Of a stretch of DNA of 64,000 bases, positions 1 through 64,000 are shown piece after piece. The position numbers and the translations under genes were made by a program. Location of the stretch: positions 96,001 to 160,000 of the forward strand of contig CAWFGE010000010.1 of the NCBI GenBank assembly GCA_963815195.1, read 5' to 3'. The notes under the pieces were generated by a model that saw nothing but the letters and a program-made list of their open reading frames with translations, was not told where the DNA came from and did not search any database. Source of the DNA: an uncultured Planctomycetaceae bacterium. GTDB lineage: Bacteria > Planctomycetota > Planctomycetia > Planctomycetales > Planctomycetaceae. How positions within the stretch are numbered: position 1 is the stretch's first letter; every line of letters begins with the position of its first letter.

Positions 1-542
1 CGAAGCGATCTGTGGCGACGATTCCCATCGGGTCCGCGGTCGACCATTGGTATGTCCCCGTCGCCGATCCGAGCCGGACTTACGAACTGCAAGTCGGCTA
101 CGAAACCGCGAAGGGGCAATTCTTCCTGTTGGCCCGTTCCACGCCGGTGAAACTTCCGTTGCCCGGAACGCCCCTGGCGCGGAAGTACGACGAGCAGCGG
201 CACGAAATCGCCCCGCAAGGCTGGGCCGGCGATCCGGGCCACCGGTTTCCGATTCGCGGTTCGGCCGCGTTTCGTTTTGCGGACGCGGTGTCTTTGGAGG
301 TGGAAGCCGACGTGATGATCACGGGCCAGGTGTCCCCGGACGCCGTGCTGTCCTGCCAGGAATCGGAGGTGCCCGTGGAAGCCGACGGCACGTTTGAAAT
401 CCGCCTGCCGTTGGAAGAAGGCCGCCAAGTGATCCCGCTGGAAGCGGTCGCGGCCGACGGGTCCCAAAGCCAAACCGTGATCCTGGCGATCGAGCGAAAC
501 ACCAAAACCCTGGAACCGCAGCCACTCAACGAGTGGGAATAA
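1..542 (+). CDS. DUF4912 domain protein, 5'-truncated by the window edge
   Basis: WYVPVADPSRTYELQVGYETAKGQFFLLARS resembles the DUF4912 C-terminal motif, followed by an Ig-like tail (V-ADGTFEIRLPLEEGRQVIP); frame is open to the window start. Confidence 0.7.
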   Translation, partial: KRSVATIPIGSAVDHWYVPVADPSRTYELQVGYETAKGQFFLLARSTPVKLPLPGTPLARKYDEQRHEIAPQGWAGDPGHRFPIRGSAAFRFADAVSLEVEADVMITGQVSPDAVLSCQESEVPVEADGTFEIRLPLEEGRQVIPLEAVAADGSQSQTVILAIERNTKTLEPQPLNEWE

Positions 543-578
543 GGCGAGCGGACCAACCTGCGGCCGGTGCCCGCGTAA
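543..578. repeat. REP-like element family A, copy 1 (GGCGAGCGGACCAACCTGCGGCCGGTGCCCGCGTAA)
   Basis: 34/36 identical to 15322-15357; starts right after the stop codon at 540-542. Confidence 0.8.
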
Positions 579-952
579 TGCCTCAAAAGTTTGCGCAGAC
601 TTGTCTCGCATTTGACCCGCATTTCGACGGGATTCTCTATCATTGTGAACCACCAGGGGCCCCCGCTCGCCTTTGCATTCGGCACAGTCCGCCAAACCGC
701 TCCAACCGTCGCGCCCGCAAACTTCCCTGTGTTTATCAATCTTTCCGGGCCGGCAAAGTCTGTTCAGAAACTTTGCCGATTGAATAATAAATGCGGGCGA
801 TGAATTCATCGCCTAGGAGCAAGCACAAATCTCGCGCGACGGATCGTTCATGCCAGTCTCAACGTTGGCGAGCGGCTAGGGCGCTTCGACGAATGAAACG
901 TTCTCTTCGCGAGCCGACTGAGCAAAACCCCGTTGAAAGGTTCAAAGCTCTT

Positions 953-1288
953 ATGGCGAACGACGTGAATCCGGCCCCCGACACCCTCGTGGTGGACCGC
1001 CGATCCGAGGACCGCCGCACCTCGGATCGACGCACCAAAAACGACCCCCAACAAGTCACCACCGAACGCCGCGTCGCACCACGGCGAAAAGTGGAACGCC
1101 GGCGGCAAATCGACCCCACAACCTGCGAACGCGATTACTCCGGCGATGAGATCGAATTTATGAAGGCCATGGACGAATACAAGCGGCAAAGCGGCCGGCA
1201 GTTCCCCACGTGGAGCGAAGTTTTGGAGGTCATCCGCAGCCTGGGCTATCGGAAGGTGGCCGAACCCACGCAGATTTTCAAATCCTAA
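953..1288 (+). CDS. Conserved planctomycete small protein ([14 protein letters not shown]...[10 protein letters not shown]) with Arg-rich DRR/ERR repeats
   Basis: ORF 791..1288; the ATG at 953 is the likely start; C-terminal motif is typical of a planctomycete hypothetical family. Confidence 0.75.
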
Positions 1289-1350
1289 ACCCCACAAACC
1301 ACGCGAAAAGAAACCGAGACGAGACGCAACGCAACGAAAACCCTTGGGAA

Positions 1351-1394
1351 AAAATCCCCCGCCGGCAGGACGCCTGCGGGGGATTTTGTTTTTC
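1351..1394 (+). terminator. Intrinsic terminator, possibly bidirectional
   Basis: AAAATCCCCCGC...GCGGGGGATTTT inverted repeat followed by GTTTTT. Confidence 0.75.
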
Positions 1395-1622
1395 CCGCGT
1401 TCGATTTGGTCCATCAAGACAAATCGAGCCACAAGCATACCTCGAAATGACCCGCCCGCCAAAAATCGAAAGTTTTTTGAAGACCGATTGCGAACCCTTG
1501 GAAAATTGTTATGGTGAAATGAAGAAGCGAAAACTTCTGAAACATTCATACGGAGAATTCCCTACCGGAAATGGGAGAACCGGGTTTGGGGGTGCTTCGT
1601 AATTTCCCAAGGGACCATCCCC

Positions 1623-2018
1623 ATGACGATCAGCAGCAAGCAAGCCCCGCGGTTGCGTTATCACCCGAGCGCCTATCGTTTTGTCTCCGCGGCCCTGCCT
1701 TATGCTCAAAAAATTCTCAGCCGCACCTACACGGTCGGCGTGGATGATGACAGCGCCCACATCACCGGCCCCGAACTCCTCGAAGGCATCCGCCGGTTCG
1801 CGATCGAAAACTTCGGGCTGTTGACGCTCGCCGTGTTTCGCCGCTGGGGCATCCGCGCCACCGACGACTTCGGACGGATCGTGTTTGAACTGATCGACCG
1901 CGGCGAGATGCGGAAGACCGACCGCGATCAGCTCAGCGATTTCTTCGGCGTCTACGATTTCGAAGACGTGTTCGACCGGGATTATCACATCGACACCAGC
2001 CGGGCCTTCCCCAAGTGA
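1623..2018 (+). CDS. Minf_1886 / TIGR04138 family protein (Verrucomicrobia/Planctomycetes-restricted)
   Basis: RYHPSAYRFV...HITGPELLEGIR...FGLL...WGIRATDDFGRIVFELI...DF..VYDF signature. Confidence 0.85.
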   Translation: MTISSKQAPRLRYHPSAYRFVSAALPYAQKILSRTYTVGVDDDSAHITGPELLEGIRRFAIENFGLLTLAVFRRWGIRATDDFGRIVFELIDRGEMRKTDRDQLSDFFGVYDFEDVFDRDYHIDTSRAFPK

Positions 2019-2048
2019 CGGGGCAGGTCTCTGCAAAGGAATGATGGC

Positions 2049-2537
2049 TTGACCGCAAAACAGAAATCGCCCGCGGACGCGCCCCCCTCGGCAAATGATG
2101 AGCAAGTTTCCGCTTCGCCGCCCTCCAAGTCCCGCGGGCGGCTGATCTTCGCGGCGGGTTTTGCCGGGCTTTGGGTTTTGGGGTTGATCGTGCTCGCGAT
2201 GCTGACCGCCAATCCGGTCACGCTCAATCGACAGCAAATCCTCGGCTCGGATTACGTCGCCACCGCCGTCCGGAAGGACGCGGACTCCCCCGTGCTCGAA
2301 GTCCAGAAGGAATGGAAGCACGGGGAGAAACTCGGCGAGATCACGATCACGAATTTGAGCGACATCGACATGCCGGCCGGGCGGGAGTTTCTTGTCCCGC
2401 TGGAGCAGATGGGCCGGAATCGCTTCCTGGTGACGCCCACCGCACTTCCCAACAAGGCCCCCCTCATCTATCCCGCCACGCCGGAGTCCAAAGCGCAGCT
2501 CAAAGACATTCTCGGTCAGCGCGAAACGGCCGAATGA
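2049..2537 (+). CDS. Hypothetical membrane-anchored protein
   Basis: 162-aa ORF with one hydrophobic segment (LIFAAGFAGLWVLGLIVLAML); co-directional with the upstream gene. Confidence 0.65.
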   Translation: MTAKQKSPADAPPSANDEQVSASPPSKSRGRLIFAAGFAGLWVLGLIVLAMLTANPVTLNRQQILGSDYVATAVRKDADSPVLEVQKEWKHGEKLGEITITNLSDIDMPAGREFLVPLEQMGRNRFLVTPTALPNKAPLIYPATPESKAQLKDILGQRETAE

Positions 2538-2544
2538 TGCAAAA

Positions 2545-2574
2545 GTGAGCGGCTAGGCGCTAGCCGCCGGTCTT
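2545..2574. repeat. REP-like element family B, single copy (GTGAGCGGCTAGGCGCTAGCCGCCGGTCTT)
   Basis: 28/30 identical to the unit at 29442-29549; lies between convergent genes. Confidence 0.8.
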
Positions 2575-2638
2575 CGTTTCGAGACTCCGTTCACCAATGC
2601 CGAACCCAGCGGCTCGCTTTTTTAAACACGTTCGGCCA

Positions 2639-4111
2639 TCACGCCAGGATGTCTTTGACGACCCGGCCGTGCACGTCGGTCAGGCGGAAATCCCGGCCCT
2701 GGAAACGGTAGGTCAGGCGTTCGTGGTTGATGCCGAGACAGTGCAGGATCGTGGCGTTGAGGTCGTGAATGTGCACGGGGTTTTCGGTGATGTTGTAGCT
2801 GAAGTCGTCCGTCTCGCCATAGACCTGGCCACCTTTGACGCCGCCGCCGGCCATCCACACGCTAAAGCAGCGCGGATGATGATCGCGGCCGTAGTTGTTT
2901 TTGGTGAGCTTGCCTTGGCAGTAAATCGTACGGCCGAACTCGCCGCCCCAAATCACGAGGGTGTCTTCCAAAAGCCCGCGCTGCTTGAGGTCGGTCAGAA
3001 GCGCTGCGGACGGTTGGTCCACATCGCCGCATTGGAAGCGAATGTCCCGCGGCAAACTCCCGTGCTGATCCCAGCCGCGAATGAAGATTTGCACGAACGG
3101 CACGTCCCGCTCCGCGAGCCGGCGGGCCAACAGACAATTGGCCGCGAAGGTGCCGGGCTTGGTCACTTCGGGGCCGTACATGTCCAGCGTGGCTTTTGTC
3201 TCACCGGAAAGATCCATCAACTCCGGCACCGAAGACTGCATGCGGTAGGCCATCTCGTACTGGGCGATGCGGGTCATAATCTCCGGATCGCCCACGGCCT
3301 CGTATTCCTTCTGGTTGAGCTGATTGAGGGCATCGAGCATTTTCCGGCGGTTCGTGCCGGAGACGCCCGGCGGATCGGACAGATACAGCACCGGATCGCC
3401 CGTCGATCTTAAACTCACTCCCTGATGTTTCGAGGGCAAAAACCCGCTGCCCCAGAGCCTGGCATAAAGCGCCTGGGCATCCCGCTTGGCGCTCCAGGTG
3501 GAATGCAGGACGACGAACGCAGGCAGGTTTTTGTTTTCCTGTCCCAAGCCGTAAGACAACCAGGCCCCCATGCTGGGCCGGCCCGGTTGTTGGGCCCCGG
3601 TTTGGATGTAGGTGATCGCGGGGTCGTGGTTGATGGCTTCGGTGTTGACGGTTTTGATAATCGCCATGTCATCGACGCACTTCGCCGTGTGAGGCAAAAG
3701 CTCGCTGACCCAGGCCCCGCTTTGGCCGTGCTGCGCGAACTTGAACATCGTGGGGGCGATCGGAAACCGCTTCTGTCCGGAGGTCATCGTCGTCAGCCGC
3801 TGCCCCTGCCGGATCGAATCCGGCAAGTCCTTGTCGAACCATTCCTGCATCTTGGGTTTGTAGTCGTACAAATCCAACTGCGAAGGTGCCCCCGACATAA
3901 ACAGGTAAATCACCCGCTTGGCGGTCGGCGGAAAGTGCGTGGATTTCAAAATCCCGCCGCGGCCTTCGAGTGATGTTTCGGCGGTGGGGGTCGCGCCAAA
4001 AAGCTTCGGATTCAAAAGCGAAGCCAAAGCCGCGGTGCCGATGCCGGTCGCGGTCTTGCCGAAAAAATGCCTGCGGGTTTGGAGCAGCGCGGGGTCGTGT
4101 GAGCGAATCAT
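2639..4111 (-). CDS. DUF1501 family protein (sulfatase-like fold, Tat-like TRRHFF leader)
   Basis: [59 protein letters not shown] motifs. Confidence 0.93.
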
Positions 4112-4134
4112 CAATCGGTCCTCTGTCGTGATTT

Positions 4135-4881
4135 CTATTGGAGTAGGCACATTGTCAGGATATTTCCAGATTCCAGAGACCGCTTGGCGAGGTTGGCCAG
4201 GTCCGTAATCAAATCCGCCGCCGCGTCTTGGTCGTACTCAGCAACGGGAAAGGCGTCCGCTTGTTGCCAGGAAGCGCCAAGGGCGTCGCTGGTTTCCTGC
4301 GAAAGAGCCGCAAGAGCCTTTTGAAAACGGCTCGGAACATTCATCAGCAAAACGACGTCAAGACCCTCGGGATAGATTTCGGCAATCACCGAAAACTCCG
4401 ACTTCACGATTTCCGGTGAAGTCTCCATGAGCAGGCCGTAAAGAGCGAACAGGCTGTCGGCGTCCAGATCGGGAAGCTCCACCCGCTCATCCCAATCGAA
4501 CGGGTCATCGATTTCGCCGATGCGCTCCGCCGGAACGCTGACGAACACCGTATACTCTGCTGCCGCCAACTCCATCCGCGCCCACTCGAAACGGGTTTTC
4601 CATTCATCCGTGCCCGCGGCATAAGAAAGAAACGCCGCGACGACTGCGGTCTTCGTCGGTGTTTCGGCGACGCCAAAGTGTTCCTCAACCGAGCCGTCCT
4701 GGTATTCAAGAAGCATTCCCTCGTCGGGATCGACCATGGCCTGAATGTAAGTCTCGTCGTCTTTCTTGAGGATGGCAAACTGCTCCTCGTCGAGCGTGGA
4801 CACCTCGCGTTCGATCGTCGTTGCATCCGGCTCGCGGAAGACGCGTTCGTCATTGATGTTAAGTTCCATAGGTTTGGCCAT
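4135..4881 (-). CDS. Acidic hypothetical protein located between the DUF1553 and DUF1501 genes
   Basis: 248-aa ORF, 6 nt from the upstream stop and 23 nt from the downstream start. Confidence 0.7.
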
Positions 4882-4887
4882 CCCGGA

Positions 4888-7800
4888 TTACCCCTTGGTG
4901 ACGGTTTCATCGAGGTTCAACAGCACGCTGCCGATCATGGTCCACGCGGCGTGCTCGGCGGGATCGAGTTCCATGTTCCGCGGGGAATCGCCCACGGAAA
5001 TCAATTTCATCGCAGCTTCGGCATCTTTGCGGTACGTTTGCAGTTGGTCCTCATAAAGTTTTAAGAGCACGGCCGACTCGTCTTTGGTCGGATAACGGGC
5101 GGTGGCGAGGCGGAAGCCGTGGGCGATCCGCTCTTCCGGCGTGTCGCCGCCAGAGGTCATCAATCGTTCCCCCAAATGCCGGGCCGCCTCGACGAACTGG
5201 ATGTCGTTCATCAGCACCAACGCCTGGAGCGGCGTGTTGGTCCTGGCCCGGCGGACGGTGCACGCCTCCCGGCTCGGGGCGTCGAAGGTGCTCATCGAAG
5301 GCGGCGGCGAGGTGCGTTTCCAGAACGTGTAAACGCTCCGGCGGTAAAGGGCGTTGCCCGCGTCCTTCTTGAAGTTCGCCGTGTTGCTGCTGGTATAACC
5401 GACCGCTTTCCAAAGCCCCGGCGGCTGGTACGGTTTGACGCTCTTGCCGCCGACTTTCTCGACGAGCAAACCGCTGATGGCCAGGGCATTGTCGCGAATC
5501 TCCTCGGCATCCAACCGAAACCTCGGCCCTCTCGCCAAGAGACGATTCTCCGGATCGCCGGCCGCGAGTTTCGGCGAGACCAGCGAGTTTTGCCGGTACG
5601 TGTGCGACATCACGATCAGCTTTTGCATGTGCTTGATGTTCCAGCCGCTGTCGATGAACTCCGTCGCCAGCCAATCCAAAAGAGCCGGATGCGACGGCCA
5701 TTCGCCCTGGGAGCCGAAGTCCTCGGCGGTTTTGACAATCCCGGTGCCGAAGAACCGCTGCCAATACCGGTTGACCGTGACACGGGCCGTCAACGGATGC
5801 TTGGGATCGACGAGCCATCTCGCCAAAGCCAAGCGGTTGGGCGGGGCATCTTTCGGCAAGGCCGGCAAGACCGAGGGCACGCCTGGTTCGACCTTCTGCG
5901 ACTTGTCCGGCTGATCGTATTGGCCCCGCGTGAGCACATACGTCTCCCGCTTGTTGGGCTGTTCGGCCATGATCATCGTGCTCGCCATCGACTTTCGCAG
6001 CGAATCGAGTTCGGCTTCGATCTCGGCGATGTCTTTCCGCAAGGGTGCGAACAGCGGCTGGCTGTCGACGTGGACGTTCTCGATGAAATAGGCCTGGAGC
6101 GTTTGCTGTTGGTCTTTGCTGCGTTTTTCGGGTTCGACTTTGAGAGCCGCCTCGACGTCGGCGGAAAGGTTGGGATTCTTGGCCGCTTTCTGGGCGGCTT
6201 CCCAAGCCAGGAGGGATTGATAGCCCTGCCCCGATTGGGGGGTCTTGGTCACGATCCCCGCGTGGTCCCAATACACGGTGCCGTCGTGCTGCGTGAAGGC
6301 CCAGCCGTTGATCGTCTCGCCGGGTTTCAAACCGACCTCCGCGGCCGCGACTTCCAATCGCACCCATTTGCCCGCTTCGGGAAGCGTTCCGACAGCATGC
6401 CGGCTGGGCGTGTTCGCGGCGCCCCAGGGAATCACATCCTCGCCCCAAATCGCCCGGTGCTCCCAACTGCCGTTGTTGAATTGCAGCATGACTTCCTTGG
6501 GCGGGTTCTTGGGATCGAGCCAAACGTACGCAAACAGCTTGTCGCCTTCGCCGACTTTCAAGCCGGGGTTGGCATTGGTGAAAAAGTGCTGCGTCAATCC
6601 GTTGGATGTGCGAACCGAGGACTTGATGCCGGCGTAAACCGGAGCCTTGGGCGCGGTCACGAACTTCCAGCTTTTTTTCGGGCCTTCGTTTCCCGCCGGC
6701 TGTGCGCCGCTGGGCAAGTCATCTTCGATCCACACAAAATCCCGCGGCTCCCCGGAAATGGCCGGGGCATCGTCCGGCTCCTCGTATTTCACCTCGGCGG
6801 CCCGTTGTTTGATCTTCCCGCGAATCGCCGCGATCTGGTTCTGGAGTTCCGTTTCCTTTTGAAGATCTTCTTCAGACGCCACCTTGATGACCGGCGGCGG
6901 CAAAAGGGCGTTGCCGTCCATCGCATTGTCGGCGGTGTTATTGAAGTACGCATACAGACTGTAAAATTCCTGCTGCGAGATCGGGTCGAACTTGTGCTCG
7001 TGACACACCGCGCAACCGACCGTCAGACCCATCCACACCGTCGCGGTGGTCTCGGTGCGGTCGATCGCATACCGCACGCGATATTCCTCCGCGATCGAAC
7101 CACCCTCGCTCGTCGTCACGTTGCAGCGGTTGAAGCCCGTCGCGATTTTCTGATCGAGCGTGGCGCTCGGCAGCAAATCGCCCGCCAACTGCTCCACGGT
7201 GAACTGATCGAAAGGCTTGTTGTTGTTGAAGGAGTCCATGACCCAATTCCGGTAAGGCCACAGCGAGCGTTCGTTGTCCAGGTGCAAGCCGTGCGTGTCC
7301 CCATACCGGGCCGCGTCCAACCAATACCGGGCCAGATGCTCTCCATACCGCGGCGACCTGAGCAGCCGATCCACCACTTTTTCATAAGCATCGGGAGAGT
7401 CGTCGGCGAGAAAGTCATCGATCTCCTTCAGCGTCGGCGGCAACCCGGTCAAATCAAACGTCACCCGCCGAATGAGGGCGGTCTTCGATGCTTCCTGGGC
7501 CGGCTGGAGGCCTTCTTTTTCCAGGCGGGCGTAGACGAACTGGTCGATCGGATTGCGGACCTTCTCCGGCCATTTGGTTTTCGGGGGCTGTTGATGTTCC
7601 GGAGAAATAAACGCCCAATGCCCGCGCCATTCGGCTCCCTGGTCGATCCAGCGGCCGATGAGTTCGATCTCCTTCGCGGAAAGCTCCTTGCCGCTGTCGG
7701 CCGGCGGCATGCGGAGGGAGGAATCGCTCTGTGTGATCCGCTGATAGAGTTGGCTCTGTTTGCGGTCGCCGGGCACGATCGCGCGGCCGCCGGATTCCAG

Positions 7801-8010
7801 CTCGGCAAACGCGGCGTCTTTCTGATCGAACCGCAATTTGGTTTGCCGGGCTTTCGTATCGGGGCCGTGGCATTGGTAGCAGGTATTGGACAACAGCGGC
7901 CGAATGTCGCGGTTAAAGTCCACCTTGTCCTGGGCAAGAGCTGGAACGCCGGTCGCGAGCAGGATCGCCAAAGCCCAGCGCATCCCGCGCGGCACGTCGA
8001 GACATTGCAT
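4888..8010 (-). CDS. Planctomycete cytochrome c / DUF1549 / DUF1553 (PSD1) protein
   Basis: VDFNRDIRPLLSNTCYQCHGPD, NPIDQFV, RYGEHLARYWLDAARYGDT, CAVCHEHKFDP, PSHPALLDWLA, TNTPLQALVLMN; start could be 7983. Confidence 0.95.
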   Translation of the reverse strand: MQCLDVPRGMRWALAILLATGVPALAQDKVDFNRDIRPLLSNTCYQCHGPDTKARQTKLRFDQKDAAFAELESGGRAIVPGDRKQSQLYQRITQSDSSLRMPPADSGKELSAKEIELIGRWIDQGAEWRGHWAFISPEHQQPPKTKWPEKVRNPIDQFVYARLEKEGLQPAQEASKTALIRRVTFDLTGLPPTLKEIDDFLADDSPDAYEKVVDRLLRSPRYGEHLARYWLDAARYGDTHGLHLDNERSLWPYRNWVMDSFNNNKPFDQFTVEQLAGDLLPSATLDQKIATGFNRCNVTTSEGGSIAEEYRVRYAIDRTETTATVWMGLTVGCAVCHEHKFDPISQQEFYSLYAYFNNTADNAMDGNALLPPPVIKVASEEDLQKETELQNQIAAIRGKIKQRAAEVKYEEPDDAPAISGEPRDFVWIEDDLPSGAQPAGNEGPKKSWKFVTAPKAPVYAGIKSSVRTSNGLTQHFFTNANPGLKVGEGDKLFAYVWLDPKNPPKEVMLQFNNGSWEHRAIWGEDVIPWGAANTPSRHAVGTLPEAGKWVRLEVAAAEVGLKPGETINGWAFTQHDGTVYWDHAGIVTKTPQSGQGYQSLLAWEAAQKAAKNPNLSADVEAALKVEPEKRSKDQQQTLQAYFIENVHVDSQPLFAPLRKDIAEIEAELDSLRKSMASTMIMAEQPNKRETYVLTRGQYDQPDKSQKVEPGVPSVLPALPKDAPPNRLALARWLVDPKHPLTARVTVNRYWQRFFGTGIVKTAEDFGSQGEWPSHPALLDWLATEFIDSGWNIKHMQKLIVMSHTYRQNSLVSPKLAAGDPENRLLARGPRFRLDAEEIRDNALAISGLLVEKVGGKSVKPYQPPGLWKAVGYTSSNTANFKKDAGNALYRRSVYTFWKRTSPPPSMSTFDAPSREACTVRRARTNTPLQALVLMNDIQFVEAARHLGERLMTSGGDTPEERIAHGFRLATARYPTKDESAVLLKLYEDQLQTYRKDAEAAMKLISVGDSPRNMELDPAEHAAWTMIGSVLLNLDETVTKG

Positions 8011-8123
8011 TCAAGACACCTCGGATTTTTTTCGTTCACAGCGGTTGTTTTGGAAACGTATCAACACATTTCAGTTTAACAACCGGGCCCCGCCGAGGTC
8101 GAGCGGTGCGGCCGAATGTTCTC

Positions 8124-9965
8124 TCATTCCGGGGCTTTCGTTTCCCGCAGTGGCGATTTCAAAATCTCGACGGCGGCCGCAATTGTTTTCGGATCACGAG
8201 AGAGTTCGTTGTGGCTGAGTTTGAAGTTCCGCACATCCGGCACGCCGGCGAGTTTCGCGCTCTTGGTCGAAACCACGAGATCCCCTTGCATCACCTCTTC
8301 AGGCAGTTGCAGCTTCTTGAGCTTTCGCAAAGACCGCGCGGTCTCCCGCCTCACGAGCCAGGGAGCATCGGATGATGCGACTTTGCGGATCAACATCCCC
8401 TGGGCCAGTTCGACGCTCTCCCGAAACACCAGCCCGCCCAGAGTGCCGAAGCGGTTCCCCCGCAGGATGGCATACCGGCTGCGGTCGACCTCGCGATCGT
8501 TCAAATAATTCAGGAACAAACTGCCCGGCTGCAGGTCGTGGCGAATTTGCTCCTGCCCGTCGCGGATGACGCTTTCGACCGCTTCGCTGTAGCCTTCCCG
8601 TAACTCTTTCACGAACTGCTTGATCTCGACGACCGGTCGCAGCCGCGCAAGGTCCGAGCCGTGATTCGGCGTGCCTTCGAGGATGATCCGCTGAAAGGAG
8701 CCACCGAGCGCTTCCGCATAATACCGCACCACCAGACCGCCCGCGCTGTGGCACACGAAATCGATCTTCGTCTCGGGCTCGAAATGTCGGGAAACCTCGT
8801 GAAACAACAACGTGCCCATGCGGGACAGGCTGGCGTCGCCGGGATATTGAAAACCCAGAATGCGGTGCCTGCGAAACGCGTCATCGCTGGCAAGCGCCCG
8901 GGCCAGATCGATGTAGCAGCGGGTCAGCGAGGAATCCATTCCATGCACGAGCACGATCACCGGTTCGTTGGCCGTGATGTGCAGGTCGCGGGGTTTGATC
9001 CACTGGTCCGAGCCGGTGTGGTACTCCCACAGGCCGAACTCGGCTCCGCGAACGATGCCGTCGCGGTCGATGCACAACTGCCGCAGCCGGTCCGCGGCGG
9101 TGGGGCGGTTTTTCTTCTCCGCGGCGTTGTCGTTCGAGAGCAGTGCATGGGCCGAGTCGCTGTGCAAATCGCCGCCGGCGTCTTCCGTCAAAACGCCCTG
9201 CCGGAGCACATCCCAGCCCGCCTGGACATCGAACCCGGCATTCCGGCAGAGATGGGCCGCAAACAAATCCGCCTCGTATTCCTGCTGGGGTTCGTAGAGA
9301 AACTCCAGCTTATCGCCGGTGTGCTCGATGCACCGCCGGATCGCCCGCTGCAGCTTGATGATTTCGATCTTCCCCACGGGGTCCAGCTTGGCGATCCGCT
9401 CCAACTTCAACAGCTGATACCGGACCCGGCAATGCTTGCGGACGATGTGCCCCATCTCGTGGGCCAAGACGAACGCCAAGCGGTCCTCGGCGTGGTTTTC
9501 GTGCTTCGTCACCGTTTCGTAAACGGGCCGGCTGAGATACAAATATCCCCCGCCGACGGTCCAGGCCCAATACTCCGGGGTTTCGATGATCGTCAGCGAA
9601 TACTCAAAGTCCGCAGGAGCCGCCGCCGGCAGATGTTTCGCCAGGCGATCGATCACTTTCTGAGCCGATTCCGGCGCCGGCGAACTCTCGAAGGAGCCGA
9701 GCACCTTCCGATGCTCCGCCTTGGCCATTTCCCGTTCGTCTTCCGCCGACAACGGCGTGCGGGCAATGCCCAAGCCGGTGATCCAACCGTAAAAGGCTTC
9801 CCGGGGCTGTTCGGTCCGCCGATCCGGTCCCGCCAGCACCCGCCGATCGATTGCCTGGCGTTCCTTTTCGGGGAATGCCCTGAGATCCACCGCGACGGCC
9901 GGTTGGCAAAGCGAAAGAACGCAAACGATCCAAAACACAAATCGCGAAGTCATCCGGGATCGCAT
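8124..9965 (-). CDS. Secreted M48-type metallopeptidase fused to an alpha/beta-hydrolase domain
   Basis: Signal peptide; LAFVLAHEMGH + EYEADLFA (M48); VLVHGM, DFVCHSAGGLVVR, GTPNHGS, GDLVVS, LSHNEL (lipase-like Ser-Asp-His). Confidence 0.8.
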   Translation of the reverse strand: MRSRMTSRFVFWIVCVLSLCQPAVAVDLRAFPEKERQAIDRRVLAGPDRRTEQPREAFYGWITGLGIARTPLSAEDEREMAKAEHRKVLGSFESSPAPESAQKVIDRLAKHLPAAAPADFEYSLTIIETPEYWAWTVGGGYLYLSRPVYETVTKHENHAEDRLAFVLAHEMGHIVRKHCRVRYQLLKLERIAKLDPVGKIEIIKLQRAIRRCIEHTGDKLEFLYEPQQEYEADLFAAHLCRNAGFDVQAGWDVLRQGVLTEDAGGDLHSDSAHALLSNDNAAEKKNRPTAADRLRQLCIDRDGIVRGAEFGLWEYHTGSDQWIKPRDLHITANEPVIVLVHGMDSSLTRCYIDLARALASDDAFRRHRILGFQYPGDASLSRMGTLLFHEVSRHFEPETKIDFVCHSAGGLVVRYYAEALGGSFQRIILEGTPNHGSDLARLRPVVEIKQFVKELREGYSEAVESVIRDGQEQIRHDLQPGSLFLNYLNDREVDRSRYAILRGNRFGTLGGLVFRESVELAQGMLIRKVASSDAPWLVRRETARSLRKLKKLQLPEEVMQGDLVVSTKSAKLAGVPDVRNFKLSHNELSRDPKTIAAAVEILKSPLRETKAPE

Positions 9966-10119
9966 AAGAACCTCGTTCGATGGAAAGCGCGGATGTGATG
10001 CCAAGGAGAGCCGCGCACGAAGTAAGCGGTAAGGGCGATGCAGTCCGCTTACTTCGTGCGCGGCTCTCGGGCCAACAGTCCTACCTCATTCCACCGCTCG
10101 CCGTTTCGCTTTTTTCGCG

Positions 10120-11067
10120 TCACGCATTCTGCATCGTCGGCACCGCAACATCCGTGAGGATTTGCTCGACCACCGCGGCGGGGGTGATTTTTCGCAGCCG
10201 GCTTTCGGGGCGGAGGATCATCCGGTGCGACAGAATCGGCGGGGCGACGCGCTTGATGTCGTCGGGCGTCGTGAAATCGTGCCCGCGAATCCCCGCCAAG
10301 GCCTGCGAAGCCCGGTAGAGAGCAATCGACGCCCGCGGGCTGCCGCCCAAGAGAATGTCCTCATGGTCGCGGGTCGCGTGCACGATGTCCAAGATGTAAT
10401 CCCGCACTTTCGGATCGACGTGCACCTCGCGAATCGCTTTCTGGCAGGCGATGACTTCCTCGGCAGTGACCACCGGCCGCAGGCGGTCGATGGGATGGGA
10501 GGTCCGCAGACGCTCCAGCATTTCGCCTTCTTCCTTGTGTGTCGGGTAGCCCAGGCTCAGCCGGATCAAGAACCGGTCGAGTTGGGCTTCGGGTAGCGGG
10601 AACGTGCCTTCGTGGTCCACCGGGTTCTGCGTGGCGATCACCATAAACGGCGGCTCGAGGTCGTACGTCTTCCCGTCCACCGTCACGCGCCGCTCGGCCA
10701 TCGCTTCCAAAAGAGCCGCCTGCGTCCGCGGCGTCGTGCGGTTGATTTCATCGGCGAGCAGAATCTGCGTGAACAACGGGCCCGGCCGAAACTCGAACTC
10801 GGCCGTCTTGGGGTTGAACACCGACGCCCCGGTAATGTCCGTCGGCAACAAATCGGGCGTGCATTGGATGCGGTTGAATTCGCAGCCCACGCTCGCGGCG
10901 AGCGCGCGGGCGAGGATGGTTTTCGCGACGCCGGGCACATCTTCCAGGAGGATATGCCCTTCGCAAAAGTAAGCCACCAGCGCCAGCACGATTTCCTGGC
11001 GTTTGCCGATGACGACGTCTTCGATGTTGGAAATGATTTTTTTCGCGGTCGCGGTGACGTTGGTCAT
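10120..11067 (-). CDS. moxR: MoxR family AAA+ ATPase
   Basis: HILLEDVPGVAKT, RIQCTPDLLPTDITG, LADEINR, ATQNPVDHEGTFPLPEAQLDRF. Confidence 0.95.
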   Translation of the reverse strand: MTNVTATAKKIISNIEDVVIGKRQEIVLALVAYFCEGHILLEDVPGVAKTILARALAASVGCEFNRIQCTPDLLPTDITGASVFNPKTAEFEFRPGPLFTQILLADEINRTTPRTQAALLEAMAERRVTVDGKTYDLEPPFMVIATQNPVDHEGTFPLPEAQLDRFLIRLSLGYPTHKEEGEMLERLRTSHPIDRLRPVVTAEEVIACQKAIREVHVDPKVRDYILDIVHATRDHEDILLGGSPRASIALYRASQALAGIRGHDFTTPDDIKRVAPPILSHRMILRPESRLRKITPAAVVEQILTDVAVPTMQNA

Positions 11068-11235
11068 AAGAAGAATATTTCAGAGCCGTGGGACATCATC
11101 AGAACCATCACGATACCATCCCCCCCGCCGGGAGGGAAACCGGCATTGAAATGATTCGCCCGGGGCCAAGTTTTGTCTATGATCTTCGGGCAACCCGGGC
11201 TGCCAAAGTTGATTGCAAAATTCCATTCACACCAC

Positions 11236-11265
11236 TTGCCATAGTGTTCGTTTGCATCATATAAT
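11236..11265 (+). promoter_or_regulatory. sigma70-type promoter upstream of the Uma2 remnant and topB
   Basis: TTGCCA-N18-TATAAT. Confidence 0.5.
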
Positions 11266-11269
11266 ACTG

Positions 11270-11537
11270 AAGTTGAATCTCAAATGGGACGATTTCATGA
11301 TCTATGCAGCGCTCGGCGTGCCGGAGGTTTGGCGGTTCGACGGGGAGCGGTCTTCTGTCATACCACCTCAAACCGACCGGCGAACACGCGGAACCATCCC
11401 CGCAGAGTCTCGCGTTTCCCCAAGTCCCGCTGTCCGGGTTACTGGTTTTCATAGATCGCGCTCCTTCGCTGGATGATGGCAGCTTGCCGCGGGAGTTTCG
11501 GGATTGGCTGCGATCGGCGATTCGCGCGACGGAATAG
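11270..11537 (+). pseudogene. Uma2-family endonuclease C-terminal remnant
   Basis: IYAALGVPEVWRFDG then a frame change to SLAFPQVPL...REFRDWLR; the N-terminal domain is absent. Confidence 0.65.
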
Positions 11538-11568
11538 ATTCGTGTCTTCATCAAACGGAACGGCCGGC

Positions 11569-13954
11569 ATGAAGGTGGTGCTCGCGGAAAAACCCTCCGT
11601 CGCCCGCGACTTGGCGGCCTTCCTGCGGGCTTCGGCCCGGCACGAAGGATACTTCGAGGGCAACGGCTACCAGGTCACCTGGTCTTACGGGCATCTGGTG
11701 GGCCTTAAAGACCCGGACGAATACGACCCGACCTGGAAATCGTGGAAGCTCGAAACGCTGCCCATCGTGCCCGCCGAGTTCGAGTTGAAAACCTTGAACG
11801 AACGCGGCGGCAAGCAGCAATTCGACGTGATTCGCCGGCTGTTCCGGCAGGCGGACGAAATCATCGGCGCCACCGACGCCGGCCGCGAAGGGGAATTGAT
11901 CTTTCGCTACATCCTCGCCATGACCGGCTGCGAGCGGAAGCCGATTTCCCGCGTGTGGCTGAGTTCCCTGACGCCCCAAGCCATCCGCCAGGCCTTCCAA
12001 CAACTCCGCCCGGCGAGCGACTACAACAACCTCTACGCCGCCGCCAAATGCCGCAGCGAAGCCGACTGGATCGTGGGCCTCAACGCGACGCGGAACTACA
12101 CCGTGCGGTTCGGCGGATACGGGCGAGCTGTGGAGTGCCGGCCGCGTGCAGACGCCGGTCTTGGCGCTGTTGGCCCTACGGGATGAGGAAATCCGCACGT
12201 TCCGCTCCGAGCCGTTCTGGGAACTGCTCACAAAATACCGCGAGGTGCTGTTCCGCTTTGCGGGCGATCGGTTTTTCAAACAAGACGACGCTCAGCAGGT
12301 GCTCGAAAAAGTCACCGGCCAACCGCTTTCGATCAAGGAAATTCAAACGAAGGAAGAGCGGCTGTTTCCGCCCCGGCTGTATGATCTCACGGAACTCCAG
12401 CGGGACATGAATCGGCGGTTCGGACTGTCGGCCGCGGAGACGCTCAAAATCGCCCAGGCTCTTTACGAGCACAAGCTCATCACCTATCCCCGCACCGATT
12501 CGCGGTATCTGCCGAGCGATTTGAAACCGGAGATCCCCAACATCCTCCAAAAGCTCCGCGACCAAAAACCGGCCGAGATCGATGCTCTCCATTTGAACGC
12601 GCTCCCGTTCTCCGCGAGCATCATCAACGACAAGAAAGTCACGGACCACCACGCGATTATCCCCACGGGGAACACGTCGGAAAAACTTTCCCGCCGGGAG
12701 CAGCAGGTGTTCGATGCGTTGCTCGTGCGGTTGATTGCGGTGTTTTATCCGGTGTGCTTGAAGGAAGTCACCACGGTCTTCGCCGAGAGTGCCCGGGTGC
12801 CGTTTCGGGCGCGGGGCGTCCGCGTGACGCAGCCGGGTTGGACCGCGCTTTATCCCCGCAAGGAAAAGTCCAAACCGAAGGACAATCCCGATTCCGAAAA
12901 TGAGGAAACCGATTCGGAAGAGCAAACGCTGCCCGATTTCCAGCAGGGCGAATCGGGGCCGCACGAACCATTCGTCCGGGAAGGCCACACCAAGCCGCCG
13001 CCGCACTTCACGGAGAACACGCTCTTGGGGGCGATGGAGACCGCCGGCAAACTGGTGGACGATGAGGAACTCAAAGAGGCCCTCAAAGAGCGCGGCTTGG
13101 GCACGCCGGCGACCAGGGCCTCGATCATCGAAACTTTGCTCAAGCGAGGCTACATCGCCCGGCAGAAAAAGAACCTCCTCGCCACCGACAGCGGGCGGTA
13201 TCTGGTGGCGATCATTCAGGACGACAACCTAAAATCCGCCGAACTCACCGGCGAATGGGAAGCCCGGCTCCGCCGAATCGAAACGGGCGGGCTCGCAGCG
13301 GGCGACTTCATGCGGGACATCGAAACCTTCACCCAAAACATCGTGACGCGGGAATCGCCCGCAATCGATCTGGCCCGCTGGGGCGATTGCCCACGGTGCG
13401 GAAAGCCGATCATCGAAGGCAAACGCGGCTACGGCTGCTCGGGCTGGAAAGACGGCTGCCCGTTCGTCTTGTGGCGGGAGCACCGCGGGATGACGCTGTC
13501 CCCCGATCAAATCCGCACGCTGCTCCAATGCGGGGCGATTCTGGAACCGGTGTCGATCGAGAACATCCCGCTTTTGCTTACTCTGACCAAGACCGGAGCC
13601 ATCGGCGAAATCCCCATGCCCAAAGCCGGCGGGCGTTCGCAAAAATCAAACGGAAAAGGCCGCGCGAACGGCCGAGCCAAGACCGCGGAAAAAGTTCTGG
13701 GCTCCTGCCCGCTGTGCGGGGCGGATGTGATCGAGCAGCCCAAATCGTTCGGCTGCAACGCCTGGCGGGACGGCTGCAAGTTCGCCATCTGGAAATCGAT
13801 CGCCGGCAAACGCATCGGCATCACCACCGCAAAAACCCTCTTAAAAACCGGCGAAACCAAAAAGCTCAAAGGCTTCAAATCGAAAGCCGGCAAACCGTTT
13901 GAAGCCAAATTGAAACTCGAAGCCGGCGAAGTCCGGTTCGTGTTCGAGGATTGA
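11569..13954 (+). CDS. topB: DNA topoisomerase III (type IA) with C-terminal Zn-ribbon repeats; one frameshift near 12118
   Basis: MKVVLAEKPSVARD, ATDAGREGELIF in ORF 11473..12186; GRVQTP, LITYPRTDSRY, GLGTPATRA, CPRCG and CPLCG in the frame of ORF 12146..13954. Confidence 0.92.
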
Positions 13955-13969
13955 GGCGGAGAATCGGCT

Positions 13970-14224
13970 CTACGGCGTTGACAAGGGACGAACACAATCG
14001 GGTTCGACAGAAATCTTGCGGACGTGCCAACCCTCGCTCAATAAATCCGCGATCGCGCTATGGAGCGCATCATCCAGAGAGTCCGCCTCTCGGTCGAAGT
14101 GAATGTAGGTTCTCCCGTCGCCACTGGCGACCGACGCATCCTGCAGCTTGCCATAGAATGCATCCAACACGTCGAGATTATCGATGGACTCTTCGATTGT
14201 TATGGTGAAATTGTACAGTTTCAT
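13970..14224 (-). CDS. Small protein, HicB-like antitoxin-type domain
   Basis: YNFTITI...HFDREADSLDDALHSAIADL resembles HicB-like small proteins; no intact partner toxin seen. Confidence 0.55.
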   Translation of the reverse strand: MKLYNFTITIEESIDNLDVLDAFYGKLQDASVASGDGRTYIHFDREADSLDDALHSAIADLLSEGWHVRKISVEPDCVRPLSTP

Positions 14225-14256
14225 CAGCTCGCCTTAATTCAGCGTTCCAACTTTCG

Positions 14257-14415
14257 GACATAGGGCCGAAGGTCCGGCCCTATGTCAGCCCAGGGCACAG
14301 CCCTGGGAATGGGAACAAACAAAACTCCAAAAGCCCCAAACGGGGCGGTCCTAAACAGTAGGAGCCTCGGTCCGCGGCGAGAGTTCTAATCTCCATAGGC
14401 CGCCTCGTTGAGCTC
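14257..14415. repeat. REP-like composite palindromic element, family C
   Basis: GACATAGGGCCG-N6-CGGCCCTATGTC perfect arms, CCCAGGGC-ACA-GCCCTGGG, AGCCCCAAACGGGGCG; 14263-14296 is 30/34 identical to 34919-34952. Confidence 0.7.
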
Positions 14416-14556
14416 TCGTTTCCTGTCTCATTAGGATTATGACTTTATCCGGCAGGCAGACTTCGTCCAAGTTGGCCATTTGGGGTGGTGCTCGGAATTG
14501 GCGTGTTCGAGGATTGAGCGGGGTCGTCGAACCGGCTCCGCCGAGCCATTCTCCGA

Positions 14557-14584
14557 TTGCCACAAGAGCCGCGGCCGCTACAAT
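14557..14584 (+). promoter_or_regulatory. sigma70-type promoter for mfd (near-leaderless)
   Basis: TTGCCA-N16-TACAAT ending 9 nt before the ATG at 14594. Confidence 0.45.
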
Positions 14585-14593
14585 AGCAGCACG

Positions 14594-17500
14594 ATGCCCA
14601 CGCAACGGCAAGGAATTTGCGCGTTAGGGGATCTGGTGCCCCTGTTTCACCAGAGGGACGACTTCAGCCGCGTGGCGGAGGCTCTTAAAGCCGGAAAGAA
14701 CGCCGCCGTCGATGGAGCCTGGGGCTCTGCCTGCGCGCTGGCGGCTTCCGCACTCATGGCTGCGCGGCCGGCGGGCGGGACGCTGCTTGTCGTCTTGCCC
14801 ACGATTCAAGAGGTGGACGACTTCGCCCTCGACGTGTCGAACTTCGCCGGCGTCGCCCCCGCGATTTTCCCCGCCTGGGAATCGCTGCCGCAGGAGCACA
14901 ATGTCAGCGATGTCGTGTTCGGGGCGCGGCTGCGCGTGCTGCGTTCGTTGGAATCCGCCGACCCGCCGCCGGTCGTGGTGACGAGCATCACCGCCCTTCT
15001 GCAATCCGTCCCGCCGCGACAGGAACGCCTCGCCGGCACCCGCACGCTCGCCGTCGGCCAGGAAATCGATCCCGGAGAACTTTTGGATTGGCTGATCGAG
15101 CGTGGCTTCGACCGCGTGCCCGCTTTGGAAGCCCCCGGCGAGTTCAGCATGCACGGCGGCATCGTCGATCTCTTTCCCCCCGATGCCCTCGATCCCATCC
15201 GCATCGAATTCTTCGGCGACGAGATCGAATCCCTCCGCACCTTCGACATCGAGTCGCAGCGGAAGCTCGATGATCTTCAGCAAGTTACATTGACGTTGCT
15301 CACGCCTCAGAGTTTAGTAGAGGCGAGCGGACCAACCTTCGGTCGGTGCCCGCGTAAGCCCCATGATCGTGTCGATTCTGCAAAATCCAACGGGCAAAAA
15401 ACAACGGACGAATCTTTGCTCGCTTCCCTTCCCGCGGGGAGTTGGGCGGGGTTGGTCGAGTTGGCTCAGTTGCGGGAATCCGGGCAGGCGTACTTGGAGC
15501 GGTTGGGGCATCCGCGGGGATTGTTTTCCGTCGAAGAGGCGCTCGCGGCGTGTGCGGGCTTTCCGACCGTCACGCTTACCGCGCTCGGAGCCGACACCGG
15601 CGAGACAACTTGCCGATTGCAGGTCGAGTCCATCGAACGCTTCACCGGACCTCGGCACGAAGTCTTGCACGAACTCGCCGGCGTCGTCGCGCGGGACGAG
15701 CGGGTGCTTCTGTCCTGCCATAACGAAGCCGAGAAAAACCGCCTCGCCGAACTCTTGAGCGAATCCGACGTCACCATCGGCGAAGAGGTGCAACTTTGCG
15801 TGGGCCGGGTGCATCGCGGATTTCGGCTGGTCGGCGAACGGCTGGTCGTCTTGAGCGACCACGAACTCTTCGGCCGCACGGAACTCCGCCGCACCGCCCG
15901 CCGGCGAAAAAAAAACCTCGAAACCCGCGTGATCGACAGTTTCCTCGAACTGCGGGAGAACGACCTGGTCGTGCATCTGGCCAACGGCATCGGCCGGTAT
16001 CGCGGGATGAAAAAGCTCAAAGCCGACGACCAGATGCGAGGAGCATCTCGCGATCGAATTCCACGGCGGGGTGATGGTCTACGTGCCGGTGTCGCTGATT
16101 CATCTCGTCCAAAAATACGTGGGAGCCGCCAAAGCCTCGCCGCAGTTATCCAAGCTGGGCGGCACGTCTTGGGCCAAGAAAAAGCAGCGGGTCACGCGGT
16201 CGGTGTTGGACATGGCCAGCGACATGATCCGCCTGCAGGCGGCCCGCGAATCGAAGCCCGGCCTCGCCTGCCCGCCCGACTCGCATTGGCAGCACGAGTT
16301 CGACGCCTCCTTCCCCTACACGCCCACCGAAGACCAGGACGAGGCCATCGTCAACGTCAAAAACGACCTCGAGCAACCGCGGCCGATGGACCGCCTGATC
16401 TGCGGCGACGTGGGCTTCGGCAAGACGGAAGTCGCCATGCGGTCGGCGTTCAAAGTCGTCGACGCCGGCCGCCAGGTCGCCGTGCTCGTGCCGACGACCG
16501 TGCTCGCCGAGCAGCATTACCGCACCTTCTGCGAACGCATGGCCGAGTTCCCGATCACCATCGAAAGCCTGTCCCGCTTCAAATCCAAACGCGAGCAGCG
16601 GGACATCCTCGAACGCATGGCCGCGGGCGGCGTCGACATCGTCATCGGCACGCATCGCCTCGTTCAAAAAGACGTCCAGTTCAAAAACCTGGGCCTGTTG
16701 ATCATCGATGAAGAGCAGCGGTTCGGCGTCGAGGCCAAGGAGATGCTCAAGGAGATGCGGCTGGAAGTCGACGTGCTTACGCTCTCGGCCACGCCGATCC
16801 CCCGCACGCTGCACATGTCGATCCTGGGCATCCGCGACATTTCCAACCTGACCACCGCCCCGCAGGAACGGGTGCCGATCGAAACACGGATCACGCAGTT
16901 TGATGAATCCTTGATCAAAAGCGCGATCATCCGCGAACTCAACCGCGGCGGCCAGGTGTATTTCGTCCATAACCGCGTTTATAACATTGAGCACGTCGCC
17001 GACCGCATTCGCAAAATCGTCCCCGAAGCCACGGTCGATATCGTCCACGGCCAGATGCCCGAAGGCCAATTGGAAGATGCGATGTTCCAATTCGTCACGG
17101 GCCAGACCGATGTGCTGGTGGCGACGACGATCATCGAAAGCGGCCTCGACATTCCCAACGCGAACACGATCTTCATCAACCAGGCTGACAAATACGGCCT
17201 CGCGGATCTGCACCAACTCCGCGGCCGCGTGGGCCGGTACAAGCACCGGGCCTATTGCTACCTGGTTCTGGAGGAAGGCCGGGTGCTGACGACGGACGCC
17301 GCCAAACGGCTAAAAGCCATCGAGGAGTTCAGCGAGCTCGGCGCGGGCTTTCGCATCTCGATGCGGGACCTGGAAATCCGCGGCGCCGGGAACATTTTAG
17401 GCACGGAGCAAAGCGGGCATATCGCCTCGGTGGGTTACGAGCTTTACTGCCAGCTTCTGGAGAATTCCGTCCGCACGCTCCGGAAAGAGCCGCTCCGCGA

Positions 17501-17933
17501 GCATCGGCATGTGGAAGTCGATCTGCCGGTGACCGCGTTTTTCCCGGAAAGCTACATCCCCCCGGGCCGGCACAAGATCGAGGCCTACCGCAAACTCTCG
17601 AACGTCAAAAGCTTTGAAGACCTCGCCGAGTTCACCGAGGAACTCCGCGACCGCTTCGGCCCGTTGCCCGAAGAAGTCGACCGCCTCTGCCGGGTGAAAG
17701 AACTCCAGCTTCGCGCCATCGGTTGGAACATCGACCACATCCGCCTCGAAGAAGGCTACGCCGTCTTCCGCTACCGCGACGCAAAGAAGATCCAAAACCT
17801 AAAAACCCAAATCGGCTCCGACCTAAGAATCGTCGATCAAGAATCCGCGTATCTAGTTTTGCCTAAAGATGATTTGGTGGGCGATGCGCTGTTGAATTAT
17901 TTGCTTAAGATACTTGGTGTGCAAGTGAAGTAG
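14594..17933 (+). CDS. mfd: Transcription-repair coupling factor; one frameshift near 16037
   Basis: GEFSMHGGIVDLFP, RIEFFGDEIESLR, DLVVHLANGIGRY; second frame MDRLICGDVGFGKTEVA, IIDEEQRFG, LSATPIPRT, QLRGRVGR, RDLEIRGAGNILG. Confidence 0.95.
15322..15357. repeat. REP-like element family A, copy 2, inside the mfd coding sequence
   Basis: 34/36 identical to 543-578; translated in frame as ASGPTFGRCPRK. Confidence 0.8.
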
Positions 17934-17994
17934 GGTGGGCATTGCCCATCAGCCTTGAACGCGTTTTCAATTGGTGGGCGATGGCCGCCCTTGC
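17930..17994. repeat. GTAG-type REP doublet (REPIN-like) overlapping the mfd stop
   Basis: GTAGGGTGGGCATTGCCCATC at 17930 and a degenerate inverted partner GGTGGGCGATGGCCGCCCTTGC at 17973-17994. Confidence 0.6.
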
Positions 17995-19211
17995 GCCGTG
18001 TGCGCAACGCGTTCGACATGCGAAAATAAGCCCTTCGAGCATCGACAGGTATTCTTGAATGGGAGAACATCGCATGCGGCGAGCTTTGATCACTTTGGGC
18101 CTGATCGTATTCACGGCTTCCATCGCGAGGGCCGAGGAATCCGGGCAGATGCTCGACCAGATATTTCACCACCTGCGCATTGCGGGGCCGCGGGAATGGT
18201 CGGAGTTTCCGGAACAAGCCGAATGCGCCAAGTCTCGATCTGAAATTCTCGGCAAAGCCCAACCCCAGCGAGTGGACGCTGAGGCTCAGACAGCAGGATG
18301 CCAAACAGACCTGGAACGTGGTGCTCAACGGAACAAAACTGGGGCAACTGGTCCGTGATGAAAACGATATGTTGGCGTATTTCGCCGTCCCCAAGGGAAC
18401 GGTCGCGGCGGGCGAAAATCATTTCAAGATCGAACAGCGCGAGAGCACGCCCGATGACATTCGCGTGGGGGAGATTTTCCTCGAACCCCGGCCGATGGCT
18501 GCGGCCCTGAATCAGGGCGTGCTCGCTGTCGAAGTCCGTGATGCGGAGACCGGCGAACTTTTACCGGCGCGGATCACGATCACGGATTCCCGCGGCGCCC
18601 TGCAAACGACGGGGGCGGCGTCGAACGATCATCTCGCCGTGCGTCCGGGAACGGTTTACACGGCCACGGGCGAAGCCAAAATCGGTCTGCCGCCTGCGCC
18701 TACAAAATCTATGCGGGCCGGGGGTTTGAGTATTCGCTGGCCGAGGCGGACGTTTTGCTGAAAGTCGGGGGGGAAGCGAAGCGGCGGTTGACGATTCGCC
18801 GCGAGGTGCCCACGCCGGGCTTTGTGGCCTGCGACACGCACATCCACACGCTCACGCATTCCGGGCATGGGGATGCCAGCGTGCAAGAGCGGATGATTAC
18901 GCTCGCGGCGGAGGGCATCGAGTCGCCCATCGCGACGGACCACAACGTGCAGATCGATCACGAACCCTTTGCCCGCGAAATGCACGTCCGAAAATACTTC
19001 ACCCCCATCATTGGAAACGAAGTCACAACGCCCGTCGGGCACTTCAATATCTTTCCCGTGTCTCCCGCTGCCAAGCCGCCCAAACATCGGTTGGAGGATT
19101 GGACCCCCATTCTCGACGAAATCTACCGCACGCCGGGGGTGAAGGTGGCGATCCTCAACCATGCGCGGGACGTGCACAACGGCGTCCGCCCGTTCGGTCC
19201 GAAGCGGTTTA

Positions 19212-20558
19212 GCATCGTTCGAGAAATTAGTGTCGGATAAATTTGGGAGATTTGGTAGGATTCCGTGATTGTTTTTGCCCTTCTGTATTCTTTTTTTCAT
19301 GAGGCCACGGATGGCACGCGTCAATCTTCCGCGTTTTGATTCGGCGATCGAAACACGTATGCAGAATTTCTTTCAAACACTCAGTGAGAAGGATCAAAAG
19401 CGCGATGCGGCCGTGGAAGCCGAGCGTTTGGGTCATGGAGGAATCGAGTACATTTCCGAAATTCTGGGGTGTTCCACGAGAACGATTAGTCGCGGCATTC
19501 AGGAACTCGATGAACTCCCCAACGATCCCGCGGCAGGCCGAGTGCGGCGGGAAGGGGCCGGTCGAAAAAAAAAGATCACTCCCGAATCCGAAATCGAACA
19601 AAACTTGAACTCTCTGATGCAAACTCGCACGGCGGGCGATCCCGACGATGAAAAGATTGTCTTCACCGACCTCACTCCACGAAAGTTGGAACAGGAGCTT
19701 CATAAACTCGGGACGCCCGCCAGTGATGATGTCATCCGGCAGTGGATGGAGGATCAAGAACTGCGTTTGAGAAAGATTCGCAAAACGATTGCCGGTGGAA
19801 AGTCGCCCGATCGGGATGCTCAGTTCCAAAACATCTCGCGGTGGATTGAGGAATATCTGTCGGCGGGCAATCCCTATTTTTCCGTGGATTCCAAGGCCAA
19901 AGAGTTTCAAGGTCAACTGTTTCGCAAAGGCCGCGTTCGCAGCACCAAAGCCTTTGAAGCCTTCGATCATGATTTTCCCAGTTGGGCCGAGGGCGTGATC
20001 ATTCCGCATGGTATTTATGATCTCGTTCGCAATCGCGGTCATATTAATATCGGACTTTCGCGAGACACCACGCAGTTTGCCTGCGATAGCCTGAAATGGT
20101 ATTGGAATCGGATCGGCAAACACTGTTATCCAAACGCTGATTCGATATTACTCTTGATGGACGGTGGCGGCAGCAACTCCGCTAGCAAGTACATATTCAA
20201 GCACGATTTGCAGGAGGTCGTAAACTCGATTGGCATCCCCATTCGCGTGGCTCATTATCCCAGCTATTGCTCGAAATATAACCCGATTGAACGCCGCTTC
20301 TTTCCGCACGTGACTCGCGCCTGCACCGGTATGCTATTCGACACTCTGAAAACCGCTGTCAACCTGATGCGAAAAGCCGCGACATCCACCGGCCTCAAAA
20401 CGACAGTCCACGTGATCAACCGGCTCTACGAAACAGGTCGCAATGCCACGCAGGCCATGAAAGACGTGATCCGTTCGACCATCAGCTTTGACAAACTACT
20501 GCCAAAATGGAACTACACACTCACCCCGCAAACCGGACAGTAATTCATCGATCAGTGC
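19212..20558 (+). mobile_element. ISAzo13-family insertion sequence (1347 bp)
   Basis: Imperfect terminal IRs (GCATCGTTCGAGAAATTA at 19212 vs reverse complement of 20541-20558, 13/18), TTA direct repeats at 19209-19211 and 20559-20561, single transposase, more AT-rich than the flanks. Confidence 0.92.
19311..20543 (+). CDS. ISAzo13-family (Rhodopirellula-type) DDE transposase
   Basis: GRVRREGAGRKK, TAGDP, PDRDAQF, SVDSKAKE, DHDFPS, DGGGSN, HYPSYCSKYNPIERRFF, PKWNYT. Confidence 0.93.
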   Translation: MARVNLPRFDSAIETRMQNFFQTLSEKDQKRDAAVEAERLGHGGIEYISEILGCSTRTISRGIQELDELPNDPAAGRVRREGAGRKKKITPESEIEQNLNSLMQTRTAGDPDDEKIVFTDLTPRKLEQELHKLGTPASDDVIRQWMEDQELRLRKIRKTIAGGKSPDRDAQFQNISRWIEEYLSAGNPYFSVDSKAKEFQGQLFRKGRVRSTKAFEAFDHDFPSWAEGVIIPHGIYDLVRNRGHINIGLSRDTTQFACDSLKWYWNRIGKHCYPNADSILLLMDGGGSNSASKYIFKHDLQEVVNSIGIPIRVAHYPSYCSKYNPIERRFFPHVTRACTGMLFDTLKTAVNLMRKAATSTGLKTTVHVINRLYETGRNATQAMKDVIRSTISFDKLLPKWNYTLTPQTGQ

Positions 20559-21569
20559 TTAACGACGTCGTCGGCGAAAACCTGGACGGCTGGCCGATGC
20601 GGTTCAATGCGATGGAGGTTGTCAATTCCGGGGCCACGCAGACCGATCCGCTGCAATTACTTTCCGACTGGATGACACTCCTTAACCGCGGCTACCAGAT
20701 CACGCCCATCGGCAGCAGCGATTCCCATGACGTGGCGAGGCATTTCGTCGGGCAGGGGCGTACCTATATCCGTGCGAATGACGCGGACGTGAGCCGGATC
20801 AATGCGGATGAGGCTGTGAACAATTTGATCCAGGGCCGGGTGATGATGAGTTACGGTCTCCTGGCCGAGATCGAAGTCGATGGGAAATTTGCCTCCGGCG
20901 AGTTGGCTCCCGTCCCGAATGATGAGCTGAACGTAAGCGTGCGGGTGTTGGGTCCGTCGTGGGTCCAAGCGAGTCGGGTGCAGCTTTTCGCGAACGGGGA
21001 GCCGATTCGCGATGGGAAGATCACTCCCAATTCGAGCCGCGATTTGCCCGCGGGCGTGCTTTGGCAGGGCGGTTGGACGTTGCCGAAGTTCAAGCACGAT
21101 GTGCATCTCGTCGCCATCGCGACGGGGCCGGGGATTGACAAGCCCTACTGGAAAACCGCCAAGCCCTATCAGCCCCGCTCGCCGGATTGGGACGCCAAGG
21201 TGATCGGATGCAGCGGGGCTGTCTGGCTCGATGCCGACGGCGACGGCCGCAAAATGTCCGCCTACGATTACGCCAAGGACGCCACCGCTCAATCGCAAGG
21301 AGACTTGAAGAATCTGCTGAACCTGCTCGCAGGATTCGATCAAGCCGTCGCTGCCCAGGCTGCGAACCTTTATCAATCCTCCGGCCGTTCGCTGCTGAAT
21401 CCCGACGCGCAAGAGTCAGTCAGCCAGGCGGATGACGCGGTGAAGCGAGGCTTTCAGAAGTACATCGCCGCCTGGCGGGAAAACCAGATCGCCCGCAGTT
21501 CGCTTCGCGCGGAGTGACGGCAGGGGCGGAGGCGGTTCTTTGTGTGGCTCTGCTTGCCCGACGTCAACA

Positions 21570-22381
21570 CTATTCGCCCGTTTGATCGAGATGCTTCTTG
21601 AAGAACGCGATCGCCCGCCGTCCCGCGTCTTCGCCCAAGATGCTGTGCCCTCGGTCGGGGTAGGTTTTGATCTCATAGGGCACCTGGGCGGCAGCGAGTT
21701 TTTCTTGCAGCTCGTAAGCTTTTGCCACGGGCACGCGCTGGTCCTGCTCGCCGTGGAGAATCAACGTAGGCGGGAAGTCTTCGACGCGGACGACCGGCCG
21801 GCCGTGGCCATCCTCGAACAGACCCCCGAAAAACTCAACGACGCACGCCGGCCTGGTGCGGTCTTTTGCTTTCACTTTCACAAGCCGTTCCGTCGCCGAC
21901 AGCGACACGAACCCGCCCAGCGAAAACCCCAACAGTCCCACGCGGCCGGGATCGATTTCTTCGAGTTGCCCCACCTGGCCGAGAACGTCCGCGACCGCAT
22001 CGATCCAATCATCGCGGTCGCGGAGGATCGTTTCGCCGAGATCTTTATCGGTCATGCCCAGGAGGTTGTCGTAAGGCGATGTGTCGAAGTAATGCACGTA
22101 GAACACGTGAAAGCCTTCGGCGGACAGGGCGCGGGCGTATTCGCGGTAATAGCGGCCGTACTTGTCGGCCCCGTCCACGCCGTGGAGCATCAAAATCGCC
22201 GGCCGTTTCGTCTGGGCCGCCGCCGGGATGTCCGGGCGAAAATGCTCGCAGGTAATCTCCGCCCCGTTGCGCGCAGGCGGTGAACCTGATCGGGCGACTC
22301 CGCGGAGAAATTCCACGCGAGCGCCCCGATCAAACACAGGGCAAGCAAAACCACCGAACCGCGAATCATCCGAGTCTTCAT
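21570..22381 (-). CDS. Dienelactone-hydrolase-like alpha/beta hydrolase with signal peptide; frameshift near 22260
   Basis: PAILMLHG, GLLGFSLGG, LILHGEQDQRVP, YPDRGH; the N-terminal signal peptide lies in ORF 22190..22393. Confidence 0.8.
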
Positions 22382-22389
22382 GGCTGCTT

Positions 22390-24102
22390 TCATTGTGGAA
22401 CTGTCTCTTTTGGCCGATTTTTCGCGATGGCATACAACGTGTTTTTGTTGGCGATGAACAGCACATTATTGGCAACAATCGGCGTCGTGTACACGGTGTT
22501 GCCCATGTTCATAGTATTGAGGAGTTCTTTCTTTTCAGAGAGGCGAAAGATCGCGACATCGCCGTCCTCGTCGCCGATGTAGACTTTGTCTTCCACGATC
22601 AACGGCGACGCCGCCCAGCAAGCGGCGAATTGATCATGCGTCCAATGCGGGTGCCCGGTTTGGGCATCGAAGCAGTGCACGAAGCCGCCAAAGTCGGCGA
22701 TAAACAACAGGTCGTCCTTGATGGCGACATGCCCCACCGAGCGGTGCATCACTTTCTCGAAATCCGTGATCGGATTGCCGTTCAAATCGAAATCGGAGTA
22801 TTCCCAGATGACTCGCGGAGTTCGGGTTGGGCCTCGCGATCTCGCCCGCTTTGGGATCGACGAGCTGCTCTTTGCGGAAGGGCGCTGGTTTGCCTTGGTC
22901 ATCGACCGCCAAGGTGGGGCTGACGTCCGAGCCGTCAAGCTTCTTCGCGGGATCGATGCACCACAGATGCCCCGGCCCTTCGCCGTGCTCGGGATCCTGA
23001 CCCGTGGCGACGTAGACTTTGTTGTCGTAGATCACCGGCAGCGGTGATATAGGGGTTGCGATTCCCCCGGCCGCCCAAAATCCATTTGGCCTCCTTGGGA
23101 TTGCAGTCGAACTTCCAGAGCAGCTTGGAATGGCCTCGGCCGTCGCCTTGGGGGTCGAAACTATAAAGCCAGCCGTCGCCACCGGGAAACAGGACCTGCG
23201 GCCGGCCGCCCAGAACGGCATACGCCGGCGAAGACCACGAACCGTGGAGCAGGCCTTTGTTGGGCGACTCGTCGGTCCATAACACCTCGGCCGTGTGCTT
23301 GTTCATGGCGAAAAACGCCGGGGCGTTGGGCTTGGGAATATTGACATGGCTTTCGTCCACGCCGTTGGAGGTGACCACAAACAAGATCTCCCCCGCCGAG
23401 GTCAGCGAGCAGGTGCACATGTTATGCTGGCTGATGCCCAGCTCGCCCATCATGTCGAACTTCCAAACCACGTCGGCTTCATTCTCCGCCTCGACGTCTT
23501 CCTGTTGAAAGGGGCCATCGTTTTCCTTGTCGCGAAAGCCTTCGGTGTCGAGGCACACGACTTCACCGCGGTTCGTCACATACCACAGCCGCTCGCCGTC
23601 GATCAGCGGGACCGACACGATGCCCTGCATCGGCCAGTCATGCTTGCGGCCGGTTTTCAGTTTCTTGTTGGAATGCTGCCAGAGGAATTCGCCCGTTTGT
23701 TCGTCGAAGCACAACAGCACGCCCAGATCAACTTGCACGAAGTCGTTCCACGGGAACCGCTCGATGTACCCGCCCGCGTTGTTGGTGCCGACGTAGACTT
23801 TCCCATTCGCCACCACCGGGCCGCTGTAAGTCTGGGATCCCAATTTGGCTTTCCACTTGATGTTCTTGCCCGAGTCCACGTCCCAGTCGGTGGGGATGTT
23901 TTTTCCCGACGGGCGTGTTATTGCGAAGCGAAGACCCGCCCCACTGCGGCCAATCGCCCGGACGGACTTGGAGTTTTGGGAGATGGTAACCCTTGAGGTT
24001 CGCTTGATCCGCGGCCAATTCCTGGGCGTCCACACGAAGGACGGGACAAAGAAGGAAGCCACTAAGGCATAAAGAAACCAGATAACGGCGTGCGAATTTC
24101 AT
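22390..24102 (-). CDS. PQQ-binding-like beta-propeller protein (planctomycete BamB-like); frameshifts near 23900, 23045 and 22815
   Basis: GDWPQWGGSSLRNN, KNIKWKAKLGSQTY, HGSWSSP, GQDPEHGEG, SPLIVEDKVYIGDEDG, TPIVANNVLFIA spread over four overlapping ORFs. Confidence 0.85.
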
Positions 24103-24231
24103 GGGGCCTCCCCAACTCCAATATCGGCCAATTGCGGAATTCGCGAGATCCGCCGCGCCGACGGTTGCGTTATCCCAATCATACCGTTTTTCGAGCGCGG
24201 ACGGGCAGATCTTTTCGAGAGGAGGCCGCTG

Positions 24232-24954
24232 ATGGAGAGATGGTATTTTTCCTGCGACGGCGAAACATTCGGCCCGGTGACTTTGGCGGAGCTTCAACAG
24301 TTGGCCGACGAAGGGACGCTCGAACCGGGCGATCTGGTGTGGTCAGCGGGCATGGCGGACTGGCAGCCGGCCTTCCGCGTTCCGGCGGTCCGCTTCCCGG
24401 AAATGCCGCCGCCGTTGCCCGTGTCCTCAGCGATTCATCGGGCCATCGGCCTGTCGCGTGAAGTAGTCGTGCACCGAACGCTCGCGTGGTTGTGGAAGCA
24501 TAAGCCGGTGTTCTTTTTCGCGGGCTTCGCCGTCTGCGGCGGCATCGCCTGGGTATTGGCGGCGATGAGAATGCCGATGTTTTGCATCGCCATCGTGAAA
24601 ATTCCCTTCCTGTTGTGCCTGGGGGGATTCGCACTCACGGGGCTCGTCGCGATTTGCAAGCTCTGTTCCCAAAGCCAGCGGCGGACCTGGCTGCGGAAGA
24701 AGTGGGTCGCCGCGAATGGCGACGGCCGCTGGCTTCAATTCTCCAAAGACGGCGGCTTCGTTCGCAGCGACGGGTTTGGGGCGAAATATCAGTTTGACGC
24801 CGCGAACGACCGCATCGTGCTCCACCCCGCGGACGGCTCCGCCCGGAGGGAAATCCGCGTCGTGCTGCTGTCCGACCGCGACCTGGCGATTACCTGGGAC
24901 GACAAAACCGAATACTACGAGAAACCCCGCTGGTGGAAGCGGCTGTTGGGCTGA
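24232..24954 (+). CDS. GYF_2 (DUF4339) domain membrane protein
   Basis: WYFSCDGETFGPVTLAELQQLADEGTLEPGDLVWSAGMADWQPA followed by hydrophobic helices; AGGAGG-like RBS. Confidence 0.85.
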   Translation: MERWYFSCDGETFGPVTLAELQQLADEGTLEPGDLVWSAGMADWQPAFRVPAVRFPEMPPPLPVSSAIHRAIGLSREVVVHRTLAWLWKHKPVFFFAGFAVCGGIAWVLAAMRMPMFCIAIVKIPFLLCLGGFALTGLVAICKLCSQSQRRTWLRKKWVAANGDGRWLQFSKDGGFVRSDGFGAKYQFDAANDRIVLHPADGSARREIRVVLLSDRDLAITWDDKTEYYEKPRWWKRLLG

Positions 24955-25067
24955 TGATGGGCCGGAGCCGATGGACGTTGAATCAATCAAACTGGTGGCA
25001 TGCCGGGTTGACAACCGATACACTTGGGAAGAGACGCAGATACTTCCCAAGCCAACCGCGAAACCCA

Positions 25068-25421
25068 ATGCCTGCTATCCCTTCAAAATCCCCAGCTTTT
25101 CGCAACCGCGAGACGGCAGCCCGTTGGCGGGCTCTGGTTTGCGGTTTGTGCATGCTGGTGATGGCGGTGCCTTCCGCGGGTTCGCTGCCGCTGGGTTCCT
25201 GGCTCGCCCTGCGGATGGACTGCGAAGAAGACGCGGAAACGGTTGACGAGACCGACATCGAGGCGACCGAGGAACGCCGCGATTTCGCCGCTCCCACCCG
25301 GCCCCGCCTGCTTTCCATTCTGCGCCCCGCGTCGTCCCGCCGGCCGTGGTCCTCTTTGGTGGCTTCCGACCGGAGCGAATTTCGCTCTTTGAACGGCACC
25401 GGCTCGCCGCTGCTTTGTTGA
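25068..25421 (+). CDS. Small membrane-anchored hypothetical protein upstream of SulP
   Basis: Hydrophobic N-region, acidic linker, C-terminal RSLNGTGSPLLC. Confidence 0.5.
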   Translation: MPAIPSKSPAFRNRETAARWRALVCGLCMLVMAVPSAGSLPLGSWLALRMDCEEDAETVDETDIEATEERRDFAAPTRPRLLSILRPASSRRPWSSLVASDRSEFRSLNGTGSPLLC

Positions 25422-25562
25422 TCGGCTGCTCCATTGTGCGCGAACTGCTTCGCGCCGCTTGGTTTCTGATGGGTCGATTCACCCAAACAGCCTGCGCCAG
25501 GCGTTTGCCGCCTGATGCTGCGCGGGTTGATGCTTTCATCCGCCGAACCGAGGAGGAGTCTG

Positions 25563-27533
25563 ATGAGCAGCGAACACGCCTCGCCGCGAGGATTGTTTCC
25601 AAAAATTCGCAATGATCTTTTGCCTTCGATTGTTGTGTTTCTGGTCGCGTTGCCTCTGTGCATGGGGATTTCGATTGCCTCGGGAGTTCCGGTGGCGGCA
25701 GGTCTCGTCACCGGGATTGTGGGCGGAATTGTGGTGGGGCTGCTTGCGGGCGCCCCGCTGACGGTCAGCGGTCCCGCCGCCGCCTTGACGGTCGTTATCT
25801 ACGATCTCGTGAGCCGGCACGGCCTGGAAAGCCTGGGCTTGGTGGTCCTCATGGCGGGAGCGATCCAGTTGATCGGCGGGCTGTTCAAACTGGGGCAATG
25901 GTTTCGCGCCGTGTCGCCGGCGGTGATCAAAGGCATGCTGGCGGGGATTGGGATGTTGATCTTCGCCAGCCAATTCCACCTCATGGTGGATGACACTCCC
26001 AAAGGCAGCGGACTGGAGAACCTGCTGACCATCCCCCAAGCCATTCAAAAAGGACTGCCCTGGCCGAAGTTCGGCACCCGCGAACAGCGAGCCGAGCGGA
26101 CTGACAATCTCCAAGCCTTCGGCACGTTGCACAATTGGCAGGTGGAGATTCGGGAACAAGTCGGCGAGGTCGTGCCCGAGTTGGCCGCCGAAGCGGAACT
26201 CACGTTGCCCGAAGCCGAGCAGTTGGCCGAGCTGGCGGAGTCGCAGGCGGCGCTTCATGCGGAGCTTGGGCAATTGGTGTCCGACTTGGATGTCGAGTCC
26301 GCGACCAAGACTGCGGAATCGGCAGAGAAACTGCGGGCGGCCGGTCAAACGGCGTTGGCAGCCACCGGAAAAGCGTTGGCCGATTTGCGGGAGAAAAACG
26401 TTGAGGACGTTCGCGAATCGCAAGCCGAGGCGGACCGCGCGATTTTGCAGGTCGAAGCGGGTTTGAAAAACCACGGCCTCGCGGCCAAGATCGGTTTGCT
26501 CACCATCGCGATCATTCTGTTGTGGGAAACTGCGACGCCCAAAAAATGGCGGATCGTGCCGGCTCCGCTGGTGGCGGTGGTGACGGCGACGCTCGTCACG
26601 GCGGTGTTTGCGCTCCCCGTGCTTTACGTCGAAGTCCCGCCGCGGCTGTTGGACGATCTGCACGTGCCCACCTTAGCCGTGCTCACGGAGGGCGATTGGG
26701 CGGCGCTTGTGCAATCCGCCGTGGCAATCGCGGTCGTGGCGAGTGCGGCCACGCTGTTGACGGCGACGGCGGTGGATCAAATGCATCAAGGAAAACGCGC
26801 GAAATACAACCGCGAACTCTGCGCCGAAGGCGTGGGCAATATGATCTGCGGAATGTTCGGCGCGCTGCCCATCACCGCGGTGATCGTGCGCAGCTCCGCG
26901 AATATCCAATCTGGCGGAAAATCGAGGTGGGCCACCGTGATGCACGGAATCTGGCTGTTGGTTTTCGTGGTGCTCTTGGCGGGGGTGATCCGCATGATCC
27001 CCGTCGCGGCGCTGGCGGCGATGCTCGTTTACATCGGGTATAAGCTCCTGGACCTCAAATCGATCCGCACCCTGGCGGAATACGGCAAAGGTGAAGTCCT
27101 GATTTACTTCGCCACGGTCGGCACCATTGTCGCCAAGGATTTGCTCACCGGGGTGCTGGTGGGGATGTCGCTCTCGGCGGCGAAACTGTTATTCAGCGTC
27201 TCCCGCTTGAAAATCGTCGCCACCGACAACCGGGAGACCGAAATCTTCCTCATCTCGCTGCAAGGCACGGCGACATTTCTGCAACTGCCCGTCCTCGCCG
27301 AAACGCTGGAAAGCGTGCCCCGCCGCCGGCAGGTTCGCATCGAGGAAGGACGGCTCCTGTTCATCGATCATGCCTGCCTGGATTTCCTGATGTCCTGGTC
27401 CCAGCAGTACCGAGCCTCCGGCGGCGAAGTGCAGATCGATCTGGATCGGCTCCGCACAAAATACGACGACCCCGACGCCAGCCAACCGCCGTCCAGCTCC
27501 TCCGAGCAACTCGCCGGGGCCAAGCATTCATAG
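25563..27533 (+). CDS. SulP/SLC26 family anion transporter
   Basis: SIVVFLVALPLCMGISIASG, VSGPAAAL, RELCAEGVGN, LPITAVIVRSSAN, STAS-like C-terminus; AGGAGG RBS. Confidence 0.93.
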   Translation: MSSEHASPRGLFPKIRNDLLPSIVVFLVALPLCMGISIASGVPVAAGLVTGIVGGIVVGLLAGAPLTVSGPAAALTVVIYDLVSRHGLESLGLVVLMAGAIQLIGGLFKLGQWFRAVSPAVIKGMLAGIGMLIFASQFHLMVDDTPKGSGLENLLTIPQAIQKGLPWPKFGTREQRAERTDNLQAFGTLHNWQVEIREQVGEVVPELAAEAELTLPEAEQLAELAESQAALHAELGQLVSDLDVESATKTAESAEKLRAAGQTALAATGKALADLREKNVEDVRESQAEADRAILQVEAGLKNHGLAAKIGLLTIAIILLWETATPKKWRIVPAPLVAVVTATLVTAVFALPVLYVEVPPRLLDDLHVPTLAVLTEGDWAALVQSAVAIAVVASAATLLTATAVDQMHQGKRAKYNRELCAEGVGNMICGMFGALPITAVIVRSSANIQSGGKSRWATVMHGIWLLVFVVLLAGVIRMIPVAALAAMLVYIGYKLLDLKSIRTLAEYGKGEVLIYFATVGTIVAKDLLTGVLVGMSLSAAKLLFSVSRLKIVATDNRETEIFLISLQGTATFLQLPVLAETLESVPRRRQVRIEEGRLLFIDHACLDFLMSWSQQYRASGGEVQIDLDRLRTKYDDPDASQPPSSSSEQLAGAKHS

Positions 27534-27537
27534 CCCG

Positions 27538-27587
27538 TGTTGCAAAATCGCCTCATCAAAATGCCGCAAATGGGGCATTTTGCAACA
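27538..27587. promoter_or_regulatory. Palindromic upstream activator-like sites
   Basis: TGTTGCAAAAT...ATTTTGCAACA arms, including TGGGGCATTTTGCAACA, about 120-170 nt upstream of a sigma54 motif. Confidence 0.55.
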
Positions 27588-27703
27588 TGTGTTGAAAAGG
27601 CGAAACTCGCCGCGTTTCGGCCGGCAGAAAAAACTTGAGGAAAAATCCCCTTGTTTTTCAGGTTTTGAAACGATTTCGGAATGATTTTGACAAGCCGACG
27701 GGG

Positions 27704-27722
27704 TTTTGGCATCGGACGTGCA
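27704..27722 (+). promoter_or_regulatory. sigma54 (-24/-12) promoter
   Basis: TTTTGGCATCGGACGTGCA: GG-N10-GC spacing. Confidence 0.65.
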
Positions 27723-27732
27723 ATACTATTTC

Positions 27733-27812
27733 CGCGGTGAGAGGCGTTGGCCCGCACCGATCACCAAAAACAGAAAGGTGTCTCAAACGTTTGTTTGAGG
27801 CACCTTTTTGCT
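27733..27812 (+). ncRNA. Candidate sigma54-dependent small RNA (~80 nt)
   Basis: Lies between the sigma54 motif and a terminator, contains no credible ORF; 5' hairpin GGTGA/TCACC. Confidence 0.5.
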
Positions 27813-27819
27813 TTTCTTT
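27774..27819 (+). terminator. Intrinsic terminator, probably bidirectional
   Basis: AAAGGTGTCTCAAAC-GTTT-GTTTGAGGCACCTTT (15 bp, one G-U) followed by TTGCTTTTCTTT. Confidence 0.85.
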
Positions 27820-27830
27820 GGAATGGGGAT

Positions 27831-28265
27831 TCACTCCGCTTGCGACGCGTTCCGGCGATGGAAGGGATAAAACCACACTCCGTACGGGAGAAATCGCGGC
27901 ACGACCGGGTCGGCCAGGCGGTCGGGGTTTTTGATCCGCCACGCGAACCGGCCTTCCAGATAAGCCGCCGGCACGCAGGACGCGACGGCATCGTCATCTT
28001 CCGCCGGTCCGGAATCCCAGAGGTCGATTGTGCCCACCAAAACGCCCCGCGGCAGCGAATCGACCTCCAGCTCATATTCCTCAATCGCATCGTCGGCGAA
28101 GGCGTTCTCGGCGAGCTTCTTCGAGGCATACAGATAAATCGTGCCCCGCTGCCTGGTGTCCGTGGATCGGATTTCCACCGTCTTGATCCCGCGCAGAATC
28201 AGCTCCGCCCAAGGTTGCCGAACGCCGAGGGCCAGGCGCTGTTTGTCGACGGGGGGATCACTCAT
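27831..28265 (-). CDS. ASCH domain protein
   Basis: [23 protein letters not shown]...RGTIYLYAS...[12 protein letters not shown]. Confidence 0.9.
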
Positions 28266-28292
28266 GGGAAACGTTGACCGGCTGACGATCGA

Positions 28293-29377
28293 TCAAGCCG
28301 CATTGGGGAGGGCATCGCCGCGGGTGGCCCAGCCGTCGTGGATTTCTTCGAGGAGGGCCTGGAGGTCATATTCGTAATTCCAGTCCGGGTAGTGGCGCGG
28401 AACTTGCTCACGTCGCTCACGTACCAGATGTGGTCGCCGATCCGCGATTCGTCGGCGTATTTTTTATTGAGGCGTTTGCCGGAGATCTCTTCGCATAGGG
28501 CAATCGCCTCCTGCATCGAGCAGTGGCTATGCCGACTGCCGCCGGCGTTATAGACTTCGCCCGGCCGGGGGTTCTGGTGGAAATGCCAGAACATGTTGAC
28601 CAGATCGCGGGAATGGATATTGTCGCGGACCTGTTTGCCTTTGTAGCCGAAGATCGTGTAAGTCCGCCCGACCATGCAGCACTGCATCAAGAACGACAGA
28701 AACCCATGCAGCTCCGTGCCCGAGTGCCCGCCGCCGGTCAGACATCCGCCGCGAAACACGCCGGTGTTCATGCCGAAGTACCGGCCGTATTCCTGGACCA
28801 TCACGTCGGCGGCGACTTTGGAGGCTCCGAAGAGGGAATGCTTGCAGTGGTCGATCGACATGCTCTCGTCGATGCCCCGCTCGAAGTAGGCATGCGACTC
28901 GTCCACGTCCCACCGCGTGTCGAGTTCCACCAGCGGCAAGCGGTTCGGGTTGTCGCCATAGACTTTGTTCGTGGAGGTAAACACGAACGTGGCTTTCTGG
29001 CAATGCGCGCGGGCGGCTTCCAACAGAACCAGCGTGCCCTGGGCGTTCACGGAGAAATCGGTCATCGGTTCCCGCGCGGCCCAATCGTGCGAAGGCTGGG
29101 CGGCGGTGTGCACGATGAGCTTGATGTCCGAGCCGTATTCCCCAAACACCATATCGACGGCTTTGTGATCGCGAATATCCACGGTATGGTGCTCATAGTT
29201 CGCGATGGAGTTTTCCAGCCGCCGCCGGCTCCAGGCGGTCGAGGCTTCTTCGCCGAAGAAGTATTTCCGCATGTCATTGTCGAGCCCGGCGACCGCGAAG
29301 CCCTTTTCGCTCAAGAACCGCACGGACTCCGCGCCGATCAAGCCCGCCGACCCGGTGACAATCGCAACATCCATCAT
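28293..29377 (-). CDS. NAD-dependent epimerase (CDP-paratose/tyvelose 2-epimerase-like); frameshift near 28395
   Basis: [48 protein letters not shown]; the shifted frame gives [11 protein letters not shown]...NAA-stop at 28293. Confidence 0.88.
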
Positions 29378-29441
29378 TCCCTCCTTGGAACTTTTTCGCG
29401 TAACAATGCAGATTTCGCCATAACATAAAACCCCAGATTCA

Positions 29442-29603
29442 TTTTTGAAGTGAGCGGCACGGCGCTAGCCGCCGGTCTTTTTGAAGTGAGCGGCACGGCG
29501 CTAGCCGCCGGTCTTTTTGAAGTGAGCGGCACGGCGCTAGCCGCCGGTCTTGGAATATCAAAGTTCCGCCGAAAAGACCGGGGGCTAGCGCCCTTCCGCT
29601 CAC
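29442..29603. repeat. REP-like family B: three perfect 36-bp tandem units plus one inverted copy
   Basis: TTTTTGAAGTGAGCGGCACGGCGCTAGCCGCCGGTC x3 (29442-29549); inverted copy at 29574-29603, 27/30 identical. Confidence 0.92.
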
Positions 29604-29666
29604 ATTTTGCGACCGGGCGCATCTTCAGAAGATTGATTCGGGGTTTGGATCATTTGTATTTTGGAT

Positions 29667-29694
29667 TTGTTTCGGATTTCGAGATTCGGATTTC
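29667..29694. repeat. Family D repeat, copy 1 (TTGTTTCGGATTTCGAGATTCGGATTTC)
   Basis: Identical 28-mer at 35029-35056; internal 7-nt periodicity. Confidence 0.8.
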
Positions 29695-29708
29695 GGATTT
29701 GATGCTGG

Positions 29709-30887
29709 TCACGCGGCGGGTTGGCATTCGCGGGCGGCGAGGCAGCGGGAATAGAGGTAGTGCACCTTCATCGCCGACTCCTTCCAGGAGAATTCGCTGC
29801 GCGAAAACTGGAGCGCCCCGTCGGCCAAGGTTTGATAGAGGGCTTCGTCCGAGCAAATCCGCCGGACCGCGTCGAAGATGCTCGTGCCGTCGGCGTGGTC
29901 CAGGACGTAGGCGTCTTGGAGGTGCCGGGTCACGAGGCCGATGTTCGTTTTGGGCAGCACGACCGGCCGGCCCATCGCGAAGAACTCCGGCAGCTTCGAA
30001 GGGAAGCGGTAATCGTTGAAGGGATCGCTGGTCCCCGGCTGCACGAACACGTCCGCCATGGCCAGGATGTCCGACAGCTTTCGGCGGTTGACGATGTAGC
30101 CCACGGAAATGGTGAACTGCTTCGCCCAATGCCGATATTCGGGCGCGTGCTCGACGGAATCCCGTCCGACGCGGACCAGGCGGGCGGGCACGCCTTCGCG
30201 GTTCAAGAGGGCCACTGCCAGATACAGGCTGCGGATCTCGCGGTGGTTGGCCGTGTGCATATTGCCGTGGTAGGTGAGCACGATCTCATCTTTTTCGATG
30301 CCCATTTTTTTCCGTAGTTCATCGTTTCTGGGCCGCTGAGACCAGATGGAATCATCGACCGCGGGCCAGAACTCGGCGGTAGGTATTTCGAAAGGGACGT
30401 GCTCGGCGAGTTGGTCGATCAACACCGTCGCCCCGGCCGCCGACCGAAAGAAGTCCTGGCCCCCTTTGGGATGGGTCAGGTGGTCGGGGAAGGGATAGGG
30501 AAGCGAATCGTCGAGCACTTGCTGATACCGCTCCGGGCCGAGCGCGGTGCGGGCGATGTAGTCTTCGTTGTCTTCGAGATGGATGATCGTTTGAAACGAA
30601 GCGACTTCCGCCAGGCGGTCGCGGAAATGCCGCATCCGTTCGCGGGGCGTCCAGACATGCAGCAAATCCGGGCCTCTCCGGTCGCGAAACCGGCGGGGAT
30701 CGGTCAGCACTTCGTGAAACGTCGCCACTCGGTAAGGATAGGGATCAAACCGCGAGGCTTCCTCCGGTTTGTCGGGCACGGCCACCAGGCAGTCGTAACC
30801 CATCCCGCACAGTTCCCGCGCGATCCCATCCACGTGGCTCGCGCTGTTGCACGAGAGGGAATGATGCAGTCCAAAGAGGAGATTCAT
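29709..30887 (-). CDS. Glycosyltransferase family 4
   Basis: ADVFVQPG, FNDYRFPSKLPEFFAMGRPVVL, FSW near the C-terminus. Confidence 0.88.
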   Translation of the reverse strand: MNLLFGLHHSLSCNSASHVDGIARELCGMGYDCLVAVPDKPEEASRFDPYPYRVATFHEVLTDPRRFRDRRGPDLLHVWTPRERMRHFRDRLAEVASFQTIIHLEDNEDYIARTALGPERYQQVLDDSLPYPFPDHLTHPKGGQDFFRSAAGATVLIDQLAEHVPFEIPTAEFWPAVDDSIWSQRPRNDELRKKMGIEKDEIVLTYHGNMHTANHREIRSLYLAVALLNREGVPARLVRVGRDSVEHAPEYRHWAKQFTISVGYIVNRRKLSDILAMADVFVQPGTSDPFNDYRFPSKLPEFFAMGRPVVLPKTNIGLVTRHLQDAYVLDHADGTSIFDAVRRICSDEALYQTLADGALQFSRSEFSWKESAMKVHYLYSRCLAARECQPAA

Positions 30888-30932
30888 CGTGTCGAGTCCG
30901 TTCTGAAGATGCAGGTCGTCGTTCCGCGGGGT

Positions 30933-32804
30933 CTAGGCGGCACGCGGCGAATAGTCCACCGATTGAGCGTCAAAGTTGGGATTATAGTATGGATCGCCCC
31001 GGTCGATCAGGTGTTCCCAGCGATCCAACAACAGAATACGGTCGGTGTATTCGTAGTAGCTGCCCCGCGACTTGCTCTCATAGTGCGTCAAGCGGACCGA
31101 GCCGACATAGCGATTGACCCAGCCCCGCTCCGTCAGCTTCAGGCAGAAGTCCACATCTTCGTAATGGCGGCGGAACATCTCGTTCAATCCGCCGCAGGCG
31201 TCGTACTTCTTCCGCTCGACGAGCAAACACGCACCGGTGACGGCCATGACTTCCCGCACCGCCGGCAGCGAGCCGACGTAGCCGTCCGCGTCCGACGGGT
31301 AAAATCGCATTAAATGGTCGGCGGTCCCGCGGGGCCCCAAAATCACGCCCGCGTGCTGCACGGTGTCGTCATCATACAGGAGCATCGGCCCGACCGCGCC
31401 CACGCCGGGCTGCTCGGCATGGAACAGCAACTGATCCAGCCAGTCGGACTGCTCGATTTCGGTGTCGTTGTTGAGGAGCAGCAGATACTCGCCGCGGGCT
31501 TCCCGCGCGAGGATGTTGTTGAACGCCGCGAAATGAAACGTGCCCGGCAATTCCACTCGCCGGATCGGATGCTTCTTGAAGACCGCGAGGGCTTCGAGAT
31601 CGTGGGTCTCGTTGTCGCCCACGACGACCTCGAAGTTGGGATAGTCCGTGTTCTTGAACAGGCTGTCGAGGCAGGGGCCGATCAGCTCGGGCCGGTCCCG
31701 GGTGGGAATCATGATCGAAACGAGCGGATATTCCGCACGCGGCTTAGGCAGGATTTGAATGCGATGCCCGTTTCCGGATTCGATCGCCCGGCCCGGAATG
31801 TTCACGCGGTCGAGGTGCGCTTGCACCGCTTTTCGCTGAAGCTCGTTGATGCGGGGTTTTGCGGTGATCTCGCGGGCGAGGCTTCCCGGAATCACCCGCC
31901 AGTGATAGAGAATCCGCGGGACATGCTCGATGCGGTCGGTGATTTCGCTCAAGCGGAGCATCAACTCGAAGTCCTGCACGCCGTCGAACGCGCTGTCGCA
32001 ACCACCCGCTTCCCGCAAGAGTCGGCTCCGCACCACCAAGAGATGGCCCACGTACATCACCGAGCGGAAATAGGCCGGCGACCAACGCGGCTTGTGAAAC
32101 GCCTCGAAGCAGTTGCCGAACCGGTCCATTTTATCGCTGTCGGAATAGACGACGTCAGCGTCGGGGCACGCGTTCAACCGCTCGACAATGCGAAACAACG
32201 CATCCTTGGTCAGCATGTCGTCGTGATCGAGAAAGCCGACGTAATCTCCCTCGGCGGCTTCGATGCCCACGTTCGTACAGGCCGAGATGTTCACGTTCTG
32301 CTCGAGCGGAATCGTGCGGATGCGGGGATCGCGCCCGCACCAGTCCTGCATCAACTGGGTGAGCTGCACTTTCCCCGAGCAGTCGTCGATGAGGATCAAC
32401 TCCCAGTTTTGATAATACTGCTCGGCGACGGAGCGAATGCAATCTTCCAGATACCGCGGCTTGATGCGGTACACGGGCACCACCAGGGAGATCAGCGGCT
32501 TGTATTCGAGCTGCTCGGCCTGGGTTTTGAGTACGTCTTCGTTTCGCAGGTCGCCTTCGCGGGCGGACAGCCATCTGCGGCCATCGAAGCGGACGATCCG
32601 ATGCACGAGCATCCGCGGCCGCTCGGAAATCAGCGTCCGCCAGCCCCAAGGGATCCATTTCCGGAGGGCCGTAACCCAACCGCCTTGGTACTGGGCGTAC
32701 TCGTTGATCAATCGCAGCACGCGTTTGGATCGATGGATGGGCCGCGTGGTCGCCAATCGAAACACGTCTCCCATCAGTTCCCACAACCGCAGAATGGAAC
32801 GCAT
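30933..32804 (-). CDS. Glycosyltransferase family 2 with two GT-A domains
   Basis: PLISLVVPVY, WELILIDDCS, GFLDHDD, QDFELMLR, LYHWR; VSIMIPTRD, LLLNNDTE, AVTGACLL, EDVDFCL, HYESKSRG. Confidence 0.93.
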   Translation of the reverse strand: MRSILRLWELMGDVFRLATTRPIHRSKRVLRLINEYAQYQGGWVTALRKWIPWGWRTLISERPRMLVHRIVRFDGRRWLSAREGDLRNEDVLKTQAEQLEYKPLISLVVPVYRIKPRYLEDCIRSVAEQYYQNWELILIDDCSGKVQLTQLMQDWCGRDPRIRTIPLEQNVNISACTNVGIEAAEGDYVGFLDHDDMLTKDALFRIVERLNACPDADVVYSDSDKMDRFGNCFEAFHKPRWSPAYFRSVMYVGHLLVVRSRLLREAGGCDSAFDGVQDFELMLRLSEITDRIEHVPRILYHWRVIPGSLAREITAKPRINELQRKAVQAHLDRVNIPGRAIESGNGHRIQILPKPRAEYPLVSIMIPTRDRPELIGPCLDSLFKNTDYPNFEVVVGDNETHDLEALAVFKKHPIRRVELPGTFHFAAFNNILAREARGEYLLLLNNDTEIEQSDWLDQLLFHAEQPGVGAVGPMLLYDDDTVQHAGVILGPRGTADHLMRFYPSDADGYVGSLPAVREVMAVTGACLLVERKKYDACGGLNEMFRRHYEDVDFCLKLTERGWVNRYVGSVRLTHYESKSRGSYYEYTDRILLLDRWEHLIDRGDPYYNPNFDAQSVDYSPRAA

Positions 32805-33135
32805 GGAAATCCTTCTCAACTAAATGGTCCTCATGACCATCAACGGTTTACCGGGTCGCAGAATCCGAGGAGTGAATCTTGTGGCATTTCGGAAATCTGA
32901 AAAATGCACCAAGTTCGCCAATTATTCCAGGTTTGTTCGAAACTTCGAACCGTGTCGGACCGGAACATTAGGCAAATCTGGAAAATGTGACAAGATGTTT
33001 TTTGGACAAAATTACAAAATCTGTTTGGGGAAGGCCACAAAGGCCAAAGGAGCAAAGGCCACATAGGGAAAGGCAAAAAATGCCTTTGGGGAAGGCGCTT
33101 CCTAAAATGAACCGGCGGGCAATGCGGGCGAGGAA

Positions 33136-34863
33136 TCACGCGGGATCGCGGCTGAAGGTCATAATTGTGATGTCGTCGTTTTGTGGCCGGCCGCTGGCGT
33201 GCTTGCGGACATCGGCCAACAGGGCCTTGCCCAGTTCCTCCGCATTGGGGCTCGCGTGTTTGACGAACTCCACGACCCGCTCCTTCGTGTAAAGATCACC
33301 AGCGGGATTCATGGCTTCATCCACTCCGTCGGTGATAATCACCACGGTCTCGCCGGGCTCGATGGGACGGGTGACGACTTGATAGGGGAAACCCTCCACA
33401 ATTCCGACCGGAAGGCCCACGGCGTCTTCGGGAAGTTGATCCACGCGGCCGTCGGGTTTGCGGATCAACGGCGACATATGCCCGGCATTGGCCAGCGACA
33501 TCTGGTGCGTCTTCAGGTCGATGATGACCAGGATATACGTCACAAACCGGCCTTCCACCATACTGGAGCACATGTGGTTGTTGATGGCCTCGATCGCCTG
33601 ACCCACCTCGTGCACGAATGCCATCGTGTTCTGCACGCAACTGGAAATCCGCGACATAATCAGCGCCCCGGGGACGCCTTTGCCCGCCACGTCCCCGAAC
33701 GACAGGCAGATCTTGTCGTCCGGCAGCATGAAGGCGTCGTAATAGTCGCCGCCCACCGCCTGGGCCGATTCGTAAGAGGCGAAGAACTGGTATCCGGGCA
33801 CCTGGGGAAGGTTTTCGGGAAGCAAAGCCCGCTGCACCTTCCGCGCGATTTCCATTTCGTTGTCCTGGCGGAGTTTGGCGAGGTGGGATTCGAGAAGCCG
33901 GGCGTTTTCGAACTTGAGGGCCGCTTCCCCGGCGACCGCCATCAGCAATTCCAGGTCATCCGACTTGAATTGCTGCAAAGGATTTTGCGTGTCGAGATTG
34001 ATGACCCCGATCACCTCTCCCCCCAATCCCAGCATCGGCACGCACATCATGGAATGGATTTCGAGATTGGCAATCGACTCGCTTCCCGCAAACTCCTGGG
34101 ACGCATCGGCGGAGAGAATGCCGGTTTTTTCCTCCGTGACTTTGTTCAAGATCGTGCGGCTGAGCTTGACGGTCGCATCCTGGCTCTCCCGGCGATGCCG
34201 CTGCTCTGTCGGGACCAGCCGCCCGGTCGTCGCGTTTTTCAGCAGAATGCTCCCCCGGTCCGCCGACGGGAACATCTCAAACAGGATCTCCAGAATCTTG
34301 GGCAAAAGGTCCCGCGGCTCGACCGTCTGCGCCAACCCTCGGCTGATCTCGATGATGCCCTTCAACTTTTTTTCCGGGTGCGAATCGAGCAGGCCGAACC
34401 CCGTTTCTGAGGAGAGCGTCCCCACGATGCTGTCGGTCGAGGCCTGGGCATCGTCGATCACGTCCAAATCGAACAGCGGCATTGCCGCGTCCGTCTCGTG
34501 GAGGTTCGACGAGTGAGCCCCGGGGCCGAACGACGGGCTGAGCGCTGGGATGTCCACCGTGCTCGCCCGCCCCGACTTCGGCGATTCGTAGCGAAGCAGA
34601 ATCGGGCCGAGTTTGATGCGGTCATTGTGTTTGAGCTCCGTGCGCCCCTGGATCGGCTGACCGTTCAAATACGTGCCGTTGCCGCTGCCCATGTCTTCGA
34701 TAAAAAACTGGCCGCCCGCCGAAATGATCTTGGCGTGCCGGCGGGAAACCATGTTGGAATCCAACTGGATTGTGCAATCGGGATGTCGGCCCAGGATCGT
34801 TTCCTCGTTCGTCAACGAGTACGGAGTCGCCGCGCCGCCTTGGAGCAAAACCAACTTCGACAT
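33136..34863 (-). CDS. FHA-GAF-SpoIIE (PP2C) serine phosphatase
   Basis: LGRHPDC, VSRRHA, DMGSGNGT (FHA); SMMCVPM (GAF); VGGDYYD, GDVAGKG, NAGH, TDGVDEA, DDIT (PP2C). Confidence 0.93.
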   Translation of the reverse strand: MSKLVLLQGGAATPYSLTNEETILGRHPDCTIQLDSNMVSRRHAKIISAGGQFFIEDMGSGNGTYLNGQPIQGRTELKHNDRIKLGPILLRYESPKSGRASTVDIPALSPSFGPGAHSSNLHETDAAMPLFDLDVIDDAQASTDSIVGTLSSETGFGLLDSHPEKKLKGIIEISRGLAQTVEPRDLLPKILEILFEMFPSADRGSILLKNATTGRLVPTEQRHRRESQDATVKLSRTILNKVTEEKTGILSADASQEFAGSESIANLEIHSMMCVPMLGLGGEVIGVINLDTQNPLQQFKSDDLELLMAVAGEAALKFENARLLESHLAKLRQDNEMEIARKVQRALLPENLPQVPGYQFFASYESAQAVGGDYYDAFMLPDDKICLSFGDVAGKGVPGALIMSRISSCVQNTMAFVHEVGQAIEAINNHMCSSMVEGRFVTYILVIIDLKTHQMSLANAGHMSPLIRKPDGRVDQLPEDAVGLPVGIVEGFPYQVVTRPIEPGETVVIITDGVDEAMNPAGDLYTKERVVEFVKHASPNAEELGKALLADVRKHASGRPQNDDITIMTFSRDPA

Positions 34864-34918
34864 GATTCCATCTCTTGAAAGTTCTCGCCAACAGGCAACG
34901 AATCACATTCTGAACTTC

Positions 34919-34952
34919 GGGCCGAAGGCCCAGCTCTATGTCAGCCCAAGGC
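34919..34952. repeat. REP-like family C, partial copy
   Basis: 30/34 identical to 14263-14296. Confidence 0.7.
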
Positions 34953-35028
34953 CAACGCAGCGCCGCCCTGTCGCTGAAAAAAAACGCCCCGCGGAGGTTC
35001 GGGACTTGAGATATTCGGTCATTGGAAA

Positions 35029-35056
35029 TTGTTTCGGATTTCGAGATTCGGATTTC
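35029..35056. repeat. Family D repeat, copy 2
   Basis: Identical to 29667-29694. Confidence 0.8.
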
Positions 35057-35059
35057 CGT

Positions 35060-36344
35060 TCAGCGGGCCGCGAAGATGCGCTCCACGTTCCCGCGCAACA
35101 CGAGTTTCCCCAAAGCCAAAGCCCGCTCTTCCGACCAGCCCCGGCCTTCGACGAAATCCTTGGCGAGCACGTCCGCCAACACCCGCCGGTACATCGAAAA
35201 CTTCGGCAGCGCGAACTCCAACTTATACATGTCGCTATAATACCCGATTTGCTTCGTCTTCGGCACCGCCTGCAGGCGGCTGCGGCAATCGGTTTCGATG
35301 TACGCCGGGATGTTCGAATACCACCAATGCCCGTTGGTCACCACGTTCGGGAAAATCCAACTGTAACTCACCAGTTCCTGGTTGCTCGTCTCGGCCAGGA
35401 CCGAAATCGGAAACGTCACCTGCGGGAAGGCATTGAACAATTCGCGGTACAAAATCAGCGAAGTGCGTTTGTCGTACAAGTCCTGCCCCTGGAATACCCC
35501 GGCTCCGTAGACTTTCCGGTTGACGCCGATCATCAAATCAAACGGCAACCGATGCTCCGCGCACATCTCCGCCAACGTCCAAAACACGAACGAACTCGCC
35601 GCCCGCGCTTCGTCATCCGTCAATGCTCGCCCCGAAAGCATCGCCTTCAGCACCGGTTCCATCACGGGGCGCTCCACCTTCTGAGGGGAGAAGTCGGGAG
35701 GCAGCGAAATCGCACAGGCCCTGGCCCCTTTGGAGGTAAAGTGCGCGAAGAGCTGCCCCACCGCCGCGACCAGGGAATTGACATCGCCGAGGTCCATCCG
35801 CGAGGCCGACTTCAATCGTTCCCGCACTTCCGGTTTGGCGAGATGAAACACCAGATCGTCGGTCCGCAAACAGGGAATATACCGATTCGTGTCGAAGCCG
35901 TCCAAGGGGTCGTCGAAATCGTTCGTCAGAAACACCTGCTCGAGTTGGCTTTGCTTTAAGACCTGCTCTTCCCAATCCGGCTCGGCCATTTTTTTTAGGG
36001 CCGCATCGTACAGGCTTTCCCAGTTGTCCGGCGTGATGCGGTCGTCCTCGAACCCGAAAAACGCCCGGCACATTTCCAAGAGCCAACTCACCTGGATCGT
36101 ATTCTCGAGCGCATCCAGATGTCCGACCAGCCGGCCGACTTTTTCTTTGGGATCGAGCCCCGGCTCTTCGATCCGGGACCGCTCCAACCCCGCCGAGTGC
36201 GCCAGACTCGGTGTAGTAGTGGTAGCCCATAATATCCGCGAGCGTCTTCGAAGCCGGGCTGTGCGGATTGATGTGCGTGTGCGGATCGATCAAAATCAAG
36301 TCTTCAAGTTCAGCGAGCAACCGCGATCTCAAGCTGTCGGACAT
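35060..36344 (-). CDS. Uronate-isomerase-like amidohydrolase; frameshift near 36206
   Basis: IDPHTHI, GYHYYTE[shift]LAHSAG, VFLTNDFDD, LMIGVNR, GHWWY, GYYSDMYKLEF. Confidence 0.8.
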
Positions 36345-36514
36345 AGCCGGGGGCATCCTCTTGTGTTTCAAGTTTAAGGTTTCACCATTTGGCGAGCGGA
36401 GCCGTGTCTGCGCAACGGTCCAAACAAAAAGCCAGCCGGCAGGAATAGTTTGGCGGCTGGCCGATTGGACATCAAGTACAAACCGGCGAAGATTAACCAA
36501 CGGGGGGACGTGTC

Positions 36515-37537
36515 TCACCGGGAGCGGCCGGATCGGCGGGGTTTGCGCTGGGCAAAGTCCGCGACGTCTTTAGCCGCTTGAGTTTCCGCGCCGGGCTTGC
36601 CCAGGAACCCCAAATCCCGGAACCAGTCGATGAAGCGGTCGGGCCAGGTTCCAAACGGAATCCCGTCGCGGGGGCCGATCGAGCCTCCGTGCTTGCCGCG
36701 GCCGTAAATGTGCATTTCCAGATTGGGCACACCCCGCGTGAGCATGCCCCGAAAATAATCGTCGGCCCAAATCGCGTGGACCCGGTCGCCGGACCCGGCG
36801 CAAACCAGAAAGCTGGGCGGCACGTTTGCGGGGATCGCCGTTTGGGGATCCCGGGTGAACGGCGTGGGCCCGGGGTAGACCAGTCCCACGAAATCCGGCC
36901 GCGCGGAAATTCCGGCGAGGGCGTCGGACGTGTCGTTGTTCTCTTTGGAAAACTTGTCGTAGAACAAAGCGGCCGGAGCCGCGAGCTCCGCCCCGGCCGA
37001 AAAGCCGACGATCCCAATCTTGTTCGGATCGAGTTTCCAGTCTTCCGCATGAGACCGCACGATGCGGATCGCCTGAAAGGCATCGTTCACGGCATCGGTT
37101 GTCGGTTCATAGCCGTCCACGCGAAGCCGGTTCCGCAGCACGATTGTGGAAACGCCATGTTTGGCGAAAAACGGAACCAAATCGTAACCTTCCGGCCCCA
37201 CCCACAGGATTTTGTGGCCGCCTCCGGGCGCCACGATGACCGCCGCCCCTGTGGACTCCCGATCTTTCGCCAGATGCACTTCAATCGACGGGTTGTGAAT
37301 GTTGAGCGTATTGAGCAACCGGGGGGATTGGCCCGTCGTGTTGTATCGTTCGGCTTCGTGAATTCGATCGCGGTTCAACTTCGGTGAATCGGAAGAATAA
37401 AGCGAGAGCACAATCCCTCCGGGTAAAGCCGGCTTGGGAATAAACGGTCCATCCGCCGGGGACCGCGCGGCAGTGGTGTCTTGGCCAAAACCCGTCGAGG
37501 CAATCAACACGCAGAGTGCGAACAGGAGCGGTTTCAT
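36515..37537 (-). CDS. Secreted alpha/beta hydrolase (carbohydrate-esterase-like)
   Basis: Signal peptide, VIVAPGGG, IGIVGFSAG, RPDFVGLVYP, EMHIYGRGKHG. Confidence 0.88.
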   Translation of the reverse strand: MKPLLFALCVLIASTGFGQDTTAARSPADGPFIPKPALPGGIVLSLYSSDSPKLNRDRIHEAERYNTTGQSPRLLNTLNIHNPSIEVHLAKDRESTGAAVIVAPGGGHKILWVGPEGYDLVPFFAKHGVSTIVLRNRLRVDGYEPTTDAVNDAFQAIRIVRSHAEDWKLDPNKIGIVGFSAGAELAAPAALFYDKFSKENNDTSDALAGISARPDFVGLVYPGPTPFTRDPQTAIPANVPPSFLVCAGSGDRVHAIWADDYFRGMLTRGVPNLEMHIYGRGKHGGSIGPRDGIPFGTWPDRFIDWFRDLGFLGKPGAETQAAKDVADFAQRKPRRSGRSR

Positions 37538-37704
37538 AGGAATGGTCTCATGGAACGTCGGGACGAGAGAAATCTGGCTGCGGTCCGAACAAGTTTAACA
37601 AGAACATTCCGCGCGGAAAACGCCCCGCGCCTGGGCCCTCAGGGGATAAAGTTGATTCAGCCACTTTTTGCAAGAACATCGAGGGGTGCCGAGGCCAGTG
37701 TCGT

Positions 37705-38514
37705 TTAGGCGCTCAGATCTCCAAAACCGCTCTTCTCCAAAGAAGCTTTGATACGGGCCAGGGCCTGGTAGTAATGCCGGGAAACGAGGTTGGCGTTTCT
37801 CTCGTCATGCAGCACGTCGGCAATCACTGCAAAGGTCCAGCCCAGGTAAAAGTGCATGATGAAGGCCGCCCGCTGTCGCGGCGATAATTCCTCCAGGCTT
37901 CGGGAAACGGCGGCTTTCAGCTCATTCCGGCCGGCCGCATCGCCGGGCGAGGGAAAGCGGAGATCCGCCGGGCCCGCGGCTTCGATGAAGCGGCCGGACC
38001 GCTGTTTGAGCCGGGACCGTTCCAAAATCCCGGCTTGGAATTCGCGGAGTTCGGGAGCGGGGAGACGTTCCGCGAGGGCGATGCGAAAATCCCAGGCATC
38101 CCAGAACGCGCGCCCCAAGAGACCGGTCAATTTCGCGACGACCGTTTCAGGCACCCCGTCGCCGCAAAGTTGGTCCAGCGTTGTCAGCGTCATCCGAAAC
38201 CGGGGCGCATAGTTTCGCCGCAGCACGTCCCAAACTGTGTTCTTCAGGATCTTCCCGGCCCACCGCTTCCAGGACCGTCCGGCGTCATATCGCGCCATGA
38301 TCGACGGGCGCGCGAGCTTGGCCCCCAACTCCCCGATCGCTTCCTCGGCGACGTCGCGGTTCCGCCCCGACAGATGCGCAGCTTGCCGCATCAGCCACGG
38401 TCGATGTTGCTTCCAAAGGACGGCCAGCCCTTCGGGATCACCCACCGCGTACATCCGTTCGGCCGTTGTCTCCCCCCCGTCAAGGAGGCCGGTCGTTGAC
38501 AGATTTGGCTCCAT
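37705..38514 (-). CDS. ECF-type RNA polymerase sigma factor with an inserted helical segment
   Basis: GDPEGLAVLWKQH, AEEAI, WKRWAGKILKNTVWDVLRR (region 2); LEELSPRQRAAFIMHFYLGWTFAVIADVL (region 4). Confidence 0.72.
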   Translation of the reverse strand: MEPNLSTTGLLDGGETTAERMYAVGDPEGLAVLWKQHRPWLMRQAAHLSGRNRDVAEEAIGELGAKLARPSIMARYDAGRSWKRWAGKILKNTVWDVLRRNYAPRFRMTLTTLDQLCGDGVPETVVAKLTGLLGRAFWDAWDFRIALAERLPAPELREFQAGILERSRLKQRSGRFIEAAGPADLRFPSPGDAAGRNELKAAVSRSLEELSPRQRAAFIMHFYLGWTFAVIADVLHDERNANLVSRHYYQALARIKASLEKSGFGDLSA

Positions 38515-38599
38515 AACTCCCCCCCGCTTCAAATAAGAACAGAAACAGCAGATCTCGCATTCCGGCGTCTGGCCGGCTCTCTGCCATTATAAGCGGGGA

Positions 38600-38655
38600 A
38601 TATCGATATGAAATGTAATAGAAATTATACATATCATTATGATATGTTGCATATC
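38600..38655. promoter_or_regulatory. AT-rich palindromic operator-like array
   Basis: ATATCGATAT (38600), CATATCAT-T-ATGATATG (38630-38646), GATATG-TTG-CATATC (38641-38655). Confidence 0.5.
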
Positions 38656-38743
38656 AGGCGCATTGGCGGCAGCGTGGAGCAAATCGCGGGCAAGGAATCG
38701 GCGCAACCGCACCGCTCCGCCGGGACGAACTTCCAATCGCTGT

Positions 38744-40300
38744 TCAAACCGCTTTGACGGCGCGGCGGAGCAGGTTGCTGGTGATCTTCTGCACGCGGGC
38801 GTCCGGGCCGTGGGGCCGGCTCCCATGCGACCACGGCAGGATGTGGCCCGGCGGCGTGGCGAGACCCTGCGACCAGAAAATCGTGGCGGCGTTGAACACG
38901 AAGTTTCCCTTCGGCCCCGGAAAAATCGTCGCGGTGTAACGGCCTTCGCGGATTCCGCCCGACCAGACCGAGCCCTCGGCGACGACTTCCAGCCCCGGCC
39001 GATCGAGATCGGGCTCGCCGTGATGCTCCCAACCCACGAGCCCCGGAATGCTCTCGCCGCGCTTCATGCCCGTGCCCTGGAACATCCAATGGGCGGGCTT
39101 GGTGCAAGTCCAGTCGCCGCCGCCGTTGAACGGGACGACGCTTCGCGCCCCGATGATGTTCCGCTCGTCCGGGGCTTTGTCCGTCAGCCCGGCAAACAGC
39201 GACGAGTACGAGGCGATCTCATCGTCCCTGAGCGGCCCGTAACAGCCGGCCCGCGTGATGATCCGCTTCGCCTGCCCGCTGGAACTCGGCGAGAACGGCG
39301 ACACGATAAACACCGAGTTCCCGCTGAGCCACAGGACATTGACGCCGGCATCGATCGCCGACTCGACCGCGCGGTATTGCCCTAGGTCCCAATACTCATC
39401 GTGCCCCACGCTGAGAAACGCCCGGCACCTGGTGAGAAAACCGGTATCGATCGTGTCGCTGTTGGAACCGTAGGTCACATCGTAGCCCTGCTGCTCGAGC
39501 CAGAAACACAGCGGATATTCCCAAAGCAAAAACTCGCCGGAACCCACCGACTGCGCAGGCTCGAAAATCTGCACGTACTTTCCATAAGGGCGGTCGAAGC
39601 TGACCGCGACGCCGGGGGCGTGGGCACCGTCGGGATGCGTGTAAAGCGACTCGTTCTCCGGCCAGCGGTTGTACGCCTGCCAGGTGTTGTCGCTCGACTG
39701 GAACAAAATGTCCGCCGGGCGGTCGTCCTTCACGATCAAGATAACGTAGCTTTGCCAATAGGGTTCCGACTTCGATTCGGGAATCGTGGTGAGCTTGCCG
39801 AGGTAAACGCCGCTGGGCCAGTCGTTGGGAATGGCGAGTTCGGCGCTCGGTTCCCATCGGCATTCCCGCAGCCGCGCGGGAGCCGGCCCCATCGGCGGCA
39901 CGGGCTCTGTGGTCCCGGCGATCGGTCCGAGCGTGGTCATCCGCCGGGCCCCGGCTCCGCCGTAGTAGCCCATGCGGTAAATGTCGATTGTAAATTTCCG
40001 GGCCGGTTCGCAGCTGACAAAAATCCGCAGCGTCTCGCCGGCCGCGATGGATTGATGCGAGCAATAGCCTTCGATCAGCGAGGTGCGGTATTTGCCTTTG
40101 TTGATCCGCACGCGGGTGAGCTGCCAATCGCGGTCGCCGGCTTTTTGATTTTCCCGGCGGATCAAATCCGGCTGGGAAGCGGGTTTCTCCGCTGCGGCAA
40201 CTTTGGAAGCCAAAGACGACGCCATCACCGACAGCGAAGCCGCCGCGGTGCCTTTCAGAACGTCCCGCCGATTGAGTTCCGGTTCGCGTTTGGAGTTCAT
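38744..40300 (-). CDS. Tat-exported N,N-dimethylformamidase beta-subunit-like (DUF6605) protein
   Basis: NRRDVLK Tat motif; IEGYCS, YRMGYYGGAGAR, NTWQAYN, VSFDRPY, SVGHDEYW. Confidence 0.85.
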   Translation of the reverse strand: MNSKREPELNRRDVLKGTAAASLSVMASSLASKVAAAEKPASQPDLIRRENQKAGDRDWQLTRVRINKGKYRTSLIEGYCSHQSIAAGETLRIFVSCEPARKFTIDIYRMGYYGGAGARRMTTLGPIAGTTEPVPPMGPAPARLRECRWEPSAELAIPNDWPSGVYLGKLTTIPESKSEPYWQSYVILIVKDDRPADILFQSSDNTWQAYNRWPENESLYTHPDGAHAPGVAVSFDRPYGKYVQIFEPAQSVGSGEFLLWEYPLCFWLEQQGYDVTYGSNSDTIDTGFLTRCRAFLSVGHDEYWDLGQYRAVESAIDAGVNVLWLSGNSVFIVSPFSPSSSGQAKRIITRAGCYGPLRDDEIASYSSLFAGLTDKAPDERNIIGARSVVPFNGGGDWTCTKPAHWMFQGTGMKRGESIPGLVGWEHHGEPDLDRPGLEVVAEGSVWSGGIREGRYTATIFPGPKGNFVFNAATIFWSQGLATPPGHILPWSHGSRPHGPDARVQKITSNLLRRAVKAV

Positions 40301-40485
40301 CAGGCTGGTCCTCGAAGGGGTTTGGTCGGTCCATTATAACGGGTCCGTGTGCGCGGGCGAGCCAAAACTCCATTCCCCCAGGCTCGCCCAGGCTCCTTGG
40401 CAAACCGGACTTTCTCTGATTTCGCAACTCCGCTATACTTCCCCAGATTTTGGACGAGTTTTCAGGCGGGAAGGAGTCTGCCGAG

Positions 40486-41820
40486 ATGTTTGAGCCGCTC
40501 TGTTTTCTGCACGTCGCCGATGCGGGTCTCGATCGACCGCTCCGCGATGTGGGCCCGGCGGGTTCCGCCGCCCGGCGGCTGGCGGACGATGCAACGCGGA
40601 TCGCATTCGCCCAAATGATCGACGGGGCGATTCACCGGCATGTCGATTTCGTGCTGTTGGCGGGTAACACCTTTTGGGAATCTGACCGCAGCCTCCGCGC
40701 GAGACTGGAGCTCGTCGCCGGGCTCGAACGATTGGAGGAGCACGGGATCTCCGTGTTCGTGCTCCCGGGGCGAAGCGATCCGATCTCGGCGTGGCGGGCG
40801 ATACCGAACCTGCCCAACAACGTCACGTTGCTCGCGGCCGAGGAATCCGACGAAGACGAACCGACAACTCCCGTGGCGATGCTCCGCGACGGCCGCGTGA
40901 TCGCCACGATCACCCCCGGCAGCCTCGCGCAATTGTCCGGCACATCGCAGCCCGCTCTGCCGGCCGACGAATCCCGGCCCCCTTCCGCCAACGGCCAGGC
41001 TCGCCCGACGCCTTTCCGCGTAGGTTTGTTGACCGACTGGCCCGCGGAACGAAGCGCTACTCCGCTGGCGGAGGAACTCTCGGATTGCGATTGCGATTAC
41101 CTGGCGGTCCCCGCCGCGGATCGGCAAGCGCGGCGGTCGGGATGGGTCTTTGAAGCCGGCGCAACCTTGGACACCCGCGCCGGCATCGCCCATCATCCGG
41201 GGCGGTTGCAAGCGATCTCGCCGAAAGAAACCGGCCCGCATGGAGCCACGCTGATCGAAGTCGACCAGGCCGGCAAGATTCGCGGCACGTTTTTGCCCTT
41301 TGCGAGCGTCCGGCGGTTGGAGTTTTGCCGGTCCATCGCTGCGGACGCCACGCCGGAGGAACTCGCCGCTGCGATGCAGGCGCAGCTCAATGCCGAAACC
41401 GCTCAAGCCGGCGAACAGGGCTGGTTTGTTACATGGATATTGAAGGGCACGGGAGCCTTTTTCGAGTCGCTTCAAGAACCGGACCGGCAAGCGGCGTTCT
41501 TGGAAGCCCTGCCGCAATCGCCGGCCGATCATCCTGACATTCAGGTCGAACATCGGCTGCGACTTGAACATTCTTTCGCGGGGCAAGAACACGCCTCTAG
41601 CGAACTCGAGCGCCTTTTTCAGGAAGCCTTGAAAAATACGTGGGCGGATGCTGCGGAGCCATCGCTCATGGAGGAAGTTTTCGCCGACCTCCGCGAGTTG
41701 GACAACCCCGAATGGAGAGCCCGGTTAATTTGTTTGGTCGATGACTTGGATCCTCAGGAAATTCTGACGTCGGCCCGCGAATTGGGACACGATTGGTTTG
41801 GCGAAGCGGCCGGCACATAG
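40486..41820 (+). CDS. YhaO/SbcD-like metallophosphoesterase with degenerate metal-binding motifs
   Basis: FLHVAD, VDFVLLAGN, VFVLPGRSDP, HPGRLQAISPKETGPHGATLIEV; lies upstream of a YhaN-like ATPase. Confidence 0.8.
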   Translation: MFEPLCFLHVADAGLDRPLRDVGPAGSAARRLADDATRIAFAQMIDGAIHRHVDFVLLAGNTFWESDRSLRARLELVAGLERLEEHGISVFVLPGRSDPISAWRAIPNLPNNVTLLAAEESDEDEPTTPVAMLRDGRVIATITPGSLAQLSGTSQPALPADESRPPSANGQARPTPFRVGLLTDWPAERSATPLAEELSDCDCDYLAVPAADRQARRSGWVFEAGATLDTRAGIAHHPGRLQAISPKETGPHGATLIEVDQAGKIRGTFLPFASVRRLEFCRSIAADATPEELAAAMQAQLNAETAQAGEQGWFVTWILKGTGAFFESLQEPDRQAAFLEALPQSPADHPDIQVEHRLRLEHSFAGQEHASSELERLFQEALKNTWADAAEPSLMEEVFADLRELDNPEWRARLICLVDDLDPQEILTSARELGHDWFGEAAGT

Positions 41821-41856
41821 TGGTTTCCCGCGTGTCAGTGCGACAAGGAGATCGTG

Positions 41857-42117
41857 ATGCGTGTCATTCAATCGAGCCTATTGATCTGCTGCCTGCTCAG
41901 CGGCTGTAGCAATCAAAAAACAGAGCCTTAACAACCCGACGAGGCGAACTTCCTGAAACCCCCGAGCATTTTAAATCTTCCAGATCTTGATGATTGGCCG
42001 AAAAGAGGCTGCATTTTTGGCCCCTATCTGGGCGACATCTCCGACAACGTGGACTATTGGCGCACTCGATATCGCCAAGCAACCGATGAGCACTTTCCTT
42101 TCAGTGGTCCTTTTTAG
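41857..42117 (+). pseudogene. Small lipoprotein gene with an in-frame TAA at 41929-41931
   Basis: AAGGAG RBS, MRVIQSSLLICCLLSGC lipobox; the frame stays open 61 more codons after the TAA, to TAG at 42115. Confidence 0.55.
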
Positions 42118-42195
42118 ACTGGGACGTTTTGAAATAAGCCACCACCCTTCCCGCGACGGCACATCCCGCACCGTGCCCGACGGAGGACCCAGAGC

Positions 42196-45100
42196 ATGAA
42201 GATCACCGACATTCAAATCGAACGCTACGGCGTCTGGAAGCATTTGGCCTTACCCTTGCGGAGTGAGGGTCTGAATGTGTTTTACGGGCCGAACGAAGCC
42301 GGCAAGACGACGCTCTTGCGGTTCATTCGCGATGTGCTTTACGGTCATAAGGCAGGCGACCGCGAAGGTCCGCGCGAGCACGCCGTCTTCGATTGGGACG
42401 GTTCGCTCGGGATCTCCGCGGGCGAGCGGTTTTGCAAAGTCCGCCGCTGGTGTAATCCGGAGGGATCGGGCGGGATCGAGTTTCAAGAAATCGATCCGCG
42501 TTTGGCGCGGAGCACCGAACCCGATTGGAGGCTGTCCGGCTCTTCGAGTCTCCATTCGTTATTTCGCGAAGGGCCGGCTGCGGAAGCGGCGCTCCACGCG
42601 ATCTTGCCGCCTGCTGATGCCCGGCTGTTTCGGCACGTGTTTGCGATCGGACTCCGGGAACTGCAAGTGCTCGCCACGCTGCACGATGAGGAAGTCGCCC
42701 GCGAAATCTACAGCTTGTCTCTGGGAGCGGAAGGCCGCAAGCTCCTCGAAGTCTGCGAACAACTCGATCACGCCGGCGGGTTCTCGCCAAAACAGATCGA
42801 ACAGATCGCGAATGGCATGAAGCGGGATGCGGAACTCCAGCGCGAGTTGGAATCCTTCACCGCTCGCCGCGAACGCCATCACGAGTTGTCGCAGCAAAAA
42901 CTTGAACTGGAAATTGCGCTCGAGGAACTTTGCATCCGGGAACGTCCATTAAAACAGCAACACAGCGGCCACGAAACGCTCAAACGCGTGTGGGAGCCTT
43001 GGTGCCAGGTCCGCGAATACGAAGCCCAGTTGAAGATCCTGCCCCCGGCGGCGCTGGTGGCGGGACTCGATCCCCGGCGGCTCGGCGAATTGGAAAACGA
43101 GATTCGCGAACTCCGCCGGCAGAAGAAAGGCCTCGTCGCGGAAATCCGCCAACTCCGCGAGCAACAAAACTCCGCGGGAAATTCGACCGACTCCCGCGAA
43201 CTCGCTGCCGAGATGCGCGGCTTTCTCCACCAGCGGGATTGGGCGGCGAAGATCGAACGCGAAGTGGAAACCGCCAACGCCCGCGACCGCGAGCTCAAAA
43301 CCGAATTTGAAGCCCGGCAGCAGGCGCTCGGTCCCGATTGGCCCGTGCATCGGCTCTCGGCGATCGACACCAGCCAGGCGGCTTACATCCGCCTCGTCGA
43401 TGCCGCCAAGACTTTTCAAATCGCCCAACGCCGGCAATCCTCGCTCCGCAAACGCTATGAAAAATTCGCCGACGCCTGCCATCAACGGCAAGCCGAATGG
43501 GAAGAGCAGATCGAGGACCTGCCGGAAGGTTCCCTCGAAGACGCCTTGGACAACACCCGGCAGCAACTCGCCGCCGCCGAGGAACTTGCCGGGCTGAAAC
43601 GCGAAGCCCGGGAACTCGAACGCCGCCTCGCCGATGAAACCCGCGAACTTGACCGGGCGGAAAACGAATCCCAGATGCCGCGGTGGGTGCCGGGCTTTCT
43701 GTTGTTTCTCGCCGGCAGCGGACTGGTTCTGTCCGCGCTCGGGTTTTACACCGGGCTGACGAGCAACGGCATCGCGGGGGCGATTCTGGGACTGGTCGGC
43801 ATCGCGGGCTTTGCCATCGCGCGGGCCTTCAAACTCCACGCCGAGGCCGGGGCGGAACAGGCGGATTCCGAAGAGCAAACCGCGGCCCGCGACAGAGAAG
43901 CCAGGCTCCATAAAATTCGCGATTCGATCGAGAGTCTCAGCCCGGAAGCTTGGGCCGCTTCCATCCGCGAAGACGAACGGACGGACGATTCGGCGGAGAC
44001 AATCATCGAGGGGAAACTGTCGGAACGGCTGACGGAACTCGGCCGGCTTCTAAATCGCCACCGGCGGCTGCGGGCCCGCAAACGCCGGCTCAGCCGGATG
44101 CGGAAGGCGATGCAAACCCGCCAACGCGAAACGTCCCACGCCCGGCAAACGTGGTGCCAGGTGCTGGGGCAATGCGGGCTCGACGAAACGGTGCAGACCG
44201 AGGAAGCCGTCGAACTCTGGCAAAAGATCGCCGAGGCCAAAGAGCAACTGCGGGCCTGGGATGCGGCCCGCGATGCCGCCGGCGACGCGATGGAGCGCTA
44301 CGAATCCTTCTGCCACCGCATGGCGGACCTGGGCCAGCGCACAGGCCATCAAAATTTGGATTACAACCAGCCGCTGGCCGTGCTCGACGTGTGGGAAGAG
44401 GCCGTGGAAACCTGCGGCGCGGACAACGAAGAACGCGCGACATTGAATCGCGAGAAACAAGGCCGCCGGCGGGAACTTCGCCGGCTCGAAAAACAAATCG
44501 TGAAGGCCCGTTTGGCGCGCGTGGCGTTGTTGGCGCGGGCGGGAGCCAGGAACCGCAAGGAATTTGAACAGCAGCTCGAAGCCGCCGGCCGCCGGCAGGA
44601 ATTGGAAGAGCTTTTGGAACTCGCGCGGGAGGAACTGGCCGCCGTCAGCCAGGCGGATCCCGCACTCGCGATTGTCGAGGAGGACCTCATCGGATTCGAT
44701 GCCGAGCAGAACCAGGAAGCCGTCGACCTCATCCACATGGAACTCGACGATCTGGAAACCGAACGGGCGGAAACATCGCATCGGCTGGAATCGATCGTGG
44801 AGGAACTCGCGGCGCTCGAATCCGACCGGAGGCCCGCCGCGCTTCGAGCTGAGCGCGAAGACATCGCCGAAGAGCTTCGGCAGTGTCTCGTGCAGCATGC
44901 CGCGATGAAACTCGCAAGCCAAACCGCCCGAGCCATTCGCGGCGAGTTCGAACGCACCTGCCAACCGGAACTTCTCAACGTCGCCTCCGGTTATCTGGCC
45001 CAACTCACCTGCGGCAGGTATGGGAGAGTTTGGACGAAGTTGGGCCAGCAGCGATTGCTGGTGACGAAGGACGACCGGCAGCCATTATCCGTGGAAGAAC

Positions 45101-45393
45101 TCAGCACGGGCACGCGGGAGCAACTCTTTTTAGCCCTGCGTCTGGGGCTGGTCCACGAGTTTGCCCAGCGGGGAATCCGCCTGCCGATGGTGCTCGATGA
45201 TGTTTTGGTCAACTTCGATCAGCACCGCACCGAAGCCGCAGTGGAGACGTTGATCGAGTTTGCCGAGCGCGGCCATCAGGTGCTCTTATTGACCAGTCAT
45301 CTGCACGTGGCCCGTTTCGCGGAAAGCCGGGGCATCGACCCCGTCTGGCTCCCCAATTACCACGCCCCTCTGGAACACCGCCGGGCGGGGTAG
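42196..45393 (+). CDS. YhaN-like (AAA_27) SMC-type ATPase with a central transmembrane hairpin
   Basis: FYGPNEAGKTT, long coiled coil, two hydrophobic helices, LSTGTREQLFLALRL, LDDVLVNFD, QVLLLTSH. Confidence 0.9.
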   Translation: MKITDIQIERYGVWKHLALPLRSEGLNVFYGPNEAGKTTLLRFIRDVLYGHKAGDREGPREHAVFDWDGSLGISAGERFCKVRRWCNPEGSGGIEFQEIDPRLARSTEPDWRLSGSSSLHSLFREGPAAEAALHAILPPADARLFRHVFAIGLRELQVLATLHDEEVAREIYSLSLGAEGRKLLEVCEQLDHAGGFSPKQIEQIANGMKRDAELQRELESFTARRERHHELSQQKLELEIALEELCIRERPLKQQHSGHETLKRVWEPWCQVREYEAQLKILPPAALVAGLDPRRLGELENEIRELRRQKKGLVAEIRQLREQQNSAGNSTDSRELAAEMRGFLHQRDWAAKIEREVETANARDRELKTEFEARQQALGPDWPVHRLSAIDTSQAAYIRLVDAAKTFQIAQRRQSSLRKRYEKFADACHQRQAEWEEQIEDLPEGSLEDALDNTRQQLAAAEELAGLKREARELERRLADETRELDRAENESQMPRWVPGFLLFLAGSGLVLSALGFYTGLTSNGIAGAILGLVGIAGFAIARAFKLHAEAGAEQADSEEQTAARDREARLHKIRDSIESLSPEAWAASIREDERTDDSAETIIEGKLSERLTELGRLLNRHRRLRARKRRLSRMRKAMQTRQRETSHARQTWCQVLGQCGLDETVQTEEAVELWQKIAEAKEQLRAWDAARDAAGDAMERYESFCHRMADLGQRTGHQNLDYNQPLAVLDVWEEAVETCGADNEERATLNREKQGRRRELRRLEKQIVKARLARVALLARAGARNRKEFEQQLEAAGRRQELEELLELAREELAAVSQADPALAIVEEDLIGFDAEQNQEAVDLIHMELDDLETERAETSHRLESIVEELAALESDRRPAALRAEREDIAEELRQCLVQHAAMKLASQTARAIRGEFERTCQPELLNVASGYLAQLTCGRYGRVWTKLGQQRLLVTKDDRQPLSVEELSTGTREQLFLALRLGLVHEFAQRGIRLPMVLDDVLVNFDQHRTEAAVETLIEFAERGHQVLLLTSHLHVARFAESRGIDPVWLPNYHAPLEHRRAG

Positions 45394-45410
45394 CGCCCCG
45401 TGGAATCCCG

Positions 45411-46283
45411 TCAATTCTCGTCAAAGGCTCCGCCGACGATTTCCCAAACCGCATCGGCAAATTGTTGCTGGCCCGATTGCGAGAGATGAATCGAATCGAG
45501 CGTGGACTGATCCTGGGCGAGGATCCGCATGAATATCCGCTTGGGAATCAATTTGACGTTGTATTCGCGGGCTAACTCCCGCTGAATTCGCCCGTAGGAA
45601 TTGAAAAACGGCGGCAGGGGCAATTCCATCATCACGATCTGCCCGCGATGGGACGACAGGGCTTCAAAGAGTTCTTTCAAGTCCTCGCGAAACTTTTCCG
45701 GCGATGTCGAACCCAAGACATCATTCCCGCCGATCTCCAAAAACACCAGCCCCTCGGGAATGTCCTGTTGCCGAACTTGCTGCACCGCGGTGGAAACGGT
45801 CGCTCCAATTTTTGCGTAATCCTGAATGGTGATCGATCGGGTTCGCTCGAGAATCTGCGGCCAGGTTTCGACGGCGTCATCCCCGAGCCCCGCCGTGACG
45901 GAATCGCCGAAAACGATGACCGTTTTGGACGGTTCTGTTTCGATTGCCGGCAAAAGATGATGGGGAATTTCCAAAATCACGCCGAACAAAACGGCGGCAG
46001 GCAAGGCAATCCGGACGGCGAGGTTCCAATTCGGATACTTCAGTTGCCAACGTGTTGAACCCAGCCAGACGATCGTGACCAGCCCTGCAGGGATGTAATA
46101 CCAAAGTGAAAGCGGTGTGGAGGAAACGGCAATAAAGATCACGCCCACAATGCAAAGAAGAGAGGCCAACCGCCTGACCCACGACCGCCGGCTGAAAACG
46201 AAAACCGAGGCCGCCAGCAACATCGCCGATCCGCTGAAGAAGGCCTGCCCGCTCGCGATGTGATAGATCAGCCAATTCATCAT
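45411..46283 (-). CDS. Membrane-anchored SGNH/GDSL hydrolase
   Basis: N-terminal TM helices; FGDSVTAG, LEIGGND, DSIH. Confidence 0.88.
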   Translation of the reverse strand: MMNWLIYHIASGQAFFSGSAMLLAASVFVFSRRSWVRRLASLLCIVGVIFIAVSSTPLSLWYYIPAGLVTIVWLGSTRWQLKYPNWNLAVRIALPAAVLFGVILEIPHHLLPAIETEPSKTVIVFGDSVTAGLGDDAVETWPQILERTRSITIQDYAKIGATVSTAVQQVRQQDIPEGLVFLEIGGNDVLGSTSPEKFREDLKELFEALSSHRGQIVMMELPLPPFFNSYGRIQRELAREYNVKLIPKRIFMRILAQDQSTLDSIHLSQSGQQQFADAVWEIVGGAFDEN

Positions 46284-46312
46284 GCGTCCGGATTCAGTTC
46301 GTGGCGATTGAT

Positions 46313-47764
46313 CTAAGCGATGATGTCCTCGACGACCTTGCCGTGCACGTCGGTCAGGCGGAATTGCCGGCCTTGGTAGCGGAACGTCAGGCGTTCGTGA
46401 TTGAGGCCCATCAGGTGCAAAATCGTGGCATTAAAATCGTGGACGTGGACCGGGTTTTCTGCGATGGAATAGCCCAAATCGTCGGTGGCTCCGTAGGAAT
46501 AGCCGCCCTTTACGCCGCCGCCCGCCATCCACACGGTGAAGGCGTCTTTGTGATGATCCCGGCCGGCGGAGGTCATTTTGCCTTGGCCGTTTTTGCCCTG
46601 GGCCATCGGGGTGCGGCCGAACTCCGCCGACCAGACCACGAGCGTGTCTTTGAGCAGCCCCCGCTCTTTCAAATCCTTGATGAGAGCCGCGATCGGTTGA
46701 TCGACCTGCTTGCACTTCTTGGGCAGGCTGCCGAACACGTTGCCGTGCATGTCCCAACCCTGGTCGAACAACTGCACGAACCGCACGCCGCGCTCGACCA
46801 TCCGCCGGGCCAAAAGACAATTGTTGGCGAAGCTCGTTTTGCCGGGCTGGGTGCCGTACATCTTGTGAATGTGCTCGGGCTCGTCGTCGATTTTCATCAA
46901 TTCCGGCACCGAGGTTTGCATGCGGTAGGCCATTTCGTACTGGCTGATTCGCGTGGCGATTTCGGGATCGCCCACGTCCGCGAGGGCCACGGAATTGAGC
47001 TTGTTGACCGAATCCACAATGCGCCGCCGGGACGCTTCATCGACGCCTTTGGGGTTCGAGAGAAACAGCACGGGATCGCCTTGGCTGCGAAATTCGATGC
47101 CCTGGTAAACCGTCGGCAGGAACCCGCTGCCCCATGCCGAGTTGCCCGCCCCCAACACCTGGCCGGTGATCAGGACGACAAAGCCCGGCAGGTTTTGGTT
47201 CTCGCTGCCTAAGCCGTAGTTCAGCCAGGACCCGATGCTCGGCCGCCCGAACCGCCCGAAGCCGGTGAGCATGAAGAGCTGCGCCGGGCCGTGGTTGAAC
47301 TCGTCGGTGTGCAGCGACTTGATGAGGCAGATGTCGTCGGCGACTTTTTGCAATTGGGGCATCAAGTTCGAGACCATCGTCCCCGACTCGCCGCATGGGG
47401 CGAACTGGAATTCCGGTTTGTCCGGCGTGCCGAGCATCGTGGGCCGCGAGCGGATGAACGCGAACTTCTTGCCCTCGAAGAGTTCCTCCGGGCAAAGCTC
47501 GCCGTTGTGCTCTTGGAGCTTGGGTTTGAAGTCGTAAAGATCCAGATGCGACGGCGCGCCGACCAGGTGGATATAGATGATGTTCTTCGCCCGCGGCGGG
47601 AAATGCGGCTTCCGCGGCGCCAAGGGGTTCTCCGATTTGGGATCGGCAAACACGCGGTCCTCGTTGAGCAGCGACGCCAGCGCATAACCGCCGACGCCCA
47701 GGCCGACGGTTTGAAACAATTGCCGACGGGATTGGTTGAGAGAGACAGAGTTGTCGCGGGTCAT
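46313..47764 (-). CDS. DUF1501 family protein
   Basis: SRRQLF leader, [47 protein letters not shown]. Confidence 0.93.
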
Positions 47765-48099
47765 GTTTTTATTTCCTGTGAGCTGACGTGGTTCATCAGG
47801 CCGACTTGCTTTGCACCATTGGGGCAGGTTGTCTTACATCCTCAAACTGAAAGCGTTTGGGTGGCTGGGGCGCAAATCGCCCTTTGAATAGGGCTTGAAT
47901 CGCGAATGCTGGGGCTGTTACCGGGAGAGAAAAACCTGACACGGCCCCAGGCCTCAAATCGCCTTTTTCCTCGGAAGATTCCTTTGCGCCCCAGCCACCC
48001 CTCCGCGGAAGAATCAGCCAGCGAGCCAGGTTGATCGGGGTGGGACATCGTAAAGGTTCCTGAAGGAACGACAGGTGCCAAGTCGTTCGGGCGACTGTT

Positions 48100-51000
48100 T
48101 TAAAGCGATACGGTTTCGTCCAAATTCAATAACACGTTCGCGACGGCGAACCAGCTCGCAACTTCGACCGCGTCGAGTTTGGCTTCCTGCAATCGCGGCA
48201 GCAGGTTGCCGAGCCGGGCCTCGGCGAGTTTGGGGTTCTCTTTGAGCTTCGCGCGTTCCGATTCGTAAAGCTCTTTGAGGATTCCAAGTTCCTCCGGCTT
48301 GGGTTTCCGCGCGACGCATAACCGGAAGCCATATTCCAGGCGGGATTCCAAGCTGGAATCTTTGGATTGCGTCAACATGCGCTGGGCGAGAGCCAACGCC
48401 ATCTCGGCATACGCCGGGTCGTTCAACAAGGTCAGGGCTTGGAGCGGTGTGTTGGTCCGCGGACGCTGCACGGTGCACGCGGCCCGGTCGGGGGCGTCGA
48501 AGTTCACAAAGCTCGGATAAGGGGCCCCGCGCTTCCAGACAATATACACGCCCCGGCGGAAGCGGTTTTCGTCCGTCGCGGTTTTCCAGGTGGGCTGGTT
48601 CCGGCCCACGGCCCGCCAGATGCCGTCCGGCTGATAAGGCATGATCGGCGGCCCGTGCATCTTCGGGGAAAGCAGTCCCGCAATCGCCAGGGAGTTGTCG
48701 CGAATGGTCTCCGCGGAGAGCCGAAATCTCGGCCCCCGCGCGAGCAGCCGATTTTGCGGATCGCGTTGTTCCAATTCGCTCGTGACTTTGGCCGACTGCC
48801 GGAATGTCCTCGACATCACGATTTGCTTGTGAATGTGCTTCATCGACCAGCCGGATTCGACAAACTCCACCGCGAGCCAATCCAAGAGCTGTGGGTGCGT
48901 CGGGAACTCGGATTGCGTCCCAAAGTCCTCCTCGGTGCTCACAATCCCCTGCCCGAACAGCTCGGCCCACCAGCGATTGACCGTCACGCGGGCCGTGAGC
49001 GGATTCGCCGGATCGACCAGCCAGCGGGCCAGCCCCAAGCGGTTCTTGGGAAGTTGGGGATCGAACGGATTCAAAGACGCCGGCGTCCCCGGTTCGACTT
49101 CTTCGCCGGGATCGAGATAATTCCCGCGATGAAAAACGTGCGTCTCCCGCGTCGCGTCCATCTCGACCATCACCAGCGTTTCGTCGGGCTTCACCTGCTC
49201 CAACTGTTTCTTGATCTGAGCAATGCGGTCTTCGAGCTTTTTGAGTTCGGGGTTCGATTCCGCGAAAAAGTTTTCCAAGCGGGTTTGCTCTTTGCGATTC
49301 CGCTTGGGCTTCTGGAGCAGCTTGACGACATCTTCCGGCAACTCGGCGGTGAGTTCATCGCCGGTGAGGAGCGAAAGCCGCACCCGGCCGATCGTCCGGC
49401 CCCGGCCGTAGTTTTGATCCAGCGTGATCTCGAGCGTCTCATCTTGGGAAATCTCCACCGGCTGCCGGGTGCGGAAGGTCGCCCAATGCGGCTTGTGGAA
49501 CTCCGGCCCAATCGCCCAGCCGGTTTTGCGGTCGCCGTCGATGGCTTTGGCGACGTGCCATTTCTGCTGCGAAAAATCGGCCTGGGCCGAGGCGAGCGGG
49601 ATGCCTTTCGCGCCTTCCGATCCTCGCCCAACCTCCGCCGTGAATTCGCTCAAGATAAAATTCGCGCGCTCGGCGTCGCCCCGCCCGGGACCTTTGCCGG
49701 GAAGCGATTCGTCCGTCAGTGTTTCGAGCTTGAAGCCAATCACATCCTTAAGCGGACCGGGAATGCGAATCTGGTAACTCGTGGTGCTCGGCAGCGAGCC
49801 GCCGATGAGCACCGAACCGTCTTCGAGCAGCGAAAACTCCTCACCGCCCGTGGTGGAAAACTGCTTGAGCGGCGCGACCGTCCACTCGGCGGGATGCGCT
49901 TTGAGGGCGGAAAGCGTTTTCTGCTCCCACTCGGCAAACTTCGCCGCCTGCCCTGTTTGGGCCTCGGACAACTTGCCTTCCCAGGCGGCCAGTTCGGTTT
50001 CGAGCGCTTGCCGCTTTTCCAATTTGCCGGGCGGAAGCGGCAAGGGCATGGTCGGGCCGACGAAATCAAACTGCACGCCGGAATCCTGCTTCACCTCCAA
50101 GGGCGTGTTGTTGAAATACGCAAACAGCCGGTAATAATCCTTCTGCGTGAAGGGATCGTATTTGTGGTCGTGGCATTGGCAGCATTCGATCGTCGTGCCC
50201 AGAAACACCGTGCCCGTCGTATTCACCCGGTCGAGCACCTGGTTGACGCGGTTGGCTTCCGGATGCACGCCCGCTTCCACGTTGCACGTCGGCGTGCGGT
50301 GAAAGCCCGTGGCGATTTTTTGATCGAGCGTCGCATTCGGCAGCAAATCGCCCGCAAGCTGCTCGATCGCAAATTGGTCGAACGGCTGATTTTTATTGAA
50401 TGCATCGATCACCCAATCCCGGTAGGCCCAACTGTCCCGCAACTGGTCGGCTTGAAATCCGTTGGAATCCGCATACCGGGCCAGATCGAGCCAATGCTGC
50501 GCCCAGTGTTCGCCGTAGCGCTTGGACGCGAGCAGGCGGTCCACGAGTTTTTCATAAGCGTCGGGCGAATCGTCCTTGACGAAGGCGTCCACTTCCGCGG
50601 GCGTCGGCGGCAAGCCGATGAGGGCCAGCGAAACCCGCCGAATCTGCCGGGCGCGATCGGCCGGCGACGAAGGTGACGATCCTTCTCGCTCCAGCCGCGC
50701 CAGCACGAAATAATCGATGGCGTTTTGCGGCCAGGCTTTGTTTTGCACCTGCGGGAGTTCCGGCCGCTTTGGTTTGATGTAAGCCCAATGCCGGTCCTCC
50801 GCCACCGCGTCCGGCCACTGGGCCCCGGCTTCGATCCAGCGCCGAATGACGCCGACCTCTGCCGCGGACAACGGCTCCGAATCCAAAGGCATCACATCGC
50901 CATACGCTTCGTCCGTGAGCCGTTTGAGCAGCAAGCTCTTGTCAGGTTGACCGGGCGTGACGATGGGCTCATCCGAATCGCCCGGGCCCAGCGCTTCCTT

Positions 51001-51201
51001 GCGGTGCGACAACCGAAAACCGCCCTCGGCTTTCGCTTGCCCGTGGCAGCGGTAGCAATGCCGGCGAAACAGCGGCTGCACATCCCTTTGAAAATCGACC
51101 TTCGGGATGGATGCGGCCGGGGATTCCGCAAGAAGTCCAACGGGAACCGTCGTGCCGAGAAATGTGCAGCACAGCCAAAAAAATTGCGTGAACCGCCACA
51201 T
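48100..51201 (-). CDS. Planctomycete cytochrome c / DUF1549 / DUF1553 protein with a discoidin-like central domain
   Basis: CYRCHG, NAIDYFV, WLDLARYADSNG, CCQCHDHKYDP, AIDGDRKTGWAI, PTHPQLLDWLA, TNTPLQAL. Confidence 0.95.
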   Translation of the reverse strand: MWRFTQFFWLCCTFLGTTVPVGLLAESPAASIPKVDFQRDVQPLFRRHCYRCHGQAKAEGGFRLSHRKEALGPGDSDEPIVTPGQPDKSLLLKRLTDEAYGDVMPLDSEPLSAAEVGVIRRWIEAGAQWPDAVAEDRHWAYIKPKRPELPQVQNKAWPQNAIDYFVLARLEREGSSPSSPADRARQIRRVSLALIGLPPTPAEVDAFVKDDSPDAYEKLVDRLLASKRYGEHWAQHWLDLARYADSNGFQADQLRDSWAYRDWVIDAFNKNQPFDQFAIEQLAGDLLPNATLDQKIATGFHRTPTCNVEAGVHPEANRVNQVLDRVNTTGTVFLGTTIECCQCHDHKYDPFTQKDYYRLFAYFNNTPLEVKQDSGVQFDFVGPTMPLPLPPGKLEKRQALETELAAWEGKLSEAQTGQAAKFAEWEQKTLSALKAHPAEWTVAPLKQFSTTGGEEFSLLEDGSVLIGGSLPSTTSYQIRIPGPLKDVIGFKLETLTDESLPGKGPGRGDAERANFILSEFTAEVGRGSEGAKGIPLASAQADFSQQKWHVAKAIDGDRKTGWAIGPEFHKPHWATFRTRQPVEISQDETLEITLDQNYGRGRTIGRVRLSLLTGDELTAELPEDVVKLLQKPKRNRKEQTRLENFFAESNPELKKLEDRIAQIKKQLEQVKPDETLVMVEMDATRETHVFHRGNYLDPGEEVEPGTPASLNPFDPQLPKNRLGLARWLVDPANPLTARVTVNRWWAELFGQGIVSTEEDFGTQSEFPTHPQLLDWLAVEFVESGWSMKHIHKQIVMSRTFRQSAKVTSELEQRDPQNRLLARGPRFRLSAETIRDNSLAIAGLLSPKMHGPPIMPYQPDGIWRAVGRNQPTWKTATDENRFRRGVYIVWKRGAPYPSFVNFDAPDRAACTVQRPRTNTPLQALTLLNDPAYAEMALALAQRMLTQSKDSSLESRLEYGFRLCVARKPKPEELGILKELYESERAKLKENPKLAEARLGNLLPRLQEAKLDAVEVASWFAVANVLLNLDETVSL

Positions 51202-51422
51202 CAGACAAAATCCTCGTTCATGTTCGCGGATTGGCTCAAATTGCCGCGGTTTACCAGTTTGGAGGATAACCGCGCGGAGGCAAAGCCTAAGTTTTCACGA
51301 TTTCAGAATACCATAGCCACGCCGCCGGGAACAATCGCACGGCTGAATCGCCCGCATCGGCATGATATGATGGCCGCCACCTTGCCCTCGGTTTTTTCCT
51401 CGCGACGATCCAGGACGATCTC

Positions 51423-52616
51423 ATGGCCGACTTTTTTGAGCGCAGCTTAATCATCCACGAGCAACTTCGCGGGAAGATTGGCATTCACAACAAAATGCCG
51501 GTCCTCAACCGGGACGACCTTTCGCTCGCGTATACCCCCGGCGTCGCCCGCCCCTGCGAGATCATCGCCGAGTCTCCCGAACGGGCTCGCGATTTGACCA
51601 TCAAACGAAACTCTGTCGCCGTGGTCAGCGACGGCTCGGCAGTGCTCGGGCTGGGGAACATCGGCCCGCTGGCGGCGATTCCCGTCATGGAAGGCAAAGC
51701 CCTGTTGTTCAAGGAGTTCGCCAACATCGACGCCTGGCCGATCTGCCTGGATGTGCCCGCCGAGGACGACGAGCAATCCATCGCGGAGATTGTGACCACC
51801 GTCCGCCGCATCGCTCCGGTGTTCGGAGGCATCAACCTGGAAGACATTTCCGCCCCCAGGTGTTTCGCCATTGAAGACCAACTGCAGGATTTGGGCATTC
51901 CCGTATTTCACGACGACCAGCACGGCACCGCGATCGTGCTCCTGGCCGCGATCATCAATGCCGCGAAAATCCAAGGCCGGGAACTGACGGACCTTCGCGT
52001 GGTGATCAACGGAGCCGGAGCCGCGGGATCGGCGATCGCCAAACTGCTCCGCTGCGTCGGCCATCAGCCCGATGTCTGCATTCCCGTCAAAGACATCGTG
52101 CTTTGCGATTCGCGCGGCGCGATTCACCGCGACCGCGGCGACCTCTCCGCCGCCAAGCGGGAACTGCTCGCCTGGACCAACCGCGAGAACCGCCAGGGCA
52201 CACTGAAAGAAGTTCTCGCCGGCGCGGACGTGTTCATCGGCGTGAGCAAGGGAAATCTTTTGAACGGCGACGACATTCGCCGGATGGCAAAGGATCCGAT
52301 CATCCTCGCGATGGCCAATCCCATCCCGGAAATCATGCCCGACGAAGCCATCGACGCCGGAGCCGCCATCGTGGGGACGGGCCGCAGCGATTTTCCCAAC
52401 CAGGTGAATAACGTGCTGGTGTTTCCGGGAATTTTTCGCGGAGCGCTCGATGCCGGTGCCCCGCGAATCACCGAGACCATGAAGATCACCGCAGCCCGGG
52501 CATTGGCTTCCGCGATTGACAATCCCGATCGCGAGCACATCCTGCCGGACCCGCTCGATCACGCCGTCGCCCCCAAAATCGCCGCCGCCGTCGCCGAAGC
52601 CGCTCGGGAAGAATAG
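51423..52616 (+). CDS. NAD(P)-dependent malic enzyme (short form, no PTA domain)
   Basis: LSLAYTPGVA, DGSAVLGLG, MEGKALLFK, INLEDI, FHDDQHGT, NGAGAAG, MANP.PE, GRSDFPNQVNN. Confidence 0.95.
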   Translation: MADFFERSLIIHEQLRGKIGIHNKMPVLNRDDLSLAYTPGVARPCEIIAESPERARDLTIKRNSVAVVSDGSAVLGLGNIGPLAAIPVMEGKALLFKEFANIDAWPICLDVPAEDDEQSIAEIVTTVRRIAPVFGGINLEDISAPRCFAIEDQLQDLGIPVFHDDQHGTAIVLLAAIINAAKIQGRELTDLRVVINGAGAAGSAIAKLLRCVGHQPDVCIPVKDIVLCDSRGAIHRDRGDLSAAKRELLAWTNRENRQGTLKEVLAGADVFIGVSKGNLLNGDDIRRMAKDPIILAMANPIPEIMPDEAIDAGAAIVGTGRSDFPNQVNNVLVFPGIFRGALDAGAPRITETMKITAARALASAIDNPDREHILPDPLDHAVAPKIAAAVAEAAREE

Positions 52617-52625
52617 CCGATCGGC

Positions 52626-53708
52626 TTAACCGGCGCGCTTGCGCTCTTTCGCCATGCGGAAATGCGGTCCCGTCAATCCCTCGGCATGGCCGTCCCAGCG
52701 GTGCGTGTTGACGGCCTGCACGATTCGCTCGGCGACTTGCATCGCCTCGAGGGCTTGCCCGCCGTCACACGCGGGCTGTCTATTGAATTGCACGGCTTCG
52801 ACAAAGCTGACAAGCTCCGCCGTGAGCGCATCCTCATTGGTCACGCTGGGAGTCATGACTTCGAGAAACGTGCCGAACACATCTCGCTTGAGTTGCTCGA
52901 TATCCGCCCCCGGCTGGCTGGCGCGTTCCAGCGGAGGCGTGCCGTACATTAGGGTTTCCGAGGGCCGATAATGCACGACTTCCCGCGAAGTAAAGTCCAC
53001 CAAGGTCCGGCCGCCGGGCGACCAGATTTCCATCGACCGCCGGGGCGTGGGATTTACGCGATTGGCCACCAGGTCGGCAATGCAGCCATTCTCGAATGTG
53101 AGTCTCGCCCGCACGCTGTCTTCGTTTTGTCCCATAATGCACACGCCAAAGGCGTCCACATGCACGACCGGCGATTGCACGAGGCTCAAGGACAGGTCGA
53201 TGTCGTGAATCATCAAGTCATGCACAACGCCTATATCCGTCGAGCGAAAACTATAGGGGCTTAATCGCTCGGCATGAATATACCGAGGTTCGCCGCAAAT
53301 ACTAAACGCCGCCTGGCTGGCTGGATTAAACCGCTCGACATGACCAACTTGAAGTAAGACATTCCGCGCGTGAGCAAGTTCGACGAGTTCAGCGGCTTGA
53401 TCTTCGTTTGAGGCAAGGGGCTTTTCGACGAGGATTGGAATGCCGCGCTTAAGAAACTCGGACGCCACGGCGAGATGATAGGTCGTCGGCACAGCAATAC
53501 AGGCCGCCTCGAGGGGCAGGTTCTCATCGAGCAATTCGTGGTAGTCACTAAACCACTTTGTTCGATGAGCGTCGGCGACTGTTTGGCCGACTTTTGAATT
53601 CGGATCGGCGACTCCCAGCAGATTGACCGAATCAAGTTGAGACAAAATGCGGGCATGATGCCGGCCTAATGCCCCCACGCCCACGACCGCCATATTCAAT
53701 CGGCTCAT
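52626..53708 (-). CDS. Gfo/Idh/MocA oxidoreductase (GnnA-like), translationally coupled to lpxA
   Basis: VVGVGALG, AVPT, LVEKP, QVGHVERFNP, DLMIHDID; ATGA overlap with the lpxA stop. Confidence 0.9.
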   Translation of the reverse strand: MSRLNMAVVGVGALGRHHARILSQLDSVNLLGVADPNSKVGQTVADAHRTKWFSDYHELLDENLPLEAACIAVPTTYHLAVASEFLKRGIPILVEKPLASNEDQAAELVELAHARNVLLQVGHVERFNPASQAAFSICGEPRYIHAERLSPYSFRSTDIGVVHDLMIHDIDLSLSLVQSPVVHVDAFGVCIMGQNEDSVRARLTFENGCIADLVANRVNPTPRRSMEIWSPGGRTLVDFTSREVVHYRPSETLMYGTPPLERASQPGADIEQLKRDVFGTFLEVMTPSVTNEDALTAELVSFVEAVQFNRQPACDGGQALEAMQVAERIVQAVNTHRWDGHAEGLTGPHFRMAKERKRAG

Positions 53709-54562
53709 GCCGCCCTCCGATGTTCTGATGCCGCGTCTTTCGGCTTGGAATTGCGGACCGCCTCGCGGGCGCGTCCCATCTTGCCGTTTTGTTGTGCATC
53801 CAGGAAGTTTAACAGTGTTGTCAGTTCCAGCGGCAGAACGCCGCCGAGTTCATCGTGGAGTATCTCGCGCGCCGCCTCGACTTTTTTATGTTCGCGATAG
53901 ATCAGCCGATGCGTGCGTTTGATCACGCGGACCGTATCGTTGGAGATTCCCCGCCGCCGCATGCCTACGACATTGATCGTCTTAATCTCCGGATCGTCGC
54001 TGCCCGCGGAAAGCATATAAGGAGGAATATCGTGCGGAACCCGGCAACCGCCGCTGACGAACGACAAAGTCCCCAGCGTCGAAAAGTGATGCACGACCGA
54101 GTTGCCGGACACAATCGCTCCATCGTGCACGTGCACGTGCCCGCCGAGCAACACGCCGTTGACGAGAATCACCTGGTTAAAGATGTGACAGTTGTGCGCA
54201 ACGTGGCTATTGATCATCAAAAGATTCCGGTTGCCGATCCGCGTGGTATAGTCTTCTTTCTCGGCCCCCGCATTCACGGTGACGCCTTCGCGGAATTGAT
54301 TCTCGTCTCCGATTTCGACATAAGTGACGGCATCGTCTCGCCAGCTAATATCCTGGGGCGGAGTGCCGATAACACAGTTCGGGAAAAACCGGTTGTTCTT
54401 GCCGATGGTCGTGTGCCCGACGATGGTGACGTGGCTGTCGATTTTGGTGCCGGCTCCAATTGTCACATGGGGGCCGACATGACAAAACGGCCCGATTTCC
54501 ACATCGTCCGCAAGTTTTGCACGGGGGTCAACATCGGCGAGAGCTGATATTCTTGGGGACAT
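53705..54562 (-). CDS. lpxA: Acyl-ACP--UDP-N-acetylglucosamine acyltransferase
   Basis: Hexapeptide repeats, IGTPPQD, REGVTV, SHVAHNC, GGHVHV, VHHF, DIPPY, NVVGMRR. Confidence 0.93.
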   Translation of the reverse strand: MSPRISALADVDPRAKLADDVEIGPFCHVGPHVTIGAGTKIDSHVTIVGHTTIGKNNRFFPNCVIGTPPQDISWRDDAVTYVEIGDENQFREGVTVNAGAEKEDYTTRIGNRNLLMINSHVAHNCHIFNQVILVNGVLLGGHVHVHDGAIVSGNSVVHHFSTLGTLSFVSGGCRVPHDIPPYMLSAGSDDPEIKTINVVGMRRRGISNDTVRVIKRTHRLIYREHKKVEAAREILHDELGGVLPLELTTLLNFLDAQQNGKMGRAREAVRNSKPKDAASEHRRAA

Positions 54563-54685
54563 CCGATCATTCCTAGAATGAGATCGAAGACCAAAACGGC
54601 ACAGGGTGCCAAGAATCCTGACAACGGCACCCGAGCGAGGCGGCCGGGGTCTTAAACTTCATCGATTCGTTTGGCATTCCTCTTC

Positions 54686-54712
54686 TTATCGGCATTTTGG
54701 CGGAGGCTTTGA
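54686..54712 (-). promoter_or_regulatory. sigma28 (FliA)-like promoter upstream of lpxA
   Basis: Minus strand TCAA-N15-GCCGATAA. Confidence 0.5.
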
Positions 54713-54790
54713 GCGATCGTTCGCATCACAAGAAAAAGTTTTCCGATTTTGCAATCGCCACTTACTAATATGTCAACGTAGGAGCGATCG

Positions 54791-55690
54791 CTAGGCCGCA
54801 TCGTATTCTGAGCGCGAAAAATGGTTGGGGTGTGTTTCTATCAGTTTGCGCGCGAGGTCCTGGTTGAGACGATGTCCAGATCTCTCCGCGCGAAAGTGTC
54901 CGATCAGATCGCAGCCCAGCAAAGACAAGTCGCCGATGCAATCGAGCAACTTATGCCGAGCGCACTCATCTTTAGCGCGCAAGGTATTTCCGATCACTCC
55001 GTCCTTGCCGTAGATCAAGAGATCTTTTTCCCGAGTTCGGCTGCCGTAACCCGCCGCGCGGAGCATTTCGATTTCCGTTTCGAGAATAAAGGTCCGCGCG
55101 AAGGCGAGGTCGTGCACGAAGCACTCCGGCGTAATTTCCTTGAGCAGCGACTGCCGCGGGATCGGAGATTCCGCACCATAGTCGAGCCGGTATTCAATGG
55201 TGAATGTGTGGGACGGACTCGGAACGGCCAGGATGGACGAACCGTCCCGGCCGCGGATTTCCGTCGGCCGCTCGACAAAAAAGCACACGCGGGGTTCGAC
55301 TTGAGGGACGATTTCCGTGCTCAAGAGGGAGTCCACAAACGCCAGCGACGAACCGTCGCCGCCGGGCAGTTCCGGCCCGTTGAGTTGAACGAGGCAGTTA
55401 TCGATTTGCAGTCCCGCCAAGGCCGCCAGCACGTGCTCGGTGAGTTCCACCGACGCGTCCCGGTTGCCGAGGGCGGTGCGGCGTTCGCGCGGCACGAGAT
55501 AGTCGATGTGGGCGGGAATTGGCTCGGAACCTGCAACATCAAGCCGCTGAAATTGAACCCCGTGATGCGGCGGGGCCGGCAGGAAGCGGACGGTGACGTC
55601 GGCCCCCGTAAAAAAGCCGACCCCTCGGGTTTCGACCGGTTCGGCGATGGTGTGTTGAGGGCGAGGGCGGTACGCGGTTCGACCCAACAT
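54791..55690 (-). CDS. lpxC: UDP-3-O-acyl-N-acetylglucosamine deacetylase
   Basis: QHTI...GVGFFTG, TEHVLAAL, DGSS, ARTF, HKLLDCIGDL, SGHRLN. Confidence 0.93.
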   Translation of the reverse strand: MLGRTAYRPRPQHTIAEPVETRGVGFFTGADVTVRFLPAPPHHGVQFQRLDVAGSEPIPAHIDYLVPRERRTALGNRDASVELTEHVLAALAGLQIDNCLVQLNGPELPGGDGSSLAFVDSLLSTEIVPQVEPRVCFFVERPTEIRGRDGSSILAVPSPSHTFTIEYRLDYGAESPIPRQSLLKEITPECFVHDLAFARTFILETEIEMLRAAGYGSRTREKDLLIYGKDGVIGNTLRAKDECARHKLLDCIGDLSLLGCDLIGHFRAERSGHRLNQDLARKLIETHPNHFSRSEYDAA

Positions 55691-55746
55691 AAAACGGAGG
55701 CTTTCTAATGCGAGAATCAGCGGCGGGACGTTGGGACGCGGACTCT

Positions 55747-55786
55747 AAAGCAAAACCGGCAGCCCCCACCGAGGGAGTTGCCGGTT
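55747..55786 (-). terminator. Intrinsic terminator after skp
   Basis: Minus strand CCGGCAACTCCC-TCGGT-GGGGGCTGCCGG followed by TTTTGCTTT. Confidence 0.7.
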
Positions 55787-55837
55787 CGAGGGAATCCTAT
55801 TCCACAAGGGAGTGCGGTGTTTTCACTTGCCCCAAGA

Positions 55838-56486
55838 CTAGTTCCGCGACGGAGCCGGCCCGCGAGCCTGTCCAGGCTGTCCAGGCTGTCCAGCCTGTTG
55901 TGTATAGCGCTGGTTCAGATATTTTAACACCGATTCGCTAATGTCGTCTTTGACGCTGAAATACACCACCTGGCGGTTCATGCTCTGCATGACTTCTTCG
56001 GGATTGCTCGAGGAGCCGATGTCCTCGCGGTTGAACCGCAAGATCAAAGCGTATCTTGTAGTGTTGAGCATAGAGTTTGACGGCGTCGGCGATTTCCAAG
56101 TAAACCGTTTTATAGATGTCGGCTTCTTTCCGCATAAAGTCCCGCTGGGCGACCTTGCGGAACGCTTCGAAATCGGACACCAGCTTCGCCAGTTCTTTTT
56201 CGTGCTGCAGATACTCCGGCGTGCCTTCGGTGAAGGCCTTCATTTGATCCTGCACGGTTTTGATGTGCGCGGCCATCGATTTGGCCTGCTGATCGCTGTT
56301 TTGGATTTCCGCTTTCAGATCATCCCTGAGGGCTTTGAACTTGTCATAGTTCTTGAACACGTGGGCCATGTCGATCAAGCCGACGCGGCTGGGGGCTGGG
56401 GTGTCTTGGGCAGAGGCCGTTTGGACGGACAACAAACATCCGAAGGTGAGAGCCACTGCGAAACTTGAGAGAATCGATTTCTTCAC
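55838..56486 (-). CDS. skp: OmpH/Skp outer-membrane chaperone; frameshift near 56054
   Basis: Signal peptide, VGLIDMAHVFKNY, coiled coil; the second frame gives YALILRFN...DISESVLKYLN; upstream of lpxC-lpxA. Confidence 0.85.
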
Positions 56487-56804
56487 GGCCTATGCACTCC
56501 TTTGCTAAACAAACGCCCGAACGGGCAACCGATGCCCTTCCGCGGGCATTTGCAGAACATTGCGAATCAGGGCATCCGCACAACGGTGATCGGCCGGGTA
56601 TTTTGCACACCGCGTTAATCTCGTCAAGAGAAGTCTGTCCCCAAATCGACGCGAAATGTTGTCGCGTAAAGAGATTCCTTCTGTACTAACCAACACGCAA
56701 ATTCGTTGAGGCGGTTTCTTGTTGGAATGGAAACGAGCGGTTATGGTGGCACGGCAATGAAAGTCTTCATCTCCCAAAATCGCGCCCCATCGAAGGAGCT
56801 TTTG

Positions 56805-58367
56805 ATGAACACCACGCCGCAGAGCCGTCGGGATTGGTTGAAGTCCGCCGCTTGGGGAATTGCCTCCACGGGGGCCGTGATCGGCAGCGGTTTTCGGCTC
56901 GAGGCCGCGGAAGACGCGGAGGTGATCGAGATCGGCAATCGGCGCGAGCTGTTTATTGACCGCTATCTGATCGACCGAATGAGCGGCGGGGCGGAGCGGC
57001 GGCTGCATCATCCCGTGCCTCAACAAATCGTCCTGGAGCACGATGCCCCGTGGGAAGGCACGGGCAGCGGGTATCACAGCGTGTTCCAAGACGGCGATGT
57101 GTACCGCATGTACTACAAAGCCTGGCATTTGGCAGTGTCCAAGGGCAAAGTCAACACAAAGCGGCATCCTCTGTTTTGCTGCCTGGCCGAGAGCAAGGAC
57201 GGCATCGCCTGGCGGAAACCCGAATTGGGTTTGCACGAGTTCGAAGGCTCGAAGAAAAACAACATCGTCCTGGCCAGCGGAACGTTGGGGCCGCTGAATG
57301 TCGATGCCGGGCATCCGGCGGTGTTTCGCGACGAGAACCCGGCCGCCCCGGACGAGTCCCGCTATAAAGCGATTGTCCGGTCTTCCAAACCCAACGGCTT
57401 GCTGCCTTTCCGATCGCCCGACGGTTTGCATTGGTCGCCGATGACAGACAAGCCGATCCTCACCGGCTTAGGAGCGTTTGACTCGCAGAACCTTGCGTTT
57501 TGGGATGCCCGCATCGGCCGCTACCGGGCGTATTGGCGAATCTTCACCGGCGGCCGGCGGGCGATTCGCACCGCCCTGTCGGAGAACCTGATCGATTGGG
57601 GCCCGCATCACGATTTGACCTACGAAGATTCCCCGCCCGAGCAGCTTTACACGAACCAGATCAAACCCTACCACCGGGCGCCGCACATCCTGATCGGTTT
57701 TCCCACGCGGTACGTCGACCGGGGTTGGTCGGAGGCTATGAAAGCCTTGCCGGAGCGCGAGCACCGCGAATTGCGGGCGTCTGCTGTCGAGAGGTACGGA
57801 ACCGCGATCACGGAAGGGTTGCTGATGGCCAGCCGGGACGGGGTGAAGTTCAAACGGTGGAACGAAGCCTTTCTGCGGCCGGGCGTCGAACGGCCCGGCT
57901 CCTGGCATTACGGGCAGCAGTACATCGCCTGGCATCTGGTGGAAACGAAGTCGGCCCTTCCCGGCGCTCCGAACGAGCTTTCGCTGTACGCCGGCGAAAG
58001 CTATTGGACCGATCCCGGCAGCGCGGTCCGGCGATATACGTTGCGGTTGGACGGCTTCGTCAGCGTGAACGCTCCGCTTGAAGGCGGCGAGTTCGTGACG
58101 AAACCGCTGCGGTTTACCGGATCGAAGCTCGCGCTCAACTTCGCCACGTCCGCCGCCGGGAGCGTGAAAGTCGAACTCCAGGATGCAAACGGCAAACCGC
58201 TCGCAGGCTACGCCCTCGCCGATTGCCCCGATCACTTCGGCGACACGATCGAGCGCAGCGTCGTCTGGAAAAACGGGCCGGATGTCAGCCCGCTCGCCGG
58301 CCGATCCGTGCGGCTCCGGTTTCAACTGAAAGACGCCGACCTCTATGCGTTTCGATTCACGGAATGA
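56805..58367 (+). CDS. Tat-exported beta-propeller glycoside-hydrolase-like protein
   Basis: SRRDWLK; RELFID, YRMYY, Asp-box-like SKDGIAW/SPDGLHW/SRDGVKF, FDSQN, LRLDGFVS, DADLYAFRF; AAGGAG RBS. Confidence 0.78.
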   Translation: MNTTPQSRRDWLKSAAWGIASTGAVIGSGFRLEAAEDAEVIEIGNRRELFIDRYLIDRMSGGAERRLHHPVPQQIVLEHDAPWEGTGSGYHSVFQDGDVYRMYYKAWHLAVSKGKVNTKRHPLFCCLAESKDGIAWRKPELGLHEFEGSKKNNIVLASGTLGPLNVDAGHPAVFRDENPAAPDESRYKAIVRSSKPNGLLPFRSPDGLHWSPMTDKPILTGLGAFDSQNLAFWDARIGRYRAYWRIFTGGRRAIRTALSENLIDWGPHHDLTYEDSPPEQLYTNQIKPYHRAPHILIGFPTRYVDRGWSEAMKALPEREHRELRASAVERYGTAITEGLLMASRDGVKFKRWNEAFLRPGVERPGSWHYGQQYIAWHLVETKSALPGAPNELSLYAGESYWTDPGSAVRRYTLRLDGFVSVNAPLEGGEFVTKPLRFTGSKLALNFATSAAGSVKVELQDANGKPLAGYALADCPDHFGDTIERSVVWKNGPDVSPLAGRSVRLRFQLKDADLYAFRFTE

Positions 58368-58379
58368 TTTTGGCGCAGA

Positions 58380-59387
58380 TCAGTCATCTTCTTCCTCCCA
58401 CTCCTCGGGGCGGTAGTCCGGCTCGTTGTTGGGCCCGATCCAATAATCGGATTTCTCATAATCCGGGTAGCCTCCCAAATGCTTGAGTCCGTCTTCGTCG
58501 AATTCCTCGAAGCCTTCATATTCATCGTAGCCTTCGACCCATTCGCCGTCGACCTGCCGTTTGCCTTGCGTGTCGATGTGCCCGTCGTCATAGAGGATCT
58601 CATCATCGTACGACAGGAACTCCGGCTCCGGGCGTTCGCTCTTTTTCAGATAGCTCGTCAAGGGCAGGTTGCCGTTCTCGTGTTCCAGCTTGTCTCCAAA
58701 CCGGAACAAGAGCCGCTCCCAACCGTCCCGGCTGAAGGGATTCTGCGAAAGCACGATCCGCTTGAGGCCCGGCAGCCGGCCCTCCGCCAGGAGCATGTCC
58801 AGGCTCAAGTCCGTCAATCCCGCGTCGACCAGGCCGAGTTCTTGGGCGTTTTCCAAGTAACGCGACTTCAATAACCCGGCGAGCCCCGCGTCCCCCAATC
58901 GGTTGTGCCTGAGATCGAGTTTCGCGAACCGCGACAACGCCCGCCAGCGGGAAAGCGGCCCGAGGACGTTGGGCACATTCCATAACCGGAGCGAACCCAG
59001 CGGCCCCAACTGCCGAAACGTGTCGAACGAACTCATCAACGTCCCGGCATCGACGCTGAGATGCTCCACAAAACCCCGCCGATATTTCCAGCCGCGCACC
59101 AGACCCCGCCGGGACCGAACCAATCCTTTGAGGGACGATTGATTGAGCAGTTGATGAAGCGGAGCGTCCCAGACCTTGCGGTATTCCTTGAGCAGTTCGC
59201 GCTGGCGGTTTTCCATTTCCGCCCGCCACGAATGCTGCCGGGGCAGGCGGTCGAGGGCGATCTGCACTTGAATAAACTCCGCCCGCGGATCGCCATGCTC
59301 CCGGTACCAGTCGGCAAACACCAGCCGCAGGTCCAAATCTTCCGGGGCATCCAGCATGGCTTGAAACAACTGGCTTTCGAGGCTCAT
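58380..59387 (-). CDS. TIGR02996 domain protein with LRR-like repeats and an acidic tail
   Basis: DAPEDLDLRLVFADWYREHGDPRAEFIQVQ, YRRGFVE, LDLRHNRLGDAG. Confidence 0.9.
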   Translation of the reverse strand: MSLESQLFQAMLDAPEDLDLRLVFADWYREHGDPRAEFIQVQIALDRLPRQHSWRAEMENRQRELLKEYRKVWDAPLHQLLNQSSLKGLVRSRRGLVRGWKYRRGFVEHLSVDAGTLMSSFDTFRQLGPLGSLRLWNVPNVLGPLSRWRALSRFAKLDLRHNRLGDAGLAGLLKSRYLENAQELGLVDAGLTDLSLDMLLAEGRLPGLKRIVLSQNPFSRDGWERLLFRFGDKLEHENGNLPLTSYLKKSERPEPEFLSYDDEILYDDGHIDTQGKRQVDGEWVEGYDEYEGFEEFDEDGLKHLGGYPDYEKSDYWIGPNNEPDYRPEEWEEEDD

Positions 59388-59536
59388 CACTTCCCCGCGA
59401 TTGTCAAAGGCCCAATTCTCGCGATAGACTGGCGGCAACGTCCGACCCTGTATTCGTATATTCCGTTATGCGCCAAGCCCGCTCGATTTTCAATCATTGT
59501 CCAAACGAGGGCCGACGCAACCTTCCAACGAATCCT

Positions 59537-59615
59537 GCCCCGTTCGTCTAAGAGTAAGACAATCGGCGTTAGCACAATGAACCGATAGATGGGGGTGCAA
59601 CTCCCCCACGGGGCC
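59537..59615 (+). ncRNA. tRNA-Glu-like RNA with an expanded (15-nt) anticodon loop and no readable anticodon
   Basis: Acceptor GCCCCGT/ACGGGCC + A, D-arm GTCT/AGAC, anticodon stem ATCGG/CCGAT, 4-nt variable loop, T-arm GGGGG-TGCAACT-CCCCC. Confidence 0.75.
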
Positions 59616-59670
59616 ATTCGGTAATCAATCTTCTCCTGTCTTCAACCCTTCACTGATTCGGAAAGACAAC

Positions 59671-60939
59671 ATGATGCGATTGGCTTTGATCGGACTGGTT
59701 TCGCTGGCGGTTTGCGGGAGTTCGGTTTGGGGGTTTCCCGGTCCGGCGGCTCAATCGGGCGATTGGCCCTGGTGGCGCGGTCCCAGCCGGGATGGCGTGG
59801 CGGAGAAGGGCCAGAACGTGCCGGTTCGATGGTCGGCGAAGGAAAACGTGATTTGGAAAGCGCCGTTGCCGGGACGCGGGCACTCGTCGCCCACGGTCGT
59901 CGGGAACCGGATTTATCTTGCCACGGCCGATGAAAACCGGGAGGTCCAGAGCGTGATCGCCCTCGATCGCGGGACGGGCCAGTTGATCTGGAAGACCGAC
60001 GTGAGCCAAGGTGGTTTTCCGAAGACGCACCGCAAGAACTCCCACGCCACGCCGACGGTCGCCTGCGACGGGAAACTGCTGTTCGCCGCGTTTCATCATC
60101 ACGACCAGATCACGCTGACGGCCCTTGACCTCGACGGCAAACGCGTGTGGGAGAAAACCGTCGGGCCTTATGTGCCGAAGCGCTTTGAATACGGCTACGC
60201 CCCGTCGCCTTTGCTTTCGGGTTCGTTGGTAATCGTCGCGGCCGACTATGAAAAGGGCGGCTATCTCGCGGCGTACGAGCGGGTCAGCGGCAAGCTGGCT
60301 TGGCAGACGGACCGGCCGGCGAAATACAGTTTTTCTTCGCCCGTCGTCGCCCAAATCGCCGGACGCGAGCAGTTGCTGCTCAGCGGCGGCGATTTGATGG
60401 CCGCTTACGATCCGCAGACCGGCAAGGAACTCTGGTCCGCCCCCGGCACGACGATGGCCACCTGCGGCACCGTGGTCTGGAGCGGCGACCTCGCCATCGC
60501 CAGCGGCGGCTATCCCAAGGCGGAAACCATTTGCGTCAAAGCCGACGGCTCGGGAGAGGTCGTGTGGAAGAACAATCAGAAATGCTACGAGCAGTCGATG
60601 ATCGTTCACAACGGCTACGTTTATGCGGTGACCGATCGCGGCATCGGCATCTGTTGGCGGGCGGAGGACGGCGAGACGATGTGGCAGGTCCGGCTTGCGG
60701 GGCCGGTGTCGGCGTCGCCCGTCCGCGTAGGCGATGTGATTTATCAATCGATCGAAGACGGCAATACGTTCGTGTTCAAAGCCAACCCGCAAAAGCTCGA
60801 ACTCCTCGCCAAGAACAAGCTCGGCGAGGAAGCCTTCGCCACACCCACCGTCTGCGGCAACCACATCTACATTCGCACGGCCGAGACCCAAGGCGGCCGC
60901 CGACAGGAATACCTGTACTGCCTGGGTCTCAAAGATTAA
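59671..60939 (+). CDS. PQQ-binding-like beta-propeller protein
   Basis: DWPWWRGPSRDG, NVIWKAPLPGRGHSSP, HATPT, SFSSP, ASPV, FATP. Confidence 0.9.
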   Translation: MMRLALIGLVSLAVCGSSVWGFPGPAAQSGDWPWWRGPSRDGVAEKGQNVPVRWSAKENVIWKAPLPGRGHSSPTVVGNRIYLATADENREVQSVIALDRGTGQLIWKTDVSQGGFPKTHRKNSHATPTVACDGKLLFAAFHHHDQITLTALDLDGKRVWEKTVGPYVPKRFEYGYAPSPLLSGSLVIVAADYEKGGYLAAYERVSGKLAWQTDRPAKYSFSSPVVAQIAGREQLLLSGGDLMAAYDPQTGKELWSAPGTTMATCGTVVWSGDLAIASGGYPKAETICVKADGSGEVVWKNNQKCYEQSMIVHNGYVYAVTDRGIGICWRAEDGETMWQVRLAGPVSASPVRVGDVIYQSIEDGNTFVFKANPQKLELLAKNKLGEEAFATPTVCGNHIYIRTAETQGGRRQEYLYCLGLKD

Positions 60940-61437
60940 ATCCAGCCCAAAAGGTTTTTCTGGACGAGTGCCCGCGCTCATGCTGCGCACCGTCGGTTGT
61001 GAAGATCGGGGAAATATGAGTTTTCGTAAAAAACGGAAAGTCGGCTTCCTCCATTTCGTGGGGGCGAACTTTCGCGATGGTCCATTCCCGGCCGCGCGCA
61101 TCGCGGACTTTCCTTTGCTTTTCCATCCCGGAGGCTTTCAAGAATCTTTGAAGTTCGGACAATCTGAACAGGATCTCTTTGTTTATCAGACTCTGTACTT
61201 CCCCGGCGGGGTTTTAACAGAAATTCGCGAAGCGCCGAATCCGCGAGGTCGCTTTCCGGCGCACGATTTCGGCTGGGGGTTGGTCCCACGGCGGATTAAC
61301 GAATTTGTGCGGGTTTTGTTATCATGGACTTGGCCTTTTAACCGCACCGGCTGATTGGGCCTACCACCAAGGGCTCGCCTGTCGATGGCGGACCACTCAG
61401 AGAACGGAATCGACATGTCGCTGCTACGAGGTGAACG

Positions 61438-63408
61438 ATGCGTTGCAGATGGAATCTAAGAGTGACAATCCCAAGAGCACGTTTTCGCGGTGGCGTAATC
61501 GCCATGTTGGTGTGTTGCATCTCGTGCTGGCGACCCGTCACTTGCAAAGCCCAGCCGGCAGCGGACGGGGATTTCGCCGCGCAAAAGGCCGACGCGGAGA
61601 AGTTCTTTCGTAATCGTGTCACTCCGTTCATAAAAACCTATTGCATCGGCTGCCACTCGAACAAACGACCGACGGAAGCTGGGGTCAATTTTTCTCCTGC
61701 ACTGAAGAGCCCCGGTCACGCCGCCTTCAGCGAACAGTGGAAGAAGGCGATCGCAAGGGTCAGAGCCCACGACATGCCGCCCGAGTACATGGACAAGCAA
61801 CCGACCGATGAAGATCGCGAAATGTTCAGTGATTGGCTGGCGAAGATCAAGTTTCTCAGTCCGAAAGATCCGGGCCCCTTTGTCATTCGGCGGTTGACCA
61901 AGACGGAATATGGCAACACCTTGCGAGATCTCTTCGGTGTGGATCCGGCAATCGCCGATGAGTTGCCGGACGAGGTCAGCGGCGAAGGTTATCTCAACTC
62001 GCTGTCCCCCCTGCAATTGGAGCAGTATCTCTCGATCGCCCAAAAGGTGTTGGATCAAGTTCTGGCGCCGGAAGGTGCCCCACCCACGAAAATGCAAAAG
62101 CGACTCCTGGGTGAACTGCCCGCGCACGAAAAGGACGCCCGAGCGGCTGCGCGAAGAGTGGCCCAATCCCTCGCACGCAAGGCCTATCGTCGCCCCCCGT
62201 CCGAAGCGGAACTCGAAGTCCTGTTGAAGGTGTTCGATCTGGGGAAACAGAACAATCTCAACTATCGGGAGTCCGTTCGCTTGATGCTTAAGGCGATGCT
62301 CGTTTCTCCCCAGTTCCTGTTTATTACTCCGGCGGAAGAGGCGAAGCCTGATGTGGAGATTGTTCCTCTCGATGATCATCAACTCGCCTCGCGTTTATCC
62401 TATCTGTTGTGGGCGACCATGCCGGACGACGAGCTCATGGCGCTGGCGGATAGCGGCAAACTCCACGAGCCATCGATCCTCAAAGCGCAGGTGAAACGCT
62501 TGCTGATGGATCCTCGTTCCCGCGCTCTGTTTGACGGTTTTGGGGCGCAGTGGCTTGGGGTAGGGAATCTGCAGAGCAAGACCTTCGATCCTGACAAGTT
62601 TCCGCAAATGACCGGCGAAATGCGATTGGCCATGTATGATGAAGTCCGCCTCTTGTTTGAAAGCATCGTGCGGGAAGACCGAAATATTGTGGGTTTCATC
62701 GATTCTGATTACACGTTCCTCAACGAAAACCTGGCCACGATCTACGGCCTGGAAAAAACGGTCACTGGCCCCAAGATGCGAAAGGTTCGTCTTTCCGATC
62801 GAAATCGAGGGGGACTCTTGGGGATGCCCGGCGTTCTTGCGGCGACCTCGTTTCCCAATCGAACCAGCCCCGTCAAACGCGGTGTGTGGGTGCTGGAACA
62901 AGTGCTCGGGGACCACGTGCCGTCTCCCCCGCCGGACGTTCCGGCTTTGGAGAGACAGGATGAGAACACGGTCGCGAACCTGACGCTGCGCGAGCGCACG
63001 GAACTGCACCGCACGAATTCTGTCTGCGCAAACTGCCATAAGATACTCGACCCGATCGGGTTTGGTCTTGAGAACTTCGATGCCATCGGGCGCTGGCGCG
63101 ACCGGGACGACAACGGTGAGGCGATCGATGCTTCGGGTGAACTGCCGAGTGGGAAGCGTTTTCGGGGCCCCCGAGAATTGAAAACCATGATGGCCGGCCG
63201 CCTCGATGAAGTCTCTCGAAATCTTGTGGAGCGATTACTCGCCTATGCGTTGTGCCGAAAGTTGGAAGGCTATGACGAGATCGTGGTGGATGATTTGATG
63301 CAGGATGTCGCTCGTGATGGATACCGGATGCAGACCCTCATCACGGCGGTCGTCGCCAGTTATCCCTTCACGCATCGTCGAATTCAAAAAGAAAGGAACT
63401 CCAAATGA
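61438..63408 (+). CDS. DUF1592/DUF1588/DUF1587/DUF1595/DUF1585 planctomycete cytochrome c protein
   Basis: [63 protein letters not shown]; start uncertain. Confidence 0.93.
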
Positions 63409-64000
63409 GCAAGAGCGTTCTAATGAATCGTCGCACCTGTTTGAAAGGCGTGGGAGCCTCGCTCGCCTTGCCCCTGTTGGATGCAATGAGTTGGGCGGAG
63501 ACAGCCAAAGGCCAGGCGAATAAACCACCAGTCCGCCTTGGATTCATGTACATGCCCCACGGCGTGATCATGGATCAATTCTGGCCCAAGGACGCGGAGA
63601 GTTTCTTGTCGTCGCCGCCGCCGGCCCTCGAATCGCTGCGCCCCGTACTCGACCAATGCCTATTAGTGAAGGGAATTTCGGGAGTCCCGATCTCTCCTTT
63701 TAATGGGGCGCCTCACGCGTTGGAATTGTCGACGTGGCTCACGGCGACTTTGCCGGACCCCGCCAAACGGAACGAGGTCCAGATTGGGATCTCCGCAGAT
63801 CAGATTGCCGCCAACTATGTGGGAGCCTTCACGACGTTGCCTTCTCTGGAATTGGCCACGATGCCACAAACTTGGAAGGAGAATCAGGAAGGGCTCAACG
63901 AGGCCTATTATTCGCATTGCAGTTTTCGCTCCCCGACCCAGGCCGTCCCTGCGGAAGTCAATCCACGCAACGTGCTCAATCGCTTATTCCACAAGCAGGA
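63405..64000 (+). CDS. DUF1552 family protein, 3'-truncated by the window edge
   Basis: [28 protein letters not shown]...[10 protein letters not shown]...ISADQIAA...PSLEL; ATGA overlap with the upstream stop; absent from the ORF track. Confidence 0.9.

What the first reader, a model, noticed from the sequence alone, without database searches (positions are those of the whole stretch)
59537..59615. Orphan tRNA-Glu-like RNA with no readable anticodon and a co-varied elbow
Seen: a complete cloverleaf between the divergent TIGR02996 and PQQ-propeller genes. Acceptor 59537-59543 pairs with 59608-59614 (6/7, C2-C71 mismatch) with discriminator A59615. D stem is 4 bp, anticodon stem 5 bp, variable loop 4 nt, T stem 5 bp. 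The anticodon loop is 15 nt (CGTTAGCACAATGAA) instead of 7 and can extend the arm (CGTT/AATG, AA bulge, AGCAC loop). The D loop has A18-G19 instead of GG and the T loop has TGC instead of TTC. No CCA is encoded. Known: G18-U55 and G19-C56 form the tRNA elbow, and the ends and short variable loop resemble bacterial tRNA-Glu. Inference: both partners of the 18-55 contact changed while G19-C56 and all stems were kept, which suggests selection on shape rather than decay. It may be a non-decoding aminoacyl carrier, a decoy for anticodon nucleases or RNA-repair enzymes, or an RNA with an 8-nt insert that is processed out.
Basis: partly seen in the sequence, partly recalled or inferred. Interest (0 to 1): 0.85.

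Follow-up and report, generated by a model that had tools for sequence, protein, structure and literature searches.

The report
tRNA look-alike paired with LRR protein
This is a real, conserved tRNA-shaped RNA that almost certainly cannot read codons; it belongs to a family of tRNA look-alikes in planctomycete bacteria that usually sit head-to-head with one particular leucine-rich-repeat protein, and the pair may act as bait against enzymes that attack tRNA.

Summary
The cloverleaf at 59537-59615 is real. Corrections: the acceptor is 7/7 and the discriminator is C59615. The missing CCA is normal in this genome (encoded in 2 of 87 tRNAs), and the A18/G55 elbow also occurs in ordinary-looking array and phage tRNAs. 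It is not an orphan. I found 42 distinct relatives with strong stem covariation. Most carry loops resembling real anticodon loops (CAU, GUC, GGC, GCU, UCG) on one shared non-cognate body; five, including this one, have an elongated arm with no anticodon. The family is linked to the divergent gene: a TIGR02996-LRR subfamily with an Arg-rich insert has the RNA directly upstream in 12 of 19 loci, against 0 of 13 for ordinary TIGR02996 genes. All four insert proteins with an acidic tail have a long-armed RNA, beside them or elsewhere in the genome. Best reading (about 40%): a non-decoding bait or competitor for tRNA-attacking nucleases, held by the LRR protein. Binding, expression and function are untested. 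Glu carrier and intron readings are unlikely. Not found in Rfam or in the papers searched.

The parts
59537..59615 (+). tRNA-shaped RNA gene, long-arm member of the A18/G55 family; 7-bp acceptor 59537-43/59608-14, N73 = C59615
   Evidence: 73.3 bits with model R2; only match in the window
59546..59560 (+). D arm, 4 bp + 7-nt loop with A18 (59553) and G19 (59554)
   Evidence: U-A to C-G compensatory change in G001
59562..59586 (+). elongated anticodon-position arm: 5 bp + 15 nt that fold into 4 further pairs, an AA bulge and a 5-nt loop; no U33, no anticodon
   Evidence: loop sequence not conserved in G001 (10 of 15 differ)
59591..59607 (+). T arm with UGCAACU loop (G55 = 59597, C56 = 59598)
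   Evidence: G55 and C56 in 42 of 42 family RNAs
58380..59387 (-). divergent partner gene: TIGR02996 head, Arg-rich insert, ribonuclease-inhibitor-like LRR, acidic tail (ATG at 59387; a longer TTG start at 59438 is possible)
59073..59171 (-). codes the subfamily-specific Arg-rich insert segment (residues 90-122 of P0003), candidate RNA-binding surface
   Evidence: mean length 33 aa, net charge +7.1, n=54; ordinary members 18 aa, +2.0, n=80
58383..58622 (-). codes the acidic C-terminal tail (38% Asp/Glu in the last 80 aa), found only in proteins whose RNA partner is long-armed
59401..59430 (+). weak sigma-70-like site (TTGTCA-18-TAGACT, 9 of 12); possible promoter of the RNA, not established
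   Evidence: 1 found, 0.2 expected; no terminator found

Best explanation
The element is a trans-acting, non-decoding tRNA look-alike and the RNA half of a two-part module with the divergent Arg-insert TIGR02996-LRR protein. Shown: the fold, the family, the covariation, the varied anticodon-like loops on one body, the genomic link to this protein subfamily, and the match of long-armed RNA with acidic-tailed protein. Inferred, in falling certainty: the RNA is transcribed and matured like a tRNA (about 0.85); it works together with the protein (about 0.8); the protein binds it through the basic insert (about 0.6); host synthetases mostly do not charge it (about 0.7). The module then presents tRNA-shaped bait to tRNA-attacking enzymes such as anticodon nucleases. 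Seven-nt-loop members offer host-like loops to be cut; long-armed members such as this one keep the tRNA body but have no cleavable anticodon and act as competitors. The LRR either traps the attacker or senses the event (about 0.4 overall).
For: 42 distinct family RNAs: G55, C56, A58, A14 and C2-G71 in 42 of 42, D-loop AG in 41 of 42, G3-U70 in 0 of 42; only 14 of 42 have a normal-length arm with U33. Among 35 scored earlier, N73 was G13/C9/U8/A5, and U33 was in 15 of 23 seven-nt loops against 69 of 74 host tRNAs. Covariation on 26 RNAs: 98.4% of cells paired, 16 of 21 pairs with two-sided changes, score 0.553 against 0.195 shuffled and at most 0.085 slid. The triplets CAU, GUC, GGC, GCU and UCG recur in separate loci while positions 32-33 drift, so something reads the loop but not as a ribosome would. 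RNA-first: 4 of the 5 pattern hits outside the genus have a divergent TIGR02996 gene. Protein-first: 7 of 14 loci found by the protein alone have the family RNA directly upstream, and 2 more have other odd tRNA-like RNAs beside the gene. Ordinary TIGR02996 genes: 0 of 7 fetched loci and 0 of 6 paralogues in G000. Four of the five RNA-less insert genes lie in genomes that hold the RNA elsewhere. G003 shows neither gene nor RNA (85% complete). The acidic tail occurs in 4 of 19 insert proteins, each with a long-armed RNA adjacent or, in G001, on another contig. LRR part: best structural match is ribonuclease inhibitor 4per, Z 12.4, rmsd 4.2, 158 aligned, nearly tied with other LRRs. Precedent: YrlA was proposed as a competitive inhibitor of an anticodon nuclease (PMC7790460, passage).
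Against: No expression, binding, charging or cleavage data. Five of 19 insert genes have no adjacent RNA, and most G000/G001/G002 copies stand alone (6 of 8 are not even in a tandem pair and only 1 of 8 is beside an insert gene). Eight of the 12 linked loci form one clade (99/99), so there are about five independent lineages. The clade of acidic-tailed proteins is weakly supported (80/57). One array (L147) holds a long-armed copy beside a protein without the tail. No nuclease, RtcB, Ro60 or Band-7 gene among the flanking ORFs scanned, and no PADLOC match for three insert proteins. The RI-like fold is shared by many LRRs and shows no function. 14 of 42 RNAs look canonical enough to enter a ribosome. 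The alignment behind one search was fitted to the structure.
Confidence: 0.4

Rival explanations
1. A small inducible spare-tRNA cassette, like an L-array, whose 7-nt members help translation under stress; the divergent protein is its regulator and the long-armed copies are tolerated derivatives.
For: Tandem arrays of up to five or more copies; 7-nt members reach the Rfam tRNA cut-off, 35-63 bits; A18/G55 occurs in array tRNAs with proper identity; L-array tRNAs are induced and charged in Anabaena (PMC8421152, passages); head-to-head layout is typical of regulator and target (general knowledge).
Against: Ala-anticodon copies lack G3-U70, Ser-anticodon copies lack the long arm, N73 is free (identity rules recalled); 28 of 42 lack a normal arm with U33; some loci hold only a long-armed copy (window, L050, L095); RNA and gene both persist after separation in G001.
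Confidence: 0.2
2. The RNAs act on the host's own translation: as uncharged mimics that occupy tRNA-binding sites and signal stress, or as mis-charged tRNAs that mistranslate; the protein sequesters or releases them.
For: Diverse anticodons on one body resemble allo-tRNAs, some of which function in translation (PMC5389517, passages); the GUC class mostly has G73 and the full GUC triplet, which AspRS could read (recalled).
Against: Long-armed and U33-less members cannot decode; no synthetase-like gene among scanned neighbours.
Confidence: 0.15
3. Non-ribosomal aminoacyl (glutamyl) carrier.
For: Glu-like core: G1-C72, U11-A24, A46, no position 47; 5' end nearly identical to an array tRNA-Glu(UUC) of G000.
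Against: The strong Glu determinants are U34, U35, C36, A37 and all are missing; C2-G71 instead of U2-A71; U13-A22 here; no aminoacyl-transferase neighbour; a carrier would not need a panel of conserved triplets.
Confidence: 0.08
4. Decaying pseudogenes or remnants kept as integration sites.
For: Tyrosine-integrase islands of about 21 and 30 kb sit in the anticodon loop of the CAU copy in G399 and G444; G399's copy is split.
Against: All four non-loop differences between the window and G001 are compensatory; family-wide covariation; the G444 island restores a full copy; no integrase beside the window copy.
Confidence: 0.05
5. A tRNA with an intron or 8-nt insert that is removed, or a cis-acting leader of the downstream gene.
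For: 15 = 7 + 8; no terminator before the PQQ gene 55 nt downstream.
Against: Long loops vary from 11 to 16 nt with no shared sequence; by inspection, removing 8 nt from the window and G001 loops gives no common U33-bearing anticodon; downstream genes differ and are often convergent.
Confidence: 0.06

Closest known systems
YrlA Y RNA with Ro60/Rsr (Rfam RF02553)
   Same: tRNA-shaped non-decoding RNA encoded beside a repeat-protein partner; proposed competitor of an anticodon nuclease (PMC7790460, passage)
   Different: No Rfam match; plain cloverleaf with free 5' and 3' acceptor ends; partner is TIGR02996-LRR, not Ro60; varied anticodon loops
[quoted passage not shown]
   Same: predicted RNA strongly resembling a tRNA, tied to one protein family, unvalidated
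   Different: No Band-7 or RtcB gene among scanned neighbours; sequence not comparable because the primary paper and its supplements were not held
Allo-tRNAs and irregular tRNA polycistrons (Mukai et al. 2017, PMC5389517, passages)
   Same: many anticodons on a non-cognate body; polycistrons; some not used in translation; near conflict genes
   Different: Those have 8/4 or 9/3 acceptor branches and long variable arms and come from other phyla; these are 7/5 with a 4-nt loop and A18/G55
L-array tRNAs (Santamaria-Gomez et al. 2021, PMC8421152, passages)
   Same: probable source of the body and of the A18/G55 elbow; patchy distribution; tandem layout
   Different: L-array tRNAs keep cognate identity and are charged; these share one body, 1 to about 5 copies, with a fixed protein neighbour
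TIGR02996 repeat-companion proteins; ribonuclease-inhibitor-type LRR
   Same: head domain above the curated cut-off; RI/NLR-like LRR fold
   Different: subfamily with a basic insert of about 15 aa and, here, an acidic tail; no described function (0 papers hold the term TIGR02996)

Membership tests
canonical decoding tRNA (RF00005) | cloverleaf with 7/4/5/5 stems | tested here: met
canonical decoding tRNA (RF00005) | 7-nt anticodon loop with U33 | tested here: not met
   15 nt, G at the second position; ARAGORN 0; no RF00005 match. Seven-nt relatives do pass
tRNA-Glu | U34, U35, C36, A37 | tested here: not met
   no anticodon; determinants from PMC9976931 passage
tRNA-Glu | U11-A24, U13-G22:A46, no residue 47, G1-C72, U2-A71 | tested here: inconclusive
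   U11-A24, A46, missing 47 and G1-C72 present; U13-A22 and C2-G71 differ
tRNA-Glu | glutamylation by GluRS | not testable with these tools
   needs an assay
Y RNA (YrlA) | match to the Rfam Y RNA models | tested here: not met
Y RNA (YrlA) | adjacent Ro60 gene | tested here: not met
   none among flanking ORFs scanned
b7a-tRNA | adjacent Band-7 and RtcB genes | tested here: not met
   none among flanking ORFs scanned
b7a-tRNA | sequence similarity to published members | not testable with these tools
   paper not held
allo-tRNA | 8/4 or 9/3 acceptor branch and long variable arm | tested here: not met
   7/5 and 4 nt in the window; 7/5 consensus in the family
tmRNA | tag reading frame, ARAGORN or Rfam match | tested here: not met
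TIGR02996 domain protein (partner) | HMM score above 29.05 bits | tested here: met
   51.2 bits
described anti-phage defence system | PADLOC model match | tested here: inconclusive
   none for three insert proteins; library dates from 2023
ribonuclease inhibitor | binds and inhibits an RNase | not testable with these tools
   only the LRR fold is shared

The most novel reading that the evidence does not exclude
An RNA-baited immune receptor: a bacterial LRR protein with a signalling head holds interchangeable tRNA look-alikes that display a panel of host anticodon loops on an uncharged scaffold, and it traps or reports incoming tRNA nucleases. This would be an RNA version of the integrated-decoy principle, with the long-armed RNA and acidic-tailed protein as a co-evolved uncleavable variant.
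Probability: 0.25. Interest if true: 0.92.

Novelty: new variant of a known kind. Interest (0 to 1): 0.72.

Why it matters
It gives a first testable ligand for a subfamily of TIGR02996 proteins, a large planctomycete family with no function in the papers searched. It defines a tRNA look-alike family that ARAGORN either misses or labels as Met, Asp, Ala, Ser, Gly or Arg tRNA, which distorts tRNA inventories. If the bait reading holds, it adds an RNA-based defence against tRNA-cutting toxins. The natural set of anticodon-swapped bodies is also a ready test of what an A18/G55 elbow permits.

Tried and rejected
Patterns had a miscounted gap and found nothing even in G000; they carry no information (redone). 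The phylum-wide search with model R1 matched ordinary tRNAs in 148 of 151 genomes and scored only 32 candidates per genome, so it does not measure the family's range. Sequencing runs: no RNA holder listed; the one DNA run laid does not cover the element; neither is evidence. No match in annotated phages or plasmids; no insert protein in viral contigs. The 7 viral pattern hits were five-plus-one tRNAs with normal anticodons and one uncalled tRNA-like RNA, so they show the elbow, not the family. Insert protein not found in 121 genomes of family f4 and in 1 of 131 of f3; these searches score only part of the candidates. The N-terminal 114 residues folded alone (pLDDT 88.5) gave no informative match (best Z 5.2), which does not show a new fold; the Atlas gave only unnamed planctomycete clusters. 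The convergent HEAT gene of f5 loci has no tblastn match in G000, so it is not a core part. No complex prediction was run: the tool does not score RNA partners. Paper searches; none listed a paper describing this family. Papers seen: passages of 10.1101/312249, PMC7159879, PMC4810234, PMC8421152, PMC9976931, PMC7609411, PMC7790460, PMC5389517; no supplements opened, and supplements of the allo-tRNA and b7a-tRNA papers could hold related sequences.

Full report
Observation. The sequence folds as a cloverleaf in both MFE and centroid (-31.3 kcal/mol, z -3.12). The D, T and anticodon-position stems, the 15-nt loop, A18-G19 and the UGC T loop are as described. Two details are wrong: the acceptor is a perfect 7 bp and N73 is C59615. 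ARAGORN calls nothing and Rfam gives only chance matches. Lack of CCA means nothing here: 2 of 87 parsed tRNAs of the genome encode it.

The elbow. A18 with G55 is true covariation but a recurring alternative. Among 311 distinct ARAGORN calls in the fetched loci (29 unparsed, 5 with other D loops), the counts were AG with G55 36, AG with U55 2, GG with G55 4, GG with U55 231, GG with C55 4. These loci were fetched with models of this family, so they are enriched for the swap, and the 36 include family members. The rest are array and phage tRNAs with ordinary anticodons. In G000, 83 of 97 are GG/U55 and 3 are AG/G55. Two earlier AI notes say the same for phage tRNAs. The G18-Psi55 and G19-C56 contacts are described in PMC4810234 (passages); searches for A18 with G55 listed no paper on the swap.

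A family. G000 has four copies on four contigs, G001 two, G002 two in tandem; a strict pattern found none in 197 other genomes of the family or in G003. The G001 counterpart lies on another contig than its TIGR02996 gene and has unrelated flanks (25 of 60 and 22 of 60 identical). It differs at 14 of 79 positions, 10 in the loop and 4 in two compensatory pairs. A looser pattern over 185,579 species genomes gave 6 stretches, all titled as Planctomycetota. Covariance models R1 and R2 collected 42 distinct RNAs (I dropped truncated copies, array tRNAs, viral hits and the GG/UUC RNAs of L140 and L141 before counting). On 26 of them, 98.4% of cells pair and 16 of 21 pairs show two-sided changes; the score is 0.553 against 0.195 in shuffles and at most 0.085 when slid (the alignment was fitted to the structure). 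On an unfitted MAFFT alignment of 8, acceptor and T stems pair 100%.

What is kept and what is free. G55, C56, A58, A14 and C2-G71 are invariant in 42 of 42; G3-U70 never occurs; N73 takes all four bases. Only 14 of 42 have a normal-length arm with U33. Most loops resemble real anticodon loops, some identical to those of G000 tRNAs (CUCAUAA, UUGCUAA, CUGGCAG, CUUCGGA). The triplets CAU, GUC, GGC, GCU and UCG recur across loci, and in the GUC class positions 34-38 stay fixed while 32-33 take five different forms. Many CAU copies have bulged stems. Five RNAs, including this one, have 11-16 nt in place of the loop; four of the five fold into a longer arm with a 4-7 nt cap. By recalled identity rules, Ala anticodons without G3-U70, Ser anticodons without a long arm and Arg anticodons without A20 would not be charged by their own synthetases. 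The body resembles array tRNA-Glu, but the strong Glu determinants are in the anticodon (PMC9976931 passage) and are absent.

The partner. Four of the five pattern hits outside the genus have a TIGR02996 gene head-to-head with the RNA; the fifth is an array tRNA-Glu. These proteins share an insert before the family's W-x-[YF]-x-R-G motif. It is present in 54 of 161 proteins held and raises segment length from 18 to 33 residues and net charge from +2.0 to +7.1. Searching with the insert region alone and counting identical loci once gave 19 loci. Twelve have the family RNA directly upstream on the other strand, in 1 to 5 copies. Two (L140, L141) have different odd tRNA-like RNAs with a normal elbow beside the gene; in L141 one body occurs twice with two anticodons. 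Five have none. Of the 14 loci found by protein alone the split is 7, 2, 5. Seven fetched loci of ordinary TIGR02996 genes and six such paralogues in G000 have no family RNA near them. Four of the five RNA-less genes lie in genomes that carry the RNA elsewhere; the fifth is on a 3-kb contig. Eight of the twelve linked loci are one clade, so the link rests on about five lineages.

Matched subtypes. Four of 19 insert proteins end in an acidic tail (36-38% Asp/Glu; others 17% or less): window, G001, L191 and L095. Three have a long-armed RNA as sole neighbour and G001 has it on another contig. Within the genus, tailed protein and long-armed RNA are in G000 and G001; a second protein clade (99/97) and 7-nt CAU copies are in G000 and G002; G003 shows none. 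This is four incomplete, related genomes, so it is a hint, but it points to action in trans. One array (L147) breaks the rule with a long-armed fifth copy and no tail.

The protein. AlphaFold (pLDDT 81.8) gives a helical head, a long helix ending in the insert, a short LRR solenoid and a low-confidence tail. The LRR matches ribonuclease inhibitor and NLR-type repeats about equally; the head alone matches nothing clearly. No PADLOC match. In 8 of 12 linked loci, all of the one clade, a GAACC-N15/16-(G/C)YGTC motif lies about 15-35 nt before the start codon (background 0.015 per kb); it resembles an ECF promoter (recalled) and is absent in the window.

Mechanism. Something selects the tRNA shape and the central loop letters, but not U33, arm length, discriminator or synthetase identity. 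Ribosomal decoding and glutamyl transfer fit this poorly. Enzymes that dock on the tRNA body and cut at the loop fit it better; known anticodon nucleases target, among others, the fMet loop and GUN anticodons (recalled). A basic insert in a neighbouring LRR protein is the natural holder. I therefore read the module as bait plus holder or sensor, with the long-armed form as an uncleavable competitor, as proposed for YrlA. That last step has no direct evidence, and no nuclease or repair gene lies near; I give it 0.4. A spare-tRNA cassette with its regulator (0.2) and action on the host's own translation (0.15) are the main rivals.

Novelty. tRNA-shaped RNAs tied to a protein are a known kind (YrlA-Ro60, b7a-tRNA, allo-tRNA polycistrons), but the family fails the tests for each that I could run, and the nine paper searches listed no description of it. 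The b7a-tRNA paper was not available, so overlap there is not excluded. I score it as a new variant of a known kind, interest 0.72.

Noticed in passing
G399:C1:7678660-7699905 (L178, L179); G444:C1:8175120-8205641 (L180, L181): Islands of about 21 and 30 kb with a tyrosine integrase are inserted in the anticodon loop of the CAU-type family RNA; the G444 island supplies a new 5' half and restores a full copy, the G399 island leaves it split.
   Followed up: partly
L056:120-2220 (G354), L070 (G304), L055 (G252): tRNA arrays in which many members carry the A18/G55 elbow; a few array tRNAs elsewhere have C55.
   Followed up: partly
G000:C12:573308 and C8:349980: Array tRNA-Ala(CGC)-like genes with G3-U70 and A18/G55 that ARAGORN misses; the C8 copy has an insertion in the variable region.
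   Followed up: no
L141:1138-1286 and 2123-2270 (G065): A duplicated pair of odd tRNA-like RNAs with a normal elbow flanks the insert gene on both sides; one body carries CCA in one copy and ACG in the other.
   Followed up: partly
L140:2332-2409 (G052): tRNA-like RNA with an irregular anticodon arm between an insert gene and a second TIGR02996-like ORF.
   Followed up: partly
L047, L049, L112, L148, L179, L181: A HEAT-repeat gene convergent with the RNA array in family f5 loci; not found in G000.
   Followed up: partly
G000:C15:674540-675250 (L143): Second insert-subfamily paralogue without an adjacent RNA, sister to the G002 gene.
   Followed up: yes
L190:155-229: Viral tRNA-like RNA with A18/G55 and an irregular anticodon arm, not called by ARAGORN.
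   Followed up: no
L037:1808-2004: Cobalamin riboswitch about 130 nt downstream of the two G002 copies.
   Followed up: no
L050:1420-2919: The gene downstream of the RNA has a Pfam ATLF-family domain match.
   Followed up: no
window:55938-56486: OmpH-like ORF upstream of lpxC and lpxA; the Pfam match stops at model position 113 of 141, which may mean a frameshift.
   Followed up: no
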